Notes: generated by a model from the sequence alone, not told the origin. Numbered from the stretch's first letter, positions 1-64,000 are shown. The stretch is 64,000 nucleotides of DNA from a bacterium (GCA_032250835.1 JAVVEA010000006.1:64001-128000); one strand, 5' to 3'. Made by a program: numbers and translations.

Positions 1-300
1 AGCGGCAATATTTCGGGCCTGACCGACGCAGATCGTTTGCACCTGGGGCCGGATGTATTGCATGGTGTCGTAGAGCGCCAAACCGGCGTTGACCGAACCG
101 CCGTAGCTGTTGATGTAGAGGCTGATGTCCGCATCGGGCTTGTCGGCTTCTAAAAACAGCAACTGGGCGATGATCACGTTAGCGGTGTAGGAGTTGACCT
201 CTTCACCTAAAAAGATGATGCGGTCTTTGAGCAGCCTAGAATAGATGTCGTAGGTCCGCTCACCCCGGTTGGTTTGCTCAATAACGTAAGGGATGCTCAT
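1..300 (-). CDS. clpP: ATP-dependent Clp protease proteolytic subunit (partial, runs off window start)
   Basis: Minus-strand translation [32 protein letters not shown]...[12 protein letters not shown] overlaps the tig stop (ATGA). Confidence 0.95.
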
Positions 301-1550
301 TTGAGGATCTCAGCAACGAGTTGATCCAAGACCATCTCTTCGGCGGTGGTCTGGTAAATATCATTATAAAACTGGCGGCCGTAATCGGTGCGGATCAGTT
401 CCATCGGATTTTGGCCCATCATCTGGCACTGCATGCCGAAGCGCTGCCAGATGTTGTTGTCATCGGGCTTGAGTTCCTTTTCGTCCATGTAGCGATGGAC
501 AAAGCGGTTCAGGCGCAGATAACCGTCGGCCTCTTTTTGGGCTTGGGGCTTGAGGTCTTCTTCAGATTTGTCGGCGTTTTCGGGTTGGTTTTTGAGCTGG
601 TGGACCCGAAATTCCACTTCCGAAGCTTGCAGGCTGGCCGGTAATTGGAAGTCCAATTTCTCGACGATTTGCTTGCGCAGCTCTTCGCGGTAGTGGTGCG
701 ATTGCTCGCGCTCTTTGATTTCCTTAAGTTCGTCTTCGACCATCTGGTCGAATTCAGCCTCGGTGTTTACCTTGTCCCCGAATCGCTCTAAAAACTTCTC
801 GTCGATGGCGGGCAGCACACGGGCTTGGACTTCCTGAACCGTTACTTCAAAGCTGGCTTTTTTGCCTTTGAAGCGGTCTTCGGGGTGGTCTTCGGGGAGC
901 GTGGTTTCAAACTCTTTGCTCTCGCCTTTAGAAAGGCCCAAGATGGCCGATTCAAAAGCTTCGATCAATTGGCCGTTGCCCAAGACGACTTTAAATCCTT
1001 CTTGGTTTACCTCTTCGCCGTCCTCGGTTTTGCCTTTAAAGTCCACCGTCACTTGGTCGCCCGCAGCGGCGGGGCCGTCTTTGTCGCTCAACTCGGCCGA
1101 TTGGCCTAGGTGGTGGTCGCGGCGCACTTTGCGCTCGTCGTCGCTGATGGTGACTTCTTTGACGTCTAGTTTGAAGTCTTTGGGCTCAAGCAAGCTGAAT
1201 TCAGGCCAGACTTCTAGGGTGGCGGTGAAGACAAAGGGTTTGCCTTTTTCCACTTCCAGGTCGGCGAATTCGGGCTGGATCGCCGGGGCGATGCTTTCCT
1301 TGGCTACGGCTTTTTCGTAGTACTGGGGGACCAATGTTTCCATGGCCTCTTCCTTCATGTACTTAGAAAAGCGCTTCTCCAACAGCGTTTGGGGCATCTT
1401 GCCCTTGCGGAAGCCGTTGACCCGGACTTTGTTTTTGATGTCGCCATAGCTTTTGTCATAGGCGGCTTTGACCTCTTCGGGAGGTACGGTAATGGTCAAC
1501 TTAAGTTTTAAGTCACCCAGGTCTTCGCGCTGTACGTTAAAGGTATCCAT
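297..1550 (-). CDS. tig: Trigger factor
   Basis: GFRKGK ribosome-binding signature, FKBP-like middle domain, upstream of clpP. Confidence 0.95.
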
Positions 1551-1737
1551 CGAGGCAGGTAGTCAGGAAAAGGTTGCCCACAAGGGGGATGCTGGTTCTT
1601 CAAAAGACCAGAGTCGGTCTTTTTGGCTAAAAAGTCAATTCTCTTAGGTCCCAAGCCGCCTCGGTAAATTTAGGTACCAAGGAGCCCGCCCGTATTGGCG
1701 GCGGGGTCTGCAAAAGAGGAACAAAAAAGGCGGGGCT

Positions 1738-2400
1738 TTAAGCGAAGTGGCGGCGGCGGAAGCCCCAGTAGGCGAGGCCCATGGCCAGGGTGTAAAGCGC
1801 ACTGACCAAAAAGGCGGTCTGTCCGATCCAGCCCCAGGTCAGTCCCCCGGCAATTCCGCCGCAGAGGAATCCTAAGATTAAGGTCAAGTAAAGTATGGTC
1901 CGCTCCCCGTCCATTTTTCGTTCGCGCAGACCCCGACCAATGGCTAGGCCCAGGTCGGTCAAGACGCCGGTCAGGTGGGTGGTGCGGATGACGGCTTTAG
2001 AGTGGGCGGTAAACAGGCCGTTTTGCAAACCGCAAGCGACACTGAGCGGGAACAAGCCAGTGTGGCTGCCTTGCTTGAAAAGGTAATAGGCAAAAAAGAT
2101 CAAGCAGGCCTCAACCCAAAGGGCTATGCCGTAGCGTTTGTGGGGGTTAAACTTGCCGCCGCCCATGGCCAAACCCGAACCCACTGCGCCGCACAAAAAA
2201 CCGACCAAAACCCAAAAAGCGGTCCAGGGGGCGTTGCCGAAACTGAGTTGTAAGCTTAAATGACTGACCGTACCGGTCACGTGGCTAACCCCTTGGTGTA
2301 AGGGCTCGATGATCGAAAGGGCGTTCAGGTAGCCCGCGTTGGCGCTGAGGGCTGGGCCTAAAAGTAGCGGGGTATGACGGATTACAAAGGGTTGAGACAC
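1738..2400 (-). CDS. YoaK/DUF1275 family membrane protein
   Basis: AGYLNA...VSHVTG and GLQNG...IRTTHLTG motifs, multiple hydrophobic segments. Confidence 0.85.
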   Translation of the reverse strand: MSQPFVIRHTPLLLGPALSANAGYLNALSIIEPLHQGVSHVTGTVSHLSLQLSFGNAPWTAFWVLVGFLCGAVGSGLAMGGGKFNPHKRYGIALWVEACLIFFAYYLFKQGSHTGLFPLSVACGLQNGLFTAHSKAVIRTTHLTGVLTDLGLAIGRGLRERKMDGERTILYLTLILGFLCGGIAGGLTWGWIGQTAFLVSALYTLAMGLAYWGFRRRHFA

Positions 2401-2432
2401 GGGCTCCTTCTGGGTACCGGGCGTCTAAACGG

Positions 2433-2468
2433 AAAAAGGGAGGCTCCCGGTAGGGGAACCTCCCTTTT
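2433..2468 (-). terminator. Rho-independent terminator after tRNA cluster
   Basis: AAAAGGGAGG...CCTCCCTTTT inverted repeat with T-run on the minus strand. Confidence 0.8.
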
Positions 2469-2476
2469 GATCCGTT

Positions 2477-2552
<76 letters not shown>

Positions 2553-2589
2553 CCCTAAGGGGACTTGGGGCCCATCTGGGCCGTAATGC

Positions 2590-2674
2590 TGGTGCGAGAG
2601 GAGAGACTTGAACTCTCACATCCGAAGATACCAGATCCTAAATCTGGCGCGTCTGCCAATTCCGCCACTCTCGC
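2590..2674 (-). tRNA. tRNA-Leu(TAG)
   Basis: Long variable arm, anticodon TAG, CCA encoded. Confidence 0.95.
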
Positions 2675-2717
2675 AAAGAGGGGGTTCTCCTAAGGTCTGG
2701 CTAGGAGCATTAAAATG

Positions 2718-2804
2718 TGGTGCGAGAGAAGAGACTTGAACTCCCACGTCCTTACGGACACATGGACCTGAACCATGCGCGTCTGCCAATTCCGCCACTC
2801 TCGC
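2718..2804 (-). tRNA. tRNA-Leu(CAG)
   Basis: Long variable arm, anticodon CAG, CCA encoded. Confidence 0.95.
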
Positions 2805-2831
2805 ACAACAGACTGGTCGTATTCTACGTAC

Positions 2832-2908
2832 TGGCGCGCCTGGTAGGATTCGAACCTACGACCTTTGGATTCGAAGTCCACTACTCTATCCAGCTGAGCT
2901 ACAAGCGC
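2832..2908 (-). tRNA. tRNA-Arg(TCG)
   Basis: Cloverleaf, anticodon loop CTTCGAA, CCA encoded. Confidence 0.93.
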
Positions 2909-2919
2909 GCTTCAACTTT

Positions 2920-2996
2920 TGGGGCGAATGACGAGGCTTGAACTCGCGACATCCGGAGCCACAATCCGGTGCTCTACCAACTGAGCTACATCCGCC
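2920..2996 (-). tRNA. tRNA-His(GTG)
   Basis: Anticodon GTG, encoded G-1, C discriminator plus CCA. Confidence 0.95.
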
Positions 2997-3009
2997 ATCA
3001 ACTTTATAA

Positions 3010-3086
3010 TGGCACGCCCGAGACGATTCGAACGTCCGACCTACTGATTAGAAGTCAGTTGCTCTATCCAACTGAGCTACGGGCGC
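3010..3086 (-). tRNA. tRNA-Arg(TCT)
   Basis: Cloverleaf, anticodon loop CTTCTAA. Confidence 0.95.
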
Positions 3087-3094
3087 ATAATCTT

Positions 3095-3172
<78 letters not shown>

Positions 3173-3190
3173 AAACCCAAGGAAGAGGCC

Positions 3191-3219
3191 AGCTTGCCCT
3201 AAGAGAAAACCTTCGTCAA
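3191..3219 (-). promoter_or_regulatory. Putative sigma70 promoter of tRNA cluster
   Basis: TTGACG-17nt-CAAGCT just upstream of tRNA-Pro; weak -10. Confidence 0.4.
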
Positions 3220-3239
3220 CGAAAATTCCAACCCTTGGT

Positions 3240-3986
3240 TTACCGCCTGCCTTGGGCGATGGCTTCTAGCTGCGCGGCGAAATGACCCTTAAGGCCCGCA
3301 GTGGCAAGCTCAAACATTCCGTTCATTTGTGCGGCACTAAAGGGCTCTCCCTCGGCGGTGCCTTGCACCTCAACAATCCCCCCGGTGGCCGTCATCACCA
3401 AGTTCATGTCCACCTCGGCTTGGGAATCTTCTAAATAGTCTAGATCCAGCAGGATCCGGTTCTCTAAGATTCCTAGGCTGACCGCCGCCACTTGGCCCTT
3501 TAGGGGATTGCTAATAAAGCTTACACCGGAACTTTTTAAATGATCAAGGGCCATTGCCAGCGCCACATAGGCCCCGGTGATCGAGGCCGTACGGGTGCCG
3601 CCATCGGCTTGGATCACGTCGCAGTCTAAGGTGATGGTCCGCTCGCCTAGGGCCTTTAAGTCGACCACCGAACGTAGACTGCGGCCAATCAGGCGTTGGA
3701 TTTCTAAGGTTCGCCCTGAAACCTGCCCGCCCCGGTCCCGCCGGACGCGCTGGTTGGTGGCCCTGGGTAACATCGAATATTCAGCAGTTACCCAGCCTTG
3801 GTCCTGGCCTTTTAAAAAGGGCGGAACCCGCTCTTCGACGCTGGCGGTGCAGATCACCTGGGTTTGGCCGGAGCATATCAAAACCGAGCCTTCGGCTTGG
3901 TTGGTGAAGTGTGGGGTGATGCTCAGGTTGCGGCATTGTTGGTCTGAACGATTTTCGCTTCGCATAGTTCTTTTTGCTGAGGTCAT
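3240..3986 (-). CDS. rph: Ribonuclease PH
   Basis: [36 protein letters not shown] motifs; start may be 3965. Confidence 0.96.
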
Positions 3987-4098
3987 GGGGGCAAGGGAGG
4001 TTCCCGTTGGGCATCTAGGGCGCAGCGGTCCCTAAAGGCCTTGCCTTGGGGATTGCTTCGCTTTAGAATCTTGTTTCAAGGCCCTATTGGGGTCCTGT

Positions 4099-4437
4099 TT
4101 ACTGGCTCCACCAAATCTCTCGGGCGAAGCTGGGCGGTAGCTGTGTCCCCGCCCGCTGCGCGAGTAGGAGCAGTTTGGAGACCAAACGCCGGGTGATCGA
4201 ATAAACCCGGAAGTCTGGGCAATGACGGTCCTTGTTCTTTTCGGTGGCATAGGCGCAATCGATCCATTTCCATTTGCGCTTTTGCGAAAAGGGCAGGTCC
4301 TGCTGGAATATTTTCTGGGCCCCTTTCAAGCAAGCCGGGCGTGTCCGGCCTGTTTTATAAGGAAAAGGTGCCAGATAATAACGACAATATTCACAGCCCG
4401 GATTTTTTAAAACAATCGGTTTTATGAGCTGCGCCAT
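4099..4437 (-). CDS. Hypothetical Cys-rich small protein
   Basis: 112-aa ORF with CEYC and three further Cys; fills the gap between rph and the M16 peptidase. Confidence 0.5.
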   Translation of the reverse strand: MAQLIKPIVLKNPGCEYCRYYLAPFPYKTGRTRPACLKGAQKIFQQDLPFSQKRKWKWIDCAYATEKNKDRHCPDFRVYSITRRLVSKLLLLAQRAGTQLPPSFAREIWWSQ

Positions 4438-4443
4438 ATCCCT

Positions 4444-7356
4444 ATGAGCAAACGTTACCTGATCTCTCTCGCCCTGGTGCTGGTTGCAGCCGGGTTTAGC
4501 TATCGGTTTTTCGCCCCCCGCCCCGCCACGGTGGTCAAAAGCCCCATGGATTCCAAGCTATACCGCTCCTTGGTTTTAGACAACGGCCTCAAGGTGCTTT
4601 TAGTCTCCAACCCCAAGGCAGACCAAGCCGCCGCGAGCCTCGCCGTGAGCGTCGGCCAATTCCAAGACCCCGCCCACCGCCAAGGTTTAGCCCACTATTT
4701 AGAACATATGTTGTTCCTGGGTAATCAGGCCTACCCGGACCCCGAGGGCTTCGGTAAGTTTTTGTCCGAAAACGGAGGCAGCACCAACGCCTTCACGGCC
4801 CTAGAAGACACCAATTTTCACTTTGTGGTCAACCGGGACCACCTACAAGGGGCCTTAGAGCGGTTCAGCCAGTTTTTTATCAGCCCTCTGTTCACCGCCG
4901 AGTTAGCAGGGCGCGAAGTCAACGCCGTCAACTCCGAGCACCAAAAGAACCTACAAAACGACTTCCGGCGCATGTTTGAGGTGCAAAAGTCGGGCTTTAA
5001 CCCTGAGCACCCCATGAGCCGCTTTGGCACCGGGTCTTTGGAATCATTAGGCGGCGAAAATCTGGACCAGACCCAACTACAAAAAGACCTGCGCCAGTTT
5101 TTTGAAACCCAGTACTCGGCCGATAAAATGAGTTTGGCGCTGCTGGGCGTCGAAAGCTTAGACCAACTCGAAGCCATGGCCCGCGGATTCTTTTCGGCGG
5201 TGCCGCGCAAAGTGACGCCTAAGCGCGAATACTTAGAAATCCCCCCGGTGACCGCGCCCTTGCCCCGGTTGGTCAAAATTGAACCGGTCCAAGAACAGCG
5301 CTGGCTCAAGCTCTCTTGGGTGATCGACTCACAGAAGAAAAACTTCCGCAGCCGTCCGGGCGAATTGATCAGCCACCTTTTGGGGCACGAAGGCCCCGGT
5401 AGCCTGCTGTCTTATTATAAGGCCCAAGGCTGGGCCGCTAAATTGACGGCAAGCCCCAGCTTCAATACCGACGACTTCACCCTTTTTGAGTTGCATATCG
5501 AGGTCACTCCCTCGGGTCTGGAACATTGGCCTGAGATGGTGGAGACGGCCTTCGCCTTTTTGAAAAAAATCGAGCAGACCAAAGCCCAAGACCTACAAAC
5601 CTATCAAGACGAACTGGACCGGATCGGCCAGTTACAGTTTAAGTTCCTCGACGAACAGGCTCCCTTAGATTTTGTGACCCGGTTGGCTTCGCAGTTGCAA
5701 GATGTCCCGGCTGCTGAAGTGTTGGAGCAGCCCTATCGATACGCTCCCCTAAAGTCGGGCGAAGTGGCGGCGCTGTTGGGCCAGCTTTTGCCGGAACGCT
5801 TGAGCGTTTATCTGGTCGCTAAGGGGTTCGTTACCGACCAGACCGAACCTAGATACGGCACCCAATACCAGCAAGAGGCCATCAAGGCCGATCTGCTGGC
5901 TCGTTGGGAACAGCCCAAATCCCCGCAATCCTTGGCTTTAGCTGAACCTAACCCCTTCATCCCGAAGAAAGTGGAGTTGGTCGCGCGGGACCAAACCAGC
6001 GACGAGCCTAAACTACTGGCCGATCAGGCGGGGCTGAGGGTTTGGTTCCAACAGGACCCTGGCTTTGATACCCCTAAGGTGCGGTTGGCCGCCTCGATCC
6101 GCTCCCCTATCGCCTACGACAACCCGAGACATGCCGCCTTGACGCGGCTCTATACGCAGTTGGTTCAAGAGCGGATGAACGAATATGCCTACGCCGCCAG
6201 TCTGGCGGGCCTAACCTACCGCATCCAAAACGACACCCAGGGGCTGATTTTGGTGATGGAGGGTTACCCGGACACGCTGGGCAAGCTCTTCACGAGGCTG
6301 CTGTCTGAGATGCGCCTCAGTGAGGTTTCGCCCCAGCGCTTTGAACTGCTCAAACGGGAGCTTAAAGAAGACCGACTCAACCAAGAGCGGCGTCAGGCCT
6401 TCCACCGCGCCATTTACGAAGGCCAATATCTGTTGAGCCAACAACTCTGGCACAATCGGGATTATCTGGCGGTGATCGATGACCTGACCCGCGCCGACTT
6501 GCAGGACTTTATTCCTCAGCTGTTGGGGGCCCTGCGGCTAGAGACCCTGTTGATGGGGAACTTAAACCGCGACGACGCCCTGTCTCTTTCTAAAGCTTTA
6601 CAAGATGGGTTGGCGTCCAAGCCGCTGGGTCTTGAGACCATTCCGGTCGAACGGATCGCCAGGCTGCCGCCTGGAAAACCCCAAGCCCTGGCCTTTGAGG
6701 TCCTAGACGTCAATTCGGCCATTGAGATGGTTTTTCAAGCAGGGCCCACTTCGGACCAGAAAGCCGCCGAGATGTTGCTACTGACCCAAATCTTAGAGAA
6801 GCCCTTTTACCACCAACTACGCACCACCGAACAGTTGGGTTATGTGGTCTGGTCTATGCGCCAACGGCAGCAGAACGTCGAGAGTTTGGTCTTGATCATC
6901 CAAAGCAACGTGAAGCGCCCGCCTTACCTACGGCAACGGATTTTGAGCTTTTTAGAACAATTTGCCGCTCAGTTAGAACAGATGCCCACCGAGGCATTTG
7001 AGCGCCACCGCAAGGCTTTGGCCGCTGAGCTGAGCCAAGATCCGAAGAATCTGGACGAAGCCCTGCGCGAGTCCTGGGGGCGCATCCAGGACGGGAACTA
7101 TGACTTTAAAGAAAAGGACCGGCTGATCGCCCAGTTGGATGCCCTAAGCCCCCCATTGCTCGCCCAGAGGTTGCGTGATTTAGTCTTTTCGCAGCAAAGA
7201 CAGGTGCTTTCGGTGGACGCCTTTGCCGCCGGGCACAAGCCCCGAGGCGCTGATTGGCCGTTGATTCAAGGAGTCCCCCAACACAAGTTAACGCAGCCCT
7301 ATTACCCTAACCCTGTGGGCCAACCCTCTTTAAGCCAAGGCCATGGATCTGACTAA
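4444..7356 (+). CDS. M16A insulinase/pitrilysin family zinc peptidase
   Basis: HYLEH inverted zincin motif, GGSTNAFT, QLRTTEQLGYVV; N-terminal hydrophobic anchor. Confidence 0.92.
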   Translation: MSKRYLISLALVLVAAGFSYRFFAPRPATVVKSPMDSKLYRSLVLDNGLKVLLVSNPKADQAAASLAVSVGQFQDPAHRQGLAHYLEHMLFLGNQAYPDPEGFGKFLSENGGSTNAFTALEDTNFHFVVNRDHLQGALERFSQFFISPLFTAELAGREVNAVNSEHQKNLQNDFRRMFEVQKSGFNPEHPMSRFGTGSLESLGGENLDQTQLQKDLRQFFETQYSADKMSLALLGVESLDQLEAMARGFFSAVPRKVTPKREYLEIPPVTAPLPRLVKIEPVQEQRWLKLSWVIDSQKKNFRSRPGELISHLLGHEGPGSLLSYYKAQGWAAKLTASPSFNTDDFTLFELHIEVTPSGLEHWPEMVETAFAFLKKIEQTKAQDLQTYQDELDRIGQLQFKFLDEQAPLDFVTRLASQLQDVPAAEVLEQPYRYAPLKSGEVAALLGQLLPERLSVYLVAKGFVTDQTEPRYGTQYQQEAIKADLLARWEQPKSPQSLALAEPNPFIPKKVELVARDQTSDEPKLLADQAGLRVWFQQDPGFDTPKVRLAASIRSPIAYDNPRHAALTRLYTQLVQERMNEYAYAASLAGLTYRIQNDTQGLILVMEGYPDTLGKLFTRLLSEMRLSEVSPQRFELLKRELKEDRLNQERRQAFHRAIYEGQYLLSQQLWHNRDYLAVIDDLTRADLQDFIPQLLGALRLETLLMGNLNRDDALSLSKALQDGLASKPLGLETIPVERIARLPPGKPQALAFEVLDVNSAIEMVFQAGPTSDQKAAEMLLLTQILEKPFYHQLRTTEQLGYVVWSMRQRQQNVESLVLIIQSNVKRPPYLRQRILSFLEQFAAQLEQMPTEAFERHRKALAAELSQDPKNLDEALRESWGRIQDGNYDFKEKDRLIAQLDALSPPLLAQRLRDLVFSQQRQVLSVDAFAAGHKPRGADWPLIQGVPQHKLTQPYYPNPVGQPSLSQGHGSD

Positions 7357-7684
7357 GCTACCTAAAGAAAAGACGCCCGAACTACAACAGATCCAAGACC
7401 GGCTGGCCGATGCGATCCGAGCAGTGATCAACCAGCAGGTCGCCGAAAAGGACCCGCCTGAAACCTTGCTGACCTTAGAGCGGTTGCAGGAAGAGGGCTT
7501 TAGCGAAGATGAAGCCTGGGGCTTGGTGGGCCAAGTGGTCAGTCTAGAAGTGGCCGAAATGTTCGCCGGAAGGGGTGGGATTGAGTTGGAACGGTTTAAG
7601 GCGTCTTTGGAGCTTTTGCCTAAGCCCTTTGCAGAACCCAAAGGGGGCCAGGGAGACGAAGAAACCCCGATTGGATTACCATGA
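7343..7684 (+). CDS. Conserved hypothetical helical protein (DUF1841-like)
   Basis: NQ..DPPET...LERL..EG.S..EA pattern; overlaps both neighbours. Confidence 0.6.
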   Translation: MDLTKLPKEKTPELQQIQDRLADAIRAVINQQVAEKDPPETLLTLERLQEEGFSEDEAWGLVGQVVSLEVAEMFAGRGGIELERFKASLELLPKPFAEPKGGQGDEETPIGLP

Positions 7685-8049
7685 TTTTCTTGGGGTTTTT
7701 AGGGCTTTCGGCGCTGTTATTTTTTGATTTGGTTTTTTTGATGCTCTTGGCCCAGGGGCCGGGATTATGGTTGGTTGGCCTAACCCAAGGGGCGGGGCTG
7801 CTCTATGGAGCTTGGCAGCTGCGGGGCCGGGATCAATCCTTATTGTTTTATCTGGAGATTCAATGGAGCCAGGGCGAGCCGGTAGTGGCCGAACTATGGG
7901 AGGAAGGGCTGATTTTGTTGGCCTGTTACGGGCTGATGATTCCAGGCTTCTTGAGCGATCTCTTCGCCTTGTTGGTGCTGATTCCTGCAACCCGCAAGTC
8001 GGTCTTCGAGGGGTTGTGCCATTTTTTTGCCCGACTGGCCGGCAAATGA
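7681..8049 (+). CDS. fxsA: FxsA family membrane protein
   Basis: LMIPGFLSDLFALLVLIPATR motif, hydrophobic. Confidence 0.8.
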   Translation: MIFLGFLGLSALLFFDLVFLMLLAQGPGLWLVGLTQGAGLLYGAWQLRGRDQSLLFYLEIQWSQGEPVVAELWEEGLILLACYGLMIPGFLSDLFALLVLIPATRKSVFEGLCHFFARLAGK

Positions 8050-9158
8050 GACGTCGAGGGCTGTTTAAGTTCCTGGTGAGCTGCTCCTTGTTGGTCTGGG
8101 GCTGGGCTCCGCTGCTGGCGGCGGACCTGGATTCGGAGTTACATGACTTAGAAGATTTCAGCCGAGCCCTTTCGGTGATCGAAACCCAGTCCTTATACCC
8201 TAGGGAGCACAAAGAACTGATCGATGCGGCCATTTCAGGTATGCTCAAGGACCTGGACCCCTACTCGAACCTGCTGGACGCCCAGGGGTTTGAACGGGTC
8301 AAAGAGGTGAGCAAAGGCCGCAATTTTGGGGTGGGCTTAAGCTTGGCCCCGGTCGGAGCGGACCTCGTCATCACGCGTGTGGTGCCTGGCACGCCGGCGG
8401 CTCTAGCGGGGCTCAAGCGGGGGCAAAAGGTGAAGGCCGTCAATGGCCAGCCCATCGACTCCTTCGACGCCAAGGCACTCTCGGACTTGCGCTTTGATGG
8501 GGCCCCGCTCAAACTCACCTTGAGTTCCGGGCAGCAGTTGACGCTGCAAAAAACTTGGTATGACAACCCCGGCATGCGCTTTCAGCGGCCACAGCCAGGG
8601 ATTTTGGTCGCCGAAGTGCCCGAATTTTTTGTGGACACGCCCACTCAACTGGCGGCAGAACTCCTGCGAGAACCGCCCCAGACACTCATCTTAGATCTGC
8701 GCGACAACCCCGGCGGTTTGGTCTTTTCGGCCGTAGAAACGGCGGAACTGCTGGTCGGGCCGGGACCCATCGTGGAGACGCGGGACCGCCAGGGAAAACG
8801 CTTGGAAAGCTTTTTGGCCCGTCAGCCGCCGGTGGTGCCCTTAAAAAAGCTGGTGTTGCTGCTCAACGGAAATTCAGCCAGCGCCGCCGAAATCTTGGCC
8901 CAGAGCCTAAAGGAGCGGGGTGTCGCGGTCTTGGTCGGCGAGTTGAGCTTTGGTAAGGGAGTGGTGCAGACGCTCTTCCCGCTGGGGCGCGAGCGCTTTG
9001 CTTTACTGACGGTGGCCCGGTATTATGGGCCCTCGGGCAAAAGCTTTCATGGACAAGGGATCACCCCCGATTGGGCGGTAAAGGACAACCTCCAGGCAGA
9101 GCGCTGGGGACCAGAAGACCCGATTTATCAAAGGGCCCTTAAATTAGCCGTTCCTTAG
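8046..9158 (+). CDS. S41 family carboxy-terminal processing protease
   Basis: LDPYS, PDZ region, LDLRDNPGG, SASAAE, FGKG; signal peptide from ATG 8046. Confidence 0.92.
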   Translation: MRRRGLFKFLVSCSLLVWGWAPLLAADLDSELHDLEDFSRALSVIETQSLYPREHKELIDAAISGMLKDLDPYSNLLDAQGFERVKEVSKGRNFGVGLSLAPVGADLVITRVVPGTPAALAGLKRGQKVKAVNGQPIDSFDAKALSDLRFDGAPLKLTLSSGQQLTLQKTWYDNPGMRFQRPQPGILVAEVPEFFVDTPTQLAAELLREPPQTLILDLRDNPGGLVFSAVETAELLVGPGPIVETRDRQGKRLESFLARQPPVVPLKKLVLLLNGNSASAAEILAQSLKERGVAVLVGELSFGKGVVQTLFPLGRERFALLTVARYYGPSGKSFHGQGITPDWAVKDNLQAERWGPEDPIYQRALKLAVP

Positions 9159-9490
9159 CCGGAAATGTTCATGGCGCGGATGTCTAGCAGCAGCCGCTCA
9201 AGCAGCGGGATTTGGCCCACCGCGTCGAGTTTGCCGATCTCTATCTCTTTGGCTACGTTCGAGGGGGCAATGATCCCGTAATTGATGGTCGAGCCTTTGA
9301 TGTCGTGGGCTACCGCAGAGGTCTGCTGGGCATCACCGGCTTCAGCGGCGGCTTTTAAGTTGGGGATCTTGGAGAGGGCATCGTCGAGCACGTCGTCGAT
9401 CATCTCGACCAACTCTTCGGGCTCTAGGCCCATCCGCTCGGCAGCTTCGTCGATGTCGCGCAGGATTTGTTCTTTCGGGGGCGTTTCCAT
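9155..9490 (-). CDS. Stand-alone Hpt (histidine phosphotransfer) protein
   Basis: AHDIKGS motif in a helical protein. Confidence 0.85.
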   Translation of the reverse strand: METPPKEQILRDIDEAAERMGLEPEELVEMIDDVLDDALSKIPNLKAAAEAGDAQQTSAVAHDIKGSTINYGIIAPSNVAKEIEIGKLDAVGQIPLLERLLLDIRAMNISG

Positions 9491-9641
9491 AGGCTCTTTA
9501 ATTCTAAGGGTTGCCAGTCCAGAATAGCCAAACCTACAAAATCCGCAAGATTAAATTGGTCTAGAATTAGGGCTAGTATGGATTCTGCATTGCTTAGGCG
9601 AACTGCTGGGTCCGCTACGGGCTTGAGTTGAACCCTCTTGA

Positions 9642-10025
9642 GTGCCTAAAAAGATGAAATTTAAGTTGATCCTCTGCTTGCTCCTGCTGGTCTTCACGGC
9701 GCCCCTGATGGCGCAATCGGTGGTGGTAGACCAACGTGACCAATTTCGAGACATCGAGAATTTGATCAAGCTGATCGAAAAGGCCCGTGAAAACGGCCTG
9801 AGTGATGAGGAGATCAAACAGCTGAACCTCCGCGAGCAGGGCGGCGACATCAACGTGATGGAATACATCGAAGCCTTCCGCCTTAAAAAGCGTCTTAAGG
9901 ACCAAAAATTACAGGCTTTTTTAGAAAAGCGTTTCCTTACGGTGACCGATATTTTCAACGAATTGGTCAACATGGAACCCGAACAACTTGAAAAACTGCG
10001 CGAGGAATTGACTAGTGACTACTAA
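9642..10025 (+). CDS. Hypothetical exported protein
   Basis: Signal peptide (APLMA-Q) followed by a charged helical domain. Confidence 0.7.
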   Translation: MPKKMKFKLILCLLLLVFTAPLMAQSVVVDQRDQFRDIENLIKLIEKARENGLSDEEIKQLNLREQGGDINVMEYIEAFRLKKRLKDQKLQAFLEKRFLTVTDIFNELVNMEPEQLEKLREELTSDY

Positions 10026-10722
10026 ACCTGCGTTCAACCTTGCCGGGCTGCCTGGGGTGGGTAAGACCAGCTTGATCGAAGGGCTATTGAGCTTGCTCAA
10101 AACTCAAGGGAAAAACCCGGCGGGATTTAAACCCTTTGACGCTGGGCTGATTGCGGACAACGCCCTTGAGCGGCGCAGTGATTGCGAGCGGATCGCTGCC
10201 TTGATGAGCTTTGAGCCCGCCTTGGGGTTGATCACTCCATATACGGGCCACGAAGACTACCCTATTGAGCTGGCTCTGCGGCGTGATGGCACCCGGGTGG
10301 ACTGGAAGTTTTTGAACAGCCGGCGCAAGATTTTGTTGGAGCATTATGATCTCTGTTTGAGCGAGATGCCCGGCGGCTTAGCCACGCCGTTGACGGAGCA
10401 AAAATCGGTGATCGATTGGCTCAAGGAAACCGGCGACCCCTTGATTTACCTAATCCGCCCCGAGCCCAGCGGCCTGAACCAGATGTTGTTGGAATTGGAG
10501 CTGCTCAACCGCAGCGGGTTGGATTACCACCTGATCTTCTGCAACCTTGAGCGTAGCTTAGACGGAGATTGGATCTTTTATCAGTGGGAAAAGGCCGAAG
10601 CGCTGGCCCAGCGCCAAGCGATGGGTATGTTGCCCTTCTTAAAAGACCCCAGCCCAAAAGCGTTGGGCCAGGCCATTGAAACGCACCTGCCCAAGCTAGT
10701 GGAACTCTGCCTGGGGCTCTAA
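10015..10722 (+). CDS. bioD: Dethiobiotin synthase-like P-loop protein (divergent BioD)
   Basis: GVGKT P-loop, GFKP, EMPGGLATPL (cf. EGAGGLxVPL). Confidence 0.6.
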   Translation: MTTKPAFNLAGLPGVGKTSLIEGLLSLLKTQGKNPAGFKPFDAGLIADNALERRSDCERIAALMSFEPALGLITPYTGHEDYPIELALRRDGTRVDWKFLNSRRKILLEHYDLCLSEMPGGLATPLTEQKSVIDWLKETGDPLIYLIRPEPSGLNQMLLELELLNRSGLDYHLIFCNLERSLDGDWIFYQWEKAEALAQRQAMGMLPFLKDPSPKALGQAIETHLPKLVELCLGL

Positions 10723-11501
10723 CCTTTGGGTTCGGGCACCGGCATTTTGGGCATCTTTTTTAAGAACTTATCAAAGGCTAGGCCTTTATTCTTAAAGACC
10801 AAAGACCCGTCTCGGTAGAGGGCAATCTCTTGGCCTAGGCCTTTGCAGAAATAGACCGGAATCGTGAGCTTTTTCTCGTGCTTTAAGACTTCGGCCTCGG
10901 TATCGGTGACCACGCTGTTGGCGGTGCTGCCGTTATACTCCACAATGATCCCGGTCTTTTTCTTTTCCATAAACTGGCTCTTGCCTTTGAGGCCCGCCAG
11001 GGTTTTGACTGGAGACTTGCAGCGGCGCAGGGTAGTCAAAACGTTGGCGCGGAACTCGCTGTGGTCGAACTCGCCATTGTAAACCTGCACATCGTTGGGG
11101 CCAGTAAAGAGGGCGTATCCGTGGCCTTCGGGCAGCGGGGTCCAGTGCATCAAGGCCGAATCGCCTAAGCGCTTTTGGTTTTTTAGTTTTTCGTCGGGGC
11201 TGAGGTCGTTGGCCGGGTTCTTGGGCCTCTTTTCGGCCTTCTTATCTTTCTTCTCATCCTCTGCAGGCGGGGATTCGCCGGACCTAAGGTTGGAGTAGCC
11301 ATAACAAACCACCAAGTTGGCTAACTTGGTGATCCAACCGTTTTTAAGTAGGTTGATGAAGTCTTGCAGCTTGGCGCATTCTTCACAGTGGGTGTTGATG
11401 TTGACCACCAAGACCACCCCCTTTCCTTCTACTTGGGAGGCTAACGCATTGAATGCGTTGGCCGGGTAGTTCCCACCCAGTTGTTTGATCCGCTTGGTCA
11501 T
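10719..11501 (-). CDS. Hypothetical thioredoxin-fold CxxC protein
   Basis: VVLVVNINTHCEECAKL strand-CxxC-helix pattern. Confidence 0.6.
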   Translation of the reverse strand: MTKRIKQLGGNYPANAFNALASQVEGKGVVLVVNINTHCEECAKLQDFINLLKNGWITKLANLVVCYGYSNLRSGESPPAEDEKKDKKAEKRPKNPANDLSPDEKLKNQKRLGDSALMHWTPLPEGHGYALFTGPNDVQVYNGEFDHSEFRANVLTTLRRCKSPVKTLAGLKGKSQFMEKKKTGIIVEYNGSTANSVVTDTEAEVLKHEKKLTIPVYFCKGLGQEIALYRDGSLVFKNKGLAFDKFLKKMPKMPVPEPKG

Positions 11502-11628
11502 GGCCGACGCCCCCTATGATTGAATACCCGCTTCCTTGCAAATTAGGCGGTTTTTGACTAAGTATCAGGTTCGGTGAGGCTTGCCAAGCAGGCGCCTCAT
11601 GGGGGCAAAAAATGCAATCAAGCAGCTC

Positions 11629-12549
11629 ATGGACCTGATCTATAAACCCTTTACAAACCAAGAGCTGACTGGCTCCTGGGCCGTACTGATCGGGAATTTT
11701 GATGGCTTCCACCGGGGGCATCAGGTCCTGGCTCGGCGCTTGTGTGAAGAATCCAAGCGGTTAGGGGCCAAGTCGGCAATCTTGACCTTTGACCCGCACC
11801 CGAAACAGGTCTTACAACCGACCATCCCTTTTTATCAGCTTTATCCAAACGAATCCAAGTGGCGGCTGATCGAACAGGCCGGGCTGGATGCCTGTTTGAT
11901 TGCCCCCTTCACCCATAAATTTTCGGCCCTAGCCGCCGAAGACTTCTTAGACCGCCTCTTTCGGTACATTGACCTCAAGAAACTCTTGGTGGGCTATGAC
12001 TTTAACTTCGGCAAAGGCCGCGAGGGCGGTGCCCATCTGCTAGAGCAGGTCTGCCGTAGCCGCGGGATCGAGTTTGAAAAGATGGCCCCTGTCAAGTTGG
12101 ACGGACTGACCGTGAGCAGCACCATGATCCGCCGCTTGCTCTTTGAAGGCGATTTTATCTCGGCCGAAAAGTTCTTAGGCCGCCGCTGGGCCATTGAAGG
12201 CGCGGTGATGCCCGGCCACCGCAAAGGACATGACTTAGGTTTTCCGACGCTCAACCTGCCCAGTGCGGCTCCCTTGCCGCTTAGGCTGGGGGTTTACCAA
12301 TGTGAAGTGGCGCTGGGAGGAAAGTTATATCCGGGGGTTTGCAATCTGGGCTTTAAGCCTACCTTCGAAGGGCAGTCGTTGGTTACCGAGGCCCATCTCT
12401 TTGGGTTTGACCGCGAAGCCTACGGCGAGTGGATTCAGGTCTTCCCGATTAAGTTTCTGCGCGAAGAAGAACGCTTCGGCAGCTTCGAGGCCCTCTCCCG
12501 CCAGATCGCCGTTGATGTGGCGTTAGCCAAGGAGCTATTTGGGCGCTAA
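11629..12549 (+). CDS. ribF: Bifunctional riboflavin kinase/FAD synthetase
   Basis: IGNFDGFHRGH, VGYDFNFG, SSTMIR, LGFPTLN. Confidence 0.95.
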   Translation: MDLIYKPFTNQELTGSWAVLIGNFDGFHRGHQVLARRLCEESKRLGAKSAILTFDPHPKQVLQPTIPFYQLYPNESKWRLIEQAGLDACLIAPFTHKFSALAAEDFLDRLFRYIDLKKLLVGYDFNFGKGREGGAHLLEQVCRSRGIEFEKMAPVKLDGLTVSSTMIRRLLFEGDFISAEKFLGRRWAIEGAVMPGHRKGHDLGFPTLNLPSAAPLPLRLGVYQCEVALGGKLYPGVCNLGFKPTFEGQSLVTEAHLFGFDREAYGEWIQVFPIKFLREEERFGSFEALSRQIAVDVALAKELFGR

Positions 12550-13186
12550 ACTTCTCTTGTTGGTTTTTGCTCTCCTTTGGTCCACCCCCCTTTGGGCCGC
12601 TTGGCCCGATGGGCTAACGCTGGGCGGGTTGGTCCGCGCCGGGGGCTTTGCGCTAGATGGGCAAACTCAAGAACAGGCCCCAGCAGGCCCCAGTTTCCAA
12701 GAAAAACAGGCCGAAAACAGCCTGGGTTCTTACCTATTGGTGGAGCATTGGCTGAATCCGCTGTTCTTTTATGGTTATCAGTACCACCATTATTTACTGT
12801 CCATCGAAGGGATTGAAGAAACCGAAAGTATCCGGCTCAACGAGCATTTCTTCACCATTGGCGGCGCTTGGCGGCACCAAGACCGCCGCAATAGGGTCTA
12901 TAGGGTAGGCTTAGTGGCAGGGGTGGGGCAGGCGAGTTATAAAAACCAATATTTTCTCCACCCCTCTGATGGCGGTGAGGACCAATCTTGGTCCTTTAAG
13001 AGCCAGGGTAACTTGGTACGGCTAGAGCTATTTTTTCAGGCCCAAATCAGCAGCGGTTGGGGCTACCGGGCGGGTTATGCGACTCAGTCAGGGAAGACCC
13101 AAGGCCACTTGAACGGTTCTGCCGTGGATTTGTCGGCCTCACCCTTTTTGTCGATGACCCTGATCTGGACTCCTAAAGGCTTTTAA
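12539..13186 (+). CDS. Putative outer-membrane beta-barrel protein
   Basis: Signal peptide, alternating aromatic/hydrophobic strands, C-terminal F. Confidence 0.55.
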   Translation: MGAKLLLLVFALLWSTPLWAAWPDGLTLGGLVRAGGFALDGQTQEQAPAGPSFQEKQAENSLGSYLLVEHWLNPLFFYGYQYHHYLLSIEGIEETESIRLNEHFFTIGGAWRHQDRRNRVYRVGLVAGVGQASYKNQYFLHPSDGGEDQSWSFKSQGNLVRLELFFQAQISSGWGYRAGYATQSGKTQGHLNGSAVDLSASPFLSMTLIWTPKGF

Positions 13187-13320
13187 GAACAGCTTAATGT
13201 GATTGAGTCTGGATTTTTTCCTTACATTTTTCCTCTGGTCTAGTAGGCTGGGGCAGTTTGACCCAGAGGGTTAAAAAAATTTGCCCAAAATCCGCAAAAC
13301 CCCCAATCCACGCCCGCTGA

Positions 13321-14370
13321 ATGGAGCTGATTCTAGAAGACGGCGCGGTCTACTCAGGCCGCCACTTCGGTTACAAAGGTTCGGTCGCCGGTGAGGTGAT
13401 CTTCAACACCGGTATGGTCGGCTACCCAGAGACCCTAACCGATCCTTCCTATCAAGGGCAGATCCTGGTCTTTACCTACCCCTTGATCGGCAACTACGGC
13501 ATCCCTGAATCTCAGGTGATCGACCAGTTGCACCGGCACTTTGAGTCCGACAAGATCCACCTCAAGGGGATCGTGATCACCAGCCTGACCCGTGAGCCCT
13601 CCCATTGGAACGCGGTGCGGACCTTGGAAGACTGGATGATCGAATACAAGATTCCGGGCATTGAAGGCGTCGATACGCGCGCGATCACCAAAAGGCTGCG
13701 CGACAAGGGCACCCAACTGGGCAAGCTGGTCTTTGAAGGCAAGGACCTTCCCTGGTATGACCCGAGCACCGAAAACTTAGTCGCTCAGGTCAGTTGTAAG
13801 GAGCCGATCTTGTACGAAGGCGGAGCCAAACGGGTGATCTTGGTGGATAACGGCTGTAAAAACAACATCATCCGAAATCTACTCAAGCGCGGCGTTTCGG
13901 TTCTGCGGGTTCCTTGGGATTATGACTACACCGGCGAAAAATTCGACGGCGTCTTCTTAAGCAATGGCCCTGGTGATCCGCTTTTGGTGGACAAAGGGGT
14001 CGAGGTCTTAAAGAAGCAGATGAGCCAAGACAAGCCGATTTTTGGTATCTGCATGGGGCACCAGTTGATGGCGCTGGCCGCTGGGGCCCAGAGCTATAAG
14101 CTTAAGTTCGGCCACCACAGCCAAAATCAGCCCTGCATCTTGGTGGGCACTAAGCGCTGCTTCATCACCAGCCAGAACCACAACTACGCCATCGACGACC
14201 AAACTCTGCCGGCCGAATATCATCCTTGGTTTTTTAATGCCAACGACGGCAGCAACGAAGGGGTCAAACATGTCAGTAAACCCTTCTCCAGCGTGCAGTT
14301 CCACCCCGAGGCATGGCCCGGGCCGGTGGACACTGGCTTTTTGTTTGATCACTTTGTAGACTCACTGTAG
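13321..14370 (+). CDS. carA: Carbamoyl-phosphate synthase small subunit
   Basis: GEVIFNTGMVGYPE, LSNGPGDP, GICMGHQ, QFHPE. Confidence 0.97.
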   Translation: MELILEDGAVYSGRHFGYKGSVAGEVIFNTGMVGYPETLTDPSYQGQILVFTYPLIGNYGIPESQVIDQLHRHFESDKIHLKGIVITSLTREPSHWNAVRTLEDWMIEYKIPGIEGVDTRAITKRLRDKGTQLGKLVFEGKDLPWYDPSTENLVAQVSCKEPILYEGGAKRVILVDNGCKNNIIRNLLKRGVSVLRVPWDYDYTGEKFDGVFLSNGPGDPLLVDKGVEVLKKQMSQDKPIFGICMGHQLMALAAGAQSYKLKFGHHSQNQPCILVGTKRCFITSQNHNYAIDDQTLPAEYHPWFFNANDGSNEGVKHVSKPFSSVQFHPEAWPGPVDTGFLFDHFVDSL

Positions 14371-14379
14371 GGGCAGTTC

Positions 14380-17300
14380 ATGGAACCATTAGTCAAAAAA
14401 GTGATCATCCTGGGTTCGGCGGCGCTAAAAATTGGCGAAGCCGGTGAGTTCGATTATTCGGGCAGTCAGGCGATCAAAGCGCTCAAACAAGAAGGGATCA
14501 CCACGATCTTGGTTAATCCCAACATCGCCACGATCCAAACCTCAGACCATCTGGCCGATAAAGTTTATCTCCTGCCGGTAACCCCGGAGTTCATCGAACA
14601 GGTGATCGAAAAGGAACGGCCCGACGGAATCTTGCTCAGCTTTGGCGGCCAAACGGCGCTAAACTGCGGGATGGAGTTGGACCAAAGCGGGGTCTTGGCA
14701 AAATACGGTGTGAAGGTATTGGGAACGCCCGTCTCGGTGATCCAAAAGACCGAAGACCGCCAGGAATTTGCCGACGCCTTAGCCGAGATCGGCGTCTTCG
14801 TGCCCAAATCCAAGGCGGCGAACAACCTCAAAGAGGCCATGGTCATCGCCGAGGAGATCGGCTACCCGATCATGATCCGCCTAGCCTTCGCTTTGGGCGG
14901 GTTGGGCTCTGGGGTCTGCTGGAACGAGAAGGAAGCCAAGGATTTGGCCGGTAAGGCCTTCAGCTACACCAAGCAGATTTTGGTGGAAGAATACCTAAAA
15001 GGCTGGAAGGAAGTGGAATATGAGGTGGTGCGGGATGCCTATGACAACTGCATCACCGTCTGCAACATGGAGAACTTCGACCCCTTAGGCATCCACACCG
15101 GTGAGTCGATTGTGATCGCGCCGAGCCAGACGCTGAGCAACGCCGAATACCATATGCTGCGCGAGGTGGCCATCAAGACGGTGCGGCACCTGGGCGTGAT
15201 CGGTGAGTGTAACATCCAATATGCTTTAAACCCGGTCAGCGAAGAATACCGCGTGATCGAGGTGAACGCGCGGCTTTCGCGCTCTTCGGCCCTGGCTTCG
15301 AAGGCCACCGGCTATCCCTTGGCTTTTGTGGCCGCCAAGTTGGGTTTGGGCTATAGCCTAACGGAGCTAAAGAACTCGATCACCCACAGTACCATGGCCT
15401 GCTTTGAGCCTGCCTTGGATTATGTGGTGGTCAAAATCCCGCGCTGGGACTTAAAGAAGTTCCGCATGGTCAGCACCAAGATCGGCACCAGCATGAAGTC
15501 CGTCGGGGAAGTCATGGCCATCGGTAAGACCTTCCAAGAAGCCCTGCAAAAGGCGCTGCGGATGCTCGACATCGGTGCTTGGGGCTTGGTGACCAACCCC
15601 AACGAGTTGGGCTTTAAGAACAACCGGGAAGAACTGATCCAAGAATTGCAAGCGCCCACCGACGAGCGGGTTTTTGCCATCCCCCAGGCCCTCAAGCTGG
15701 GCATGTCCATCGCAGAAATCCACGACCACACCCGTATCGACCGTTGGTTCTTAAGCAAGATCGCCAACATTGTCCGGGTTGAGCAGTTAGTCGCTCAGTA
15801 CAACGGTGGCATCTGCCCCAAACATGTTTTGAGCGAGGCCAAGCGGGTCGGCTTTTCGGACCCCCAGTTGGGCCAATTGTTGGGCACCACAGAGCGCCAA
15901 GTGCGCCGCCAGCGGATCAATTACGGGATCGTTCCCGCCGTCAAGCAGATCGACACCTTGGCCGGCGAGTACCCCGCCCAGACCAACTATCTCTACCTGA
16001 CTTACAACGGTAGCGAAGACGACATCGTCTTAGGAGACAAGGAATCGGTGGTGGTGCTGGGCTCCGGTACCTACCGCATCGGTAGCTCGGTAGAGTTTGA
16101 CTGGTGCTGCGTAAATGCCGTTAAAACCGTAAAGGCCGAAGGCATCCGTTCGATCTTGATCAACTACAACCCCGAAACGGTCAGTACGGACTATGACGAG
16201 GTGGATCGGCTTTACTTCGACGAGATCCGCTTAGAAACGGTGATGGATATTTACGAGAAGGAAAACCCCAAAGGGATCATCGTTTCGATGGGCGGTCAGG
16301 TGGCCAACAACTTGGCCTTGCCGCTGATGCATTGGGGTGCTCAGGTCTTAGGTACCAGCCCGGTCAAGATCGACATGGCCGAAGACCGCCATAAGTTTTC
16401 TTCTATGCTCGACCAGCTGGGCATCGACCAGCCCCAGTGGCAGGAATTGACCAGCATCGACGCCGCCAAGACCTTCGCCGCCAAAGTGGGCTATCCGGTT
16501 TTGGTGCGGCCCTCTTACGTGCTTTCAGGCGCGGCCATGGGCGTGGCCACTTCTGACGAGGCGATGGAGTCTTATCTTTCTAAAGCCGCCCAGCTCAACG
16601 AAGACCACCCAGTGGTGATCAGTAAGTTTTTGACCAACTGCAAAGAGGTTGAGTTCGACGCGGTGGCCCAGAACGGCGAGATCATCAACTTCGCCATCAG
16701 CGAGCACTTAGAAAACGCCGGGGTCCACTCAGGCGACGCCACCCTGGTCCTGCCGCCCCAGCGCACCTATCTGGAAACGACCCGGCGGATTAAGCGGATC
16801 GCTAGCCAGATTGCCAAGGCTCTAGAGATCACCGGCCCCTTCAACATGCAGTTTTTAGCCAAGGGCAACAGCGTTAAGGTGATCGAGTGTAACTTAAGGG
16901 CCTCACGCAGCTTCCCCTTTGTCTCGAAGGTGACCAAACAAAACCTGATCGCTCAGGCGACCCAGGCGATTTTGGGGCGGCCACTGGAAAAACATACCGA
17001 CAGCTTCTTTGAGCTGAATTATGTGGGCGTTAAGGCCAGCCATTTCTCTTTCACCCGGCTTCTGGGTGCCGACCCGACCTTAGGGGTTGAGATGGCTTCG
17101 ACTGGCGAGGTGGGTTGTTTAGGCGACGACTTCCGCGAGGCGCTGTTAAAGGCCATGCTTTCGGTGGGCTATAAAATGCCTGTTAAGCGCATGTTGCTTT
17201 CCAGCGGGCCTGAGAAAAACAAGGTTGATTTCATGGATACGGTCAGTCAACTGCTGGCCAACGACGTGGAAATCTGGGCGACCAGTGGCACCCATGCCTT

Positions 17301-17583
17301 CTTGGCCCAGCATGACCTAAAGGTCAAGCTAGCGCCTTGGCCTGATGCGGCTCCCGAGGGGACCCCCAACGTGGTGGAAATCTTAGAGTCCATGCCCTTT
17401 GACTTGGTGATCAATATCCCCAAGAATTTCCAGTCCGACGAACTGACCCAGGGGTATCAAGTGCGCCGTCGGGCGGTGGACTTGGCGATTCCTTTGATCA
17501 CTAACTTACAACTGGCCAGCCGTTTCTTAGAAGCCGTCTTAGATAAGCCGGATTTAAAGATCAAGTCCTGGGACGAGTATTGA
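14380..17583 (+). CDS. carB: Carbamoyl-phosphate synthase large subunit
   Basis: EFDYSGSQA, two ATP-grasp domains, C-terminal MGS-like domain. Confidence 0.97.
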   Translation: MEPLVKKVIILGSAALKIGEAGEFDYSGSQAIKALKQEGITTILVNPNIATIQTSDHLADKVYLLPVTPEFIEQVIEKERPDGILLSFGGQTALNCGMELDQSGVLAKYGVKVLGTPVSVIQKTEDRQEFADALAEIGVFVPKSKAANNLKEAMVIAEEIGYPIMIRLAFALGGLGSGVCWNEKEAKDLAGKAFSYTKQILVEEYLKGWKEVEYEVVRDAYDNCITVCNMENFDPLGIHTGESIVIAPSQTLSNAEYHMLREVAIKTVRHLGVIGECNIQYALNPVSEEYRVIEVNARLSRSSALASKATGYPLAFVAAKLGLGYSLTELKNSITHSTMACFEPALDYVVVKIPRWDLKKFRMVSTKIGTSMKSVGEVMAIGKTFQEALQKALRMLDIGAWGLVTNPNELGFKNNREELIQELQAPTDERVFAIPQALKLGMSIAEIHDHTRIDRWFLSKIANIVRVEQLVAQYNGGICPKHVLSEAKRVGFSDPQLGQLLGTTERQVRRQRINYGIVPAVKQIDTLAGEYPAQTNYLYLTYNGSEDDIVLGDKESVVVLGSGTYRIGSSVEFDWCCVNAVKTVKAEGIRSILINYNPETVSTDYDEVDRLYFDEIRLETVMDIYEKENPKGIIVSMGGQVANNLALPLMHWGAQVLGTSPVKIDMAEDRHKFSSMLDQLGIDQPQWQELTSIDAAKTFAAKVGYPVLVRPSYVLSGAAMGVATSDEAMESYLSKAAQLNEDHPVVISKFLTNCKEVEFDAVAQNGEIINFAISEHLENAGVHSGDATLVLPPQRTYLETTRRIKRIASQIAKALEITGPFNMQFLAKGNSVKVIECNLRASRSFPFVSKVTKQNLIAQATQAILGRPLEKHTDSFFELNYVGVKASHFSFTRLLGADPTLGVEMASTGEVGCLGDDFREALLKAMLSVGYKMPVKRMLLSSGPEKNKVDFMDTVSQLLANDVEIWATSGTHAFLAQHDLKVKLAPWPDAAPEGTPNVVEILESMPFDLVINIPKNFQSDELTQGYQVRRRAVDLAIPLITNLQLASRFLEAVLDKPDLKIKSWDEY

Positions 17584-17752
17584 GCCGCTCCGCTCTGGGG
17601 TAAATGCCCAGGGTGGGGCTCTTGCTAGCATGAGCATTGGGGCCCAACTGATTCAGTTGATAGGGCTTGTTTTGAAAAAGCTGGACAAGGTTTCTATTGG
17701 AGTGTTAGGGTTAAGTACCTACAGAGGAAACCTTATTTATGGAGGAGGCCCC

Positions 17753-17833
17753 ATGAATCGACTAGCTGACGGCGTCATGTTTTTTTTAGCCCTCTGGGCA
17801 TTGGTCCTAGGTGCAGGTGTCGCTTACCTCTAA
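17753..17833 (+). CDS. Small hydrophobic peptide (26 aa)
   Basis: GGAGGAGG RBS, MNRLADGVMFFLALWALVLGAGVAYL, followed by a hairpin. Confidence 0.6.
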   Translation: MNRLADGVMFFLALWALVLGAGVAYL

Positions 17834-17836
17834 CTA

Positions 17837-17859
17837 GGTCGAACCCTGCGGGTTCGATC
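17837..17859 (+). terminator. Hairpin after small peptide
   Basis: TCGAACCC-TGC-GGGTTCGA inverted repeat; no clear U-tract. Confidence 0.45.
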
Positions 17860-18007
17860 CCCCTGATTCTTGGCATACTGCCTTGGCTTATGCGGTCAAC
17901 TCAGCTTGACCGCAGCAAAGCCGCTCGATTCTTTCCCCCCTTTAATTGCGGCATTGTCTTTTCCTGTGCTTTGGCATAGAAGAAAAGGAACCCAAACCTT
18001 TGCTGCC

Positions 18008-19459
18008 ATGATTCGGAAAGTTTTATTTACCCTGTTGATTTTATTGTTCTTTGTCCCGTCAAGCTGGGCGTTGGACCAAAGCACGGCACTGGATCAGGTG
18101 GCCCGCAAGCTTTTTGAAGGCGGCAGGGTGCCTAAAGACAAAAGCATGTCTTTAGAATTGGTCAATGAAACCAACCAAAAACAAGACCGGACGGCAAACA
18201 AACTGAAGTCGGCGCTGTCCTTGGCTCTGCAAAGACAGGGCTTTAAAATCTTGAGGGCTGACGAAAGCTTGACCGGCGTGGGATCAAGCGTGATTAGTTT
18301 GAAGGCGAGCTACGAAGCCCGAGGCGGGGAATTGGTTTTAACGATCCGCGCCCAACACATGACCAGTGGCGAAGTTTTTGACCAAACCCGAATCGCCTTT
18401 GCGCGTTCCGGTGCCAGCCGGGGCGACCTCTTTGCGGTCTTGGACCTAGAAGCTAAGGCGCTCAACCCCGCGCAGCGTAAGTTTTTTTCCGACAGTTTCC
18501 GCACCGCCCTGCGCCAGACCGGCCAGTTTGATATTGCCAGCAGCGCCGAGGTGGACAAGATGGACCCTGACTCAGTCCAAAAACAATTGGGCTGCACCCG
18601 CGATGAATGTGCCACGGTGATCGGTGAGCAGTTGGGGGTGGATCAGGTAGTCTCGACGGCCTACACCCAAATCCAAGGCGACCTATACGGCTTAACGGCT
18701 ACGGTGATCGACATCCACGGCGGACGCATCAGCGGCTCGGCAACGGTCAAACACCAAGGTGATTTGACGACTCTAGACAAAAGCTTGGCTGCCTTGGCCA
18801 AGGAACTGGCCAAGGAGTTTGAGGCTCCGGTACCCAAAGTAGCCGTCCCCGCTCCGGCGGTGATCCCGCCTCCCATGATGGCCCAAAGAAGGCCAGAGCC
18901 GGTGAGTGCTCCGTCCAGCGGCGGGGAATTCCGGGTTTTTTATATCGATGAAGCCACGGATTTTACCTTTGACTGGAGCCAAGGCAACCAGCAGATCATC
19001 AGCTATATGGGACCGGCCTACGGGATTCGGGGGATGGGTGACGCCTGGGGTACGACCATTGGCGTTTCTTCGGGGGAATTTGATCAGTTTAGCGACGATG
19101 GGGTAGCCCAAGAGGGCTGGATCGGTAGCATGTCTGGAATTTTTATGTCCATCGACCACTATTGGTATTCCTCAGGCGTGGGCCAGGGCTCTCAATTGGT
19201 GCTCGCTTTGGGTTTAGGCTTTGCGGCGCGCGATGCGACCCTGACCTTTGGCAGCAACGACCCCTATGAGTTTTCTAGCTTCAGCACCAACCTTACCGCT
19301 AGCTTGGACTACACGACTTCCTTCGGGTTCTTTTTTGGTGCCCACATGTCTACGGCGCTCAGTGACTCCACCGAGTTCACTACCTATACAGACTTAAACA
19401 GCAACCTCATCGCTTCAGACACCAGCAGTGCCGGGATGATGCTGGGCATTACGTTCTAG
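18008..19459 (+). CDS. Exported multidomain protein (CsgG/FlgO-like domains, Pro-rich linker, putative beta-barrel)
   Basis: Signal peptide from ATG 18008; AVLDL...QLGCTRDECATVIGEQLGVDQVV segment; ends LGITF. Confidence 0.6.
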   Translation: MIRKVLFTLLILLFFVPSSWALDQSTALDQVARKLFEGGRVPKDKSMSLELVNETNQKQDRTANKLKSALSLALQRQGFKILRADESLTGVGSSVISLKASYEARGGELVLTIRAQHMTSGEVFDQTRIAFARSGASRGDLFAVLDLEAKALNPAQRKFFSDSFRTALRQTGQFDIASSAEVDKMDPDSVQKQLGCTRDECATVIGEQLGVDQVVSTAYTQIQGDLYGLTATVIDIHGGRISGSATVKHQGDLTTLDKSLAALAKELAKEFEAPVPKVAVPAPAVIPPPMMAQRRPEPVSAPSSGGEFRVFYIDEATDFTFDWSQGNQQIISYMGPAYGIRGMGDAWGTTIGVSSGEFDQFSDDGVAQEGWIGSMSGIFMSIDHYWYSSGVGQGSQLVLALGLGFAARDATLTFGSNDPYEFSSFSTNLTASLDYTTSFGFFFGAHMSTALSDSTEFTTYTDLNSNLIASDTSSAGMMLGITF

Positions 19460-19466
19460 CTTTATC

Positions 19467-20756
19467 TTAAATCAACTGGCCTATGGCCAATGCGCCTTGG
19501 GTAGCGGTGATTTGGACGGTGATGATTTGGTTGCCTAAGTCCTGCTCGCTTTCGGCCAACACCCGCAGATAATTTCCGGTATATCCCGCATAGCGGTTCC
19601 CCCCTTCATTACGCTCAAACAAGACCGAAACCAACTGCCCCACCTGAGCTTGGGCGAAGGCCGCCCGTTTGGCGTCGCTTAGTTCGCGCAAAGCCAAGGC
19701 CCGCTCGGTGGCGACTGACGGGGTGACCCGCTCACCCAAGCTGGCGGCACGGGTGCCGGGCCGTTCGGCGAAGGGGAAGACATGGAAATATTGGATCGGT
19801 AGTTCTTCGAGAAGGCGGTATGTCGCTTGGAAGTCGGCGTCTGTTTCGCCAGGAAAGCCGACCATCACATCGGTGCCTAAGCCTAAGCCCGGCACAGCGG
19901 CGGCGGCGTCGAGCACAAAAGCCCGGTATTCGGCGGCGCTGTAGCGGCGGCGCATGGCCTTTAAAATAACGTCCGACCCGGCTTGCAGGGGCAGGTGCAA
20001 ATGGGGCGTGAGTTTTCGGTTGGGGTCCTTCATGGGGCCGAAAACCTCGGGGCCGAGGGTGGTCGGTTCGATGCTGCTGATCCGCAACCGCTCAATGCCC
20101 GGCACCTCTTCTAAGGCCGCCAGCAGCGCGCCAAAGTCTTGGCCTTCGGTGGCAAAACAGCCCAGATTCACGCCTGTTAAAACCAATTCCTTTACTCCTG
20201 CTTGGCCCAGGGCCTCGGCCTCGGACAGGGCGTCACCAAAGCGGCGGCTGCGCGAGCGCCCTCGGGCTTGGGGGATGATGCAGAAGCTACACAAAAAATC
20301 GCAGCCCTCTTGGATTTTTAGGTTCGCGCGGGTCAAGGCTAGGTGCTGGTCTGCCTGCAAGATGGTGAACTCTTCTTTGCTAATGGGCCCCACGGCGACC
20401 AAGGGGCCTTCGCCGGGCTCTAAGCGACCTAAGTATTCGACCAACTTCATCTTCTCCTGGGTGCCCAAAATCAGGTCCACCCCGCCGATCTCCAAGAGTT
20501 CCTCGCTAGACATCTGGCTGAAGCAGCCCAAGACGGCGATCACCGCACCGGGATTGTTTTTTTGGATGTTGCGGACCAGTTGGCGGACCTTTTGGTCTGT
20601 CTGGCCGGTGACGGTGCAGCTGTTGATCACGCAGAGATCCGCCCCGCCCTTTTCCTCAACCACCCGGTATCCTTGGGCTTTGAGCTGGTGCGCCAAAAGG
20701 GCGGATTCGGTCTGGTTTAGGCGGCAGCCTAGGGTGTGGAAACTGGCGGTCTTCAT
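19467..20756 (-). CDS. mtaB: tRNA t6A37 methylthiotransferase (MtaB/MiaB-like radical SAM)
   Basis: TLGCRLN, INSCTVT, KIQEGCDFLCSFCIIP, TRAM-like C-terminus. Confidence 0.88.
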   Translation of the reverse strand: MKTASFHTLGCRLNQTESALLAHQLKAQGYRVVEEKGGADLCVINSCTVTGQTDQKVRQLVRNIQKNNPGAVIAVLGCFSQMSSEELLEIGGVDLILGTQEKMKLVEYLGRLEPGEGPLVAVGPISKEEFTILQADQHLALTRANLKIQEGCDFLCSFCIIPQARGRSRSRRFGDALSEAEALGQAGVKELVLTGVNLGCFATEGQDFGALLAALEEVPGIERLRISSIEPTTLGPEVFGPMKDPNRKLTPHLHLPLQAGSDVILKAMRRRYSAAEYRAFVLDAAAAVPGLGLGTDVMVGFPGETDADFQATYRLLEELPIQYFHVFPFAERPGTRAASLGERVTPSVATERALALRELSDAKRAAFAQAQVGQLVSVLFERNEGGNRYAGYTGNYLRVLAESEQDLGNQIITVQITATQGALAIGQLI

Positions 20757-20897
20757 GGCTCCTTGGGTCAAGATCGGCCATTATCTACGGCCCAAGCCAA
20801 TCGGGCAAGGGCGGCTTGTCAAACCGGGGCTTTAGGCTGTACAGCCTAAGGGGTCTTTTGGTAGCCTGTCGGCAATCTATCTCCCCAATCAAGTCAA

Positions 20898-22799
20898 ATG
20901 TCTACTGTCCAAATCCTTCCTGAAGACCTGATCAATAAGATCGCCGCTGGCGAAGTGGTCGAACGGCCCGCTTCGGTGGTCAAGGAATTGGTCGAAAATG
21001 CCATCGACGCCGGGGCGGACCAAATCTTTGTTACCTTGGCCGATGGCGGCAAGCAGCTGATCAGCGTCTTGGACAATGGCGCGGGGATGAGTCCCGAAGA
21101 TGCTCAACTGGCGGTGCAGCGTCACGCTACCTCGAAGATTGCCATCGAGGCGGACTTAGAAAAGATTGCCTCCTTGGGCTTTCGCGGTGAGGCCCTGGCG
21201 GCGATTAGTTCGGTCAGTCGGTTTGAGCTGGTCACTTGTCATGATGAGGCCCAAGGCGGTTTCCAACTGAAGATCGAAGGGGGCAAGCCGCCCAAGACGG
21301 CCTCCCTGGGCTTTCCTAAGGGAACCAAGATCACCGTGGCGGACTTGTTTTTTAACCAGCCCGCCCGGCTGAAGTTCCTTAAGTCCGTCAAAACCGAATA
21401 CCACCATATTTTTGACCTGATCTTACGGTTGGCCATCGCCCACCCGCAGATTCAGTTTAAGTTGACCCATGACAAAAATCTGGTGCTTAACCTGCCCAAA
21501 GGGCAAGACCTGCTGGCCCGTATTGCCGACTGTTATGGCACCGAGATCGCCTCGGAGTTGGTGGCCATCGAATATGAGGAATCTTATCTGAAGTTCCGGG
21601 GATATTTTTCCCACCCCGCCAGCGCCCGCAGTTCCAAACGCTGGCAACATGCCTTTGTAAACCACCGCTGGGTCCGCAACAAGACTCTCACCCAGGCGGT
21701 TTATGAAGGTTATAAAACGCTGCTGATGAAAAACATGCACCCCATGTTTTTTATGGAAATCCAGTTAGACCCCCGTGAACTGGACGTCAACGTCCACCCG
21801 GCGAAAACCGAAATCCGGCTGCGCAATACAACGCTGGTCCACACCATCCTTTCGGGCCGGTTGCAGCGGGCCTTAAAGGAGGCGAGCCGCCGTCGCTTTT
21901 TTTCGCCTGAAGACGAGGCCGAAGCGGGCGGGATTGCTGCCCAGGGGGTTCAAGAGCGGATGTTGCCCAGTGGGGCCTTGCCGCCGGGACCCGGCAAGTT
22001 GTTTGTGGAGCTAAACGACCAGATTGGCTTTGAAGCAGGGCCGCCGCTTAAAACTAAGCCCGAGCCCATCAGGCCCCAACGCCCGATTCCTGGCCGCCTG
22101 CCCAGCCCGCCGCTTGAGACGACCCCAACCCAAGCTCCCGAACCCGAAGAATCCGCCTTTAGCTTTAATTCAGGCAGCGACTTCGCCCGGCCCCAGCCGA
22201 CCCACTTGGGGGCCGGGGCACCGGTCTATTCGGCCATTGGTCAATTGGGGAAAAAATACATCCTCGCCCAGGGGGCCGAGCGGCTGATTCTGGTGGACCA
22301 ACACTCAGCCCATGAGCGGATTCGTTTTGAGGAAATCCGGGGCGACTTTTACGCTAAAAAACTGGAAAGCCACAGCCTGATCATCCCCTTGCTGGTCGAG
22401 CTACCGCCCCAAGACGGCCTGTTGTTGGAGCAACACTTGCCCCAGTTCGCCCAGTTGGGCTTTGTGATCGAGCCCTTTGGCGGCAATGATTATTCGGTAA
22501 AAGAGGTGCCCAGCATCCTCAAGGACAAAGACGTAGGTGCGCTGCTCAAGGAGGTGCTCGACGAAATGAGCCAATTCGGGCGCAGCGGCAAGATGGAGAT
22601 TTTTTTTAACGAGGTCTTCGAAAAAATCGCCTGCCACTCCGCCATCCGCGCCGGGCAGTCCTTAAGCCTACCAGAGATGCAGTCTTTGCTCAACCAGCTG
22701 GCCAGCCTGGACCTACAAATCCACTGCCCCCACGGCCGCCCGGTCCTAGTCGAAATCAGCCTCACCGAACTGGACAAGCGCTTTAAGCGGATTGTATGA
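20898..22799 (+). CDS. mutL: DNA mismatch repair endonuclease MutL
   Basis: IAAGEVVERPASVVKEL, GFRGEAL, DQHSAHER, ACH, CPHGRP. Confidence 0.97.
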   Translation: MSTVQILPEDLINKIAAGEVVERPASVVKELVENAIDAGADQIFVTLADGGKQLISVLDNGAGMSPEDAQLAVQRHATSKIAIEADLEKIASLGFRGEALAAISSVSRFELVTCHDEAQGGFQLKIEGGKPPKTASLGFPKGTKITVADLFFNQPARLKFLKSVKTEYHHIFDLILRLAIAHPQIQFKLTHDKNLVLNLPKGQDLLARIADCYGTEIASELVAIEYEESYLKFRGYFSHPASARSSKRWQHAFVNHRWVRNKTLTQAVYEGYKTLLMKNMHPMFFMEIQLDPRELDVNVHPAKTEIRLRNTTLVHTILSGRLQRALKEASRRRFFSPEDEAEAGGIAAQGVQERMLPSGALPPGPGKLFVELNDQIGFEAGPPLKTKPEPIRPQRPIPGRLPSPPLETTPTQAPEPEESAFSFNSGSDFARPQPTHLGAGAPVYSAIGQLGKKYILAQGAERLILVDQHSAHERIRFEEIRGDFYAKKLESHSLIIPLLVELPPQDGLLLEQHLPQFAQLGFVIEPFGGNDYSVKEVPSILKDKDVGALLKEVLDEMSQFGRSGKMEIFFNEVFEKIACHSAIRAGQSLSLPEMQSLLNQLASLDLQIHCPHGRPVLVEISLTELDKRFKRIV

Positions 22800-22884
22800 C
22801 TTAAAAATCCCAGGATTGATTTCCAAACCACCAAGATCCTGGTCAGCTAGTTGTATTTGGTATTTATGATTAATTTGGGTATAG

Positions 22885-23541
22885 GTGTATTCAATGAGAA
22901 GGGTTAATTGGTTGGTAGGCTATTTTTTGCTTTCCTGTTTGCTCGTCGTGCCGGTCGCAAAGTCGGAGCCGATAGACGAATACATTAAGACCTTGGACTA
23001 TTATGTGGGGTTTCCAGGTCTACCTTGTATTGGTCAAATCGGGATGTTTTACAATCAAGGCTCACGGCTGATTCGATACGAGTACTGTAGCTGGGGAAAT
23101 TCCTGGAGCCAAGAACACAATCCAACCAATGGTAACGGTGTCTTGCTTAGTCGTGGTTTGGATTGGTTTTTCATAAATAAAAGGGCACGAATTTTCAGTT
23201 TCATGTTGTCTTACCGAAACGAAACATTCACGGGCTCACTCTCTAAGACCATGGACGATGGAACGGGAAATCAGGTCGAGTTATCCAATGACTTGATGGT
23301 TGGCACCAAGTCTCTCTCTGCAGGCTTTTCGTTGATGGTGGCATTTTCGGGCTGGACCGGATTCATGGAATTGAAGCCCTTGCTGCTCTGGAAATCTGAG
23401 CAGGACCAGCGATTGGCTTCAACCTCAACTTCGCCAACCTATTCGACCAGCGATATTGACCGCGAATTTGACGCAGAGGTGTCTGATATGCATTCGAATC
23501 AAAGATATCCTGGAGCCATATCGATGGGCTTTAGTTTTTAG
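22885..23541 (+). CDS. Hypothetical exported/outer-membrane protein
   Basis: Signal peptide, ends SMGFSF; AT-rich upstream region. Confidence 0.55.
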   Translation: MYSMRRVNWLVGYFLLSCLLVVPVAKSEPIDEYIKTLDYYVGFPGLPCIGQIGMFYNQGSRLIRYEYCSWGNSWSQEHNPTNGNGVLLSRGLDWFFINKRARIFSFMLSYRNETFTGSLSKTMDDGTGNQVELSNDLMVGTKSLSAGFSLMVAFSGWTGFMELKPLLLWKSEQDQRLASTSTSPTYSTSDIDREFDAEVSDMHSNQRYPGAISMGFSF

Positions 23542-23619
23542 TATCCAGCTCAGCGCCCTGCTCCGCCTAAGCCGCTAAAAGGATAGACTTGACTAATTCA
23601 AGGCTATTTCTTGGACCCC

Positions 23620-24126
23620 TTACCCCGGCCACTCCAAGCTACCCTCGGGCCAAAAGGCGGCGGGGTTTTCTTCGCCGGCCCAATAGTCTACCGGCTGGGT
23701 CATTTCCCAGCGCTGGTCGGGGCCCAGTTTGTAGTCGATCACCTTGCCGGTGTCGGGGTAATAGCCCCGCTCCGTCTCGGTTTGGTTAGAGCAGGAGAAA
23801 TACAGGCAGGGCTCTGGGCCGGGGTTGTAGAGTTGGTGCGCCAGGGCTTCGCCGGTGGGGCAAAAGACCAAATCCCCGGCGACCAAGGGTTTTACGCCCT
23901 CAGGTCCGCGCAGTAGCGCCCGCCCCTCTAAGATCAAAAACAATTCCTCTTGGTTTTGGTGCCCATGATAGGGGCAGGCAAAGTGCCCTACCGCCAAGCG
24001 TTGGACTTGGAAACCTAAGTGCTGGGCCCCGGCCTGGGCCGAAAGGCGGTTTTTCTCTACCCTATAGGCCCCTTGGTCCAAGAGGGTAAAGGGCCCTTCG
24101 GCGGTTTTGAATATCTTTTCGCTCAT
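23620..24126 (-). CDS. Cupin domain protein
   Basis: PYHGHQNQEELFLILEG...AHQLYN, YYPDTGK. Confidence 0.88.
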   Translation of the reverse strand: MSEKIFKTAEGPFTLLDQGAYRVEKNRLSAQAGAQHLGFQVQRLAVGHFACPYHGHQNQEELFLILEGRALLRGPEGVKPLVAGDLVFCPTGEALAHQLYNPGPEPCLYFSCSNQTETERGYYPDTGKVIDYKLGPDQRWEMTQPVDYWAGEENPAAFWPEGSLEWPG

Positions 24127-24142
24127 GGGATTACCTGAAACC

Positions 24143-24652
24143 TTAGGCCAGCGGCAAAACCAGCCGGGTTTTTAGTTGGTCCGTTGGGGTTTCCTTTGGG
24201 TCATTTAAATAAAACTCAAAGCTTTGTTGTGCCAAGGTTAGTCCCTGGTCCTCGGCCCAGCGGTTCAGTTCCTTGTATGAGGCCCCTACCATCGCGTAAG
24301 AGCCGGTATGGACCGCCGTCAAGGCTGGACCCCCGGCGAAGGACGCGGTCTTTAAAACGCCTTGTTCTTTGGCTCCATCAACGGGAAAACCTAACTGGTA
24401 ATGCCAGCGCTTAAAAACCATTTGTAGTAGGTTTTTGAGGGCTCCCGCCTGGTTCAAAGCCGCCCAATCCAAGTCCAGATAGACCGTAAAGGGAAACCCG
24501 CTGGCACTAAGTTCTTGGTCTTGCAACGCGTCCTTTAGCTGAGTAAAGCCTTGCTTCATTAGGGCAGGCATGGCTAACATTTTTGCATGTTGTTCCAAAA
24601 CCAGCGCGTCAAAAGGCTCGATGGTTTCTTGTTGGATATCTGAAAGGCTCAT
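24143..24652 (-). CDS. GyrI-like small-molecule-binding protein
   Basis: HTGSY...SFEFYLNDP...LKTRL. Confidence 0.85.
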   Translation of the reverse strand: MSLSDIQQETIEPFDALVLEQHAKMLAMPALMKQGFTQLKDALQDQELSASGFPFTVYLDLDWAALNQAGALKNLLQMVFKRWHYQLGFPVDGAKEQGVLKTASFAGGPALTAVHTGSYAMVGASYKELNRWAEDQGLTLAQQSFEFYLNDPKETPTDQLKTRLVLPLA

Positions 24653-24752
24653 GTGGAACTCCCTTGGGTTGATTGCTTGGGATTTGAATATAACCGATAG
24701 CGCCTCAGATTCCAACGCCTGAGCAAACAGTAAATTAATATAGTGAATTCAG

Positions 24753-25136
24753 ATGATTAAGATATACGGGATTGAAGAAATTTTAGAACCCAAGATCCCC
24801 TCCATGAGCGACGTGATCCAAGGCTGCATGCAAGACGCCCTGGGCTACCCTGCCAACAAGAGGGCCCAACGGTTTTTGCCGGTCAAGCGGGGGCACTTTT
24901 TTTCGCCCGAAGGCCGCACCGAAGCCTACACGATTTTAGAGATTTCCCTGCTTTCGGGCCGCAGCAAAGAGGCCAAAAAGACGCTGATTTATTTGCTTTT
25001 CGAGCGCTTTGAACGGGAATTGGGCATTAAGCCGGTAGATCTAGAGATCACCCTTTTTGATTCGCCCGGCGAAAACTGGGGCTTTCGGGGCATTACCGGC
25101 GACGAAGCCCAATTGGATTACAAAATCAACGTCTAA
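24753..25136 (+). CDS. Tautomerase family protein
   Basis: IKIYG...GRSKEAKK...ENWGFRG pattern. Confidence 0.85.
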   Translation: MIKIYGIEEILEPKIPSMSDVIQGCMQDALGYPANKRAQRFLPVKRGHFFSPEGRTEAYTILEISLLSGRSKEAKKTLIYLLFERFERELGIKPVDLEITLFDSPGENWGFRGITGDEAQLDYKINV

Positions 25137-26074
25137 TCCCAGGTTAAGACCAACTTACCGGCCACGTGCCCCTCTTCGCTAGCCTGGACGGCTTGGAGCA
25201 CCTCGGTAAAGGGGTAGACCTGCGCGATTACTGGGCGCAAAGTTCCTTCTTCAACCCAAAGGGCTAGTTGGTTTAAATCCTTTAAGCGCGATTCGACCAT
25301 CACCTGCAACCGTTTTTTGGCGAAGACCAAATTGCGCGGCGGCAGCCACAACATCCCCAACAACCCCGCTTGGGTGCTCACATACCGGCCCCCGTGGGCG
25401 AGGTGCTTTTGGGCTGGGCCAAAGGGTAGGTTGCCGATGCAGTCGAAGATCAAGTCATACTCGGCCAGCAGGCTGGGTAAGGGACCTTTTTGGTAGTCGA
25501 TCAAGTCAGCGGCCCCTAGGCTGCGCGCCAGCTCAAATTTACCTTGGCTGCATACCCCCGAGATCATAGAACCGTACGCTTTGGCCACTTGCAGTGCCAT
25601 CACGCCGACCCCACCCCCACAGCCGTTGACCAGCACCCGCTCCCCATGCTTGATTTTCGCCTGAGAAACCAGCGCTTGTAGGGCCGTTTGCCCGGTGAGC
25701 GGAAGCGCGGCGGCTTCGGCGAAGCTAAGGTTTTTGGGCTTAAGGGCGACCATCTCGGGCCCGGCAACCAGTTGCTGGGCGAAGGCACCGCCTTTAAAAT
25801 AGTTGGTTAGACCGAAGACCTCGTCTCCGGGTTGCAGCCCGGCCTGGGGCCCCGCGTCGATAACCACCCCGGCAAAGTCACCGCCCAAAATGGCGGGCGG
25901 TTGTTTGCCGGTCAGCATCTTAAAATCGCCTTGGCGGATTTTGTTGTCTACCGGATTGATGGAGCTGGCTTTGACCTCAACCAAGACTTGGTCGGCTCCG
26001 GGGCGGGGTGCTTCGGTTTCTTCTAACGACAACACTTCAGGTCCGCCATATTGGCGGGAAATTACAGCTAACAT
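25133..26074 (-). CDS. NAD(P)-dependent oxidoreductase (MDR/quinone reductase-like)
   Basis: SINPVD, GGDFAG, NGCGGGVG Rossmann motif, GKLVL. Confidence 0.9.
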   Translation of the reverse strand: MLAVISRQYGGPEVLSLEETEAPRPGADQVLVEVKASSINPVDNKIRQGDFKMLTGKQPPAILGGDFAGVVIDAGPQAGLQPGDEVFGLTNYFKGGAFAQQLVAGPEMVALKPKNLSFAEAAALPLTGQTALQALVSQAKIKHGERVLVNGCGGGVGVMALQVAKAYGSMISGVCSQGKFELARSLGAADLIDYQKGPLPSLLAEYDLIFDCIGNLPFGPAQKHLAHGGRYVSTQAGLLGMLWLPPRNLVFAKKRLQVMVESRLKDLNQLALWVEEGTLRPVIAQVYPFTEVLQAVQASEEGHVAGKLVLTWD

Positions 26075-26203
26075 TTGAACTCCTTAGAAATTTCAGACCA
26101 GACTAGGCCAAATTTAGGCGAGATTCAAGGGGTAGGTTGTACTCTAGACAAAGGTGGGCCTGAAAAGATATTCTAATCGATAACCTTAAGCCCTTGGCCC
26201 TGC

Positions 26204-27529
26204 ATGAAATTGATCGCCCTAGTCGGCAAACCCAACGTGGGTAAATCGACGCTCTTCAACCGCTTGGTTGGCCGCCGCTATGCGATTGTCGGGGCCCAGC
26301 CGGGCGTCACCCGCGACCGCAACATTGCCCCAGTGGACCGCAAGGGGTACCGATACCTTTTGATGGACACCGGCGGCTTCGAGCCCGAGGCGGTCGAAGG
26401 GATTCCCGCGAAGATGAAGGAACAGAGCCGCTTGGCGGTCGAAGAGGCGGACATCATCTTGTTTGTGATGGACCGCAGTTCGGGCCTGACGGTTAACGAT
26501 AAGGACATCTACCGCTACCTAAGCCAGTCGGAAAAGCCGGTTTATGTGGTCGTCAACAAGGTGGACAGCGACAAACACGAAGAAGGCCTAGGCGAGTTTT
26601 ACGAGCTTGGGGCCGAGACGCTCTTTGACGTCAGCGCCGAACATGGCCGCGGCATCAGCGAGCTGTTGGAGTTTTTGGGCGAACAGCACCCCGAGATCCT
26701 CAACCCCGACGACCCCCGCGAAGACGACGCCCTGTCCATCGCGCTGCTGGGCCGCCCTAATGCAGGCAAATCCAGTCTGGCCAACGCCTTTTTGGGCGAG
26801 AACAAACAAATTGTCCACGACGAACCGGGCACCACCCGCGACCCGGTGGACAACTACTTCCAGTTTCAGGGCCAGCGCATCCGCCTGATTGATACCGCAG
26901 GCCTCAAACGTAAGGCCAGGGTTAGCCAGAAGGTGGATCAATATTCCATGGCCGGTTCGATCCGCAGCATCGAGCGTTGCGACGTCGGCCTTTTGGTGAT
27001 CGACGCCACCGAAGGGGTGGTGGAGCAAGACGCACGTATCGGCGGGTATATTTTGGAGCGGGGCCGGGGCGTGGTGATTGTGGTCAATAAGTGGGACTTA
27101 GTGGCCAAAGACAGCAAAACGCTACAAAAAATGGAGCGCGACATCCGCGACCGCTTGGAATTCCTCGCCTTTGCGCCGATCCTCTTTGTCTCGGCTATGA
27201 CCCAGCAACGGGTGCCTAAAATCTTAGAAGCAGCCATGGCCGTTTTTGAACAATACCAAAAACGGGTCCGCACCGCCGACTTCAACAAGGTCTTAGAAGA
27301 GGTCACCCTGCGACACCAGCCGCCGGGCCGCGCGGGCAAAAAACCCCGGCTTTATTACGGGGCTCAAGTTTCTATCAAGCCGCCCAGCTTCGTGATCCAC
27401 ACCAACGAGCCAGACCTCTTGAGCGAAAGCTATCGCCGGTTTATGGTGAATCAGTTACGCTATTACTTCGGCTTCGAGGGGACGCCGATCAATGTCTTTT
27501 GGCGAGCAAAAAACAAAAAACAAGAATAG
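26204..27529 (+). CDS. der: Ribosome biogenesis GTPase Der
   Basis: Two G domains (GKPNVGKS, GRPNAGKS) and KH-like C-terminus. Confidence 0.97.
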   Translation: MKLIALVGKPNVGKSTLFNRLVGRRYAIVGAQPGVTRDRNIAPVDRKGYRYLLMDTGGFEPEAVEGIPAKMKEQSRLAVEEADIILFVMDRSSGLTVNDKDIYRYLSQSEKPVYVVVNKVDSDKHEEGLGEFYELGAETLFDVSAEHGRGISELLEFLGEQHPEILNPDDPREDDALSIALLGRPNAGKSSLANAFLGENKQIVHDEPGTTRDPVDNYFQFQGQRIRLIDTAGLKRKARVSQKVDQYSMAGSIRSIERCDVGLLVIDATEGVVEQDARIGGYILERGRGVVIVVNKWDLVAKDSKTLQKMERDIRDRLEFLAFAPILFVSAMTQQRVPKILEAAMAVFEQYQKRVRTADFNKVLEEVTLRHQPPGRAGKKPRLYYGAQVSIKPPSFVIHTNEPDLLSESYRRFMVNQLRYYFGFEGTPINVFWRAKNKKQE

Positions 27530-27533
27530 CCCC

Positions 27534-28151
27534 ATGAACTTCTTAAACCCCGAAATGCTGTCCCACGGCGGGCCGGTACTTCTGATCCAATTGATTTGTA
27601 GCATCGTCGCTCTGGGCGTAGTCTTAGAGCGTTTTATGTATCTGCGGCACGACAAGGTGGTGCGGGTCGATCTGTACCAAACCATCTTACGACAGGTCCG
27701 CGGAGGCGAGTTGAACTCGGCCTTATCCTCGGCCCAGAGCGATCCGGGGCCGATGATGCGCATCTGCGCCACCGCCTTGTCCCACGCTGAACAGGGCCCC
27801 CGCGAACTACGCGAAACCATCGAAGACGCAGGTAGGCTCGAAGTGCCCCGCCTGGAACGTTACCTAGGCATATTGCATACCATTGCGGTGATCAGCCCAC
27901 TCTTAGGTCTCTTGGGCACCGTCTTCGGCATGATGCGTGTCTTTGATACCATCGTCACCGAAGGGGCGGGCAACACCCAGCTACTCGCCGGGGGCATCAG
28001 CGAAGCCTTGGTGACCACCGCTGCCGGTCTTTGCGTGGCGATCCCCACCTTGGTCTTTTACAATTATCTTTCCAAGCGCACCGACAACCTTTTGGTGGAG
28101 ATGGAAGGCTTGGCGATTGAGCTGCACCGCGCCTTGAAGGGACGGGCATGA
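27534..28151 (+). CDS. exbB: MotA/TolQ/ExbB proton channel protein
   Basis: PLLGLLGTVFGM, GISEALVTTAAGL. Confidence 0.9.
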   Translation: MNFLNPEMLSHGGPVLLIQLICSIVALGVVLERFMYLRHDKVVRVDLYQTILRQVRGGELNSALSSAQSDPGPMMRICATALSHAEQGPRELRETIEDAGRLEVPRLERYLGILHTIAVISPLLGLLGTVFGMMRVFDTIVTEGAGNTQLLAGGISEALVTTAAGLCVAIPTLVFYNYLSKRTDNLLVEMEGLAIELHRALKGRA

Positions 28152-28552
28152 AATTCCGACAGAAGACCAAACCGAGCTTGGGGATTGAGATCACCCCGCT
28201 GATCGACGTGGTCTTTTTGCTGTTGATTTTCTTTATGATCAGCACCACCTTTGTGGCCCAACCGGGCATCCAGGTGGACCTGCCCCAAGCCAGCGCCCGG
28301 CCCGACGCCCAAAAGCCCGAATCTTTAGACCTGACGCTCACCAAAGAACACCGCATCTACTTAAACGGACAGGAACTTGCCCCAGACCAACTGTTAGCCC
28401 GCCTCAAGGCGGCACCGGGCGGAAAAGACCGCTCTTTGGTGATCCGCGCCGACGGACTGGCCCAACACCGGATGGTGGTTTTTGTGATGGACCAAGCCCA
28501 CCAAGCAGGCATCGGCAAACTGTCGGTGGCGACCATCGAACGGGAGCGCTAA
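28148..28552 (+). CDS. exbD: ExbD/TolR biopolymer transport protein
   Basis: ITPLIDVVFLLLIFFM, IRAD. Confidence 0.92.
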   Translation: MKFRQKTKPSLGIEITPLIDVVFLLLIFFMISTTFVAQPGIQVDLPQASARPDAQKPESLDLTLTKEHRIYLNGQELAPDQLLARLKAAPGGKDRSLVIRADGLAQHRMVVFVMDQAHQAGIGKLSVATIERER

Positions 28553-29329
28553 ATGAAGCTCTCGGCGGCGATCATCACGCTGAACGAGGAGCGCAATCTG
28601 GCGGCCTGTCTGGACAGCCTGGACTTTTGTGATGAATGGGTGGTGGTGGACTCGCTCAGCCAAGACGCCACCTGCGAAATCGCTCGTTCCAAGGGGGCCA
28701 AGGTCATCGACCAAGCCTTTTTGGGCCATGTGCGGCAAAAGCAACTGGCCGTGGATTCCTGTAGCCACGACTGGGTTTTGTGTCTCGACGCCGACGAACG
28801 GATCAGCCCCGAATTGCGGGCCAGTATCTTAGCCTTAAAAAATCAAGAAGAGCCTGAATTGGCAGGTTATCAGGTCAACCGGCTGAGCTGGCATCTGGGC
28901 CGCTGGATCCGCCACGGCGGCTGGTACCCGGACCGCAATATTCGGCTCTTTGACCGCCGGCGCGGCCATTGGGCGGGCTATGACCCCCACGACAAGGTGG
29001 AGGTTGAGGGGCCGGTGGGCCTGCTAACCGGCGACCTGCACCATTATGTGTTCAAAGACTTGGCCCACAACGTGGCGACCAATAATTCTTATTCGGGCAT
29101 CATGGCCAAAGACTTGGCCCAGGCGGGCAAAGGTCCTAGTTTACTCAAGCTGCTCTTTAAGCCGCCCTGGAAATTTGTGGAATGTTATGTTCTTAAGGCA
29201 GGCTTTTTGGACGGCATGGCGGGCTTCATCATCGCCGTAGGGGCGGCTTATTCGCTCTTTTTAAAATTCGCTAAGCTTTGGGAACAGCAGACCCTTGATC
29301 CGGGGGACAGTGAACAGCCCCGAAAGTAA
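28553..29329 (+). CDS. GT2 glycosyltransferase (LPS beta-1,4-glucosyltransferase-like)
   Basis: LSAAIITLNEE, LDADE, HGGWYPD, GFLDG. Confidence 0.9.
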   Translation: MKLSAAIITLNEERNLAACLDSLDFCDEWVVVDSLSQDATCEIARSKGAKVIDQAFLGHVRQKQLAVDSCSHDWVLCLDADERISPELRASILALKNQEEPELAGYQVNRLSWHLGRWIRHGGWYPDRNIRLFDRRRGHWAGYDPHDKVEVEGPVGLLTGDLHHYVFKDLAHNVATNNSYSGIMAKDLAQAGKGPSLLKLLFKPPWKFVECYVLKAGFLDGMAGFIIAVGAAYSLFLKFAKLWEQQTLDPGDSEQPRK

Positions 29330-30380
29330 AGCCCAGGCGCTCTGCCGCTGGTTTGACCAAACCCAACGTCCGCTGCCCTGGCGGGCCGAATATGCCCCCT
29401 ATCAGGTCTGGATTAGCGAGATCATGGCCCAGCAGACCCGCATGGACCAGCTGATTCCCTATTACTTGCGGTGGATGAAAGCGCTGCCCGACATAGCCGC
29501 CCTGGCGGAGGTGCCTGAAGACCAACTGCTTAAGCTTTGGGAGGGTTTGGGTTACTACAACCGGGCCCGCAACTTAAAGCTAGCCGCCCAAAAGGTGATG
29601 GCCCAGGGCGGCAAATTGCCCATGGGCCGCAAGGAGCTTTTGGACCTGCCGGGCATCGGCCCCTATACCGCCGGAGCGATTCTTTCGATTGCCTTTAACC
29701 AGCCCGAACCCTTGATCGACGGGAATATCGAGCGGGTCTTGGCGCGGCTCTTGGACCTGGATATAAACCCCAAGACCGCCGCCGGCAAGCGCTACTTTGA
29801 AGCCGAAGTGGCGGCCCTGATGCGCGGCTTTGAGCCCCGTAAAGTGGCCCAGGGGTTGATGGAGCTAGGCGCGCTGGTCTGCTCGCCCACTAACCCCAAC
29901 TGCGGCGAATGCCCCTGGGGCGGTGACTGCTTGGCCCGCCAAAAGGGAACCATCGAGGCCCGCCCAGTCCTGCCGCCGCGCCCTGAAGGGATCAAAGAAA
30001 AGCGCTTGGTCTTGGTTTTAGAAGAGTCCGGCCAGTTTTACCTGCTGCCCCAACCCAAGGGAGCCCGCTGGGGCGGTATGGAATTGTTTTTGATGCCCTT
30101 GGTTGAACGCTGGCCCCAAGCCGAGGGCCTAACCGCCCACCTCCCCGAAGGCGTCGCGTTAGCCGGAACGCCCCAATATCTAGGCGAATTCAGGTATACG
30201 GTCACCAAATACCGCGTCCAAGCCCAAGCCTGGCGTATCCCCATAGACCGCCGCCCCTCTGGTGGCCTCTGGCTGAGTCTAGAAGAACTAGAAGCCCGCG
30301 CCCTACCCCGGCCCGGCGTAAAGACCCGGGAGTTGTTGCGGGGTGCGCTTAAGCCCCGCAATGCTGTTGCTGCGCTATAG
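29310..30380 (+). CDS. mutY: A/G-specific adenine glycosylase
   Basis: WISEIMAQQT, WEGLGYY, HhH-GPD region, C-x6-C-x2-C-x5-C FeS motif. Confidence 0.93.
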   Translation: MNSPESKAQALCRWFDQTQRPLPWRAEYAPYQVWISEIMAQQTRMDQLIPYYLRWMKALPDIAALAEVPEDQLLKLWEGLGYYNRARNLKLAAQKVMAQGGKLPMGRKELLDLPGIGPYTAGAILSIAFNQPEPLIDGNIERVLARLLDLDINPKTAAGKRYFEAEVAALMRGFEPRKVAQGLMELGALVCSPTNPNCGECPWGGDCLARQKGTIEARPVLPPRPEGIKEKRLVLVLEESGQFYLLPQPKGARWGGMELFLMPLVERWPQAEGLTAHLPEGVALAGTPQYLGEFRYTVTKYRVQAQAWRIPIDRRPSGGLWLSLEELEARALPRPGVKTRELLRGALKPRNAVAAL

Positions 30381-30689
30381 GGGTATCGAGAGATTGTCGC
30401 GCATAACCTGGGCCCATTTCGGAGCGCCGGGAACCTAATTTCTTCACAATCATCTTAAAATCACAATTTATTTTGCGATTTTCTACATTGCGTTGCTTTG
30501 TCATTAGATTTTGAATTCTCTATTTATTGCGAAATTCATGGTTTCAAGGGCAGGCGACTCGAATCAAACACTATTTTTATCTCAGCAGCTTGACAATAAA
30601 ATATCCCTGTGAAATAAGATAACCGCCTGCGGGATGATTCGATTCCCATGGGTTTTTATTGTTTCATTTAACTTTTCAAAAGAGGAAAT

Positions 30690-30725
30690 ATGTACCCACC
30701 TGTGATTAAGCCTGAGGCTAAATAA
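30690..30725 (+). CDS. Putative 11-aa precursor peptide MYPPVIKPEAK
   Basis: AGAGGA RBS at 30681-30686, ATG 30690, TAA 30723-30725, followed by a perfect hairpin and three modifying enzymes. Confidence 0.5.
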   Translation: MYPPVIKPEAK

Positions 30726-30736
30726 ATAACCAATAG

Positions 30737-30764
30737 CGTTTAGAGGCAGTTCCGCCTCTAAACG
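30737..30764 (+). promoter_or_regulatory. Perfect 11-bp stem-loop between micro-ORF and oxygenase gene
   Basis: CGTTTAGAGGC-AGTTCC-GCCTCTAAACG; no long U-tract. Confidence 0.75.
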
Positions 30765-30788
30765 TCTTAATACATTAAAATTCGTGAA

Positions 30789-31406
30789 ATGAACAAGTTG
30801 TATGCAGATTTGCAGCACAGGTTCGATGCCGCTGGTTTTTTGATATTGAAGGGTTCCGAGTTTTATTCCGACGCCCAATGGGAAATTATTGACGGCTATT
30901 CAAATCAAGTCAGCTACGAATCAGTCCAGAAGGGGCTGCAGAAAGACTCCGAATACGCGGCACATGTTGGCCGTATTGTCCTTGATGGGCCCACACCATC
31001 GGGAGAATACCTTCAGATCAACGAACCCGAAAACCTAGCCGATTGCAGCACAGAGCTTTTATGGACGATACTCAATCCTCGAGTACTCGCCGTTACCAGC
31101 GCCATTGCCTCCATTGACATCCCCAAGGTTCAAAGGTGCCAATACAACCTATTGAGATCTGGGGACCATATCGGAAAACATATCGATGCGCTGCACGGTA
31201 TTCCCTATGACCTTACCTTTGTACTCGGTCTAGAAGGAGACTACCAAGGTGGGATTTTTCAGCTTTATGGCCAAACCAACAGTGAGGTCTTTTTCCATAA
31301 AATTTCAGAAAAAGACCTAATAATTTTTAAAAGCCCTTTGCTGCATTCTGTTACCAAAGTATCAAGCGGCAAGAGGAAAACTCTTTGCTTATTTTTGAAA
31401 AAATAA
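30789..31406 (+). CDS. 2OG-Fe(II) oxygenase (prolyl-4-hydroxylase-like)
   Basis: HID...YQGG...LHSVTKVSSGKRKTL: HxD...H triad and 2OG-binding Arg. Confidence 0.88.
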   Translation: MNKLYADLQHRFDAAGFLILKGSEFYSDAQWEIIDGYSNQVSYESVQKGLQKDSEYAAHVGRIVLDGPTPSGEYLQINEPENLADCSTELLWTILNPRVLAVTSAIASIDIPKVQRCQYNLLRSGDHIGKHIDALHGIPYDLTFVLGLEGDYQGGIFQLYGQTNSEVFFHKISEKDLIIFKSPLLHSVTKVSSGKRKTLCLFLKK

Positions 31407-31422
31407 ACTGTACGAGGAACCC

Positions 31423-32757
31423 TTGGACTTTATAATTTTTGTTCCCTTCCCTGACTATTGCTTTAGTCAAGACCCCCCTTGTTTAGGCGCCGGAAGTATC
31501 TCTGGTTATTTGAGCAGCAAAGGCTATGAAGCTTCCGTGGTGCCGGTGACTAGTGCAGACCTCCCCAATATTTCTCAAAATCAATGTGATATTATCGGGA
31601 TCAGTATTCTTGAGGATTCTTGGGAACTGGCGCAAAATATCGCCGCAATTTATCAAGCTCAAGGTAGCAAGGTAATCGCAGGCGGCGTATTCACCTCAGT
31701 TTGCCCAGAGGAGGTACTGCAAAGCGGTCTTTTTGATGCAGTCTGTATTGGAGATGGGGAATTAATCGCTCAAGTGTTCATTGAGCAAATTATGTCTGGC
31801 AGGCACGAGAACCTTAAAGGTTTGGTCTGGAACGATAAATATTTGGTTTCTGAGGCTCAGGATTTTTCCTACAACATACAAGAGGATCTTTCGTTATTCC
31901 AAAGTTCGGATTTTGGCTACAAATCATTTTTACCCATTAGTTCCTATTCAGATACTTCTCGAGTCATCTTAACGCCCCCTTCAGGCGACGAAACCGGTGC
32001 GACCTGCGAATTTATGTTTTCGCGGGGCTGTGGTTATCGTTGTACCTATTGTCACAACTCAAATGAGGCGGTTCAAGACGTTCAATGGCTTCGATTTTAC
32101 GACCTACGTTGCGTTATTGCTGATATTGAAAGAATCCACCAACAACACAATTTGAGTAGAATTTGCATCTTAGACGATGATATTATTTCAAATTATCCCT
32201 ATTTCCGGCAGTTTGTTGAACTCTATTCTAGCCGGATTCATCTCCCCTATAGAGCATTTACTCGACCAGAAAAAATCAATGCCAGAACCGTAAAAATGCT
32301 CAAGGACTCGGGGTGCTATTTGATTTCCATGGGTCTGGAATCAGCAAATCAAATGATCCGGGAGAAGGTGTTAAACCGGAAGATGTCTACCGAGCGCATA
32401 GCAAAAGCAATGCGGTTGTGCCGTGAAAATGGAATCCAAACGATCATCAACGTAATGATCGGCATTCCAGGTGAAACTGAAGAAGAGATTGAAGAGACGA
32501 TTTCTTTTTTAGAAGAGAATCGACCTGATTTTGTGTTTGCTTCCATATTCACTCCCTATAGGGGAACGAAAATCTACAATATTTGCAAAGAAGCGGGCTG
32601 GGATTTGCGAGCTTCAAATACCGGAGGAGTGCAGTACGGGAGCTCAAAAAATCCCTACTTTGTAGGCAAAGAATCTTATTTGCGGGCCTCTCTTCAGCGG
32701 TTGCAACAGCTTTCGCAAGTTCAGCCAATGGTAAGTAGCTGCAAAAGCATAAAGTAA
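31423..32757 (+). CDS. Cobalamin-dependent radical SAM enzyme
   Basis: N-terminal B12-binding-like domain (IIGIS, IAGGVF, IGDGE); SRGCGYRCTYC motif; MGLES, MIGIPGET. Confidence 0.92.
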   Translation: MDFIIFVPFPDYCFSQDPPCLGAGSISGYLSSKGYEASVVPVTSADLPNISQNQCDIIGISILEDSWELAQNIAAIYQAQGSKVIAGGVFTSVCPEEVLQSGLFDAVCIGDGELIAQVFIEQIMSGRHENLKGLVWNDKYLVSEAQDFSYNIQEDLSLFQSSDFGYKSFLPISSYSDTSRVILTPPSGDETGATCEFMFSRGCGYRCTYCHNSNEAVQDVQWLRFYDLRCVIADIERIHQQHNLSRICILDDDIISNYPYFRQFVELYSSRIHLPYRAFTRPEKINARTVKMLKDSGCYLISMGLESANQMIREKVLNRKMSTERIAKAMRLCRENGIQTIINVMIGIPGETEEEIEETISFLEENRPDFVFASIFTPYRGTKIYNICKEAGWDLRASNTGGVQYGSSKNPYFVGKESYLRASLQRLQQLSQVQPMVSSCKSIK

Positions 32758-32881
32758 TCAGTTTGTTGGCTCATCTTGTTTGTATTGTGAAAGGAGCACC
32801 AAAAGAGCTATTGGCAAATTTGATAATGCGCCCAAAAACCCATATTATACGGAATCAAAACACCTGTCGGAGCGGTTTCCA

Positions 32882-33622
32882 ATGAATACTTTGGAGTATA
32901 TATCCTTGAATGAAAGTGACACCATTGATGGTTATCAGTTTTACCAGAACTCGTTGGCGGCCGCCAATTGGGGGGAGGAGTTTGTGTGGTCGGGCGATGA
33001 ACAACTGCCCGAGGAGTTGTTGCAATTTAGCATCGAAGTGGCAAGCCAGTCTTTTTATGCCGAACAGCTAGGAATGCTTGGGGCCATCAGGTTGACCGAG
33101 CGCTGTCAGGACGTGGGCATGCGCATGCATTTGGCCAGCGCGATCATGGACGAAGCCCGCCACACAAAAGTGTTTTTTGACTATCTTAAAAGTAAAAAAT
33201 CGACGCCCCAGCCCCCCGCAACACACTGGAATGAGATTAATGGGGAAATGGGCTCCGGCAAATCTCATTTGTACGGGTTTTATGCTCATACCATGCTTGA
33301 AAACCAAGCCCTTGTCTCCTTTGAATTGTTGCAAAACATATTTTTTCCATTTGATTTAGGCAGTGTGTACAAAAAGGTGAAAAATGACGAGGCACGGCAC
33401 GTAAAAATGGGGATCGAGTTTATCCAGAAACTCTCCTTGGAAACTCCAAAGCCAAGAGAAACCCTGGTACAAATACATGGAGAGGTTATGGAAAATTGCG
33501 GAATTAGTGACGAGGCCTGTCGATACTACGCCAAATATTCAGAGCTAAGTGATGCGCAAATTAAAGAGAAATTCGTGCACCGTCAGTCTTCAATGCTTAA
33601 AGCTGTAACCGGTCTCCCCTAA
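32882..33622 (+). CDS. Ferritin-like di-iron oxidase/oxygenase
   Basis: YAE...DEARH...LE...DEARH paired ExxH ligands; GGAG RBS before ATG 32882. Confidence 0.85.
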   Translation: MNTLEYISLNESDTIDGYQFYQNSLAAANWGEEFVWSGDEQLPEELLQFSIEVASQSFYAEQLGMLGAIRLTERCQDVGMRMHLASAIMDEARHTKVFFDYLKSKKSTPQPPATHWNEINGEMGSGKSHLYGFYAHTMLENQALVSFELLQNIFFPFDLGSVYKKVKNDEARHVKMGIEFIQKLSLETPKPRETLVQIHGEVMENCGISDEACRYYAKYSELSDAQIKEKFVHRQSSMLKAVTGLP

Positions 33623-34093
33623 ATTTCGGTGACAATCGTTGGGAACCGCATGGTGCTCCATCTGGCTCTCATCGCAAAACCTATCCGATGTGGGGTCCCG
33701 AGAAAGGGCAAAATGTAGTTTGCGCTGGGTCCTTAGTTAGGTGTACCCTGCTGCAAAAATAAAAGTCTGTGCGGTTCTGGAGGACTCGAAGTTATCTGAG
33801 TTGCCCGGAATGATTTGGGCGGTTCCTGTGGATCTTAAGGCCCTGAAGTTAAAGGAGGTTGTGCGGGTGAAGGACGAGTAACCCAGCCTATAGCCGGTCA
33901 GGCCGATTTTCTCAAATGGCGCGGACGAACCCGAAGGCGGCATCCAATTCGCATTCATCCTCGCGGCCAGCAAAACCGCCCCCACCTTGCAGCCTGAGAC
34001 CGGCACTTCTCCTGGGCTGGTATTAGTGGGGGAAGTCGAATTAGCGGAGAGGATGTCCTTTACTGCTTGCGGTTAGGTGTCTAAAAGCAGTCG

Positions 34094-34366
34094 CTACAAT
34101 TCCTGCCCGGTCACATGCTTGTGCAAAATCATGCTGATGTATGTTTGGTAGCCGAGGCCTGCGCGAGCGGCCTTGGCCTTGATCGCTTCTAGGTCGTTTG
34201 GGGCCAGGCGGAGATTGACTTTGGCGGACTTCTTTAGGGCTTCGGTGGCTAGCTTCTTCCAAGTGGCCTTTGAAAATTGAGGGTCCGAAACCCATTCTTC
34301 GGTTTCAAGGGATTCCATCAGTTCCGCTTCTTCGGCGTCGAAGGGCTTTTGATTGGTGTCACTCAT
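34094..34366 (-). CDS. BrnA/CopG-like antitoxin
   Basis: VNLRL...DLEAIKAKA...GLGYQTYI RHH-type C-terminus. Confidence 0.88.
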   Translation of the reverse strand: MSDTNQKPFDAEEAELMESLETEEWVSDPQFSKATWKKLATEALKKSAKVNLRLAPNDLEAIKAKAARAGLGYQTYISMILHKHVTGQEL

Positions 34367-34629
34367 TCTTTAAACCTCTGGTTGTACTTTCGGCTTTTAA
34401 AGGCGGTCTTCAGGAAAATCCCCTGGCCGTCTTTTACGTAGGGCACGGCCCACACGTAGTTTTGACACCAAACCAGCAGAATACGCTGATGGTCCTTGGT
34501 AGGATGTTTGATGTCATCTATGGCCGCGTCCAATTGGACTGCTTGGGCTAATTCCTCAAAGGAAATCCCTCGTTCGGCGATCAACCACTCGTTTTTGTCT
34601 TCAGCCCATCGTAGGCAATCGTAGTCCAT
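34363..34629 (-). CDS. BrnT-like toxin
   Basis: W..DKNEWL..ERGISFEE...VPYV...IFLKTAFKSRK; overlaps antitoxin start. Confidence 0.88.
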   Translation of the reverse strand: MDYDCLRWAEDKNEWLIAERGISFEELAQAVQLDAAIDDIKHPTKDHQRILLVWCQNYVWAVPYVKDGQGIFLKTAFKSRKYNQRFKE

Positions 34630-34635
34630 GCCTAA

Positions 34636-34664
34636 ATCGTAGGACAAAAGATAGACATTATCAA
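34636..34664 (-). promoter_or_regulatory. Sigma70 promoter of TA operon (probably leaderless)
   Basis: TTGATA-17nt-TACGAT, 6 nt upstream of the toxin ATG. Confidence 0.65.
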
Positions 34665-34911
34665 GTGGAAACCTAGAGCCCATGTCAGGCGAGTGTCCCA
34701 AAGTCTACTCGCTCAATTCGTTTGCCCCTTGCCCAGAGTTCCCGCCCAAAAGCCGCAGCCTTGCTCGATTTCTTCAGGGTTGCGCCACCCGCAACCTGAC
34801 CCCCTTACCCGAGCCCCCACCAAACCCCAAAAAGGGTTGTCAAGCCCGGCGGGTTCTGGTATCAAGGTGGATACTCAAGCCAACAATAACCCTCCTCACC
34901 TCTTAGGCCCC

Positions 34912-36150
34912 ATGAAGTTACAGGTCGTCAAGGGAATGCGCGATTTGAGCGGTCCCGAGGCACGCGCTTTCAGTTATTTGGAAGCCGAAGCCCGGCGTAT
35001 CTTTGGGCTTTATGGCTTTGAAGAGCTGCGTACGCCGCTGATGGAGTTCGTGGAACTCTTCACCAAGGGCATCGGCGAAGAGACGGATATTGTGGGCAAG
35101 GAAATGTATCTGCTCGAAGACCGCAAGGGGCAGAAGCTGGCCCTGCGGCCCGAAGGCACCGCTTCGGTGGTGCGGCATGTGGCGGTTTCGCAGGTGCTCA
35201 AACAAAAGAAGCAGGCCAAGTATTTTTACATGGGCCCCATGTTCCGTTACGAACGCCCCCAAAAGGGCCGCTTCCGCCAGTTCCACCAGATTGGGGTGGA
35301 ATCCTTCGGCGTTGAAGGGCCCGATGCGGACCTGGAAATGTTCTTGATGCTGCGCCAATACTTTGCGGCCATCGAACTGACCGACGTGAGCTTCCAGATC
35401 AACAGCATCGGCTGCCAAGACCCTGGCTGCCGCCCGACCTTCAAACAGAAGCTGGTTGAGTACCTAAGCGCGCATAAAGAAGCGCTTTGCGAGGACTGCA
35501 ACCGGCGCATGGAAACCAATCCCTTACGGGTCTTAGACTGCAAGGTGCCCGGCTGCATAGAAGTGACCCAGTCGGCCCCCAAGGCTATCGACTGGCTATG
35601 CGAGCCCTGTGACAGCCACTTTAAGGAATTGACGGCGCTGCTCGAAGACAACGGCATCCAATTTGAATTAAACCACCGGCTGGTTCGGGGTTTGGATTAT
35701 TATTCGCGCACCGTTTTTGAGGTCTATTCGGCCAACCTGGGGGCCCAAAGTGCGGCCGGAGGTGGCGGGCGTTTTGATGGGCTCTTTGAGCAATATGGTC
35801 AAGAATCGGTGCCCAGTATCGGTTTTGCGCTGGGCCTCGACCGCTTGGCGCTGCTCGCACCCGAGCCGCCCGCCGGGGAGGCACCGGTTTTTGTGATTGG
35901 CTTTGAGCGGGCCGCTACGGTAAAATTAGTGGCCGCCGTAAGAAATGCCGGTAAGGGCTGTTTTTATGATCCGGGATTTGCTAGCATGAAAAGTCAGTTC
36001 AAGCAGGCCGACAAGGCAGGGGCCCGGTTTGTGATGATTTTAGGCGAAGAAGAGGTTAAGTCGGGCCAAGTGGCCTTAAAGGATTTGTCTACCGGTGAAC
36101 AGGATCGGGTGGACATAGCAACGGCCCTGGCAAGGGTAACGGAGGCTTAA
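34912..36150 (+). CDS. hisS: Histidine--tRNA ligase
   Basis: LRPEGTA, FRYERPQKGRFRQFHQ, LVRGLDYY. Confidence 0.97.
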   Translation: MKLQVVKGMRDLSGPEARAFSYLEAEARRIFGLYGFEELRTPLMEFVELFTKGIGEETDIVGKEMYLLEDRKGQKLALRPEGTASVVRHVAVSQVLKQKKQAKYFYMGPMFRYERPQKGRFRQFHQIGVESFGVEGPDADLEMFLMLRQYFAAIELTDVSFQINSIGCQDPGCRPTFKQKLVEYLSAHKEALCEDCNRRMETNPLRVLDCKVPGCIEVTQSAPKAIDWLCEPCDSHFKELTALLEDNGIQFELNHRLVRGLDYYSRTVFEVYSANLGAQSAAGGGGRFDGLFEQYGQESVPSIGFALGLDRLALLAPEPPAGEAPVFVIGFERAATVKLVAAVRNAGKGCFYDPGFASMKSQFKQADKAGARFVMILGEEEVKSGQVALKDLSTGEQDRVDIATALARVTEA

Positions 36151-37467
36151 ATGAAATTGGGCGTACTCAGTTCCAACTACAAACATACCGCCGTCGAAGT
36201 CCGCGAACAATTGGCGGTGCCTCAAGATCAGGTCAAAGACCTCATCGCCTACCTCAAGCGGGCCGCTGGGCTCAACGAGGTGATGGTGCTTTCCACCTGC
36301 AACCGCGTGGAAATCTACTTTGAGGCCGACAACCCGATCAAGGTGATCGACATTGTCGAGCAGTCCTTTTTCGACTTCTTAAGCCTCGATCCGGGCTTGG
36401 AGACGGGCGTGCACATGAGCCGCGCCTTGGGGCGCGATGCCTTGGAACATATCTACCGGGTGACTTCCTCTTTAGAATCCATGGTCATCGGCGAGCCGCA
36501 GATTACCGGCCAAGTCAAAGATTTCTTCCACCTCAGCGTGGAAGCCGGGGGCTGTGGGTTTACGCTCAATCAGGTCTTCAACCGCGCCTTGATGACCGCC
36601 AAGCGGGTCCGCAACGAAACCCAAATCGCCAAGTACGCCGTTTCCATCAGCTTCGCGGCGGTAGAACTAGCCAAGCGCATCTTCGACGACCTCTCGGACA
36701 AAACCATCTTGATCATCGGTGCCGGAGAGATGGCCGAATTGGCGGTGGCCAACCTGCTTAAGGCGGGATGCTCGCACGTTCTGGTCACCAACCGGACCTT
36801 CAGCCGCGCGGTCAGTCTGGCCGAACAGTTCAACGGCTCGGCGGTGCGCTTTGAGCAGATGGACAAAAACCTAGAGGCCGCCGACATTGTGATCAGCTCC
36901 ACCGGGGCCAAGGGTTTTATCTTAAAGCCCGATATGGTTTCCAAGGCGATCAAGAAGCGCAAACAGCGCCCCATGTTCTTGATCGACATCGCCGTTCCGC
37001 GCGACATCGACCCCGAAATCAACGAGGTGAACGGTGCCTTTGTCTACGACATCGACGACCTGCAAAACGTGGTGGATGCCAACCTGAAAGAGCGCGAAAA
37101 AGAAGCGGCCCGCGCCCAGGTGATCATCGAAGAAGAACTGAACCGTACCGACGAATGGCGGGCGACCCTAGACGTGGTCCCGACCATCAAAAACCTGCGC
37201 GACAGCATCTTGGCATTGGCCCAAGAGGAGCTTGATAAGGCTTTTGCCCAGATGGGCGAGCTTTCGGACAAGCAAGAACGCGCCCTGCGCGGAGCCCTAA
37301 ACGGCTTGGCCTATAAAGTTTTGCACCAACCGACGGTGATGCTCAAACAAGCCGCCAAGGAATCGACCCAAAAGGGGCAGGAATTCTCGGGGGTGCTCAA
37401 CGAACTCTTTAATCTCCAGCCCACCGAAGAGCAGCAAAGCCCCAAAAAGGTGCTGCAGCTAAAATAA
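36151..37467 (+). CDS. hemA: Glutamyl-tRNA reductase
   Basis: LSTCNRVE, GEPQI, GAGEM, DIAVPRD. Confidence 0.97.
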   Translation: MKLGVLSSNYKHTAVEVREQLAVPQDQVKDLIAYLKRAAGLNEVMVLSTCNRVEIYFEADNPIKVIDIVEQSFFDFLSLDPGLETGVHMSRALGRDALEHIYRVTSSLESMVIGEPQITGQVKDFFHLSVEAGGCGFTLNQVFNRALMTAKRVRNETQIAKYAVSISFAAVELAKRIFDDLSDKTILIIGAGEMAELAVANLLKAGCSHVLVTNRTFSRAVSLAEQFNGSAVRFEQMDKNLEAADIVISSTGAKGFILKPDMVSKAIKKRKQRPMFLIDIAVPRDIDPEINEVNGAFVYDIDDLQNVVDANLKEREKEAARAQVIIEEELNRTDEWRATLDVVPTIKNLRDSILALAQEELDKAFAQMGELSDKQERALRGALNGLAYKVLHQPTVMLKQAAKESTQKGQEFSGVLNELFNLQPTEEQQSPKKVLQLK

Positions 37468-37471
37468 TCTT

Positions 37472-38407
37472 ATGAAAAAGTTGCTGACCATTGCCACCCG
37501 CGACAGCCTTCTGGCGCTTTGGCAAGCCGAATGGGTCAAGGCCCAGATCCTCAAGAATTTTCCGGGCGTCGAAGTCCGGCTAGAAAAAATCAAAACCCAG
37601 GGCGACAAAATCCTAGACACCCCGCTTTCGAAGATCGGCGGCAAGGGGTTGTTTGTCAAAGAACTGGAAGTGGCCATGCTCGAAGGCCGCGCCGATATTG
37701 CGGTGCATTCCATGAAAGACGTGCCCGCCGAACTACCCGAAGGGTTGGAAATTTCGGTGATCACCGAACGGGAAACGCCGGACGATGCCTTTGTCTCGAA
37801 CCGCTATAAAAGCTTTAAGGACCTGCCCCCAGGTGCGGTCTTGGGCACCAGTTCCCTGCGGCGCGGGGCCCAGGCCCTGGCGGCTAGGCCGGACCTGAAG
37901 GTAGAAAGCCTGCGCGGTAACGTGCAGACCCGGTTGCGCAAGCTCGACGAAAACCAATTTGACGGGATCATGCTGGCGGCGGCCGGTTTGGTCCGTTTGG
38001 AGTTACAAGAGCGCATTGCGGAGCTGATGGACCACCAGACCTGCCTACCGGCCCTGTGCCAGGGGATTGTGGGGATTGAGTCTCGGGTCGGTGATTTGGA
38101 AACTTTAGAACTGATCACCGCACTGCGCCACCAGCCGACCGAAGTGGTCACCGCCGCCGAGCGGGGCCTGCTCAAGCGGCTTAATGGCGGCTGCCAAGTG
38201 CCTTTTGCCGGTGAGGCGATTCTGCTCGATAATGGCCGGATCAAGATGGAAGCGCTGGTGGCCACACCAGACGGAACCCAGGTGATCCGCCTGCAAGATG
38301 AAGACGACCAAGCCAACGCCGCCCAATTGGGTCTGCGGTTGGCCGAAAGACTGCTGGAATCGGGGGCGCGCGAAATCCTCTCGGCCTTAGGGATCGAGAC
38401 GCACTAG
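37472..38407 (+). CDS. hemC: Porphobilinogen deaminase
   Basis: GKGLFVKELE, VHSMKD, GTSSLRR, GGCQVP. Confidence 0.97.
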   Translation: MKKLLTIATRDSLLALWQAEWVKAQILKNFPGVEVRLEKIKTQGDKILDTPLSKIGGKGLFVKELEVAMLEGRADIAVHSMKDVPAELPEGLEISVITERETPDDAFVSNRYKSFKDLPPGAVLGTSSLRRGAQALAARPDLKVESLRGNVQTRLRKLDENQFDGIMLAAAGLVRLELQERIAELMDHQTCLPALCQGIVGIESRVGDLETLELITALRHQPTEVVTAAERGLLKRLNGGCQVPFAGEAILLDNGRIKMEALVATPDGTQVIRLQDEDDQANAAQLGLRLAERLLESGAREILSALGIETH

Positions 38408-38414
38408 GAGCTTT

Positions 38415-39185
38415 ATGGAACTGGCAGGCCTGCATGTCCTGACCACCCGCGAATCCTTAGGGCCCGACCAACTCTCGGACCTCTTGGCGGCCCAAGGGGC
38501 TAGGGTGACCTCTATCCCTACCATCTCACTACTTCCCCCCGAAGATTGGGGCCCCTTCGACCAAGGGGCGGCCCAGTTGGACCAATATGCCTGGATGGTC
38601 TTCACTAGCATCAACGCGGTGCTGATGGCCAAACAGCGGATGGACCAATTGGGGATCACCCAGTTGCCGCCGGGGCTTAAGGTGGCTGCGGTAGGCTCGA
38701 AAACCGCCGCCGAAATCAAGCGGGCTGGTTGGCCGCTGAACTTGGTGCCCAAAGACTTCCAGGCCGAAGGGCTGATCCGCGAGTTTGAAAAATTGCGCCT
38801 AGGCGGCCTGAAGATATTTTTCCCCCGCGCCGAAGAGGGCCGCGAAACGCTGGTCGCCGGGTTGGGCTTTTTAGGGGCCCAGGTAACTTTGGCCCCGGTC
38901 TACCGCAACGAGCCCGCTTGGGAAAATCAGGAAGCCCTAGAAAACTGCCTTGCCAACGACCCCCCGCACTGGATCACCTTCACCAGCGGCTCTACGGTAC
39001 GCAATTTCTTTTCTATTGTAGAGCGCCTCCCCAACCAACTCCCGCGCCTCGCCTCGATCGGCAAAGTGACCACCGCCGAACTACGCAAGGAACACTGCAT
39101 CCCCGATTTCACCGCCCACCCCCAAACCTTAGAGGGGCTGGTGCAAGGGATGATCGACAAAGAGAATCATGACCCCTCGCTTTAG
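38415..39185 (+). CDS. hemD: Uroporphyrinogen-III synthase
   Basis: VLTTR, FTSINAV, AVGSKTA, FTSGSTV; follows hemC. Confidence 0.92.
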   Translation: MELAGLHVLTTRESLGPDQLSDLLAAQGARVTSIPTISLLPPEDWGPFDQGAAQLDQYAWMVFTSINAVLMAKQRMDQLGITQLPPGLKVAAVGSKTAAEIKRAGWPLNLVPKDFQAEGLIREFEKLRLGGLKIFFPRAEEGRETLVAGLGFLGAQVTLAPVYRNEPAWENQEALENCLANDPPHWITFTSGSTVRNFFSIVERLPNQLPRLASIGKVTTAELRKEHCIPDFTAHPQTLEGLVQGMIDKENHDPSL

Positions 39186-40182
39186 CGACGATCCGCGCGC
39201 CGCCTTGAAAGCTCTGCCCAAGGCGGAGCTGCATGTGCACCTCGAAGGGTTTATGGATTTGGAAGCTTGGGCACAGATGACCCAGCGACAAGCGAGCTGG
39301 ACGCCTCAGCGGCAGTTGGAGATGGAAGGGCACTTTGCCTTTAAGACCTTCCCCTTTTTTCTTAAGTGTTTTGGCGCGGTGATCTTCTCCTTTGAAGGGC
39401 CTGAAGATTTTTACCAATTGACCCAAAGGGCGCTGTCCCAGCTGATCGAGCAGGGGGTGGTCTATGCGGAAGTGATGCTGACGCCCGCCTTTTTTGTGAA
39501 CCGGGGGATTGATTTTTTTGACCTAATGGCCGAGATCCACCGGGCGGCAAAAGAGGTAGCTGACCGTATCGAGTTGAAGTTGATCTTTGACGGAGCCCGC
39601 AACTTTGGCCCTGAGTCGGTGGCCCAAAACTTCAAGCTCGCCGCCCAGGACCGTACCGGGCTGGTGATCGGCGCAGGACTCGGCGGCGATGAAGCCAACT
39701 TCCCGGCCCGGTTGTTTAAAGATCAGTTTGACTGGGCCAAGGCCCAGGGCCTTCGCCTGACCTGCCACGCCGGCGAAGCGGCAGGCGAAGGTTCAATGAT
39801 TGAGGCCGTGGAGTTGCTGGGCGCGGACCGCCTGGGTCATGCTTTGGGGCTGGTCCCAGGCAGCCGGGCCGAGGCCTTGGTGTTGGAACGCCAAGTCACC
39901 TTAGACCTTTGCCCCCATTCAAACCTAACCACTGGCGTGATCAGCAGCCTCAAGGTCCACCCGCTCCCGAGTTATTTATTGCGCGGCTACCGGGTAACTC
40001 TAAACTCCGACGACCCTGGCTTCTTCGGCAGCAACCTGTTGGACCAATATTTTTGGGCCGCCGAAGATTTGGGGCTGGATTGGGAGGTTTTAAAGGGCTT
40101 GGCGCGGAGCTCTTTTGAGGGCAGTTTCTTATCCCCGGCCCAGCGCCAAATTTGGCTCGATTCGCCTGCATTACAGGGCTGA
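39169..40182 (+). CDS. add: Adenosine/adenine deaminase
   Basis: PKAELHVHLEG, HAGE, RLGH, NSDDP. Confidence 0.9.
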   Translation: MTPRFSDDPRAALKALPKAELHVHLEGFMDLEAWAQMTQRQASWTPQRQLEMEGHFAFKTFPFFLKCFGAVIFSFEGPEDFYQLTQRALSQLIEQGVVYAEVMLTPAFFVNRGIDFFDLMAEIHRAAKEVADRIELKLIFDGARNFGPESVAQNFKLAAQDRTGLVIGAGLGGDEANFPARLFKDQFDWAKAQGLRLTCHAGEAAGEGSMIEAVELLGADRLGHALGLVPGSRAEALVLERQVTLDLCPHSNLTTGVISSLKVHPLPSYLLRGYRVTLNSDDPGFFGSNLLDQYFWAAEDLGLDWEVLKGLARSSFEGSFLSPAQRQIWLDSPALQG

Positions 40183-40257
40183 TTAGAGCGGCCTTTTGCG
40201 CTGTGTTGGGGGGTCGAACTTTCCGGTAAAAGATCCGGATTGACTCTCTTCGGGGAC

Positions 40258-40773
40258 TTAGCCCTCGCGGCCCTGTTCTTCGTCTATGTAGAAATAGAGC
40301 ATGTCCAATTCGGGCGGCTGGGCATAGGTGCCCGAAAGTTGGTCGTGGACCTGACCTCGGTGGTGGGTTTGGTGGTTGAAGACATGGCTCAACAGCTCGA
40401 CCAACAACCGCCGTCCCACGATGTCGGGCCGGGTAACTGAATGGTATTCAATATGCTGGGTTAGCTGGGCCTCGGTGACGCCGTTCAGCCATTCGAGCCA
40501 ATGTTCGTCGGCAACGCTACGGGCCGCTTTGAGGCTAGCTAGGTCAGGGTAGAGCACCTGATCCATACCGGCCGGTTGGAACTCACGTCCCATGGCGCGG
40601 GCTTTCCAGAGCTGATCGACCAAGAGGATGTGGTTGAGGCAAGCGTGGATGGAGCCAAAAAACATCGGGCGGCTCATCAGATAATCCTCTTCGCTCAAGA
40701 AACTGCAACTACGATAAATCCGCCGGTTGGCCCAGCGGTTATACCGGGCAAGCGTTCGGAAGTATTCGATCAT
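40258..40773 (-). CDS. DinB family protein
   Basis: YNRWAN, FGSIH..LNH, HVFNHQTHHRGQ. Confidence 0.9.
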   Translation of the reverse strand: MIEYFRTLARYNRWANRRIYRSCSFLSEEDYLMSRPMFFGSIHACLNHILLVDQLWKARAMGREFQPAGMDQVLYPDLASLKAARSVADEHWLEWLNGVTEAQLTQHIEYHSVTRPDIVGRRLLVELLSHVFNHQTHHRGQVHDQLSGTYAQPPELDMLYFYIDEEQGREG

Positions 40774-41348
40774 TTGAGGCCCTCTAGTTTTTTGATGGCC
40801 AGCCATTGAAGTGCCACGATGCTTTTGGAGTCTGTTAGCTTACCCTGTTTGATTTGGTCCAATAGGTCCGTAAAGGGCACTTCAAGAACCCGCAAATCTT
40901 CATGTTCGTGGGCCAAACCGCCGCCTAATTCCATTTTGTCTGCGTCGCCCACTTCTCCATAATAGAGATGGATCAACTCGTCGGAGACGCCCACGCTGGC
41001 GTAAAAGGAGGTCCAATGTTGGAGTTCTTTAACTTGGTAACCGGTTTCTTCCATCGACTCGCGTACACCGCAGTCTTGCGGTGACTCGCCGGGATCAATC
41101 AGCCCGCCGATGACTTCGGTGGTCCAGCCGTCGCCGGTTTTGGTGGAAGAATAGCGGAATTGTTCGACCATCACACAGGTGCCCCGGTCGCGGTTTTCCA
41201 GCAATACGGCCACCACCTCGGGCCGTTCGAGGTGGTAACGCCGCACCTTCATCGGCGGCCCGTTGAAGCAGTCGTGGGTGACCTCTACCCGGTCAACCCG
41301 GAAGAATTCGCCAAAGATGCGGTCTTTGGTGTGGATTTCATAGTTCAT
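40770..41348 (-). CDS. NUDIX hydrolase (ADP-ribose pyrophosphatase-like)
   Basis: GGLIDPGE...RESMEETG Nudix box, EQFRY, GGGL..EHED. Confidence 0.9.
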   Translation of the reverse strand: MNYEIHTKDRIFGEFFRVDRVEVTHDCFNGPPMKVRRYHLERPEVVAVLLENRDRGTCVMVEQFRYSSTKTGDGWTTEVIGGLIDPGESPQDCGVRESMEETGYQVKELQHWTSFYASVGVSDELIHLYYGEVGDADKMELGGGLAHEHEDLRVLEVPFTDLLDQIKQGKLTDSKSIVALQWLAIKKLEGLK

Positions 41349-42778
41349 AAGGAATTGGCCCCCTGCATTTGGCCGCGTACCACTAGGCTTTCTTCGTAAC
41401 AATGTTTGCTGCCCTCTTGGTCGCCTTGATCGTACAACAATTTGCCTAGATCATCGAGCAACGCCAATTGGCCGCTAAAGTCTTTTAGTTGTTTTTTGAC
41501 CCCCAGATGGTTCTGGAAACACTGGGCCAGCGCCTTGCCGTCGCCTTGCTGCTTATAGGCCCGCTCCAGCGTTTCATAGGTCTGGTCCATGCGGATCCAG
41601 TCTTCTTGGGTTTGGTAGCTGCTGAGGGCGGTCAACAAAAAGGGGACTGCTTGGTCTTCACGGCCCAAGTCGGCGTAGGTGTAGATGCGTTCTTCTAAGA
41701 GCGGCAGGTAGTCAGGATCTTTTTTAGGCACCACCGCGCCAAAGATGGATTGCCACAGTTTCAGGTCTTGTTTGAGTTGTCCTTGGGCCACAAAGGCCCT
41801 TGACGCTAGCTGGACAAATTGCAGGATCAAAGGCTTGTCCTTCGATTTGCGCCCGTCTTGTTCTAGCCAGCCCAAGGCCAACTTGGCGCACTCGGCGTAG
41901 TTTTCGCTGTCCATCGCCTTTTGGGCCGCTTTGAGTTGCAAACTCGCCAAGTCGGCTTCGTCGGCTTTGGCCTCTGCTTCTAGGGCCCCAAAATCGAGGG
42001 TTTCGCTAGACGCTAAGGGGACCCCCTGGGCCGGTTGGGTGTCCTTTTGGGGGCGGCGCGGCTTGGGCTTGATCTTCTTGCCTGCGGTTTTGGGGGCTTC
42101 GGCCTGGGCTTCGTCGTCGAAGAGATTGCCCAAAGGTTCGGCGGGGATTTTGTCTAGGAGTTGGTTGTCCTCCTGGTCTTTGCCCCGTTTGTTTTCGTGT
42201 AATTTGACCTGGGCCGGATCGTCGTTCGGTTCGCGGTCCTTTTCCTCGGCTGCTTGCGGCGGTCCAGAGGGGAGGTAGGGATTACGCGGCGGGGCCGCTG
42301 TCCGGGGTTTGTTCGAGAGCTTGACCACCACTTCCTGGTTGGGCTCGTCTAGCGCCGGGGCAGGCTTCTGGGCCGGGCGTTCCTCGCGCTGCTGGGCCGA
42401 CTGGTCTAAATTTTGTTGGAATCGGCTGAATACGTTGGGATCGATTTCGGCCGGTTGGTCTTCGGGAATCTGCTCTGGGGCGGGAGCCGGGGCTTTGCGG
42501 ACCACGGCTTTTTGCCGTGATGCCGTCTCGGCCTGCATGCTTTTGAGCAGAGCAGCGGCCCGTTTGGGGTCGGCTAGGTTGACGGGTTTTTGCCTAGGCT
42601 GGGCTGGGCGGTTGCCTGGAACCGGTTTGATGCGTTTGGCTAAAAAAGCCAACTGAGCAACCAGCAACAAGAGCAAAAGCGACAAGCCCGCAGCCGTCTC
42701 CAAGGCGAAACTATAAAAAAACAGCCCCACCAAGAGGGAAAAGAGCAGGATTTGGGCAAGTAGGGTCAAAAGCTTCAT
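41345..42778 (-). CDS. Membrane-anchored protein with disordered linker and TPR-like C-terminus
   Basis: Two N-terminal TM segments, Pro/Gln/Glu-rich linker, helical repeats. Confidence 0.7.
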   Translation of the reverse strand: MKLLTLLAQILLFSLLVGLFFYSFALETAAGLSLLLLLLVAQLAFLAKRIKPVPGNRPAQPRQKPVNLADPKRAAALLKSMQAETASRQKAVVRKAPAPAPEQIPEDQPAEIDPNVFSRFQQNLDQSAQQREERPAQKPAPALDEPNQEVVVKLSNKPRTAAPPRNPYLPSGPPQAAEEKDREPNDDPAQVKLHENKRGKDQEDNQLLDKIPAEPLGNLFDDEAQAEAPKTAGKKIKPKPRRPQKDTQPAQGVPLASSETLDFGALEAEAKADEADLASLQLKAAQKAMDSENYAECAKLALGWLEQDGRKSKDKPLILQFVQLASRAFVAQGQLKQDLKLWQSIFGAVVPKKDPDYLPLLEERIYTYADLGREDQAVPFLLTALSSYQTQEDWIRMDQTYETLERAYKQQGDGKALAQCFQNHLGVKKQLKDFSGQLALLDDLGKLLYDQGDQEGSKHCYEESLVVRGQMQGANSL

Positions 42779-43276
42779 CTAGTTGATCCGTTGGGCCTCA
42801 AGGTCAACCACTTTCTGGTTGGTGTCGCGCAGTCGCCCGGCCAGCACGTTCGCAAAGTTACGGAAGAGCCGGTAGCTTAAAAAGGCATACTTGGGGTTGC
42901 GGGAGATTTTTTCTAGTTTTTCGGTGCTGATCGAAAAGACCAGCGAATTGGCCGTTGCTCTGGCCGTCGCCGAACGGGGGCGGTGGTCGATCAAGCCCAA
43001 CTCGCCGAAGCAGTCGCCGGGGATTAACTTGGCGATCACCGTCTCATGGACCGTGCCTTCATGTCGGTTGACGCGTTTGGTGATGTCGATTCCGCCCGAA
43101 AAAAGGATATACATTTTGTCACCCTGGTCATACTCGCGGAAGACGATCTTGCCCAGGGGCACATGTTCGGCCTGCATGAGGCGCAAAAAGGCAAGCATCT
43201 CTTCCTCGGAGAAGTCATGGAAAAACTGGATCTCCGACTTGAGCCGGAGAAAGATGTCCTTGCGGATCGAAACCAT
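42779..43276 (-). CDS. Stand-alone cyclic-nucleotide-binding domain protein
   Basis: GDCFGELGLIDHRPRSATA phosphate-binding cassette. Confidence 0.9.
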   Translation of the reverse strand: MVSIRKDIFLRLKSEIQFFHDFSEEEMLAFLRLMQAEHVPLGKIVFREYDQGDKMYILFSGGIDITKRVNRHEGTVHETVIAKLIPGDCFGELGLIDHRPRSATARATANSLVFSISTEKLEKISRNPKYAFLSYRLFRNFANVLAGRLRDTNQKVVDLEAQRIN

Positions 43277-43372
43277 CGACGAATCCTGGGTGTAGGGATA
43301 CCTTACTCAGTTCGCATTATGGTACGAATTGCCTTAAAAGTAAAATTGGGAATTCAAGATTTCTTCGGTGGG

Positions 43373-43402
43373 AACAGAAGCCCCCCAAGGGAGGCTTCTG
43401 TT
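43373..43402 (-). terminator. Rho-independent terminator after DUF2892 gene
   Basis: AACAGAAGCC...GGCTTCTGTT inverted repeat. Confidence 0.65.
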
Positions 43403-43411
43403 TGAAATCCT

Positions 43412-43615
43412 TTAGGCTTCTGCGCTGCCTTCTTCGGATGAGCGGGTAGACATGCCCAAGGGAAGGTACAAGGGGCAAATGCTGATCGCCGCAGTACCCA
43501 AGGGGATCAGTGCGATCAAGCCGAACCAGCTTTGGTAAACCACGCCAGCCGCGGCGATAGCGATTCCGATGATCAGACGAAGGACGCGGTCGATACCGCC
43601 CATATTTTTCTTCAT
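43412..43615 (-). CDS. DUF2892 (YgaP-like) membrane protein
   Basis: MKKNMGGIDR..R...CPLY motif. Confidence 0.92.
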   Translation of the reverse strand: MKKNMGGIDRVLRLIIGIAIAAAGVVYQSWFGLIALIPLGTAAISICPLYLPLGMSTRSSEEGSAEA

Positions 43616-43704
43616 GACGACTCCTGTTGTTTGCGAGGGCTATTCCAAAGTGGAATGTTTTTATCCTATCTGAAAACAGCCTACCGGTTCAAGTAAAAGT
43701 TCAC

Positions 43705-43719
43705 GGTGACATAGTCACC
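43705..43719. promoter_or_regulatory. Palindromic putative Crp/Fnr-family binding site
   Basis: GGTGAC-ATA-GTCACC upstream of the DUF2892 promoter (TTGAAC-18nt-TAGGAT). Confidence 0.6.
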
Positions 43720-43741
43720 AAGAGCTTCTATTTATTTATCT

Positions 43742-44377
43742 CTAGGGCTCTAAAAGCTTCAATTGCCCGCGCCCTAAGGATACACGACCTTTGTGCTCGA
43801 AGTCCTTTAAAATGCGGCTAACCACTTCGCGGCTGCTGCCTAATTCGACGGCAATCTGTTGGTGGGTCAAAAAGACTTCGCCGGCCTCATCGGCCCGCTC
43901 TTCGATCAACTCCATAATCCGCTCGTCCATACGGCGGAAGGCCACCTCGTCCACGGTGGTGATCACCGAGGCGAGCAATTGGGTCATCAGGGCGTAGGCG
44001 AACTTGCGGATTGGAGCGTAGTTTTCCATCCAATGATGGAACTGTGGTGCCGGGACCACCAGGGCGCTGATCTCTTCTTCTACCTGAGCGATGGCGGGGA
44101 TCGCCGACTGGCTCATGAGGCTGCTGATCGAAAGGATGCAGCTCTCACCGGGGCGGATGCGGTAGAGGGTCATCTCCCGCCCGTTTTCTCCTAAAGTGAA
44201 GACCCGAATTTCGCCTTGCAGTAAAAAGGGGATGATGCGGCAGGGGTCCCCGGCCTCGAAGATCACTTGGCCTTTGGGCAGACGCGCGATTTGGGGGCGG
44301 TTGGGGCGGTCCGTCTCGATCTCTGATTTAAGCGAGGTCAAGAAGGGAAATAAGCGGTAAAGTTGATCGTCAGGCAT
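43742..44377 (-). CDS. Crp/Fnr family transcriptional regulator
   Basis: GREMTLYRI.PGESC, THQQIA.ELGSSREVVSR HTH. Confidence 0.92.
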   Translation of the reverse strand: MPDDQLYRLFPFLTSLKSEIETDRPNRPQIARLPKGQVIFEAGDPCRIIPFLLQGEIRVFTLGENGREMTLYRIRPGESCILSISSLMSQSAIPAIAQVEEEISALVVPAPQFHHWMENYAPIRKFAYALMTQLLASVITTVDEVAFRRMDERIMELIEERADEAGEVFLTHQQIAVELGSSREVVSRILKDFEHKGRVSLGRGQLKLLEP

Positions 44378-44529
44378 AATATAAGACTCCGGTTGGCCCT
44401 TTATTACCGCATTTTGGCCTCTGCTGGCAAGAATCTTTGTGCCCGCGCCCATTGCTAAGGCAGTTGAAATTGGCTAGGATAGCCAGACTAAAACTTTAAA
44501 CTTTGAAACCACCTGTGCCCGTAATGCCC

Positions 44530-46610
<2,081 letters not shown>

Positions 46611-46611
46611 C

Positions 46612-47211
46612 GTGAAGCTGTTAGTGCTCAGCCAGCCTGAGTGGATCGATGGGGAAAGCGAGATTTTGAGCCACCTTTTGAGCCTGCCCGGCTTTGAGTT
46701 GCTCTTGCGTAAGCCCGAGGCCAGCGAGGCACAGCAATCAGCGTTGATCGAGGCGCTCGACCCGAAGCATTACCCACGTCTTTGGCTGCGGGGTGCGCCT
46801 ATCTTGACGCTGGAATATGGCTTGGCGGGGCACCATTTTCCGCAAAACCAACGGCCCCAAGCGGTATGCTGGCGGCGGCGTTTGCGCAAGGCAGGCTGCC
46901 GCTTGAGTACTGGGGTGCATGATCCGCGTGAGTTGGTCCAGCTCGAAGGTTATGACCGGGCGCTGTTTAGCCCTGTTTTTGATTCGATCAGCAAGCCCGG
47001 CCACCGGCCTAACTATAAGCCAGCCGAATTAGAGGCCGGGCTGCGCAAGCTTCCCTTTGAGGTTTTTGGGATGGGTGGAGTGCGGGCCGATAAATTGGGG
47101 CAACTGAAATCCAAGGGCTTTAAGGGCGCGGCAATACTCGGAGCCCTCTGGGAGGCTACCGACGCCTTTGAGGCATTAAAACAAATCATCAAACAAGCAC
47201 AGACCCCGTGA
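46612..47211 (+). CDS. Thiamine phosphate synthase / TenI-like protein
   Basis: [20 protein letters not shown]; sits between thiC and thiG. Confidence 0.8.
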
Positions 47212-47990
47212 GCCAAGATTTTTTGAACATTGCAGGACGTGAATTCACTTCCCGCCTCTTTTTGGGTACTGGGAAGTTTTCGGGCAATCAGGCGATGGCC
47301 AGCGCGATTGCCGCTTCGGGCAGCCAACTGGTGACCTTGGCGCTCAAACGCTTCGACCCCGAAAATCCTGGCGACCAGATGGTTGCCCATGTCCGCCAAG
47401 AAGGGGTTCACCTGTTGCCCAATACCTCCGGGGTGCGCGACGCGGCCGAGGCGGTCTTGGCTGCCCAGTTGGCTCGTGAGGCTTTAGAAACCAATTGGGT
47501 CAAGTTGGAAATCCACCCAGACCCACGTTATCTGTTGCCGGATCACAAAGAGACCTTATTGGCCACCGAGCAGTTGGCCAAGTTGGGGTTTGTGGTTTTG
47601 CCCTACATCAACGCCGACCCGGTCTTTTGTAAGCAGTTGGAGTCTGCCGGGGCGGCCGCCGTGATGCCCTTGGCCGCACCGATTGGCTCGAATCGGGGTT
47701 TGGCTACCCTGGCGATGCTCGAAATCATCATCAAAGAATCGAAGCTTCCGGTGGTCATCGACGCCGGGTTGGGCGCGCCGAGCCATGCGGCGGCGGCCAT
47801 GGAGTTGGGGGCCGATGCGGTATTGGTCAATACGGCGATTGCCGTAGCCGAAGACCCGATCTTGATGGCCCAGGCCTTTAAATTGGCTGTAGAAGCCGGA
47901 CGGATGGGCTATCTGGCCAAACTGGGGGCGGTCAGTGAACTGGCCCAAGCTTCTAGCCCCTTGACGGCCTTTTTGCAGGGGACCCCGTGA
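47208..47990 (+). CDS. thiG: Thiazole synthase
   Basis: [30 protein letters not shown]. Confidence 0.97.
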
Positions 47991-49132
47991 ACATGGGCAC
48001 CAAACCGGCCAGTTTTACCGAGGTTTTCAGAAAAACCGACTGGGCCCAAACCAAAGCAATGATCGAGGCTTGCGGTCCTCGCGAGGTGGAACGGGCCTTG
48101 AGCCGCGCCGGAGCGGGCCGACCCGAAGACTTCGCCGCGCTGATCAGCCCCGCCGCCGCGCCCTATTTAGAGCAAATGGCCCAATTGAGCCAGTCCTTAA
48201 CCCGCAAACGCTTTGGCAAGTGCGTGCAACTCTATGCGCCGCTCTATTTAAGCAATGAATGCCTCAATAGCTGTACTTACTGTGGTTTTTCTCGGGAGGT
48301 TCAAATCCCTCGGGTCCGCTTGAACGAAGAGGCCGTCTTAAAAGAAGTGGCAGTCTTAAAAGAGATGGGCATCGAGCATATCTTGCTGGTGACCGGAGAT
48401 TTTTCCGACAAAGTAGGCGTTGAATACCTTAGCCAAGCCATCGACTGGGTCCGTCCTCACTTTGCCCAGGTCAGCATGGAGGTTCAGCCGCTGGCCGAAG
48501 AGGTCTACCGGGAGTTAGCCGAACGAGGCTTGCATGGGGTAATGGTCTACCAAGAAACCTACGGACCCCGCTACGCCGAGTTCCACCCCCGGGGCAGCAA
48601 AAAAGACTTTTTCTGGCGTCTGGAGACACCCGACCGGTTGGGGCGCGCGGGTATCCATAAAATCGGTTTGGGCGCGCTGTTGGGGCTCGACGACTGGCGG
48701 GCGGATAGTTATTTTGTGGCTTTGCACCTGATCTATTTGGAACGCCAATATTGGCAGAGCAAGTTTTCCTTGTCCTTTCCCCGGCTGCGTCCTGCCCAAG
48801 GCGGCTTCCAACCGGCGATGCCGATGAGTGATAAGGAATTGGTGCAGTTGGTACTGGCTTACCGCATTTTCAACGAAAACTTAGAGCTGTCTCTTTCGAC
48901 CCGAGAATCCAGCGCGCTACGGAACGGCCTGATCCCCTTGGGGATCACCAGCATCAGCGCCGGAAGCCGGACCGAACCGGGCGGCTACGCCAACCCCAAG
49001 GCGGAGTTGGAACAATTTGAAATTGACGACGACCGCAGTCCGGAGCAGATGCGCCGGGCGATGGCCCAAATGGGGCTAGAAACGGTCAACCGGGACTGGG
49101 ACCCCCGCTTTGGTCTGAACCTCAATCCTTAA
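47987..49132 (+). CDS. thiH: 2-iminoacetate synthase (radical SAM)
   Basis: [35 protein letters not shown]. Confidence 0.96.
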
Positions 49133-49138
49133 GGCTAG

Positions 49139-49936
49139 ATGCCCAAAAAGACGCTGATTCACCCGATGGCCTTGGTAGATAAAAAGGCCGAATTAGGAAA
49201 AGATGTTGAAATTGGCCCCTTTAGCGTCATCGGCCCCGATGTGGTGATTGGGGACGGCACGGTGGTTGGCAATCATGTGACGGTCCAGGGGCGCACGACG
49301 ATCGGCAAAAAAAATCGGATCGGTGCCTACACCAGTATCGGGATGCCCGCCCAGGACAAGGAACACTGGCCCGACGATTGTCTGGTGGAAATCGGGGATG
49401 AAAACGACATCCGCGAATACGTATCGGTGCACCGGGGCACCTTCAAACACGACGAGCCCGGTGTGACCCGCATCGGCAACAAAAACCAGATCATGGTTTA
49501 TTCCCACTTCGCCCATGATACCGAAGTGGGCAGTTATTGCATGATGGCCAACGCCACCACCTTAGGCGGCCACGTGCGTTTTGGTTCTTATGTGGTGACC
49601 GGCGGCCTTTCGGCTTACCATCAGTTTACCCGAGTGGGCGACTATGCTATGGTCGGCGGTATGTCAGCCTGTTTCCAAGATGTTCCCCCTTACTGTGTTT
49701 GTTCGGGGCCGAGGGGGCATATCTACGGGATCAACCGCGTTGGGCTTCAGCGCAATGGCTTTAGCGGCGAAGAGGTGGAGCAGGTCCAGCGCCTGTTTGA
49801 TCAATATTTTAAGAGTGGAAAGGTCCCTAGTCAGGCCTTTAAGGCGATTGAAGCGGCCAGTGACGGGTCTTTGTTGATGACCAGATTTATTGAGTTTATT
49901 CGTAATTCCAAGCGGGGCATCGCCTCAAAGGGATAA
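49139..49936 (+). CDS. lpxA: UDP-N-acetylglucosamine O-acyltransferase
   Basis: Hexapeptide repeats, IREYVSVHRGT, HFAHD, QDVPPY. Confidence 0.92.
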   Translation: MPKKTLIHPMALVDKKAELGKDVEIGPFSVIGPDVVIGDGTVVGNHVTVQGRTTIGKKNRIGAYTSIGMPAQDKEHWPDDCLVEIGDENDIREYVSVHRGTFKHDEPGVTRIGNKNQIMVYSHFAHDTEVGSYCMMANATTLGGHVRFGSYVVTGGLSAYHQFTRVGDYAMVGGMSACFQDVPPYCVCSGPRGHIYGINRVGLQRNGFSGEEVEQVQRLFDQYFKSGKVPSQAFKAIEAASDGSLLMTRFIEFIRNSKRGIASKG

Positions 49937-49956
49937 TCCAGCCACCGGGGGCAAGG

Positions 49957-52023
49957 ATGGACCATCCAGAGTTGGCGTTGAAGGCGCTGCTCGCGTCGCG
50001 GCCCTTTGGGCAAGCCGACGCACAACTGCTTGAGGCGCTGCTGCGGCTCTGCAGTGAAGCCTCATTCCAGTCGGGCCAACAGGTGCTCGAACATGGCATC
50101 CGCAACGATCGGATTTATTTGATCGTCAAAGGCCGTGCCTCGGTCTTGGTTGACGGCGAAGAGATCCTCACCTTAAGCCCCGGCGAGTTGATTGGCGAAA
50201 TGAGCGTGATCAGCGGTGGCCCCACCACCGCCGAAGTGGTCGCGCTCGGTCCGCTACAGATCCTCTGGTTCACCGAAGCGCAGATTAGAGACAGCGGCAG
50301 GCAAGACCTACAACACTTGCTGGACCGCGTCTTTTTGCGGATCTTAACGGACAAGTTGATCCGCACTACCTCCAAGGCCCAACAGTATGAAGGGGCCCGC
50401 AAGGAACTGAACCGCTCCCAAGCGGCACTCAAGCAAAATGAATCTAACCTGCAAGCCCAGCGGGACATTCTCGACTCGGTCTTGCGTAGCCTCAACGAAG
50501 GGGTGGTGGTGTTGGACCCGGCCCAGGGGTTGCTGCATGTCAACGCCGGGTTTTTACGGCTCATGGGCCGTGAATTTGTGCCTACCGATCTCTTCTCTTG
50601 GCCCGAGGAATTGGGCCTCTACCTGCCTGACGGCAAGACGCTGATCCCTGCGGTAAGTTTGCCGATGGTGACGGCGCTACGCGGGGAGATGGTGGAAAAC
50701 TTAGAAATTTTTGTCCAAAACGAACAGCTCCCCGAAGGCCGCTGGCTCTTGGCTAGTAGTCGCCCGTTACGTACCGGGCATGACCCTAAAGTGCGCGGAT
50801 CGGTGGTCACTTTTTTTGACTACACCCAAAAAAAGGCCGAAGAAGAAGCGCTGCGCCGGGCCAAGGAACTCGCCGAGGCCCAAGCCAGGGCGCAGGCCAA
50901 CTTTTTGAGCATGATCACCCATGAGTTGGGCACGCCCCTCAATGCGGTGATCGGCATGACCGACCTTTTGTTGCAGCGCGACCAAATTGCCGAAGACGTC
51001 GAAGATGCGCTGTTGACCATCAAAGACAGCGGCGAAGGGCTCTTGACCATGATCCGCAACCTGTTGGAGTTCCAACAAATCGAGGCCGGGAAGGTGCAAC
51101 TGCGTCGCGAGTTAGTGGGGTTGCGGCGGTTCTTGGAGTCTAGCGCAGAGTTGATCCGGCCAGCGCTGCGCGAAAAGGGTCTGGAGCTTCGCCTGGAACT
51201 AGACGAGGGCGACTTGGGAGCTTTGAACCTGGACCGCCGCCGTTTTGGCTTGGTGCTGTTTAACCTGCTGGGCAACGCCCTAAAATTTACCCACCAGGGG
51301 GCGGTCACCTTGGGTTGCCGCCGTGAAGGGGAGGAAGTCCATATCTGGGTTGCCGATACGGGCATTGGGATCACCCCGGAGGCTCAAAAACAACTTTTCC
51401 AGCCCTTCACACAGGCTCAATCTGGGCTGGCGCGCAAGTATCCGGGCTTGGGGCTGGGGTTGATCTTGGTGCGGATGATGACCCGCGCCATGGGCGGCGA
51501 GGTGGAACTGCAAAGCCAAGCGGGCCAAGGCACCCAGGTGACCTTAAAGCTGCGCGGGGACTGGTCCGAAGACCGTAGTGAGATCAAGAAGGAAGCGGCC
51601 AATGCCCTAAAGATTGGGCTCGAATTTGCCCAGCGCTACCCGGCCCGAATCTTGGTGGCCGAAGACAACCGGGGTAACGCCAAGTTGGTCTTGCGGGTTT
51701 TGGAATTGTTGGGTTATCCGCACGATTGGGCCCAAGACGGCAAGGAAGCCCTGGAAATGGCGCGCCAGGGGAACTATCAGTTGATCTTAATGGATATCCA
51801 GATGCCCGAGATGGACGGCTTAGAGGCAACTGAGGCGATTTTGCGGGAGTTAGGCGAGGCGGCTCCGCGCATTTTGGCGCTGACCGCCAACAGTGAAGAC
51901 CAAGTGCGCGAGCGTTGTTTTGATCTAGGGATGGTTGGCTACCTAACCAAACCCCTACGGATCGAGCAGTTGGCCGAACACTTGATCTGCTTCTTCGCCC
52001 CGCCGCAAGCTGAGGAACTTTAA
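49957..52023 (+). CDS. Hybrid histidine kinase (cNMP-binding, PAS, HisKA, HATPase, REC)
   Basis: GELIGEMS; THELGTPL; NLLGNALKFT; DTGIG; LMDIQMPEMDG. Confidence 0.93.
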   Translation: MDHPELALKALLASRPFGQADAQLLEALLRLCSEASFQSGQQVLEHGIRNDRIYLIVKGRASVLVDGEEILTLSPGELIGEMSVISGGPTTAEVVALGPLQILWFTEAQIRDSGRQDLQHLLDRVFLRILTDKLIRTTSKAQQYEGARKELNRSQAALKQNESNLQAQRDILDSVLRSLNEGVVVLDPAQGLLHVNAGFLRLMGREFVPTDLFSWPEELGLYLPDGKTLIPAVSLPMVTALRGEMVENLEIFVQNEQLPEGRWLLASSRPLRTGHDPKVRGSVVTFFDYTQKKAEEEALRRAKELAEAQARAQANFLSMITHELGTPLNAVIGMTDLLLQRDQIAEDVEDALLTIKDSGEGLLTMIRNLLEFQQIEAGKVQLRRELVGLRRFLESSAELIRPALREKGLELRLELDEGDLGALNLDRRRFGLVLFNLLGNALKFTHQGAVTLGCRREGEEVHIWVADTGIGITPEAQKQLFQPFTQAQSGLARKYPGLGLGLILVRMMTRAMGGEVELQSQAGQGTQVTLKLRGDWSEDRSEIKKEAANALKIGLEFAQRYPARILVAEDNRGNAKLVLRVLELLGYPHDWAQDGKEALEMARQGNYQLILMDIQMPEMDGLEATEAILRELGEAAPRILALTANSEDQVRERCFDLGMVGYLTKPLRIEQLAEHLICFFAPPQAEEL

Positions 52024-52832
52024 GTGCTTAGTTCCTGGCGCAGGATCTCTAAGATTTCCACTACGCCCCCTGCTTGGGGTTCTTTAACTTGGTAGCGGGC
52101 CACTTCGGCTAAGGATTTGTGCCCATTGCCGACGCGGATGCCTAACCCGAAAAGCCGTAACATATCAAAGTCGTTTTCTTGATCGCCTACGGTGACCACC
52201 TTCTGGGGGTCTAATTCCAGCGCTTGGATCAACTTCAGCAGCGCCAAGCCCTTGCTGGTCTTACCGTTGACCATTTCTAGGTAATAGGGCTGGCTTTGGA
52301 ACAGCTTGGCTGGGGCCCGGTTGCCCAAGATGGCCAATAGCTTGGTCTTAAACTCCATCAGCCGCAATTCGGGCCCAAAGAAAACGATCTTGATCGGATC
52401 GTCTAACAAGGCGGCCTTGATGTTTTCGCAGACCTCCCCAGCGGCAAAGTGGGTCCCCTCGTGGGGCCAGACGGTTGCATTGGATTTGAGCACCTCCCCG
52501 CCTAACATATGCGCCTTGGCGGAGATGTCTGGGTATAGGTCCAATAACATCATAGCGATCAATGCGGATTCCAGCGGCACCCCGGCGATCACCTCCCGTT
52601 CGCCCGTTTCAGGGTTGTCGAAGACCGCGCCATTGGAAAAAACCATTGGCTCGATGATGCCCAAGCGCTCTAAAAAAGGTTCGGCACTGCCGTAGCCCCG
52701 TCCGGTGGCCACACTGACCCGCAGCCCCAATTCTCGAAGCCCGTGGACTGCTCCAATAGTCTCTTCGGTGAGTTCGAAATTAGAGTCCAGCAGGGTTCCG
52801 TCGAGGTCAAAGACCACCATCTCGTATTTCAT
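52020..52832 (-). CDS. Cof-type HAD-IIB hydrolase
   Basis: FDLDGTL, ATGR, SKG, GDQEND. Confidence 0.92.
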
Positions 52833-53434
52833 GGCTTACCTGACTGGTAAATCGCCGGATTCAGCCGGGGGTCGTTGTACATCTTAAACTGGCGGTAGAG
52901 CTTAAACTGACGGGTGCCCGCCTGGATGTCGCGGACCAGTTGCCGCAAACAAGACAATAGGTCGGCTCGTTGCAGCGTTAAGATGGCTACCTTCTGGACT
53001 GCTTGGTCGCGGTGCTCTTGTTCCACTTCAGTCCGCTGGGTCTGTTCGGCCATGTGGTAGATTTTTAAGGAAAGGATCGAGCACCGGTCAATCATGCTGC
53101 CCGGCGTTTCGGAGTTGAGCGGGGCCTGATTGGGCAACCGAACTCCTTGCTCCGCTAGGGCTTCTAAGATGGCTTCGTCGAGGCGCTCGATCAGGTCGTT
53201 GCGCCGTTGGTTGTGCCCATCAATGTTGCGTTTAACCTGGGCAATGGCGCTGTCCGGGGCCTTGGGATCGCGGGCTAGGTCTTCTTGGTGCCAGAGGCTA
53301 AAGTTTTCTAGATGTTGGCGCGCCACCAGGCCCAGAAAATCGTCGCTCAAGGCGGCGGGTTCTGCTTGGTGCCACTGGGCTACCAGTTGCGTCTGGAGTT
53401 CGTCGATTTGGTCTAATTGGTCCAGCATAATCAC
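52829..53434 (-). CDS. DUF4254 family protein
   Basis: LWHQED.AR...[27 protein letters not shown]. Confidence 0.85.
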
Positions 53435-53594
53435 TTGGGGTTGTATGTTTGCCTTGAGCCTAGTAAAGCCCCGCCACTTGGGCCAGCAAAAAATCCAGCC
53501 CTTTAGGCTCCAGCTTTGGCGTCATTCTTGTATCTCCATGGGGATAACAAGTGGGTTTTGGCCCCTTTTGTAGAACCAGTTCAGGAGAACCCGC

Positions 53595-54155
53595 ATGGGA
53601 AACCAATTCAAACAGCTTTTAATCACCGCCCTGCTAGTCTTGGGTTTGGCGGCTCCTGCCTCGGCGGATATGATGGGCGTCTATGCCGATATTCCGCTTA
53701 GCCACAGCTTAAACGGAACGCAGTCTGATGGCAGCACCATTGAATCGGACGGAGCCCCTTCGGGTTATATGCTGGGCCTGACCTTGCCCTTTTTTATGGG
53801 CCTAGGTTACGAGGCTTATAATACGGGCATCAAGGACGATTTAATCTCGGATATCCAGTTGGAAACCAAGATGTACAACCTCTTCCTAGACATCCCCTTC
53901 CCCATGTTAAACTTGGTGGTTGGCGTAGGTGCTGGCAAACACAACATCACTTGCACCGGCTGCGAAGGGGCTTTTAACGAAGGAAATGCCAGCCAAACCT
54001 TCGTCAACCTCGGTTGGCCTGTCGTGTTGGGTCTTTTTGATGTCCATTTGGGCTACCATATGGTCAAGGGCAAGATTGCCTATAGTGCCGATACGTCCCA
54101 GGAAATCGATACTCAGGGTACCGTAACCAGCTTGGGTGTTAAATTCGGCTTTTAG
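53595..54155 (+). CDS. Small outer-membrane beta-barrel protein
   Basis: Signal peptide (ASA-D), alternating strands, CxxC loop, ends GVKFGF. Confidence 0.75.
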   Translation: MGNQFKQLLITALLVLGLAAPASADMMGVYADIPLSHSLNGTQSDGSTIESDGAPSGYMLGLTLPFFMGLGYEAYNTGIKDDLISDIQLETKMYNLFLDIPFPMLNLVVGVGAGKHNITCTGCEGAFNEGNASQTFVNLGWPVVLGLFDVHLGYHMVKGKIAYSADTSQEIDTQGTVTSLGVKFGF

Positions 54156-54300
54156 GGCTCCTTTTTTTGCGGGTTGACGGCCCAAAGGGTCGCTCAATCC
54201 GTCCCCCCTCCGCGCGGTTTTGGCCTCTACTCGGATGATTCTAGGGGTACCAGAAGGGTTCCAGTTTCTCTAACCAGAACCTAATCTAAAGAGAGCTTCC

Positions 54301-54822
54301 ATGACGAACCAGCCCATGAAGCTTCTACTGACAGGTCTTTTGGCCATGGGGCTTACTGCACCGGTCTCGGCCGATATGTTGGGGTTCTATGCCGACGCCC
54401 CGGTCAAGCAGGTCTTCACCAGCAAGGACCTGTCTTCTGATGGGAATCCTTCGGGCTATAGGGCCGGCGTGACAAGGCCCTTCTTTTTTTGGCTCAGGGT
54501 ATAAGGCCTATGCCACCCCTATCAAGGCAACTGTTTTGGACCTGACCCTGAACACCGAGATGTACAATCTTTATTTAGGCCTCCCCTTCCCCATGTTAAA
54601 CGTGGCGTTGGGCGGCGGTGTGGGCAATCGTAGCCTCGTTTGCTCTACCTGTGACGGACTTTATACCGAAGAAAGTGCCAGCCAGACCTTTCTCAACTTG
54701 GGTTGGCCCTTGGTCTTAGGCATCTTTGATGTGCCTGTTGGCTACCACCAAGTAGCGGGCAAGGTGCGGGTGCCGAGACCAAAAGCGAAGTGGCCAACCA
54801 AGGCATTAAGATCGGTTTCTAG
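54301..54822 (+). pseudogene. Frameshifted tandem paralog of 53595-54155
   Basis: Aligns to the upstream gene; frameshift in T7 run at 54484-54490, second shift near 54767, original end GIKIGF-TAG at 54822. Confidence 0.8.
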
Positions 54823-54826
54823 GCCC

Positions 54827-56164
54827 CTATTGGGCCGGCTGCCCGACTAAGATGGTCGCTTCAATCCGCCCGCCGCTACGCCGCACCAATTCCATTGAGC
54901 CGCCATGCCGTACAAAGGCCCCGGCGATTAAGTGATGCATCAGGACTGGTGACAAAAATCCCGGCTCTAAGGTATCAAATAGATCCTTAGGACGGTACAA
55001 GAGCCGCTCTCCCTCCTCAGACAATTCCAATCCCTCGACCGTAAAGTTGATTTCCAGGAATCCCTCTTTGTTTTTGCCTTTGGCGGTAAAAACCAGAGTG
55101 CCCGTTTTGGCTTCAAATTCTTGTAGCGAAGCGATCAGGCCATAAAAACGTGCTAAAGCCGAAGACAAAAGCTGCGGGTCCCCTTGACCAATCAGCTTGC
55201 CTAGGTTGCTGGCGAAGCTGAACAGACAGGTGCGGGCCTCTTCGCTTTTGGAGAAGAGGCTTAAGCTTTGGTGCATCAGCTCTAAGGCATTGAAGCTCTG
55301 GTAGCGCAGCGGAGCGCGGTGGGCTAAGCCGTCGAGGTTTTCCACCAAGGCCTCGCAGAGCACTTGCAGCCCTTCGAGCCGGCCTAAAACCAGCAATCCG
55401 GGCCTAAACTCTGCGGGTCCACGCATTAGGTCTAAGGGAAAGAGGTCCATCAGCCCTAAGCTGATGCGTAGTTTGTCGGCCAACTCATCGATCAACTTGC
55501 CAAAAAAGAGCATCATCTTCGCCGCCCGGTTGCGCTCTTCGAGGGCCTGGGCTCGGCTAGATTCCAGTTCGCTGAGCAATTGGTTCTGGAAGTTGATGAT
55601 CTCTTGCTCTAGCTCGGGCATCTCGCGCAGGTCTTTGAGCAATCCTGCCCCTAGGCTCTGTTGTTTGCGCGCGAATCGCTCGATGGCGATGATCACTTCT
55701 TTTTGTTTGCGGTATTTGGACTGGAGGTGTTGGGCCTGCTGGCGGCGTTGCTGTTGGTGTGCCTCACCTTCAAGCTGGCTGAGGCATTTGTTTAGCTCGG
55801 GGCCGTAGACCCGCTGGATCAGCTCAAAGTAGCGTAGCTTGTTGTCCGTCAGTTTTGCCGGTGGGAAGAAGAGGCGGTGGGGGATATCACCGCCCGATTC
55901 GGTACAAAGCAACAATTCCGCTTCGGTCTCTAGGGCCTCGGGCGGATTTTTTTCTTTTTTGTGTTTGAGCTTTTTTTGGTCCAGTTCGTAGCGGACCTGA
56001 CCGCGATAATAGCGCAGGTCACGGGGCGGCAGTACTTCTTTGAGGGCCCTCAAAAAAGCGTGGATCAGCTCCTCAGGGGTCTTGGGCCCTGGTGCTAGGA
56101 TAGATTCGGAATATTTTAGGAAACGCTTGGATACATCCCAGCGCTTGTGCCGGTTAGTGCTCAT
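54827..56164 (-). CDS. Hypothetical coiled-coil protein with degenerate histidine-kinase-like C-terminus
   Basis: Coiled coil, GDPQLLSSAL and HGGSMEL...GG HATPase-like segments, no H-box His. Confidence 0.55.
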   Translation of the reverse strand: MSTNRHKRWDVSKRFLKYSESILAPGPKTPEELIHAFLRALKEVLPPRDLRYYRGQVRYELDQKKLKHKKEKNPPEALETEAELLLCTESGGDIPHRLFFPPAKLTDNKLRYFELIQRVYGPELNKCLSQLEGEAHQQQRRQQAQHLQSKYRKQKEVIIAIERFARKQQSLGAGLLKDLREMPELEQEIINFQNQLLSELESSRAQALEERNRAAKMMLFFGKLIDELADKLRISLGLMDLFPLDLMRGPAEFRPGLLVLGRLEGLQVLCEALVENLDGLAHRAPLRYQSFNALELMHQSLSLFSKSEEARTCLFSFASNLGKLIGQGDPQLLSSALARFYGLIASLQEFEAKTGTLVFTAKGKNKEGFLEINFTVEGLELSEEGERLLYRPKDLFDTLEPGFLSPVLMHHLIAGAFVRHGGSMELVRRSGGRIEATILVGQPAQ

Positions 56165-56227
56165 AAAGGGCCACAGGGGTTTGGGCCTATCATAGCCCGG
56201 CCTGTGTGTAATGGGCAAGGTGGGGCC

Positions 56228-56258
56228 AAAAAAAAGCCCCTCAAAGAGGGGCTTTTTT
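56228..56258 (-). terminator. Rho-independent terminator after rplT
   Basis: AAAAAAAGCCCCTC-AAA-GAGGGGCTTTTTT. Confidence 0.9.
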
Positions 56259-56282
56259 ATCCAACCTAAGACCCAAGTGGCT

Positions 56283-56642
56283 TTAAGCAGCCAGCTTGGC
56301 CTTGGCTTGCTCGGCAATCGCGGCGAAAGCGCTGAAGTCACTAATAGCCAATTCAGCCAGCGACTTGCGGTCGATTTCGATTTGAGCGAGCTTCAATCCG
56401 TGGATCAACTTCGAATAGGTAGTCCCGCAGACGCGAGACGCCGCGTTGATGCGCACGATCCAAAGCTTGCGGAAGTCACGCTTCTTAACCTTACGGTCAC
56501 GGTATGCGTAGACTCTTGCGCGGTCAACGGCCTCTTTGACGGTCCGTAATAGACGGCTACGCCCACCACGGAAACCTTTGGCCGCTTTAAAATAAGCGTT
56601 CTTTTTCTTTCTGGCGTGTACCGCCCTTTTTACTCGTGCCAT
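56283..56642 (-). CDS. rplT: 50S ribosomal protein L20
   Basis: MARVKR...[20 protein letters not shown]. Confidence 0.98.
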
Positions 56643-56667
56643 TGCTCGTTCCTTAGGTCCTTATGCG

Positions 56668-56871
56668 TTAGCCGTAGGGCATCATGCGCTTGATGCTGGG
56701 TGCATCGGCTGCGGAAATGAGGCCAGCCTTGCGCAAATGCCGCTTTTTGTTGGCGCTGTGCTTGGTCAAAATGTGGCGCAAATTTGCTTTTTTGCGCTTG
56801 ATTTTGCCGTTAGCGGTAATCTTAAAGCGCCGCTTCGCGGAGCTTTTGGTCTTCATCTTATATTTAGCCAT
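56668..56871 (-). CDS. rpmI: 50S ribosomal protein L35
   Basis: KMKTKSSAKRRFKIT...RHILTK. Confidence 0.97.
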   Translation of the reverse strand: MAKYKMKTKSSAKRRFKITANGKIKRKKANLRHILTKHSANKKRHLRKAGLISAADAPSIKRMMPYG

Positions 56872-56874
56872 ATC

Positions 56875-57432
56875 TTAGCCCTTTTTGTTCGGGGACAAGA
56901 TGGTGTGAGCGGTACGCCCTTCGGCCCTGGGGGCCGACTCCATCTGGCCCAGGTCTTGGCAGTCTTCGGTAAAACGCCTGATCAATGTCAGGCCTAACTC
57001 TTGATACGCCATTTCGCGGCCACGGAACTGTATGGTTACCTTGACCTTATTTCCTTCTTCTAGGAACTCACGAGCGTGTTTGAGCTTGAACAGATAGTCA
57101 TGCTCTTCCGTCTTGGGTCGGAGTTTGATCTCCTTAACCTTGATGACGGTTTGTTTCTTCTTCGCCTCGTGTTGCTTCTTACTGGCCTCATATTTAAACT
57201 TACCATAGTCCATGATCCGACAAACCGGCGGATCGGACTTAGCGGCAACTTCAACAAGGTCCAGACCTCTTTCTTCCGCGATTCGGCGGGCATCGTCGGT
57301 GACGACAATACCCATCTGTTCACCGTTTTCGTCGATCAGACGAACCTCGGGGACCCGAATGCCCCGGTTAATTCTAGTTTGATCTTCTTTGCGAGGCGGT
57401 TGTACTGGCCGCTTCTTCCTGATCGGTGCGAT
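56875..57432 (-). CDS. infC: Translation initiation factor IF-3 (non-AUG start)
   Basis: RIN..IR..EVRLI, PPVCRIMDYGKFKY, KEIKLRP; AGGAGG followed by ATT-ATC. Confidence 0.95.
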   Translation of the reverse strand: MAPIRKKRPVQPPRKEDQTRINRGIRVPEVRLIDENGEQMGIVVTDDARRIAEERGLDLVEVAAKSDPPVCRIMDYGKFKYEASKKQHEAKKKQTVIKVKEIKLRPKTEEHDYLFKLKHAREFLEEGNKVKVTIQFRGREMAYQELGLTLIRRFTEDCQDLGQMESAPRAEGRTAHTILSPNKKG

Positions 57433-57464
57433 AATCCCTCCTGAAACCGTGAAGAAAGGGGTTA

Positions 57465-57536
57465 TAGGCGCGGACGGGATTGAACCGTCGACCACTACCG
57501 TGTCGGGGTAGTGCTCTCCCACTGAGCTACGCGCCT
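57465..57536 (-). tRNA. tRNA-Val(GAC), atypical
   Basis: AGGCGCG/CGCGCCT acceptor stem, anticodon loop CCGACAC, no encoded CCA. Confidence 0.85.
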
Positions 57537-57554
57537 ATAAAGAACTGATATGAC

Positions 57555-57630
57555 TGGTGGAGGATAGCGGGGTCGAACCGCTGACCTCCTGCTTGCAAGG
57601 CAGGCGCTCTACCAACTGAGCTAATCCCCC
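57555..57630 (-). tRNA. tRNA-Ala(TGC)
   Basis: GGGGGATTAGCTCAG..., anticodon TGC, CCA encoded. Confidence 0.95.
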
Positions 57631-57666
57631 AGCTTTTATCAGCAAACCCTTGCGGGCTAAAGCGTC

Positions 57667-57743
57667 TGGTGGGCCAGGGTGGATTCGAACCACCGACCCC
57701 GTCCTTATCAGGGACGTACTCTAACCAACTGAGCTACTGGCCC
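57667..57743 (-). tRNA. tRNA-Ile(GAT)
   Basis: Anticodon loop CTGATAA, CCA encoded. Confidence 0.95.
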
Positions 57744-57770
57744 AGACAAGCTTTCGCCTTTAAAAGAGCT

Positions 57771-57799
57771 TTTTTATCGAGCTGGCGGCGGAATGTCAA
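57771..57799 (-). promoter_or_regulatory. Sigma70 promoter for tRNA-Ile-Ala-Val-infC
   Basis: TTGACA-17nt-TAAAAA. Confidence 0.65.
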
Positions 57800-57969
57800 A
57801 GGAAAACTTTTAGAACCTCCCGATTTTTGGTCGAGGAATCCTTTGCTTGTCCTAAGGCATCCAATCTTTGGCTTGATCAAAAAGCCCTTTAGTTGATAGT
57901 TTTTCGAAGTAGGAAAAGCAACCCCCCAATACCAAAAAAAAATCACCACCAGGGCATTTAGGAGGAGAC

Positions 57970-59877
57970 TTGTCGAGATTACCTGTGATCGCCGGATTCG
58001 GCGGGATCAACCCTGCGGGGCGCAGCTCCGGCTACCGCTCCTTCGGGCGCATGGTCGCCGAGGCTTTACCGGAGGCAAAACGGCAAGAAACCTATCTGTC
58101 CTTGGCCAGCTTGATGGGTTTGGTGGCTTATTCAGAAGGCCGCTGGAGCCGCCCTGACGGCTCTAGCGTAGACCCGCAAAACCTCCCTTCGGACCTGATC
58201 GCGCTAGCTAATGAGGGGACGTTGCTGCGCCGTATCGAGTCCAACCACTTCGACCCCGACCGGGTTCCCTGCAATAAATCGCTTCAATTGGGCGCCCAGG
58301 AGATTCGCTTCGAGTTGGCCCAGCGCGACCTCCCCAACGAACTGCCGAAGGGCTGGCAAGTGCGGGATATAGCGGGCGGCCGGGTTGAGGTGACGCTCAC
58401 TGAAGCGACCGAATTTTTTGCGCCTGACCGCCGCAAGGCAGCGGTCAGTACCGCCGGCCAACTGCCCCGGGGCTTTGATCCCGCCGCACTCTATGCTAGC
58501 AACCACCACCCCAGGGGCTTGGCCATGGCGGTCTATGGGGCTTCGGATGCGCTAGGTAGCTCTGGCTTTGGTGCCGACGAACTCAAACAATATGTAAAGC
58601 CCGACCAAATCGCTATCTACTCGGGCGCGGCCATGGGCCAGCTGGATGATATGGGCTTAGGCGGCTACATGAAGGCACCTTACCTAGGCAAGCGGACCAG
58701 TACCAAGCAAATGCCCTTTTCGTTGGCTGAGATGTCCGCAGACTTCCTTAATGCCTATGTGTTTGGCAGTGTCGGACGCACTGGCGGGATTTTGGGGGCC
58801 TGCGCCAGCACCTTGTATAATATAGATGCTGCCGCCCAGGACATCCGTTCAGGGCGCATCCGTTTGGCACTGGTGGGGATGGCCGAGTCGCCTCTGGTGC
58901 CCGAAGCAATGGAAGGGTACCGGGTGATGAGCGCTCTGGCCGAAGACGACCAAATCTTGGCTTTAGACAAGCACTTGGGCCTCACCTCACCGGACCACCG
59001 CCGCGCCTGCCGCCCCTTTGGCTACAACGCGGGCTTCACTATGTCCGAATCGGCCCAATACTTCCTGATCATGGACGACGAACTGGCTGCCGAGTTGGGG
59101 GCCGTGGTCTATGGTGCGGTCGCTGGGGTTTTTGTGAACGCCGACGGAATCAAAAAATCCATCACCGCACCGGGCGTGGGCAATTACCTGAGCATCGCCC
59201 AGGCTGCCGCCTTGGGCCGTTCGATCTTAGGTGAAGCCGGTTTGCGCCACCGCACCTTTGTCCATGCCCACGGCACCGGCACCCCGCAAAACCGGGTGAC
59301 CGAAAGCCAGGGCTTAAACGAAGTGGCCAAGGTCTTCGGGATCGAAAATTGGCCCATCGCTGCCGTAAAATGTTACCTGGGCCACAGCATCGGGGCCGCC
59401 TCGGGGGACCAAGTGATGGCCGCTTTGGGGCATTGGGACGAGGGCATCTTGCCCGGTATCTTCACGCTCGACCAAATTGCCGACGACGTACACCACAGCC
59501 ACCTTTCCCTCTCCCAGGCCCACCGCCAGTTAGGCGTGGACTCGATGGATGCGGCGTTGGTTAACTCCAAGGGCTTCGGCGGCAACAACGCCACGGGCCT
59601 GATCCTCTCGCCGGACCTCTCTCGCCGCATGATGGCCAAGAAGCTAGGTCCAACGGCCTTCCATGCCTATCTAGATAAAGCCGTCGCCACCGCCGAGCGC
59701 GCCGCCGCCTATGATCAAGCTGCCACCCAGGGCTTAGCCAAACCGATCTACCGTTTCGGGGAGCCGGTCTTGGATGGGCCGGACCTGGATATGAACGACC
59801 AGCAGATTGCGGTGCCCGGCTTTAAGATCCCCATGGACCTAAATCTGGCCAACCCCTTTGAGGATATGACTCCTTAA
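57970..59877 (+). CDS. fabY: Beta-ketoacyl synthase, FabY-type
   Basis: MSRLPVIAGFGG.N.AGRSS N-terminus, GACAS, AHGTGTPQNRVTES, GHS, NSKGFGGNNAT. Confidence 0.8.
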   Translation: MSRLPVIAGFGGINPAGRSSGYRSFGRMVAEALPEAKRQETYLSLASLMGLVAYSEGRWSRPDGSSVDPQNLPSDLIALANEGTLLRRIESNHFDPDRVPCNKSLQLGAQEIRFELAQRDLPNELPKGWQVRDIAGGRVEVTLTEATEFFAPDRRKAAVSTAGQLPRGFDPAALYASNHHPRGLAMAVYGASDALGSSGFGADELKQYVKPDQIAIYSGAAMGQLDDMGLGGYMKAPYLGKRTSTKQMPFSLAEMSADFLNAYVFGSVGRTGGILGACASTLYNIDAAAQDIRSGRIRLALVGMAESPLVPEAMEGYRVMSALAEDDQILALDKHLGLTSPDHRRACRPFGYNAGFTMSESAQYFLIMDDELAAELGAVVYGAVAGVFVNADGIKKSITAPGVGNYLSIAQAAALGRSILGEAGLRHRTFVHAHGTGTPQNRVTESQGLNEVAKVFGIENWPIAAVKCYLGHSIGAASGDQVMAALGHWDEGILPGIFTLDQIADDVHHSHLSLSQAHRQLGVDSMDAALVNSKGFGGNNATGLILSPDLSRRMMAKKLGPTAFHAYLDKAVATAERAAAYDQAATQGLAKPIYRFGEPVLDGPDLDMNDQQIAVPGFKIPMDLNLANPFEDMTP

Positions 59878-59878
59878 G

Positions 59879-60787
59879 GTGGACGCTATTATCAACCTCA
59901 ACAAGCCTTCGGGAATCACCTCCAACGGGGCGATAGGGCAGCTCAAACGTTTGACCGGAGAAAAGAAGATGGGCCATTTGGGGACCCTCGACCCCATGGC
60001 CAATGGTGTCTTGCCGATTTTTACGGGCAAGATGACCAAGTTGATCCCCTACTTCAACCAAAACGACAAAGCCTACCGAGCCGAGGTGACGTTGGGAGCG
60101 GTCTCGGATACCCTGGACGCCGAAGGGGTTTTGAGTCCCGTGCCCATACCTGCGGGGATTACCTTGGGGGCCGTTGAGGCCGCTTTGGCTCGTTTCACCG
60201 GCGAAATCACCCAGGTCCCACCCATCTATTCGGCGCTCAAGCAGGACGGACGTCGGCTCTATGACCTTGCCCGCAAGGGTGTGGCGGTGGAACCCGAAGC
60301 CCGGCAAGTGACGGTCTATTGGATTCGAGAGGTCGAATGGGAATCGCCGAAGATCCGCTTTGAGGTTTTTGTCTCCAAAGGCACCTACATCCGCTCTCTG
60401 GCAAGGGACTTGGGTGAGGCCTTAGGCAGCGGGGCGCATTTGAGTGCTCTGACCCGGACTCGGGTGGGCGAAGTCTTTGAACTACAAGATTCCATCATGC
60501 TTGACCAAATTGAAAAAACCGAGCAGGTTGATATATTCTTGCGCGCTTTGCGCCCGGCGTCCCTCTTGAGCGACTGGAATCAGTTGACAGCGCTCGACGA
60601 AGCCGAGGAACGGGCCCTTCGCAACGGAAACCGAATTCCCGTAGAACCCCAACGAATCCGGCAACAACAGCCCTTGGAGCGGCGTTGTTACATCACGGAC
60701 CGACAGGGTCAACTACTTTGTGCAGGCTTTCTTGAATTCAGCCAGGATAGCCTGCTTTGGTTCCAACCCGAAAAGGTGTTGGTATAA
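59879..60787 (+). CDS. truB: tRNA pseudouridine(55) synthase
   Basis: GHLGTLDP, QVPPIYSALK, SKGTYIRSL. Confidence 0.96.
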   Translation: MDAIINLNKPSGITSNGAIGQLKRLTGEKKMGHLGTLDPMANGVLPIFTGKMTKLIPYFNQNDKAYRAEVTLGAVSDTLDAEGVLSPVPIPAGITLGAVEAALARFTGEITQVPPIYSALKQDGRRLYDLARKGVAVEPEARQVTVYWIREVEWESPKIRFEVFVSKGTYIRSLARDLGEALGSGAHLSALTRTRVGEVFELQDSIMLDQIEKTEQVDIFLRALRPASLLSDWNQLTALDEAEERALRNGNRIPVEPQRIRQQQPLERRCYITDRQGQLLCAGFLEFSQDSLLWFQPEKVLV

Positions 60788-60788
60788 T
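60780..60788 (+). promoter_or_regulatory. Extended -10 promoter for rpsO
   Basis: TG-G-TATAAT overlapping the truB stop, 20 nt before the rpsO ATG. Confidence 0.55.
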
Positions 60789-60808
60789 CGCTGGATACTA
60801 GGAGAACA

Positions 60809-61075
60809 ATGCTGACCAAAGAAACAAAGGCGGAAATCGTCAAAAAGTTCGGACAAAACGAAACCGACACCGGTTCCACCAAGGTCCAAATCGCTCTTTT
60901 GACCGCGAGGATCATCTACCTTACCGAACACTTCAAAGAACATACGCACGACCACCACTCTCGTCGGGGTCTGCTCAAATTGGTCGGTAGCCGCAGGCAT
61001 CTTCTCAATTACTTGAAGAAAAATGACATCAACGAGTATCGCGAATTGATCAAAGAACTGGGTATCCGTAAGTAA
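60809..61075 (+). CDS. rpsO: 30S ribosomal protein S15
   Basis: DTGS..VQIALLT.RI..LTEH...DHHSRRGLL. Confidence 0.98.
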
Positions 61076-61122
61076 GCCCGGCTGATCGACCACTTGAAAC
61101 CCTAGACCCCTAGACATAGACT

Positions 61123-63204
61123 ATGAAGACACTGGAAATCGATTACCTGGGCAAGAAACTGTCCATTGAGACAGGCCGCATCGCCAAACAGGCCAACGCA
61201 TCGGTTATCGTAACCTACGGTGAGACCGTGGTTATGGTGAACGCAACGGCCACCAAGGAACGAGCCGACATGGGCTTTTTCCCCCTGACGGTGATGTATC
61301 AGGTCAAGACCTATTCTCAAGGCCGCATCTTAGGTGGATTCATCAAGCGCGAGCGTCAGCCCAGCGAGATGGAAACCCTGATCAGCCGCATGATTGACCG
61401 CCCGATCCGCCCGCTTTTTGCTGAGGGCTTCTCTAACGAGACCCAGGTGATCGCTACCGTCTTGAGCTATGACGAAGACTCCAACCCGGCCATTGCGGCT
61501 ATGTTGGGTGCTTCTTGTGCTCTTTGCATCTCCGACATCCCCTACAATACCCCCATCGCGGGTATCAACGTAGGCCGCGTCAACGGCGAGTTCGTCGCCA
61601 ACCTCTCGCACGCCGATCTGGCCGAGAGCAGCGAATTAGACCTGTTGATGGTCGCTAAAGAAGACGCCATCGTGATGGTGGAAGCCGGTGCCCAAGAGCT
61701 TTCTGAGCAGGACATGCTTGACGCTTTGGAGTGGGGCCACGCCAACATCCAGCCGCTGATCAAACTGCAAAAGCAGTTCATGAAAGAAGTGGGCAAAGAA
61801 GAGATGGAATACGAAGTCCCCGAAATTCCCGAGGACGTCAAAAAGGCTGTGGTTAAGGCTGCTGATAAAGGCCTTAAGGCCGCTTTGGAAATCCCCACTA
61901 AAATGGAGCGCTACGCAGCGGTCGATAAGGTGAAGGCCGAAGTCAAAGAAGCGTTGGTTACCGAAGAAAGCGGCATCACCTCTAAGATGGTGTCTGAAGT
62001 CTTTGGCCACCGTAAAGCCGAGATCATGCGCGAATGGATCTTGAAGAAAGGCAAGCGTGTGGATGGCCGTGCCCCCACCGATATCCGCCCGATCAGCTGC
62101 GAGTTGGGCCTGTTGCCCCGGACCCACGGTTCGGCACTCTTTACCCGTGGCGAGACCCAGGCTATCGTGGTGACCACCTTAGGCACCAAAGACGATGAGC
62201 AGATGGTCGAAGACCCCAGTGGCTTGTATTTCAAAAACTTCTACCTGCACTATAACTTCCCTCCCTACTCGGTTGGTGAAGTCAAGCGGATTGGCCCTCC
62301 CGGCCGCCGCGAGATTGGGCATGGTAACTTAGCCGAGCGGGGCTTGCGCCCCATGTTGCCCGCCAAGGACAACTTCCCTTACACCATCCGCATCGTCTCG
62401 GAAATCACCGAATCTAACGGTTCTAGCTCCATGGCTTCGGTCTGCGGCGGTTCCTTGTCGATGATGGACGCCGGTGTGCCCATGAAGTCCCCCGTTGCGG
62501 GCGTGGCGATGGGTCTGGTGACCGAAGGGAAAAACTACACCGTCTTGAGTGATATCTTGGGCGACGAAGACCATGTCGGCGACATGGACTTTAAAGTAGT
62601 GGGTACCGAAAACGGGATCACTGCTTTGCAGATGGACATCAAGATCGACGGTTTGTCCATGAAGATGCTCGACGACGCCTTGATGCAGGCTCGCCAGGGC
62701 CGTTTGCACATCTTAGGCGAGATGGCCAAGGCCATTGGTGCTGCCCGCGAGCGTTTGGCCGATACGGCTCCGCGCTTTATCCAGTGCAAGATCCCCCAAA
62801 CCAAAATCCGCGACCTGATCGGCCCCGGTGGTAAGGTGATCAAGGCTCTACAGGCCGAAACGGGGACCAAGATCGACATCGACGATTCGGGTACCGTCAA
62901 CATTGCTTCGAGCAGCCAGGAAGCGGCAGAAAAGGCCTTGGCCTTGATCCGCGAACTGACCTTGGAAGTGGAGATCGGCGCAACCTACGAAGGGGAAATC
63001 AAGAAGATCGTCGACTTCGGCGCTTTTGTTGAGATCCTGCCCAACACCCAGGGCTTGGTCCACGTCTCTGAAATCTCTGTTGAGCGGGTTGAGCGCGTTG
63101 AAGACGTCTTGAGCGAAGGGCAGATGGTGATGGTTAAGGCCATCGGCCGCGACAAGCGCGGCAAGCTGAAGCTCTCGATGAAGGCTGTCGAAAACGCCGA
63201 ATAA
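61123..63204 (+). CDS. pnp: Polyribonucleotide nucleotidyltransferase
   Basis: Two RNase PH domains, RREIGHG, SNGSSSMAS, KH and S1 domains. Confidence 0.98.
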   Translation: MKTLEIDYLGKKLSIETGRIAKQANASVIVTYGETVVMVNATATKERADMGFFPLTVMYQVKTYSQGRILGGFIKRERQPSEMETLISRMIDRPIRPLFAEGFSNETQVIATVLSYDEDSNPAIAAMLGASCALCISDIPYNTPIAGINVGRVNGEFVANLSHADLAESSELDLLMVAKEDAIVMVEAGAQELSEQDMLDALEWGHANIQPLIKLQKQFMKEVGKEEMEYEVPEIPEDVKKAVVKAADKGLKAALEIPTKMERYAAVDKVKAEVKEALVTEESGITSKMVSEVFGHRKAEIMREWILKKGKRVDGRAPTDIRPISCELGLLPRTHGSALFTRGETQAIVVTTLGTKDDEQMVEDPSGLYFKNFYLHYNFPPYSVGEVKRIGPPGRREIGHGNLAERGLRPMLPAKDNFPYTIRIVSEITESNGSSSMASVCGGSLSMMDAGVPMKSPVAGVAMGLVTEGKNYTVLSDILGDEDHVGDMDFKVVGTENGITALQMDIKIDGLSMKMLDDALMQARQGRLHILGEMAKAIGAARERLADTAPRFIQCKIPQTKIRDLIGPGGKVIKALQAETGTKIDIDDSGTVNIASSSQEAAEKALALIRELTLEVEIGATYEGEIKKIVDFGAFVEILPNTQGLVHVSEISVERVERVEDVLSEGQMVMVKAIGRDKRGKLKLSMKAVENAE

Positions 63205-63297
63205 GTCACTTAGGGCCTCGCGCCCTTGGCTGACACCTTGAGGGACCTTGGCTAACGTCAGGGTCCCTTCCCCTCCCTTCTTATATACTCCCAAATT

Positions 63298-63373
63298 GAC
63301 CCCATAGTTCAACTGGATAGAACGGGGGATTCCTAATCCCCAGATAGAGGTTCAAGTCCTCTTGGGGTCACCA
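63298..63373 (+). tRNA. tRNA-Arg(CCT)
   Basis: GACCCCA/TGGGGTC acceptor stem, anticodon loop TTCCTAA, CCA encoded. Confidence 0.93.
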
Positions 63374-63759
63374 TGCTTTGTGGACGCCAGGGTTTCCGCC
63401 AGCTTGCTCAAGGCCAGCAACCTGTTTACCGCCCTTGACGGTCGGAAAATCCTGATCTCTTATCCTTGGCTTTAGTGCAAGTGCTTCTTACTGCCAGATA
63501 GCTGCGCTATCCATTGGTTCTTCTTTCGGCTTGGCACACCAACAGCTGCGCATCCCTTTAAGGCCTCAACCTACCAGACCCTGTCAGCCTGAGCTCAATT
63601 GGGAGCGTCGGCTTTGGGGGTACTTAAAGTATTTCAGGTCCACATAGAAGGCCCTTTTAGGTTAAGGTTCCCCTAGTGATTTGGCGGGAGGTCCATGGTT
63701 CCCTCTGGCTAGCTTAAACCCACCTACCTGCCCTTTTCCTCACCTAAATCAGCTTGGAC

Positions 63760-64000
63760 TTACTTAAAGTCCTTTTTGGCCACATGGGCTCCGTTGCAGA
63801 AGGGTTTGTTTTTGGAGCGGCCACAGCGGCAGAGGGCGCTTCGGTTGTTGGGTTGGCCCGGGCGGAGTTCAAATCCCAGGGCCTCATATTCTTGATGCAC
63901 CCGGATTTCGGCTCCCTCAAAGATTTCTAATGCCGGCGACTTGATCCTCTGCGGAGGGGGCAATATCTCCTCCTTAGCTTCAAAGCGCAAGGCCCCAGAG
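63760..64000 (-). CDS. CDGSH iron-sulfur domain protein (partial, start beyond window)
   Basis: ALCRCGRSKNKPFCNGAH. Confidence 0.88.
   Translation of the reverse strand, partial: SGALRFEAKEEILPPPQRIKSPALEIFEGAEIRVHQEYEALGFELRPGQPNNRSALCRCGRSKNKPFCNGAHVAKKDFK

Follow-up and report, generated by a model that had tools for sequence, protein, structure and literature searches.

A Probable Leaderless Micro-Precursor RiPP Operon with an R2lox-like Oxidase on an AT-Rich Bacterial Island

An AT-rich island of about 4.3 kb, inserted between the mutY and hisS genes of a bacterium, probably carries a compact RiPP operon with a leaderless micro-precursor of 11 codons, in which an R2lox-like oxidase shared with other loci would act at a Tyr residue, as judged from sequence comparison. 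Distant relatives of this ferritin-like enzyme are always found beside tiny Tyr-peptide genes, and therefore this is probably a new kind of RiPP pathway. The DNA analyzed is a 64-kb stretch of bacterial sequence, here called the window, and positions are counted from its first nucleotide.

The Island and Its Genomic Setting

The GC content is 38 to 45% across positions 30381 to 33622, compared to 55% for the whole window, 61% for mutY and 57% for hisS, in keeping with the AT-rich insert described in the initial annotation. In L096 and L097, the two closest relatives examined, the GT2, mutY and hisS genes are contiguous, hisS being separated from mutY by under about 260 nt. The island is foreign, horizontally acquired DNA. 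Direct and inverted repeats were sought at its borders, with just short, chance-level matches as the outcome. An addiction module adjoins the island. The features of the region are as follows.

30381..34692, no strand: inserted island, between mutY (29295–30380) and hisS (34693–36150)
30625..30653, plus strand: imperfect stem-loop followed by UUUUUAUUGUUU, terminator-like (RNAfold), 30 nt before the Shine-Dalgarno-like sequence
30681..30686, plus strand: Shine-Dalgarno-like (SD) sequence AGAGGA, at a spacing inside the range used by the genome
30690..30725, plus strand: 11-codon ORF encoding MYPPVIKPEAK, with TAA; candidate leaderless precursor (Met plus a Tyr-first core)
30737..30764, plus strand: perfect 11-bp hairpin, starting 11 nt after the stop of the micro-ORF
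30789..31406, plus strand: 205-aa 2OG-Fe(II) oxygenase, PF13640, prolyl-hydroxylase-like superfamily
31423..32757, plus strand: 444-aa class-B (B12-binding) radical SAM enzyme, TTG start with GAGGAA SD
32820..32848, plus strand: promoter-like TTGATA-17-TATTAT (10/12, a consensus match only), in the spacer between the radical SAM and ferritin-like genes
32882..33622, plus strand: R2lox-like di-metal carboxylate protein, likely ATG at 32882

The stem-loop at 30625..30653 was not flagged by the terminator scan because its loop is 9 nt, and the count of promoter-like sites in the region was not above that in shuffled sequences. Pfam and NCBIfam scans of all island ORFs found no transporter, peptidase or RRE, which agrees with the absence of a local peptidase, RRE or exporter reported initially; neither DUF5825 (PF19142) nor a P450 domain was found anywhere in the island. 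An Rfam search of positions 30300 to 30900 yielded no riboswitch or known RNA, the two matches being at chance level (E 3 to 7).

The Micro-ORF and Its Hairpin

The micro-ORF runs from an ATG at 30690 to a TAA at 30723–30725, and because of an in-frame TAA at 30669–30671 no longer form of it is possible. The GAGG core of its SD is at −8, and SD-like 4-mers peak at −11 to −8 in the genome (1813 long ORFs). The first of the enzyme genes begins 63 nt farther downstream, and at the sequence level the SD and the ORF together make up a candidate precursor gene. The arms of the hairpin (30737–30747 and 30754–30764) are 11 nt long and 100% complementary around a 6-nt loop, and are extended by one G-U pair (30736/30765). 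There is no U-tract on the plus strand, the hairpin was scored as terminator-like on the minus strand, and the 125-nt region around it has a folding z of −3.0. Both the hairpin and the peptide are single-copy in the 3.66-Mb genome, and a small SD-preceded ORF of the YPPV type was not observed anywhere else in it. The micro-ORF, its AGAGGA ribosome-binding site and the perfect hairpin were all recovered where the initial annotation had placed them, as were the intact motifs that it had assigned to three downstream metalloenzymes (HxD…H/R of the 2OG oxygenase, a B12 domain with CxxxCxxC, and two DEARH motifs).

Chance expectation was evaluated using dinucleotide shuffles of the 408-nt spacer. 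With a loose definition of the SD, 350 of 2000 shuffles (17.5%) had an SD with an ATG and an ORF of 5 to 40 codons on the plus strand; with a strict definition, 105 of 2000 (about 5%) did, and therefore the micro-ORF alone is within chance. Both strands of 12 loci (228 kb) were also scanned strictly for an SD, an ORF of 5 to 60 codons and a perfect hairpin with 9 bp or more. The ferritin-linked ORF was recovered in 8 of the 12 loci, and there were about 6 matches elsewhere in about 456 kb of strand, a background rate of about 1 per 80 kb of strand. Random 8- to 14-codon ORFs from the AT-rich spacer contained a Tyr in 40% of cases and Y-x(0-2)-P in 4.6%, a motif comparison that was made post hoc with the data already seen.

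The Three Metalloenzymes

The 2OG oxygenase scored 31.9 bits against PF13640 (cut-off 27), and its feature and structure matches were all to PF13640. The facial triad is formed by H131-x-D133 and H186, with R196 as the 2OG-binding Arg; a word-indexed search returned the protein itself alone (1/123 candidates). The B12 radical SAM enzyme contains PF02310 (51.2 bits, cut-off 32.1) and PF04055 (78.3 bits, cut-off 29.5), and has its Cys triad in CGYRCTYC at residues 203 to 210 (C203-x3-C-x2-C210). Its best non-self homologue is 30% identical. It scored 56.4 bits against TIGR03975, below the cut-off of 281.85, which places it outside the RiPP-type subfamily, and its best sub-threshold matches were lipid, phosphonate and hopanoid B12 radical SAM enzymes.

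The ORF of the ferritin-like protein (280 aa) is open from a TTG at 32780, and the database gene call begins at 32906. The protein had no Pfam match; its best profile match was R2lox (E 5.8e-11), and NF006200 (R2-like ligand-binding oxidase) gave 21.4 bits, below the cut-off of 194. The fold was predicted with a pLDDT of 93.8, and the top Foldseek matches were all R2lox (TMq 0.73 to 0.79; best fold match TMq 0.78). In the numbering of the 280-aa ORF, the predicted metal ligands are E95, E125/H128, E174 and E204/H207, with DEARH at 124–128 and 203–207, and this E / ExxH / E / ExxH set is invariant in 45 of 45 aligned sequences. The protein belongs to an unnamed R2lox-like family, of which about 48 representatives were present at E ≤ 1e-10 among 1.84 billion sequences. 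The closest homologue is 41% identical, and the nearest named ones are BAY73528.1 (Trichormus variabilis NIES-23 plasmid) and WP_125734605.1 (Amycolatopsis sp. WAC 04197); a word-indexed search again returned only the query (1/273 candidates). The window protein grouped with P0122, P0123 and P0124 (SH-aLRT 98) in a quick ML tree, where this group was nested in a clade of 16 rows (95) that also contains the leaderless type-B loci described below, the type-A loci being in the other 43 rows.

Loci of Related Ferritin-like Enzymes

Related loci were found by a search with a 4-sequence alignment; a locus search with the single protein P0123 gave no result. Readable context was available at 21 other loci, each having either a score above 50 bits against the window protein or a match to the family profile at E ≤ 1e-40. 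Among the 80 metagenome loci retained, 74 (L019–L092) were excluded as members of a more remote ferritin-like group, their scores against the window protein not exceeding 37 bits, and L017 and L018, which are family members on contigs too short for the position of a peptide to be read, were left out of the 21. Two further candidates, H4 and H5 (Streptomyces and Nonomuraea), were not counted, being about 375 aa long, in an NRPS-like context, and 26 to 29% identical over half of the query.

The initial annotation had proposed that homologous clusters be inspected for a micro-ORF, and this was done on the wider ferritin-like family. At 21 of the 21 other readable loci, the operon of the ferritin-like gene also contained a short ORF that has an SD and a conserved Tyr and is usually followed by a strong hairpin. 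Because L008 and L093 are close kin, as are L012 and L116–L119, these represent about 9 to 10 independent lineages rather than 21. The ORFs are in type-A loci with a RiPP-type B12 radical SAM enzyme in 18 of the 21 cases, and are 8-codon, leaderless and in a window-like layout in the other 3. Hairpins equivalent to that of the window follow the short ORFs of L007, L008 and L093 and those of at least 10 of the 18 type-A loci.

The type-A loci (L009–L016 and L115–L124) are from Actinomycetota, one Terriglobia MAG and metagenomes. An ORF of 24 to 51 aa directly follows the ferritin-like gene in all 18, and directly precedes the B12 radical SAM gene in 16, the remaining 2 being cut by the contig end. 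Where scanned, this radical SAM enzyme is TIGR03975 (RiPP maturation radical SAM C-methyltransferase, 487 to 578 bits), followed by DUF5825. The peptides have in common the pattern M-x-I-K-K-V…[K/R/C]-Y, often with Y-x-x-P-P, as in CRYLAPP, QYIQPP, LYIKPP and CYYPAPP. One type-A locus, L013, combines the same enzymes as the window (ferritin-like, B12 radical SAM and PF13640 oxygenase) with a peptide and an MFS transporter; its 2OG oxygenase and that of the window have nothing in common beyond the Pfam family. A complex prediction of the L013 ferritin-like protein with its 32-aa peptide, run without controls, pointed neither way (score 0.00).

The type-B loci are three enterobacterial plasmid loci, from Xenorhabdus (L007) and Pantoea (L008 and L093). 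Each has an unannotated 8-codon ORF, MDYQPLA[S/V], with an SD (AGGAG/AAGGAGG) and a hairpin of 9 to 14 perfect bp, ahead of an MFS gene, the ferritin-like gene and a gene for a 200-aa HxD…H protein. Nowhere is the spacer better conserved than at this ORF, the Pro, Leu and Ala codons of which differ synonymously only between Xenorhabdus and Pantoea (CCA/CCG, CTG/TTA, GCT/GCA). These operons also hold sterol-desaturase-family, SDR and Gfo/Idh/MocA genes, which are of the small-molecule tailoring type. The 200-aa protein was considered as a homologue of the window 2OG oxygenase and rejected, there being no similarity by BLASTP or hhalign; the HxD…H pattern is shared by eye, and there is a weak match to Asp_Arg_Hydrox (E 0.027).

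The common element across the loci is the ferritin-like enzyme and not the radical SAM enzyme, and the conserved residue is Tyr rather than Pro, Val, Ile or Lys. The Tyr-bearing ORFs of the relatives are analogous to that of the window, and homology of an 11-mer to their peptides cannot be shown. The RiPP interpretation given initially is partly supported: the Tyr ORFs at the relatives' loci speak for it, and the lack of any orthologous cluster found for the window's trio speaks against it, as do a radical SAM enzyme outside the RiPP-type subfamily and an island without a transporter, peptidase or RRE.

Discussion

We infer translation of the ORF, the peptide as the substrate, the residue attacked by each enzyme and the role of the hairpin. 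The 11-codon ORF would be translated into MYPPVIKPEAK, and the stem-loop may set the ratio of peptide to enzyme message through partial termination or 3′ stabilization. The peptide would then be modified by the three downstream metalloenzymes. As the shared and probably class-defining enzyme, the R2lox-like di-metal (Fe/Fe or Mn/Fe) oxidase may use O2 on the single conserved Tyr, which would become hydroxylated or be linked to a neighboring side chain through an aryl ether or a C-C bond; the PF13640 oxygenase may hydroxylate Pro or Lys, and the B12 radical SAM enzyme may either methylate Pro, Val or Ile at an unactivated carbon or form a cross-link.

A leaderless gene at the head of an operon has a precedent in microcin C, where the 7-codon (heptapeptide) gene mccA is followed by a terminator hairpin that gives an excess of a short transcript. 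Microcin C is matured by adenylation by MccB, a chemistry unrelated to that proposed here, and the window has no homologous enzymes. The biarylitides resemble the window in a leaderless gene below gene-caller size (a 5-aa precursor), aromatic-centered chemistry and a minimal gene set; however, their cross-linking oxidant is a cytochrome P450, whereas the window has a di-metal carboxylate enzyme, a 2OG oxygenase and a B12 radical SAM enzyme.

According to the main text of the clavusporin paper (bioRxiv 10.1101/2024.01.23.576971), in which the word "ferritin" is absent, a B12 radical SAM enzyme and a DUF5825 protein (MpcB and MpcC of the mpc cluster) C-methylate Pro, Val, Ile and Thr of a 13-mer core. 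The window shares with this system a short hydrophobic core rich in Pro, Val, Ile and Lys and a B12 radical SAM enzyme, which in clavusporin C-methylates unactivated carbons, and the type-A loci share the radical SAM subfamily (TIGR03975), DUF5825 and a peptide gene directly upstream of the radical SAM gene. In contrast, the window radical SAM enzyme, with 444 aa, CX3CX2C and a TIGR03975 score of 56 bits, falls in another subfamily, DUF5825, S9 peptidase and MFS proteins are absent, an R2lox-like oxidase and a 2OG oxygenase are added, and the peptide has no leader or follower. In the biphenomycin-like RiPPs (PMC12257519), a short aromatic motif is the joint target of an oxygenase, a cupin-type hydroxylase and a B12 radical SAM enzyme. 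The likeness is in the serial use of metalloenzymes, the iron oxygenase of pbs hydroxylating aromatic rings and the B12 radical SAM enzyme cross-linking; however, the pbs clusters have an MNIO (DUF692) with an RRE partner, leader-bearing precursors and a TldD-type protease, all of which the window lacks.

R2lox itself is reported to form an O2-dependent Tyr-Val ether cross-link within itself and to bind a fatty acid, and the function of R2lox-type proteins is described as not established in PMC9314684. The window protein has in common with it the ferritin-like four-helix core and the E / ExxH / E / ExxH ligands, at about 14% identity and with about 240 aa as opposed to 316 aa; the window family is operon-linked to short peptides, whereas R2lox is described as cross-linking itself. 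No ferritin-like or R2lox-type RiPP enzyme was found described in the openly searchable literature, and we agree with the initial annotation that the trio is outside any described RiPP class. A broader proposal, which we consider possible and put forward tentatively, is that a RiPP family not yet described is defined by R2lox-like oxidases as its maturases. They would act on an invariant Tyr at the start of the core, for example through an ether or C-C cross-link like that of R2lox within itself, with precursors ranging from approximately 32-mers with leaders to leaderless 8- and 11-codon genes, which would be among the smallest RiPP genes known. The window's cluster would be a singleton hybrid, in which the oxidase is accompanied by a 2OG enzyme of the prolyl-hydroxylase-like kind and a B12 radical SAM enzyme that is non-canonical, and the R2lox branch of the ferritin superfamily would have its first type of physiological substrate.

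Other explanations of the locus have to be weighed. The micro-ORF could be a regulatory leader peptide, at which ribosome stalling (for example, at Pro-Pro) controls the hairpin and enzyme expression, the substrate of the enzymes being a small molecule or a lipid. The classical attenuator is laid out in this way, with structural genes behind a short ORF and its hairpin, and the type-B ORF and hairpin precede an MFS transporter gene; the reported fatty acid binding of R2lox, the lipid and hopanoid enzymes among the sub-threshold matches of the window radical SAM enzyme, the sterol-desaturase-family, SDR and Gfo/Idh/MocA genes in type-B operons, and an island without a protease, RRE or exporter all fit such a role. 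However, the retention of one Tyr across three unrelated operon layouts would be unexpected for a regulator, 16 of the 18 type-A ORFs lie between the ferritin-like gene and the TIGR03975 gene, which is the known position of the clavusporin precursor, and the window hairpin leaves the start region of the next gene uncovered, has no plus-strand U-tract, and is predicted to have no alternative pairing with the ORF. We regard a leader peptide as unlikely.

It is distinctly improbable, in our estimate, that the micro-ORF is a chance ORF in AT-rich foreign DNA, with the hairpin an unrelated terminator or stability element and the enzymes a transfer-trimmed remnant of a larger non-peptide pathway. 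An SD with a small ORF in 5 to 17.5% of shuffles, the lack of a transporter and of an orthologue, the terminator-like minus strand of the hairpin and the adjoining addiction module would be in line with this, yet the combination of SD, ORF and perfect hairpin, expected about once per 80 kb of strand, is exactly at the operon head. Moreover, the layout recurs in the three type-B loci, the enzyme of which is the nearer kin of the window protein, and the peptide has the Tyr of the family followed by Pro. Very improbable is the modification of another ribosomal peptide, either encoded elsewhere in the genome or present as the 34-residue, in-frame N-terminal extension of the ferritin-like ORF (32780–32881, with N-P-Y-Y). 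This extension is basic, contains Tyr and has the length of a type-A peptide, and the type-A peptide gene does adjoin the ferritin-like gene; however, it has a TTG start, no SD and no stop before the enzyme, it is omitted by the database gene call, and the genome showed no second SD-preceded small ORF of the YPPV type.

If the reading of the island as a micro-precursor RiPP operon is true, a ferritin-like, R2lox-related oxidase would be a new RiPP enzyme family, and the ultra-short precursor genes of 8 and 11 codons would be a new set, missed by current gene callers and RiPP miners. No close relative of the window's cluster was found among about 15 billion predicted proteins, and therefore the product is likely to be a new scaffold. 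The reading would also define three cluster architectures open to mining and expression, of which two occur in culturable Streptomyces, Pantoea and Xenorhabdus, and would provide a testable substrate hypothesis for R2lox-type proteins.

The micro-ORF and the Adjoining Enzyme Genes

The candidate precursor gene (the micro-ORF) and three metalloenzyme genes are co-oriented in the interval between mutY and hisS, with the following features.

Features of the mutY-hisS interval
30625-30653, plus strand: terminator-like stem-loop with a U-run (RNAfold), about 30 nt 5′ of the micro-ORF Shine-Dalgarno (SD) sequence
30681-30686, plus strand: SD sequence AGAGGA
30690-30725, plus strand: micro-ORF, ATG-TAC-CCA-CCT-GTG-ATT-AAG-CCT-GAG-GCT-AAA-TAA, encoding MYPPVIKPEAK
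30737-30764, plus strand: perfect 11-bp hairpin with a 6-nt loop
30789-31406, plus strand: 205-aa PF13640 2-oxoglutarate (2OG)-Fe(II) oxygenase, with H131-x-D133, H186, and R196
31423-32757, plus strand: 444-aa B12-binding radical SAM (rSAM) enzyme, with CGYRCTYC and a TTG start preceded by a good SD
32780-33622, plus strand: ferritin-like ORF, with E, DEARH, E, DEARH; likely start ATG 32882
32820-32848, plus strand: promoter-like TTGATA-17-TATTAT
34041-34701, minus strand: type II toxin-antitoxin pair, on the hisS side of the island
34094-34366, minus strand: CopG/BrnA-type antitoxin (E 8e-9)
34363-34701, minus strand: weak BrnT-like toxin match (E 1.7e-4, below cut-off)

The micro-ORF cannot extend further 5′ because of an in-frame TAA at 30669-30671, and its SD spacing is normal for the host genome, in which SD use peaks at -11 to -8. 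The hairpin and the peptide are each unique within this genome, and a search of the spacer for known RNA families gave no match. When the spacer was shuffled 2000 times, an SD-like motif followed by ATG and a 5-40-codon ORF was found in 350 shuffles by a loose rule and in 105 by a strict rule. The micro-ORF by itself is not very unusual; the case cannot stand on the window alone. If the stem-loop at 30625-30653 terminates mutY transcription, the island promoter must fit into a very short space; TTGACA is present at 30591-30596, with only a poor -10 element (AATAAG) 17 nt on.

The rSAM enzyme is a member of none of the curated B12-rSAM families, its best scores all being far below the cut-offs: 98.6 bits for the ladderane-lipid type (cut-off 360), 94 for the PhpK type (600), 88 for HpnJ (578), and 56 for the RiPP C-methyltransferase TIGR03975 (282). 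The ferritin-like protein matched no Pfam family. Its reading frame is open for 34 codons 5′ of the likely ATG (32780-32881), and this extension is basic, contains N-P-Y-Y, and spans the promoter-like sequence; with neither an SD nor a stop, it does not make up a small gene of its own.

The island occupies about 4.3 kb (30381-34692) between mutY (29295-30380) and hisS (34693-36150). In the two closest relatives examined (comparison loci L096 and L097), a glycosyltransferase gene, mutY, and hisS are contiguous. The 408-nt spacer had a GC content of 38% and the enzyme genes had values of 43-45%, compared to 55% for the window, 61% for mutY, and 57% for hisS. On sequence grounds, the interval is foreign DNA. 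The toxin-antitoxin pair may be a separate insertion because its GC content (50%) is above that of the enzyme genes. These results bear out what the initial annotation had observed in the sequence, namely, the micro-ORF, AGAGGA, the 11-bp hairpin, the three metalloenzymes with their motifs, and an AT-rich insert.

The approximately 420 nt from the ferritin-like gene to the toxin-antitoxin pair (33623-34040) have a GC content of 54% and no recognisable gene; an 89-aa ORF on the minus strand (33737-34006) had no Pfam match. Elsewhere in the window, genes for tRNA-Ile(GAT), tRNA-Ala(TGC), and tRNA-Val(GAC) form a tight cluster at 57464-57743. The pair tRNA-Ile and tRNA-Ala is usual in rRNA operon spacers. 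A search for rRNA across the window found none.

The Ferritin-like Protein Family

In a word-indexed search of 5.8 billion protein clusters, the ferritin-like protein and the 2OG oxygenase each matched nothing but themselves (1 of 273 and 1 of 123 candidates, respectively), and for the rSAM enzyme the best non-self match was 30% identical (122 matches among 3725 candidates). When the ferritin-like protein was searched exhaustively with HMMER against 1.84 billion representatives, 127 proteins had E<=1e-3, of which 48 reached E<=1e-10. The best homologue (P0122, 41% identical) is a hypothetical protein of a Trichormus variabilis NIES-23 plasmid, and the next (P0123) is from Amycolatopsis. As judged from these searches, the window cluster has no orthologues, yet a wider family exists for the ferritin-like protein.

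[quoted passage not shown] The AlphaFold model of the window protein (pLDDT 93.8) was likewise nearest to R2lox, with Foldseek structure scores (TMq) of 0.73-0.79 at about 14% identity.

Short ORFs at Other Family Loci

The gene context was readable for 21 other loci of the family, which fell into two operon architectures, type A (18 loci) and type B (3 loci). Because many loci are kin, the 21 represent roughly 9-10 independent lineages. Of the type A loci, four came from genome contigs (L009-L012), four from metagenomes (L013-L016), and ten from searches of Streptomycetaceae and Pseudonocardiaceae genomes, in which the family is rare (6/401, 7/401, and 2/401 genomes, in overlapping sets).

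In type A, a 24-51-codon ORF was found 0-30 nt 3′ of the ferritin-like gene at all 18 loci, followed by a B12 rSAM gene at 16; the other two contigs end first. Where scanned, this rSAM matched TIGR03975, 'RiPP maturation radical SAM C-methyltransferase', in full (487-578 bits), and DUF5825 was encoded next, often with an MFS transporter as well. The short ORFs encode peptides (L009-L016, L115-L124) that are covered by no NCBIfam model and share the pattern M-x-I-K-K-V-x-[ILV]-K…[K/R/C]-Y, then often x-x-P-P, the Streptomyces cores being without Pro.

Type A peptides
L009: MVLKKVKLENAVTGTCRYLAPPKKLNWTDTKN
L013: MKTRKISHTTKVCTQYIQPPENNISRAQRSKR
L015: MKKRAITAGCKIGLLYIKPPAPNLNWEESKLAPGTRP
L122: MVLKKVRLNTLVTNTCYYPAPPKALKRIAKQG
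L012: MEIKKVAVRAQTKAADKYSVAVTRRVNDNAKR

By a strict rule for hairpins, a perfect 10-17-bp hairpin lay 3′ of the stop codon at 9 of the 18 loci, and RNAfold gave a further 12-bp stem at L014.

The type B loci are on plasmids of Xenorhabdus sp. TH1 (L007), Pantoea agglomerans (L008), and P. ananatis (L093). Their operons contain an MFS gene, the ferritin-like gene, a gene for a 200-aa HxD…H protein, a sterol-desaturase-family gene, and further oxidoreductase genes, and no rSAM gene. At all three, an unannotated 8-codon ORF lies about 70-95 nt 5′ of the MFS gene, reading MDYQPLAS in Xenorhabdus and MDYQPLAV in Pantoea.

Type B features
8-codon ORF: L007, 7670-7696; L008, 7691-7717; L093, 4692-4718
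200-aa 'hypothetical protein': L007, 9692-10294; L008, 9706-10308; L093, 6706-7308; partial in L018

This ORF is preceded at suitable spacing by AGGAG or AAGGAGG and followed by a hairpin with 9-14 perfect base pairs (RNAfold gives 13-14), and it is the longest conserved block between two aligned type B spacers. All differences in codons 5-7 are synonymous (CCA/CCG, CTG/TTA, GCT/GCA), which would be the pattern expected from a translated, selected ORF. Type B and the window have a common layout: an SD, 8-11 codons, a stop, 9-24 nt, a perfect 9-14-bp stem, and the first long gene. The 200-aa protein, whose gene in every case adjoins that of the ferritin-like protein, shows a conserved K-H-K-D…E-H-W pattern and a weak Asp/Arg-hydroxylase match (E 0.027). 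One possibility is that this protein is a small cupin or 2OG oxygenase that takes the place of the PF13640 enzyme of the window, to which it has no detectable sequence similarity.

The specificity of this layout was evaluated by scanning both strands of 12 loci (228 kb) for an SD, a 5-60-codon ORF, and, no more than 45 nt away, a perfect hairpin of 9 bp or longer. The ferritin-linked ORF was found in 8 of the 12 loci; those missed (L009, L010, L014, and L016) were without a perfect stem or without one of three SD words. There were about six hits elsewhere, three of them within the remaining 60 kb of the window. Therefore, the combination is rare in general and concentrated at ferritin-linked operons.

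A quick maximum-likelihood tree with 60 ferritin-like rows placed the window protein with P0122, P0123, and P0124 (SH-aLRT 98), inside a 16-row clade (95) containing all type B loci; all type A loci were in the other 43 rows. Thus, within the family, the window falls on the leaderless side.

Discussion

On balance, we favor the interpretation that the cluster is a leaderless RiPP-type operon, in which the R2lox-like oxidase serves as the conserved maturase, probably directed at Tyr, and the prolyl-hydroxylase-like 2OG oxygenase and B12 rSAM enzyme carry out further tailoring. MYPPVIKPEAK would consist of Met and a Tyr-first core of 10 residues, the type B peptide of Met-Asp and a Tyr-first core of 6, and the type A peptides of an approximately 17-residue basic leader and Tyr-first cores of 7-17 residues. 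The likeness of Y-P-P (window), Y-Q-P (type B), and Y-x-x-P-P (type A) is a post hoc observation, and Tyr is present in 40%, and Y-x(0-2)-P in 4.6%, of random 8-14-codon ORFs taken from the shuffled spacer. The island also contains no transporter gene.

An attenuator would have this arrangement too, a short ORF and then a hairpin, and in that case the enzymes could have another substrate; R2lox binds fatty acids, and type B operons encode enzymes of small-molecule type. The type A locus L013 has a 319-aa PF13640 oxygenase at the operon end besides the ferritin-like and B12 rSAM genes, and thus the window's enzyme-type trio recurs, together with a peptide; the L013 rSAM and 2OG enzymes have no kinship with those of the window beyond superfamily.

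In outline, the window cluster would work like the clavusporin, biarylitide, and biphenomycin classes; it lies outside them because a search for the enzymes that define these classes found none, in agreement with the initial annotation, which did not recognise the trio as a described RiPP class. In the open-access main texts searched, we found no ferritin-like or R2lox-type enzyme described in RiPP biosynthesis. In clavusporin clusters (bioRxiv 10.1101/2024.01.23.576971), the core has 13 residues, and its Pro, Val, Ile, and Thr are C-methylated by MpcB (B12 rSAM) and MpcC (DUF5825). Type A loci have the same architecture of peptide, B12 rSAM, and DUF5825, whereas the position of the S9 peptidase is taken by the ferritin-like gene. 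The type A peptides define a variant of clavusporin-type clusters in which the ferritin-like gene replaces the S9 peptidase.
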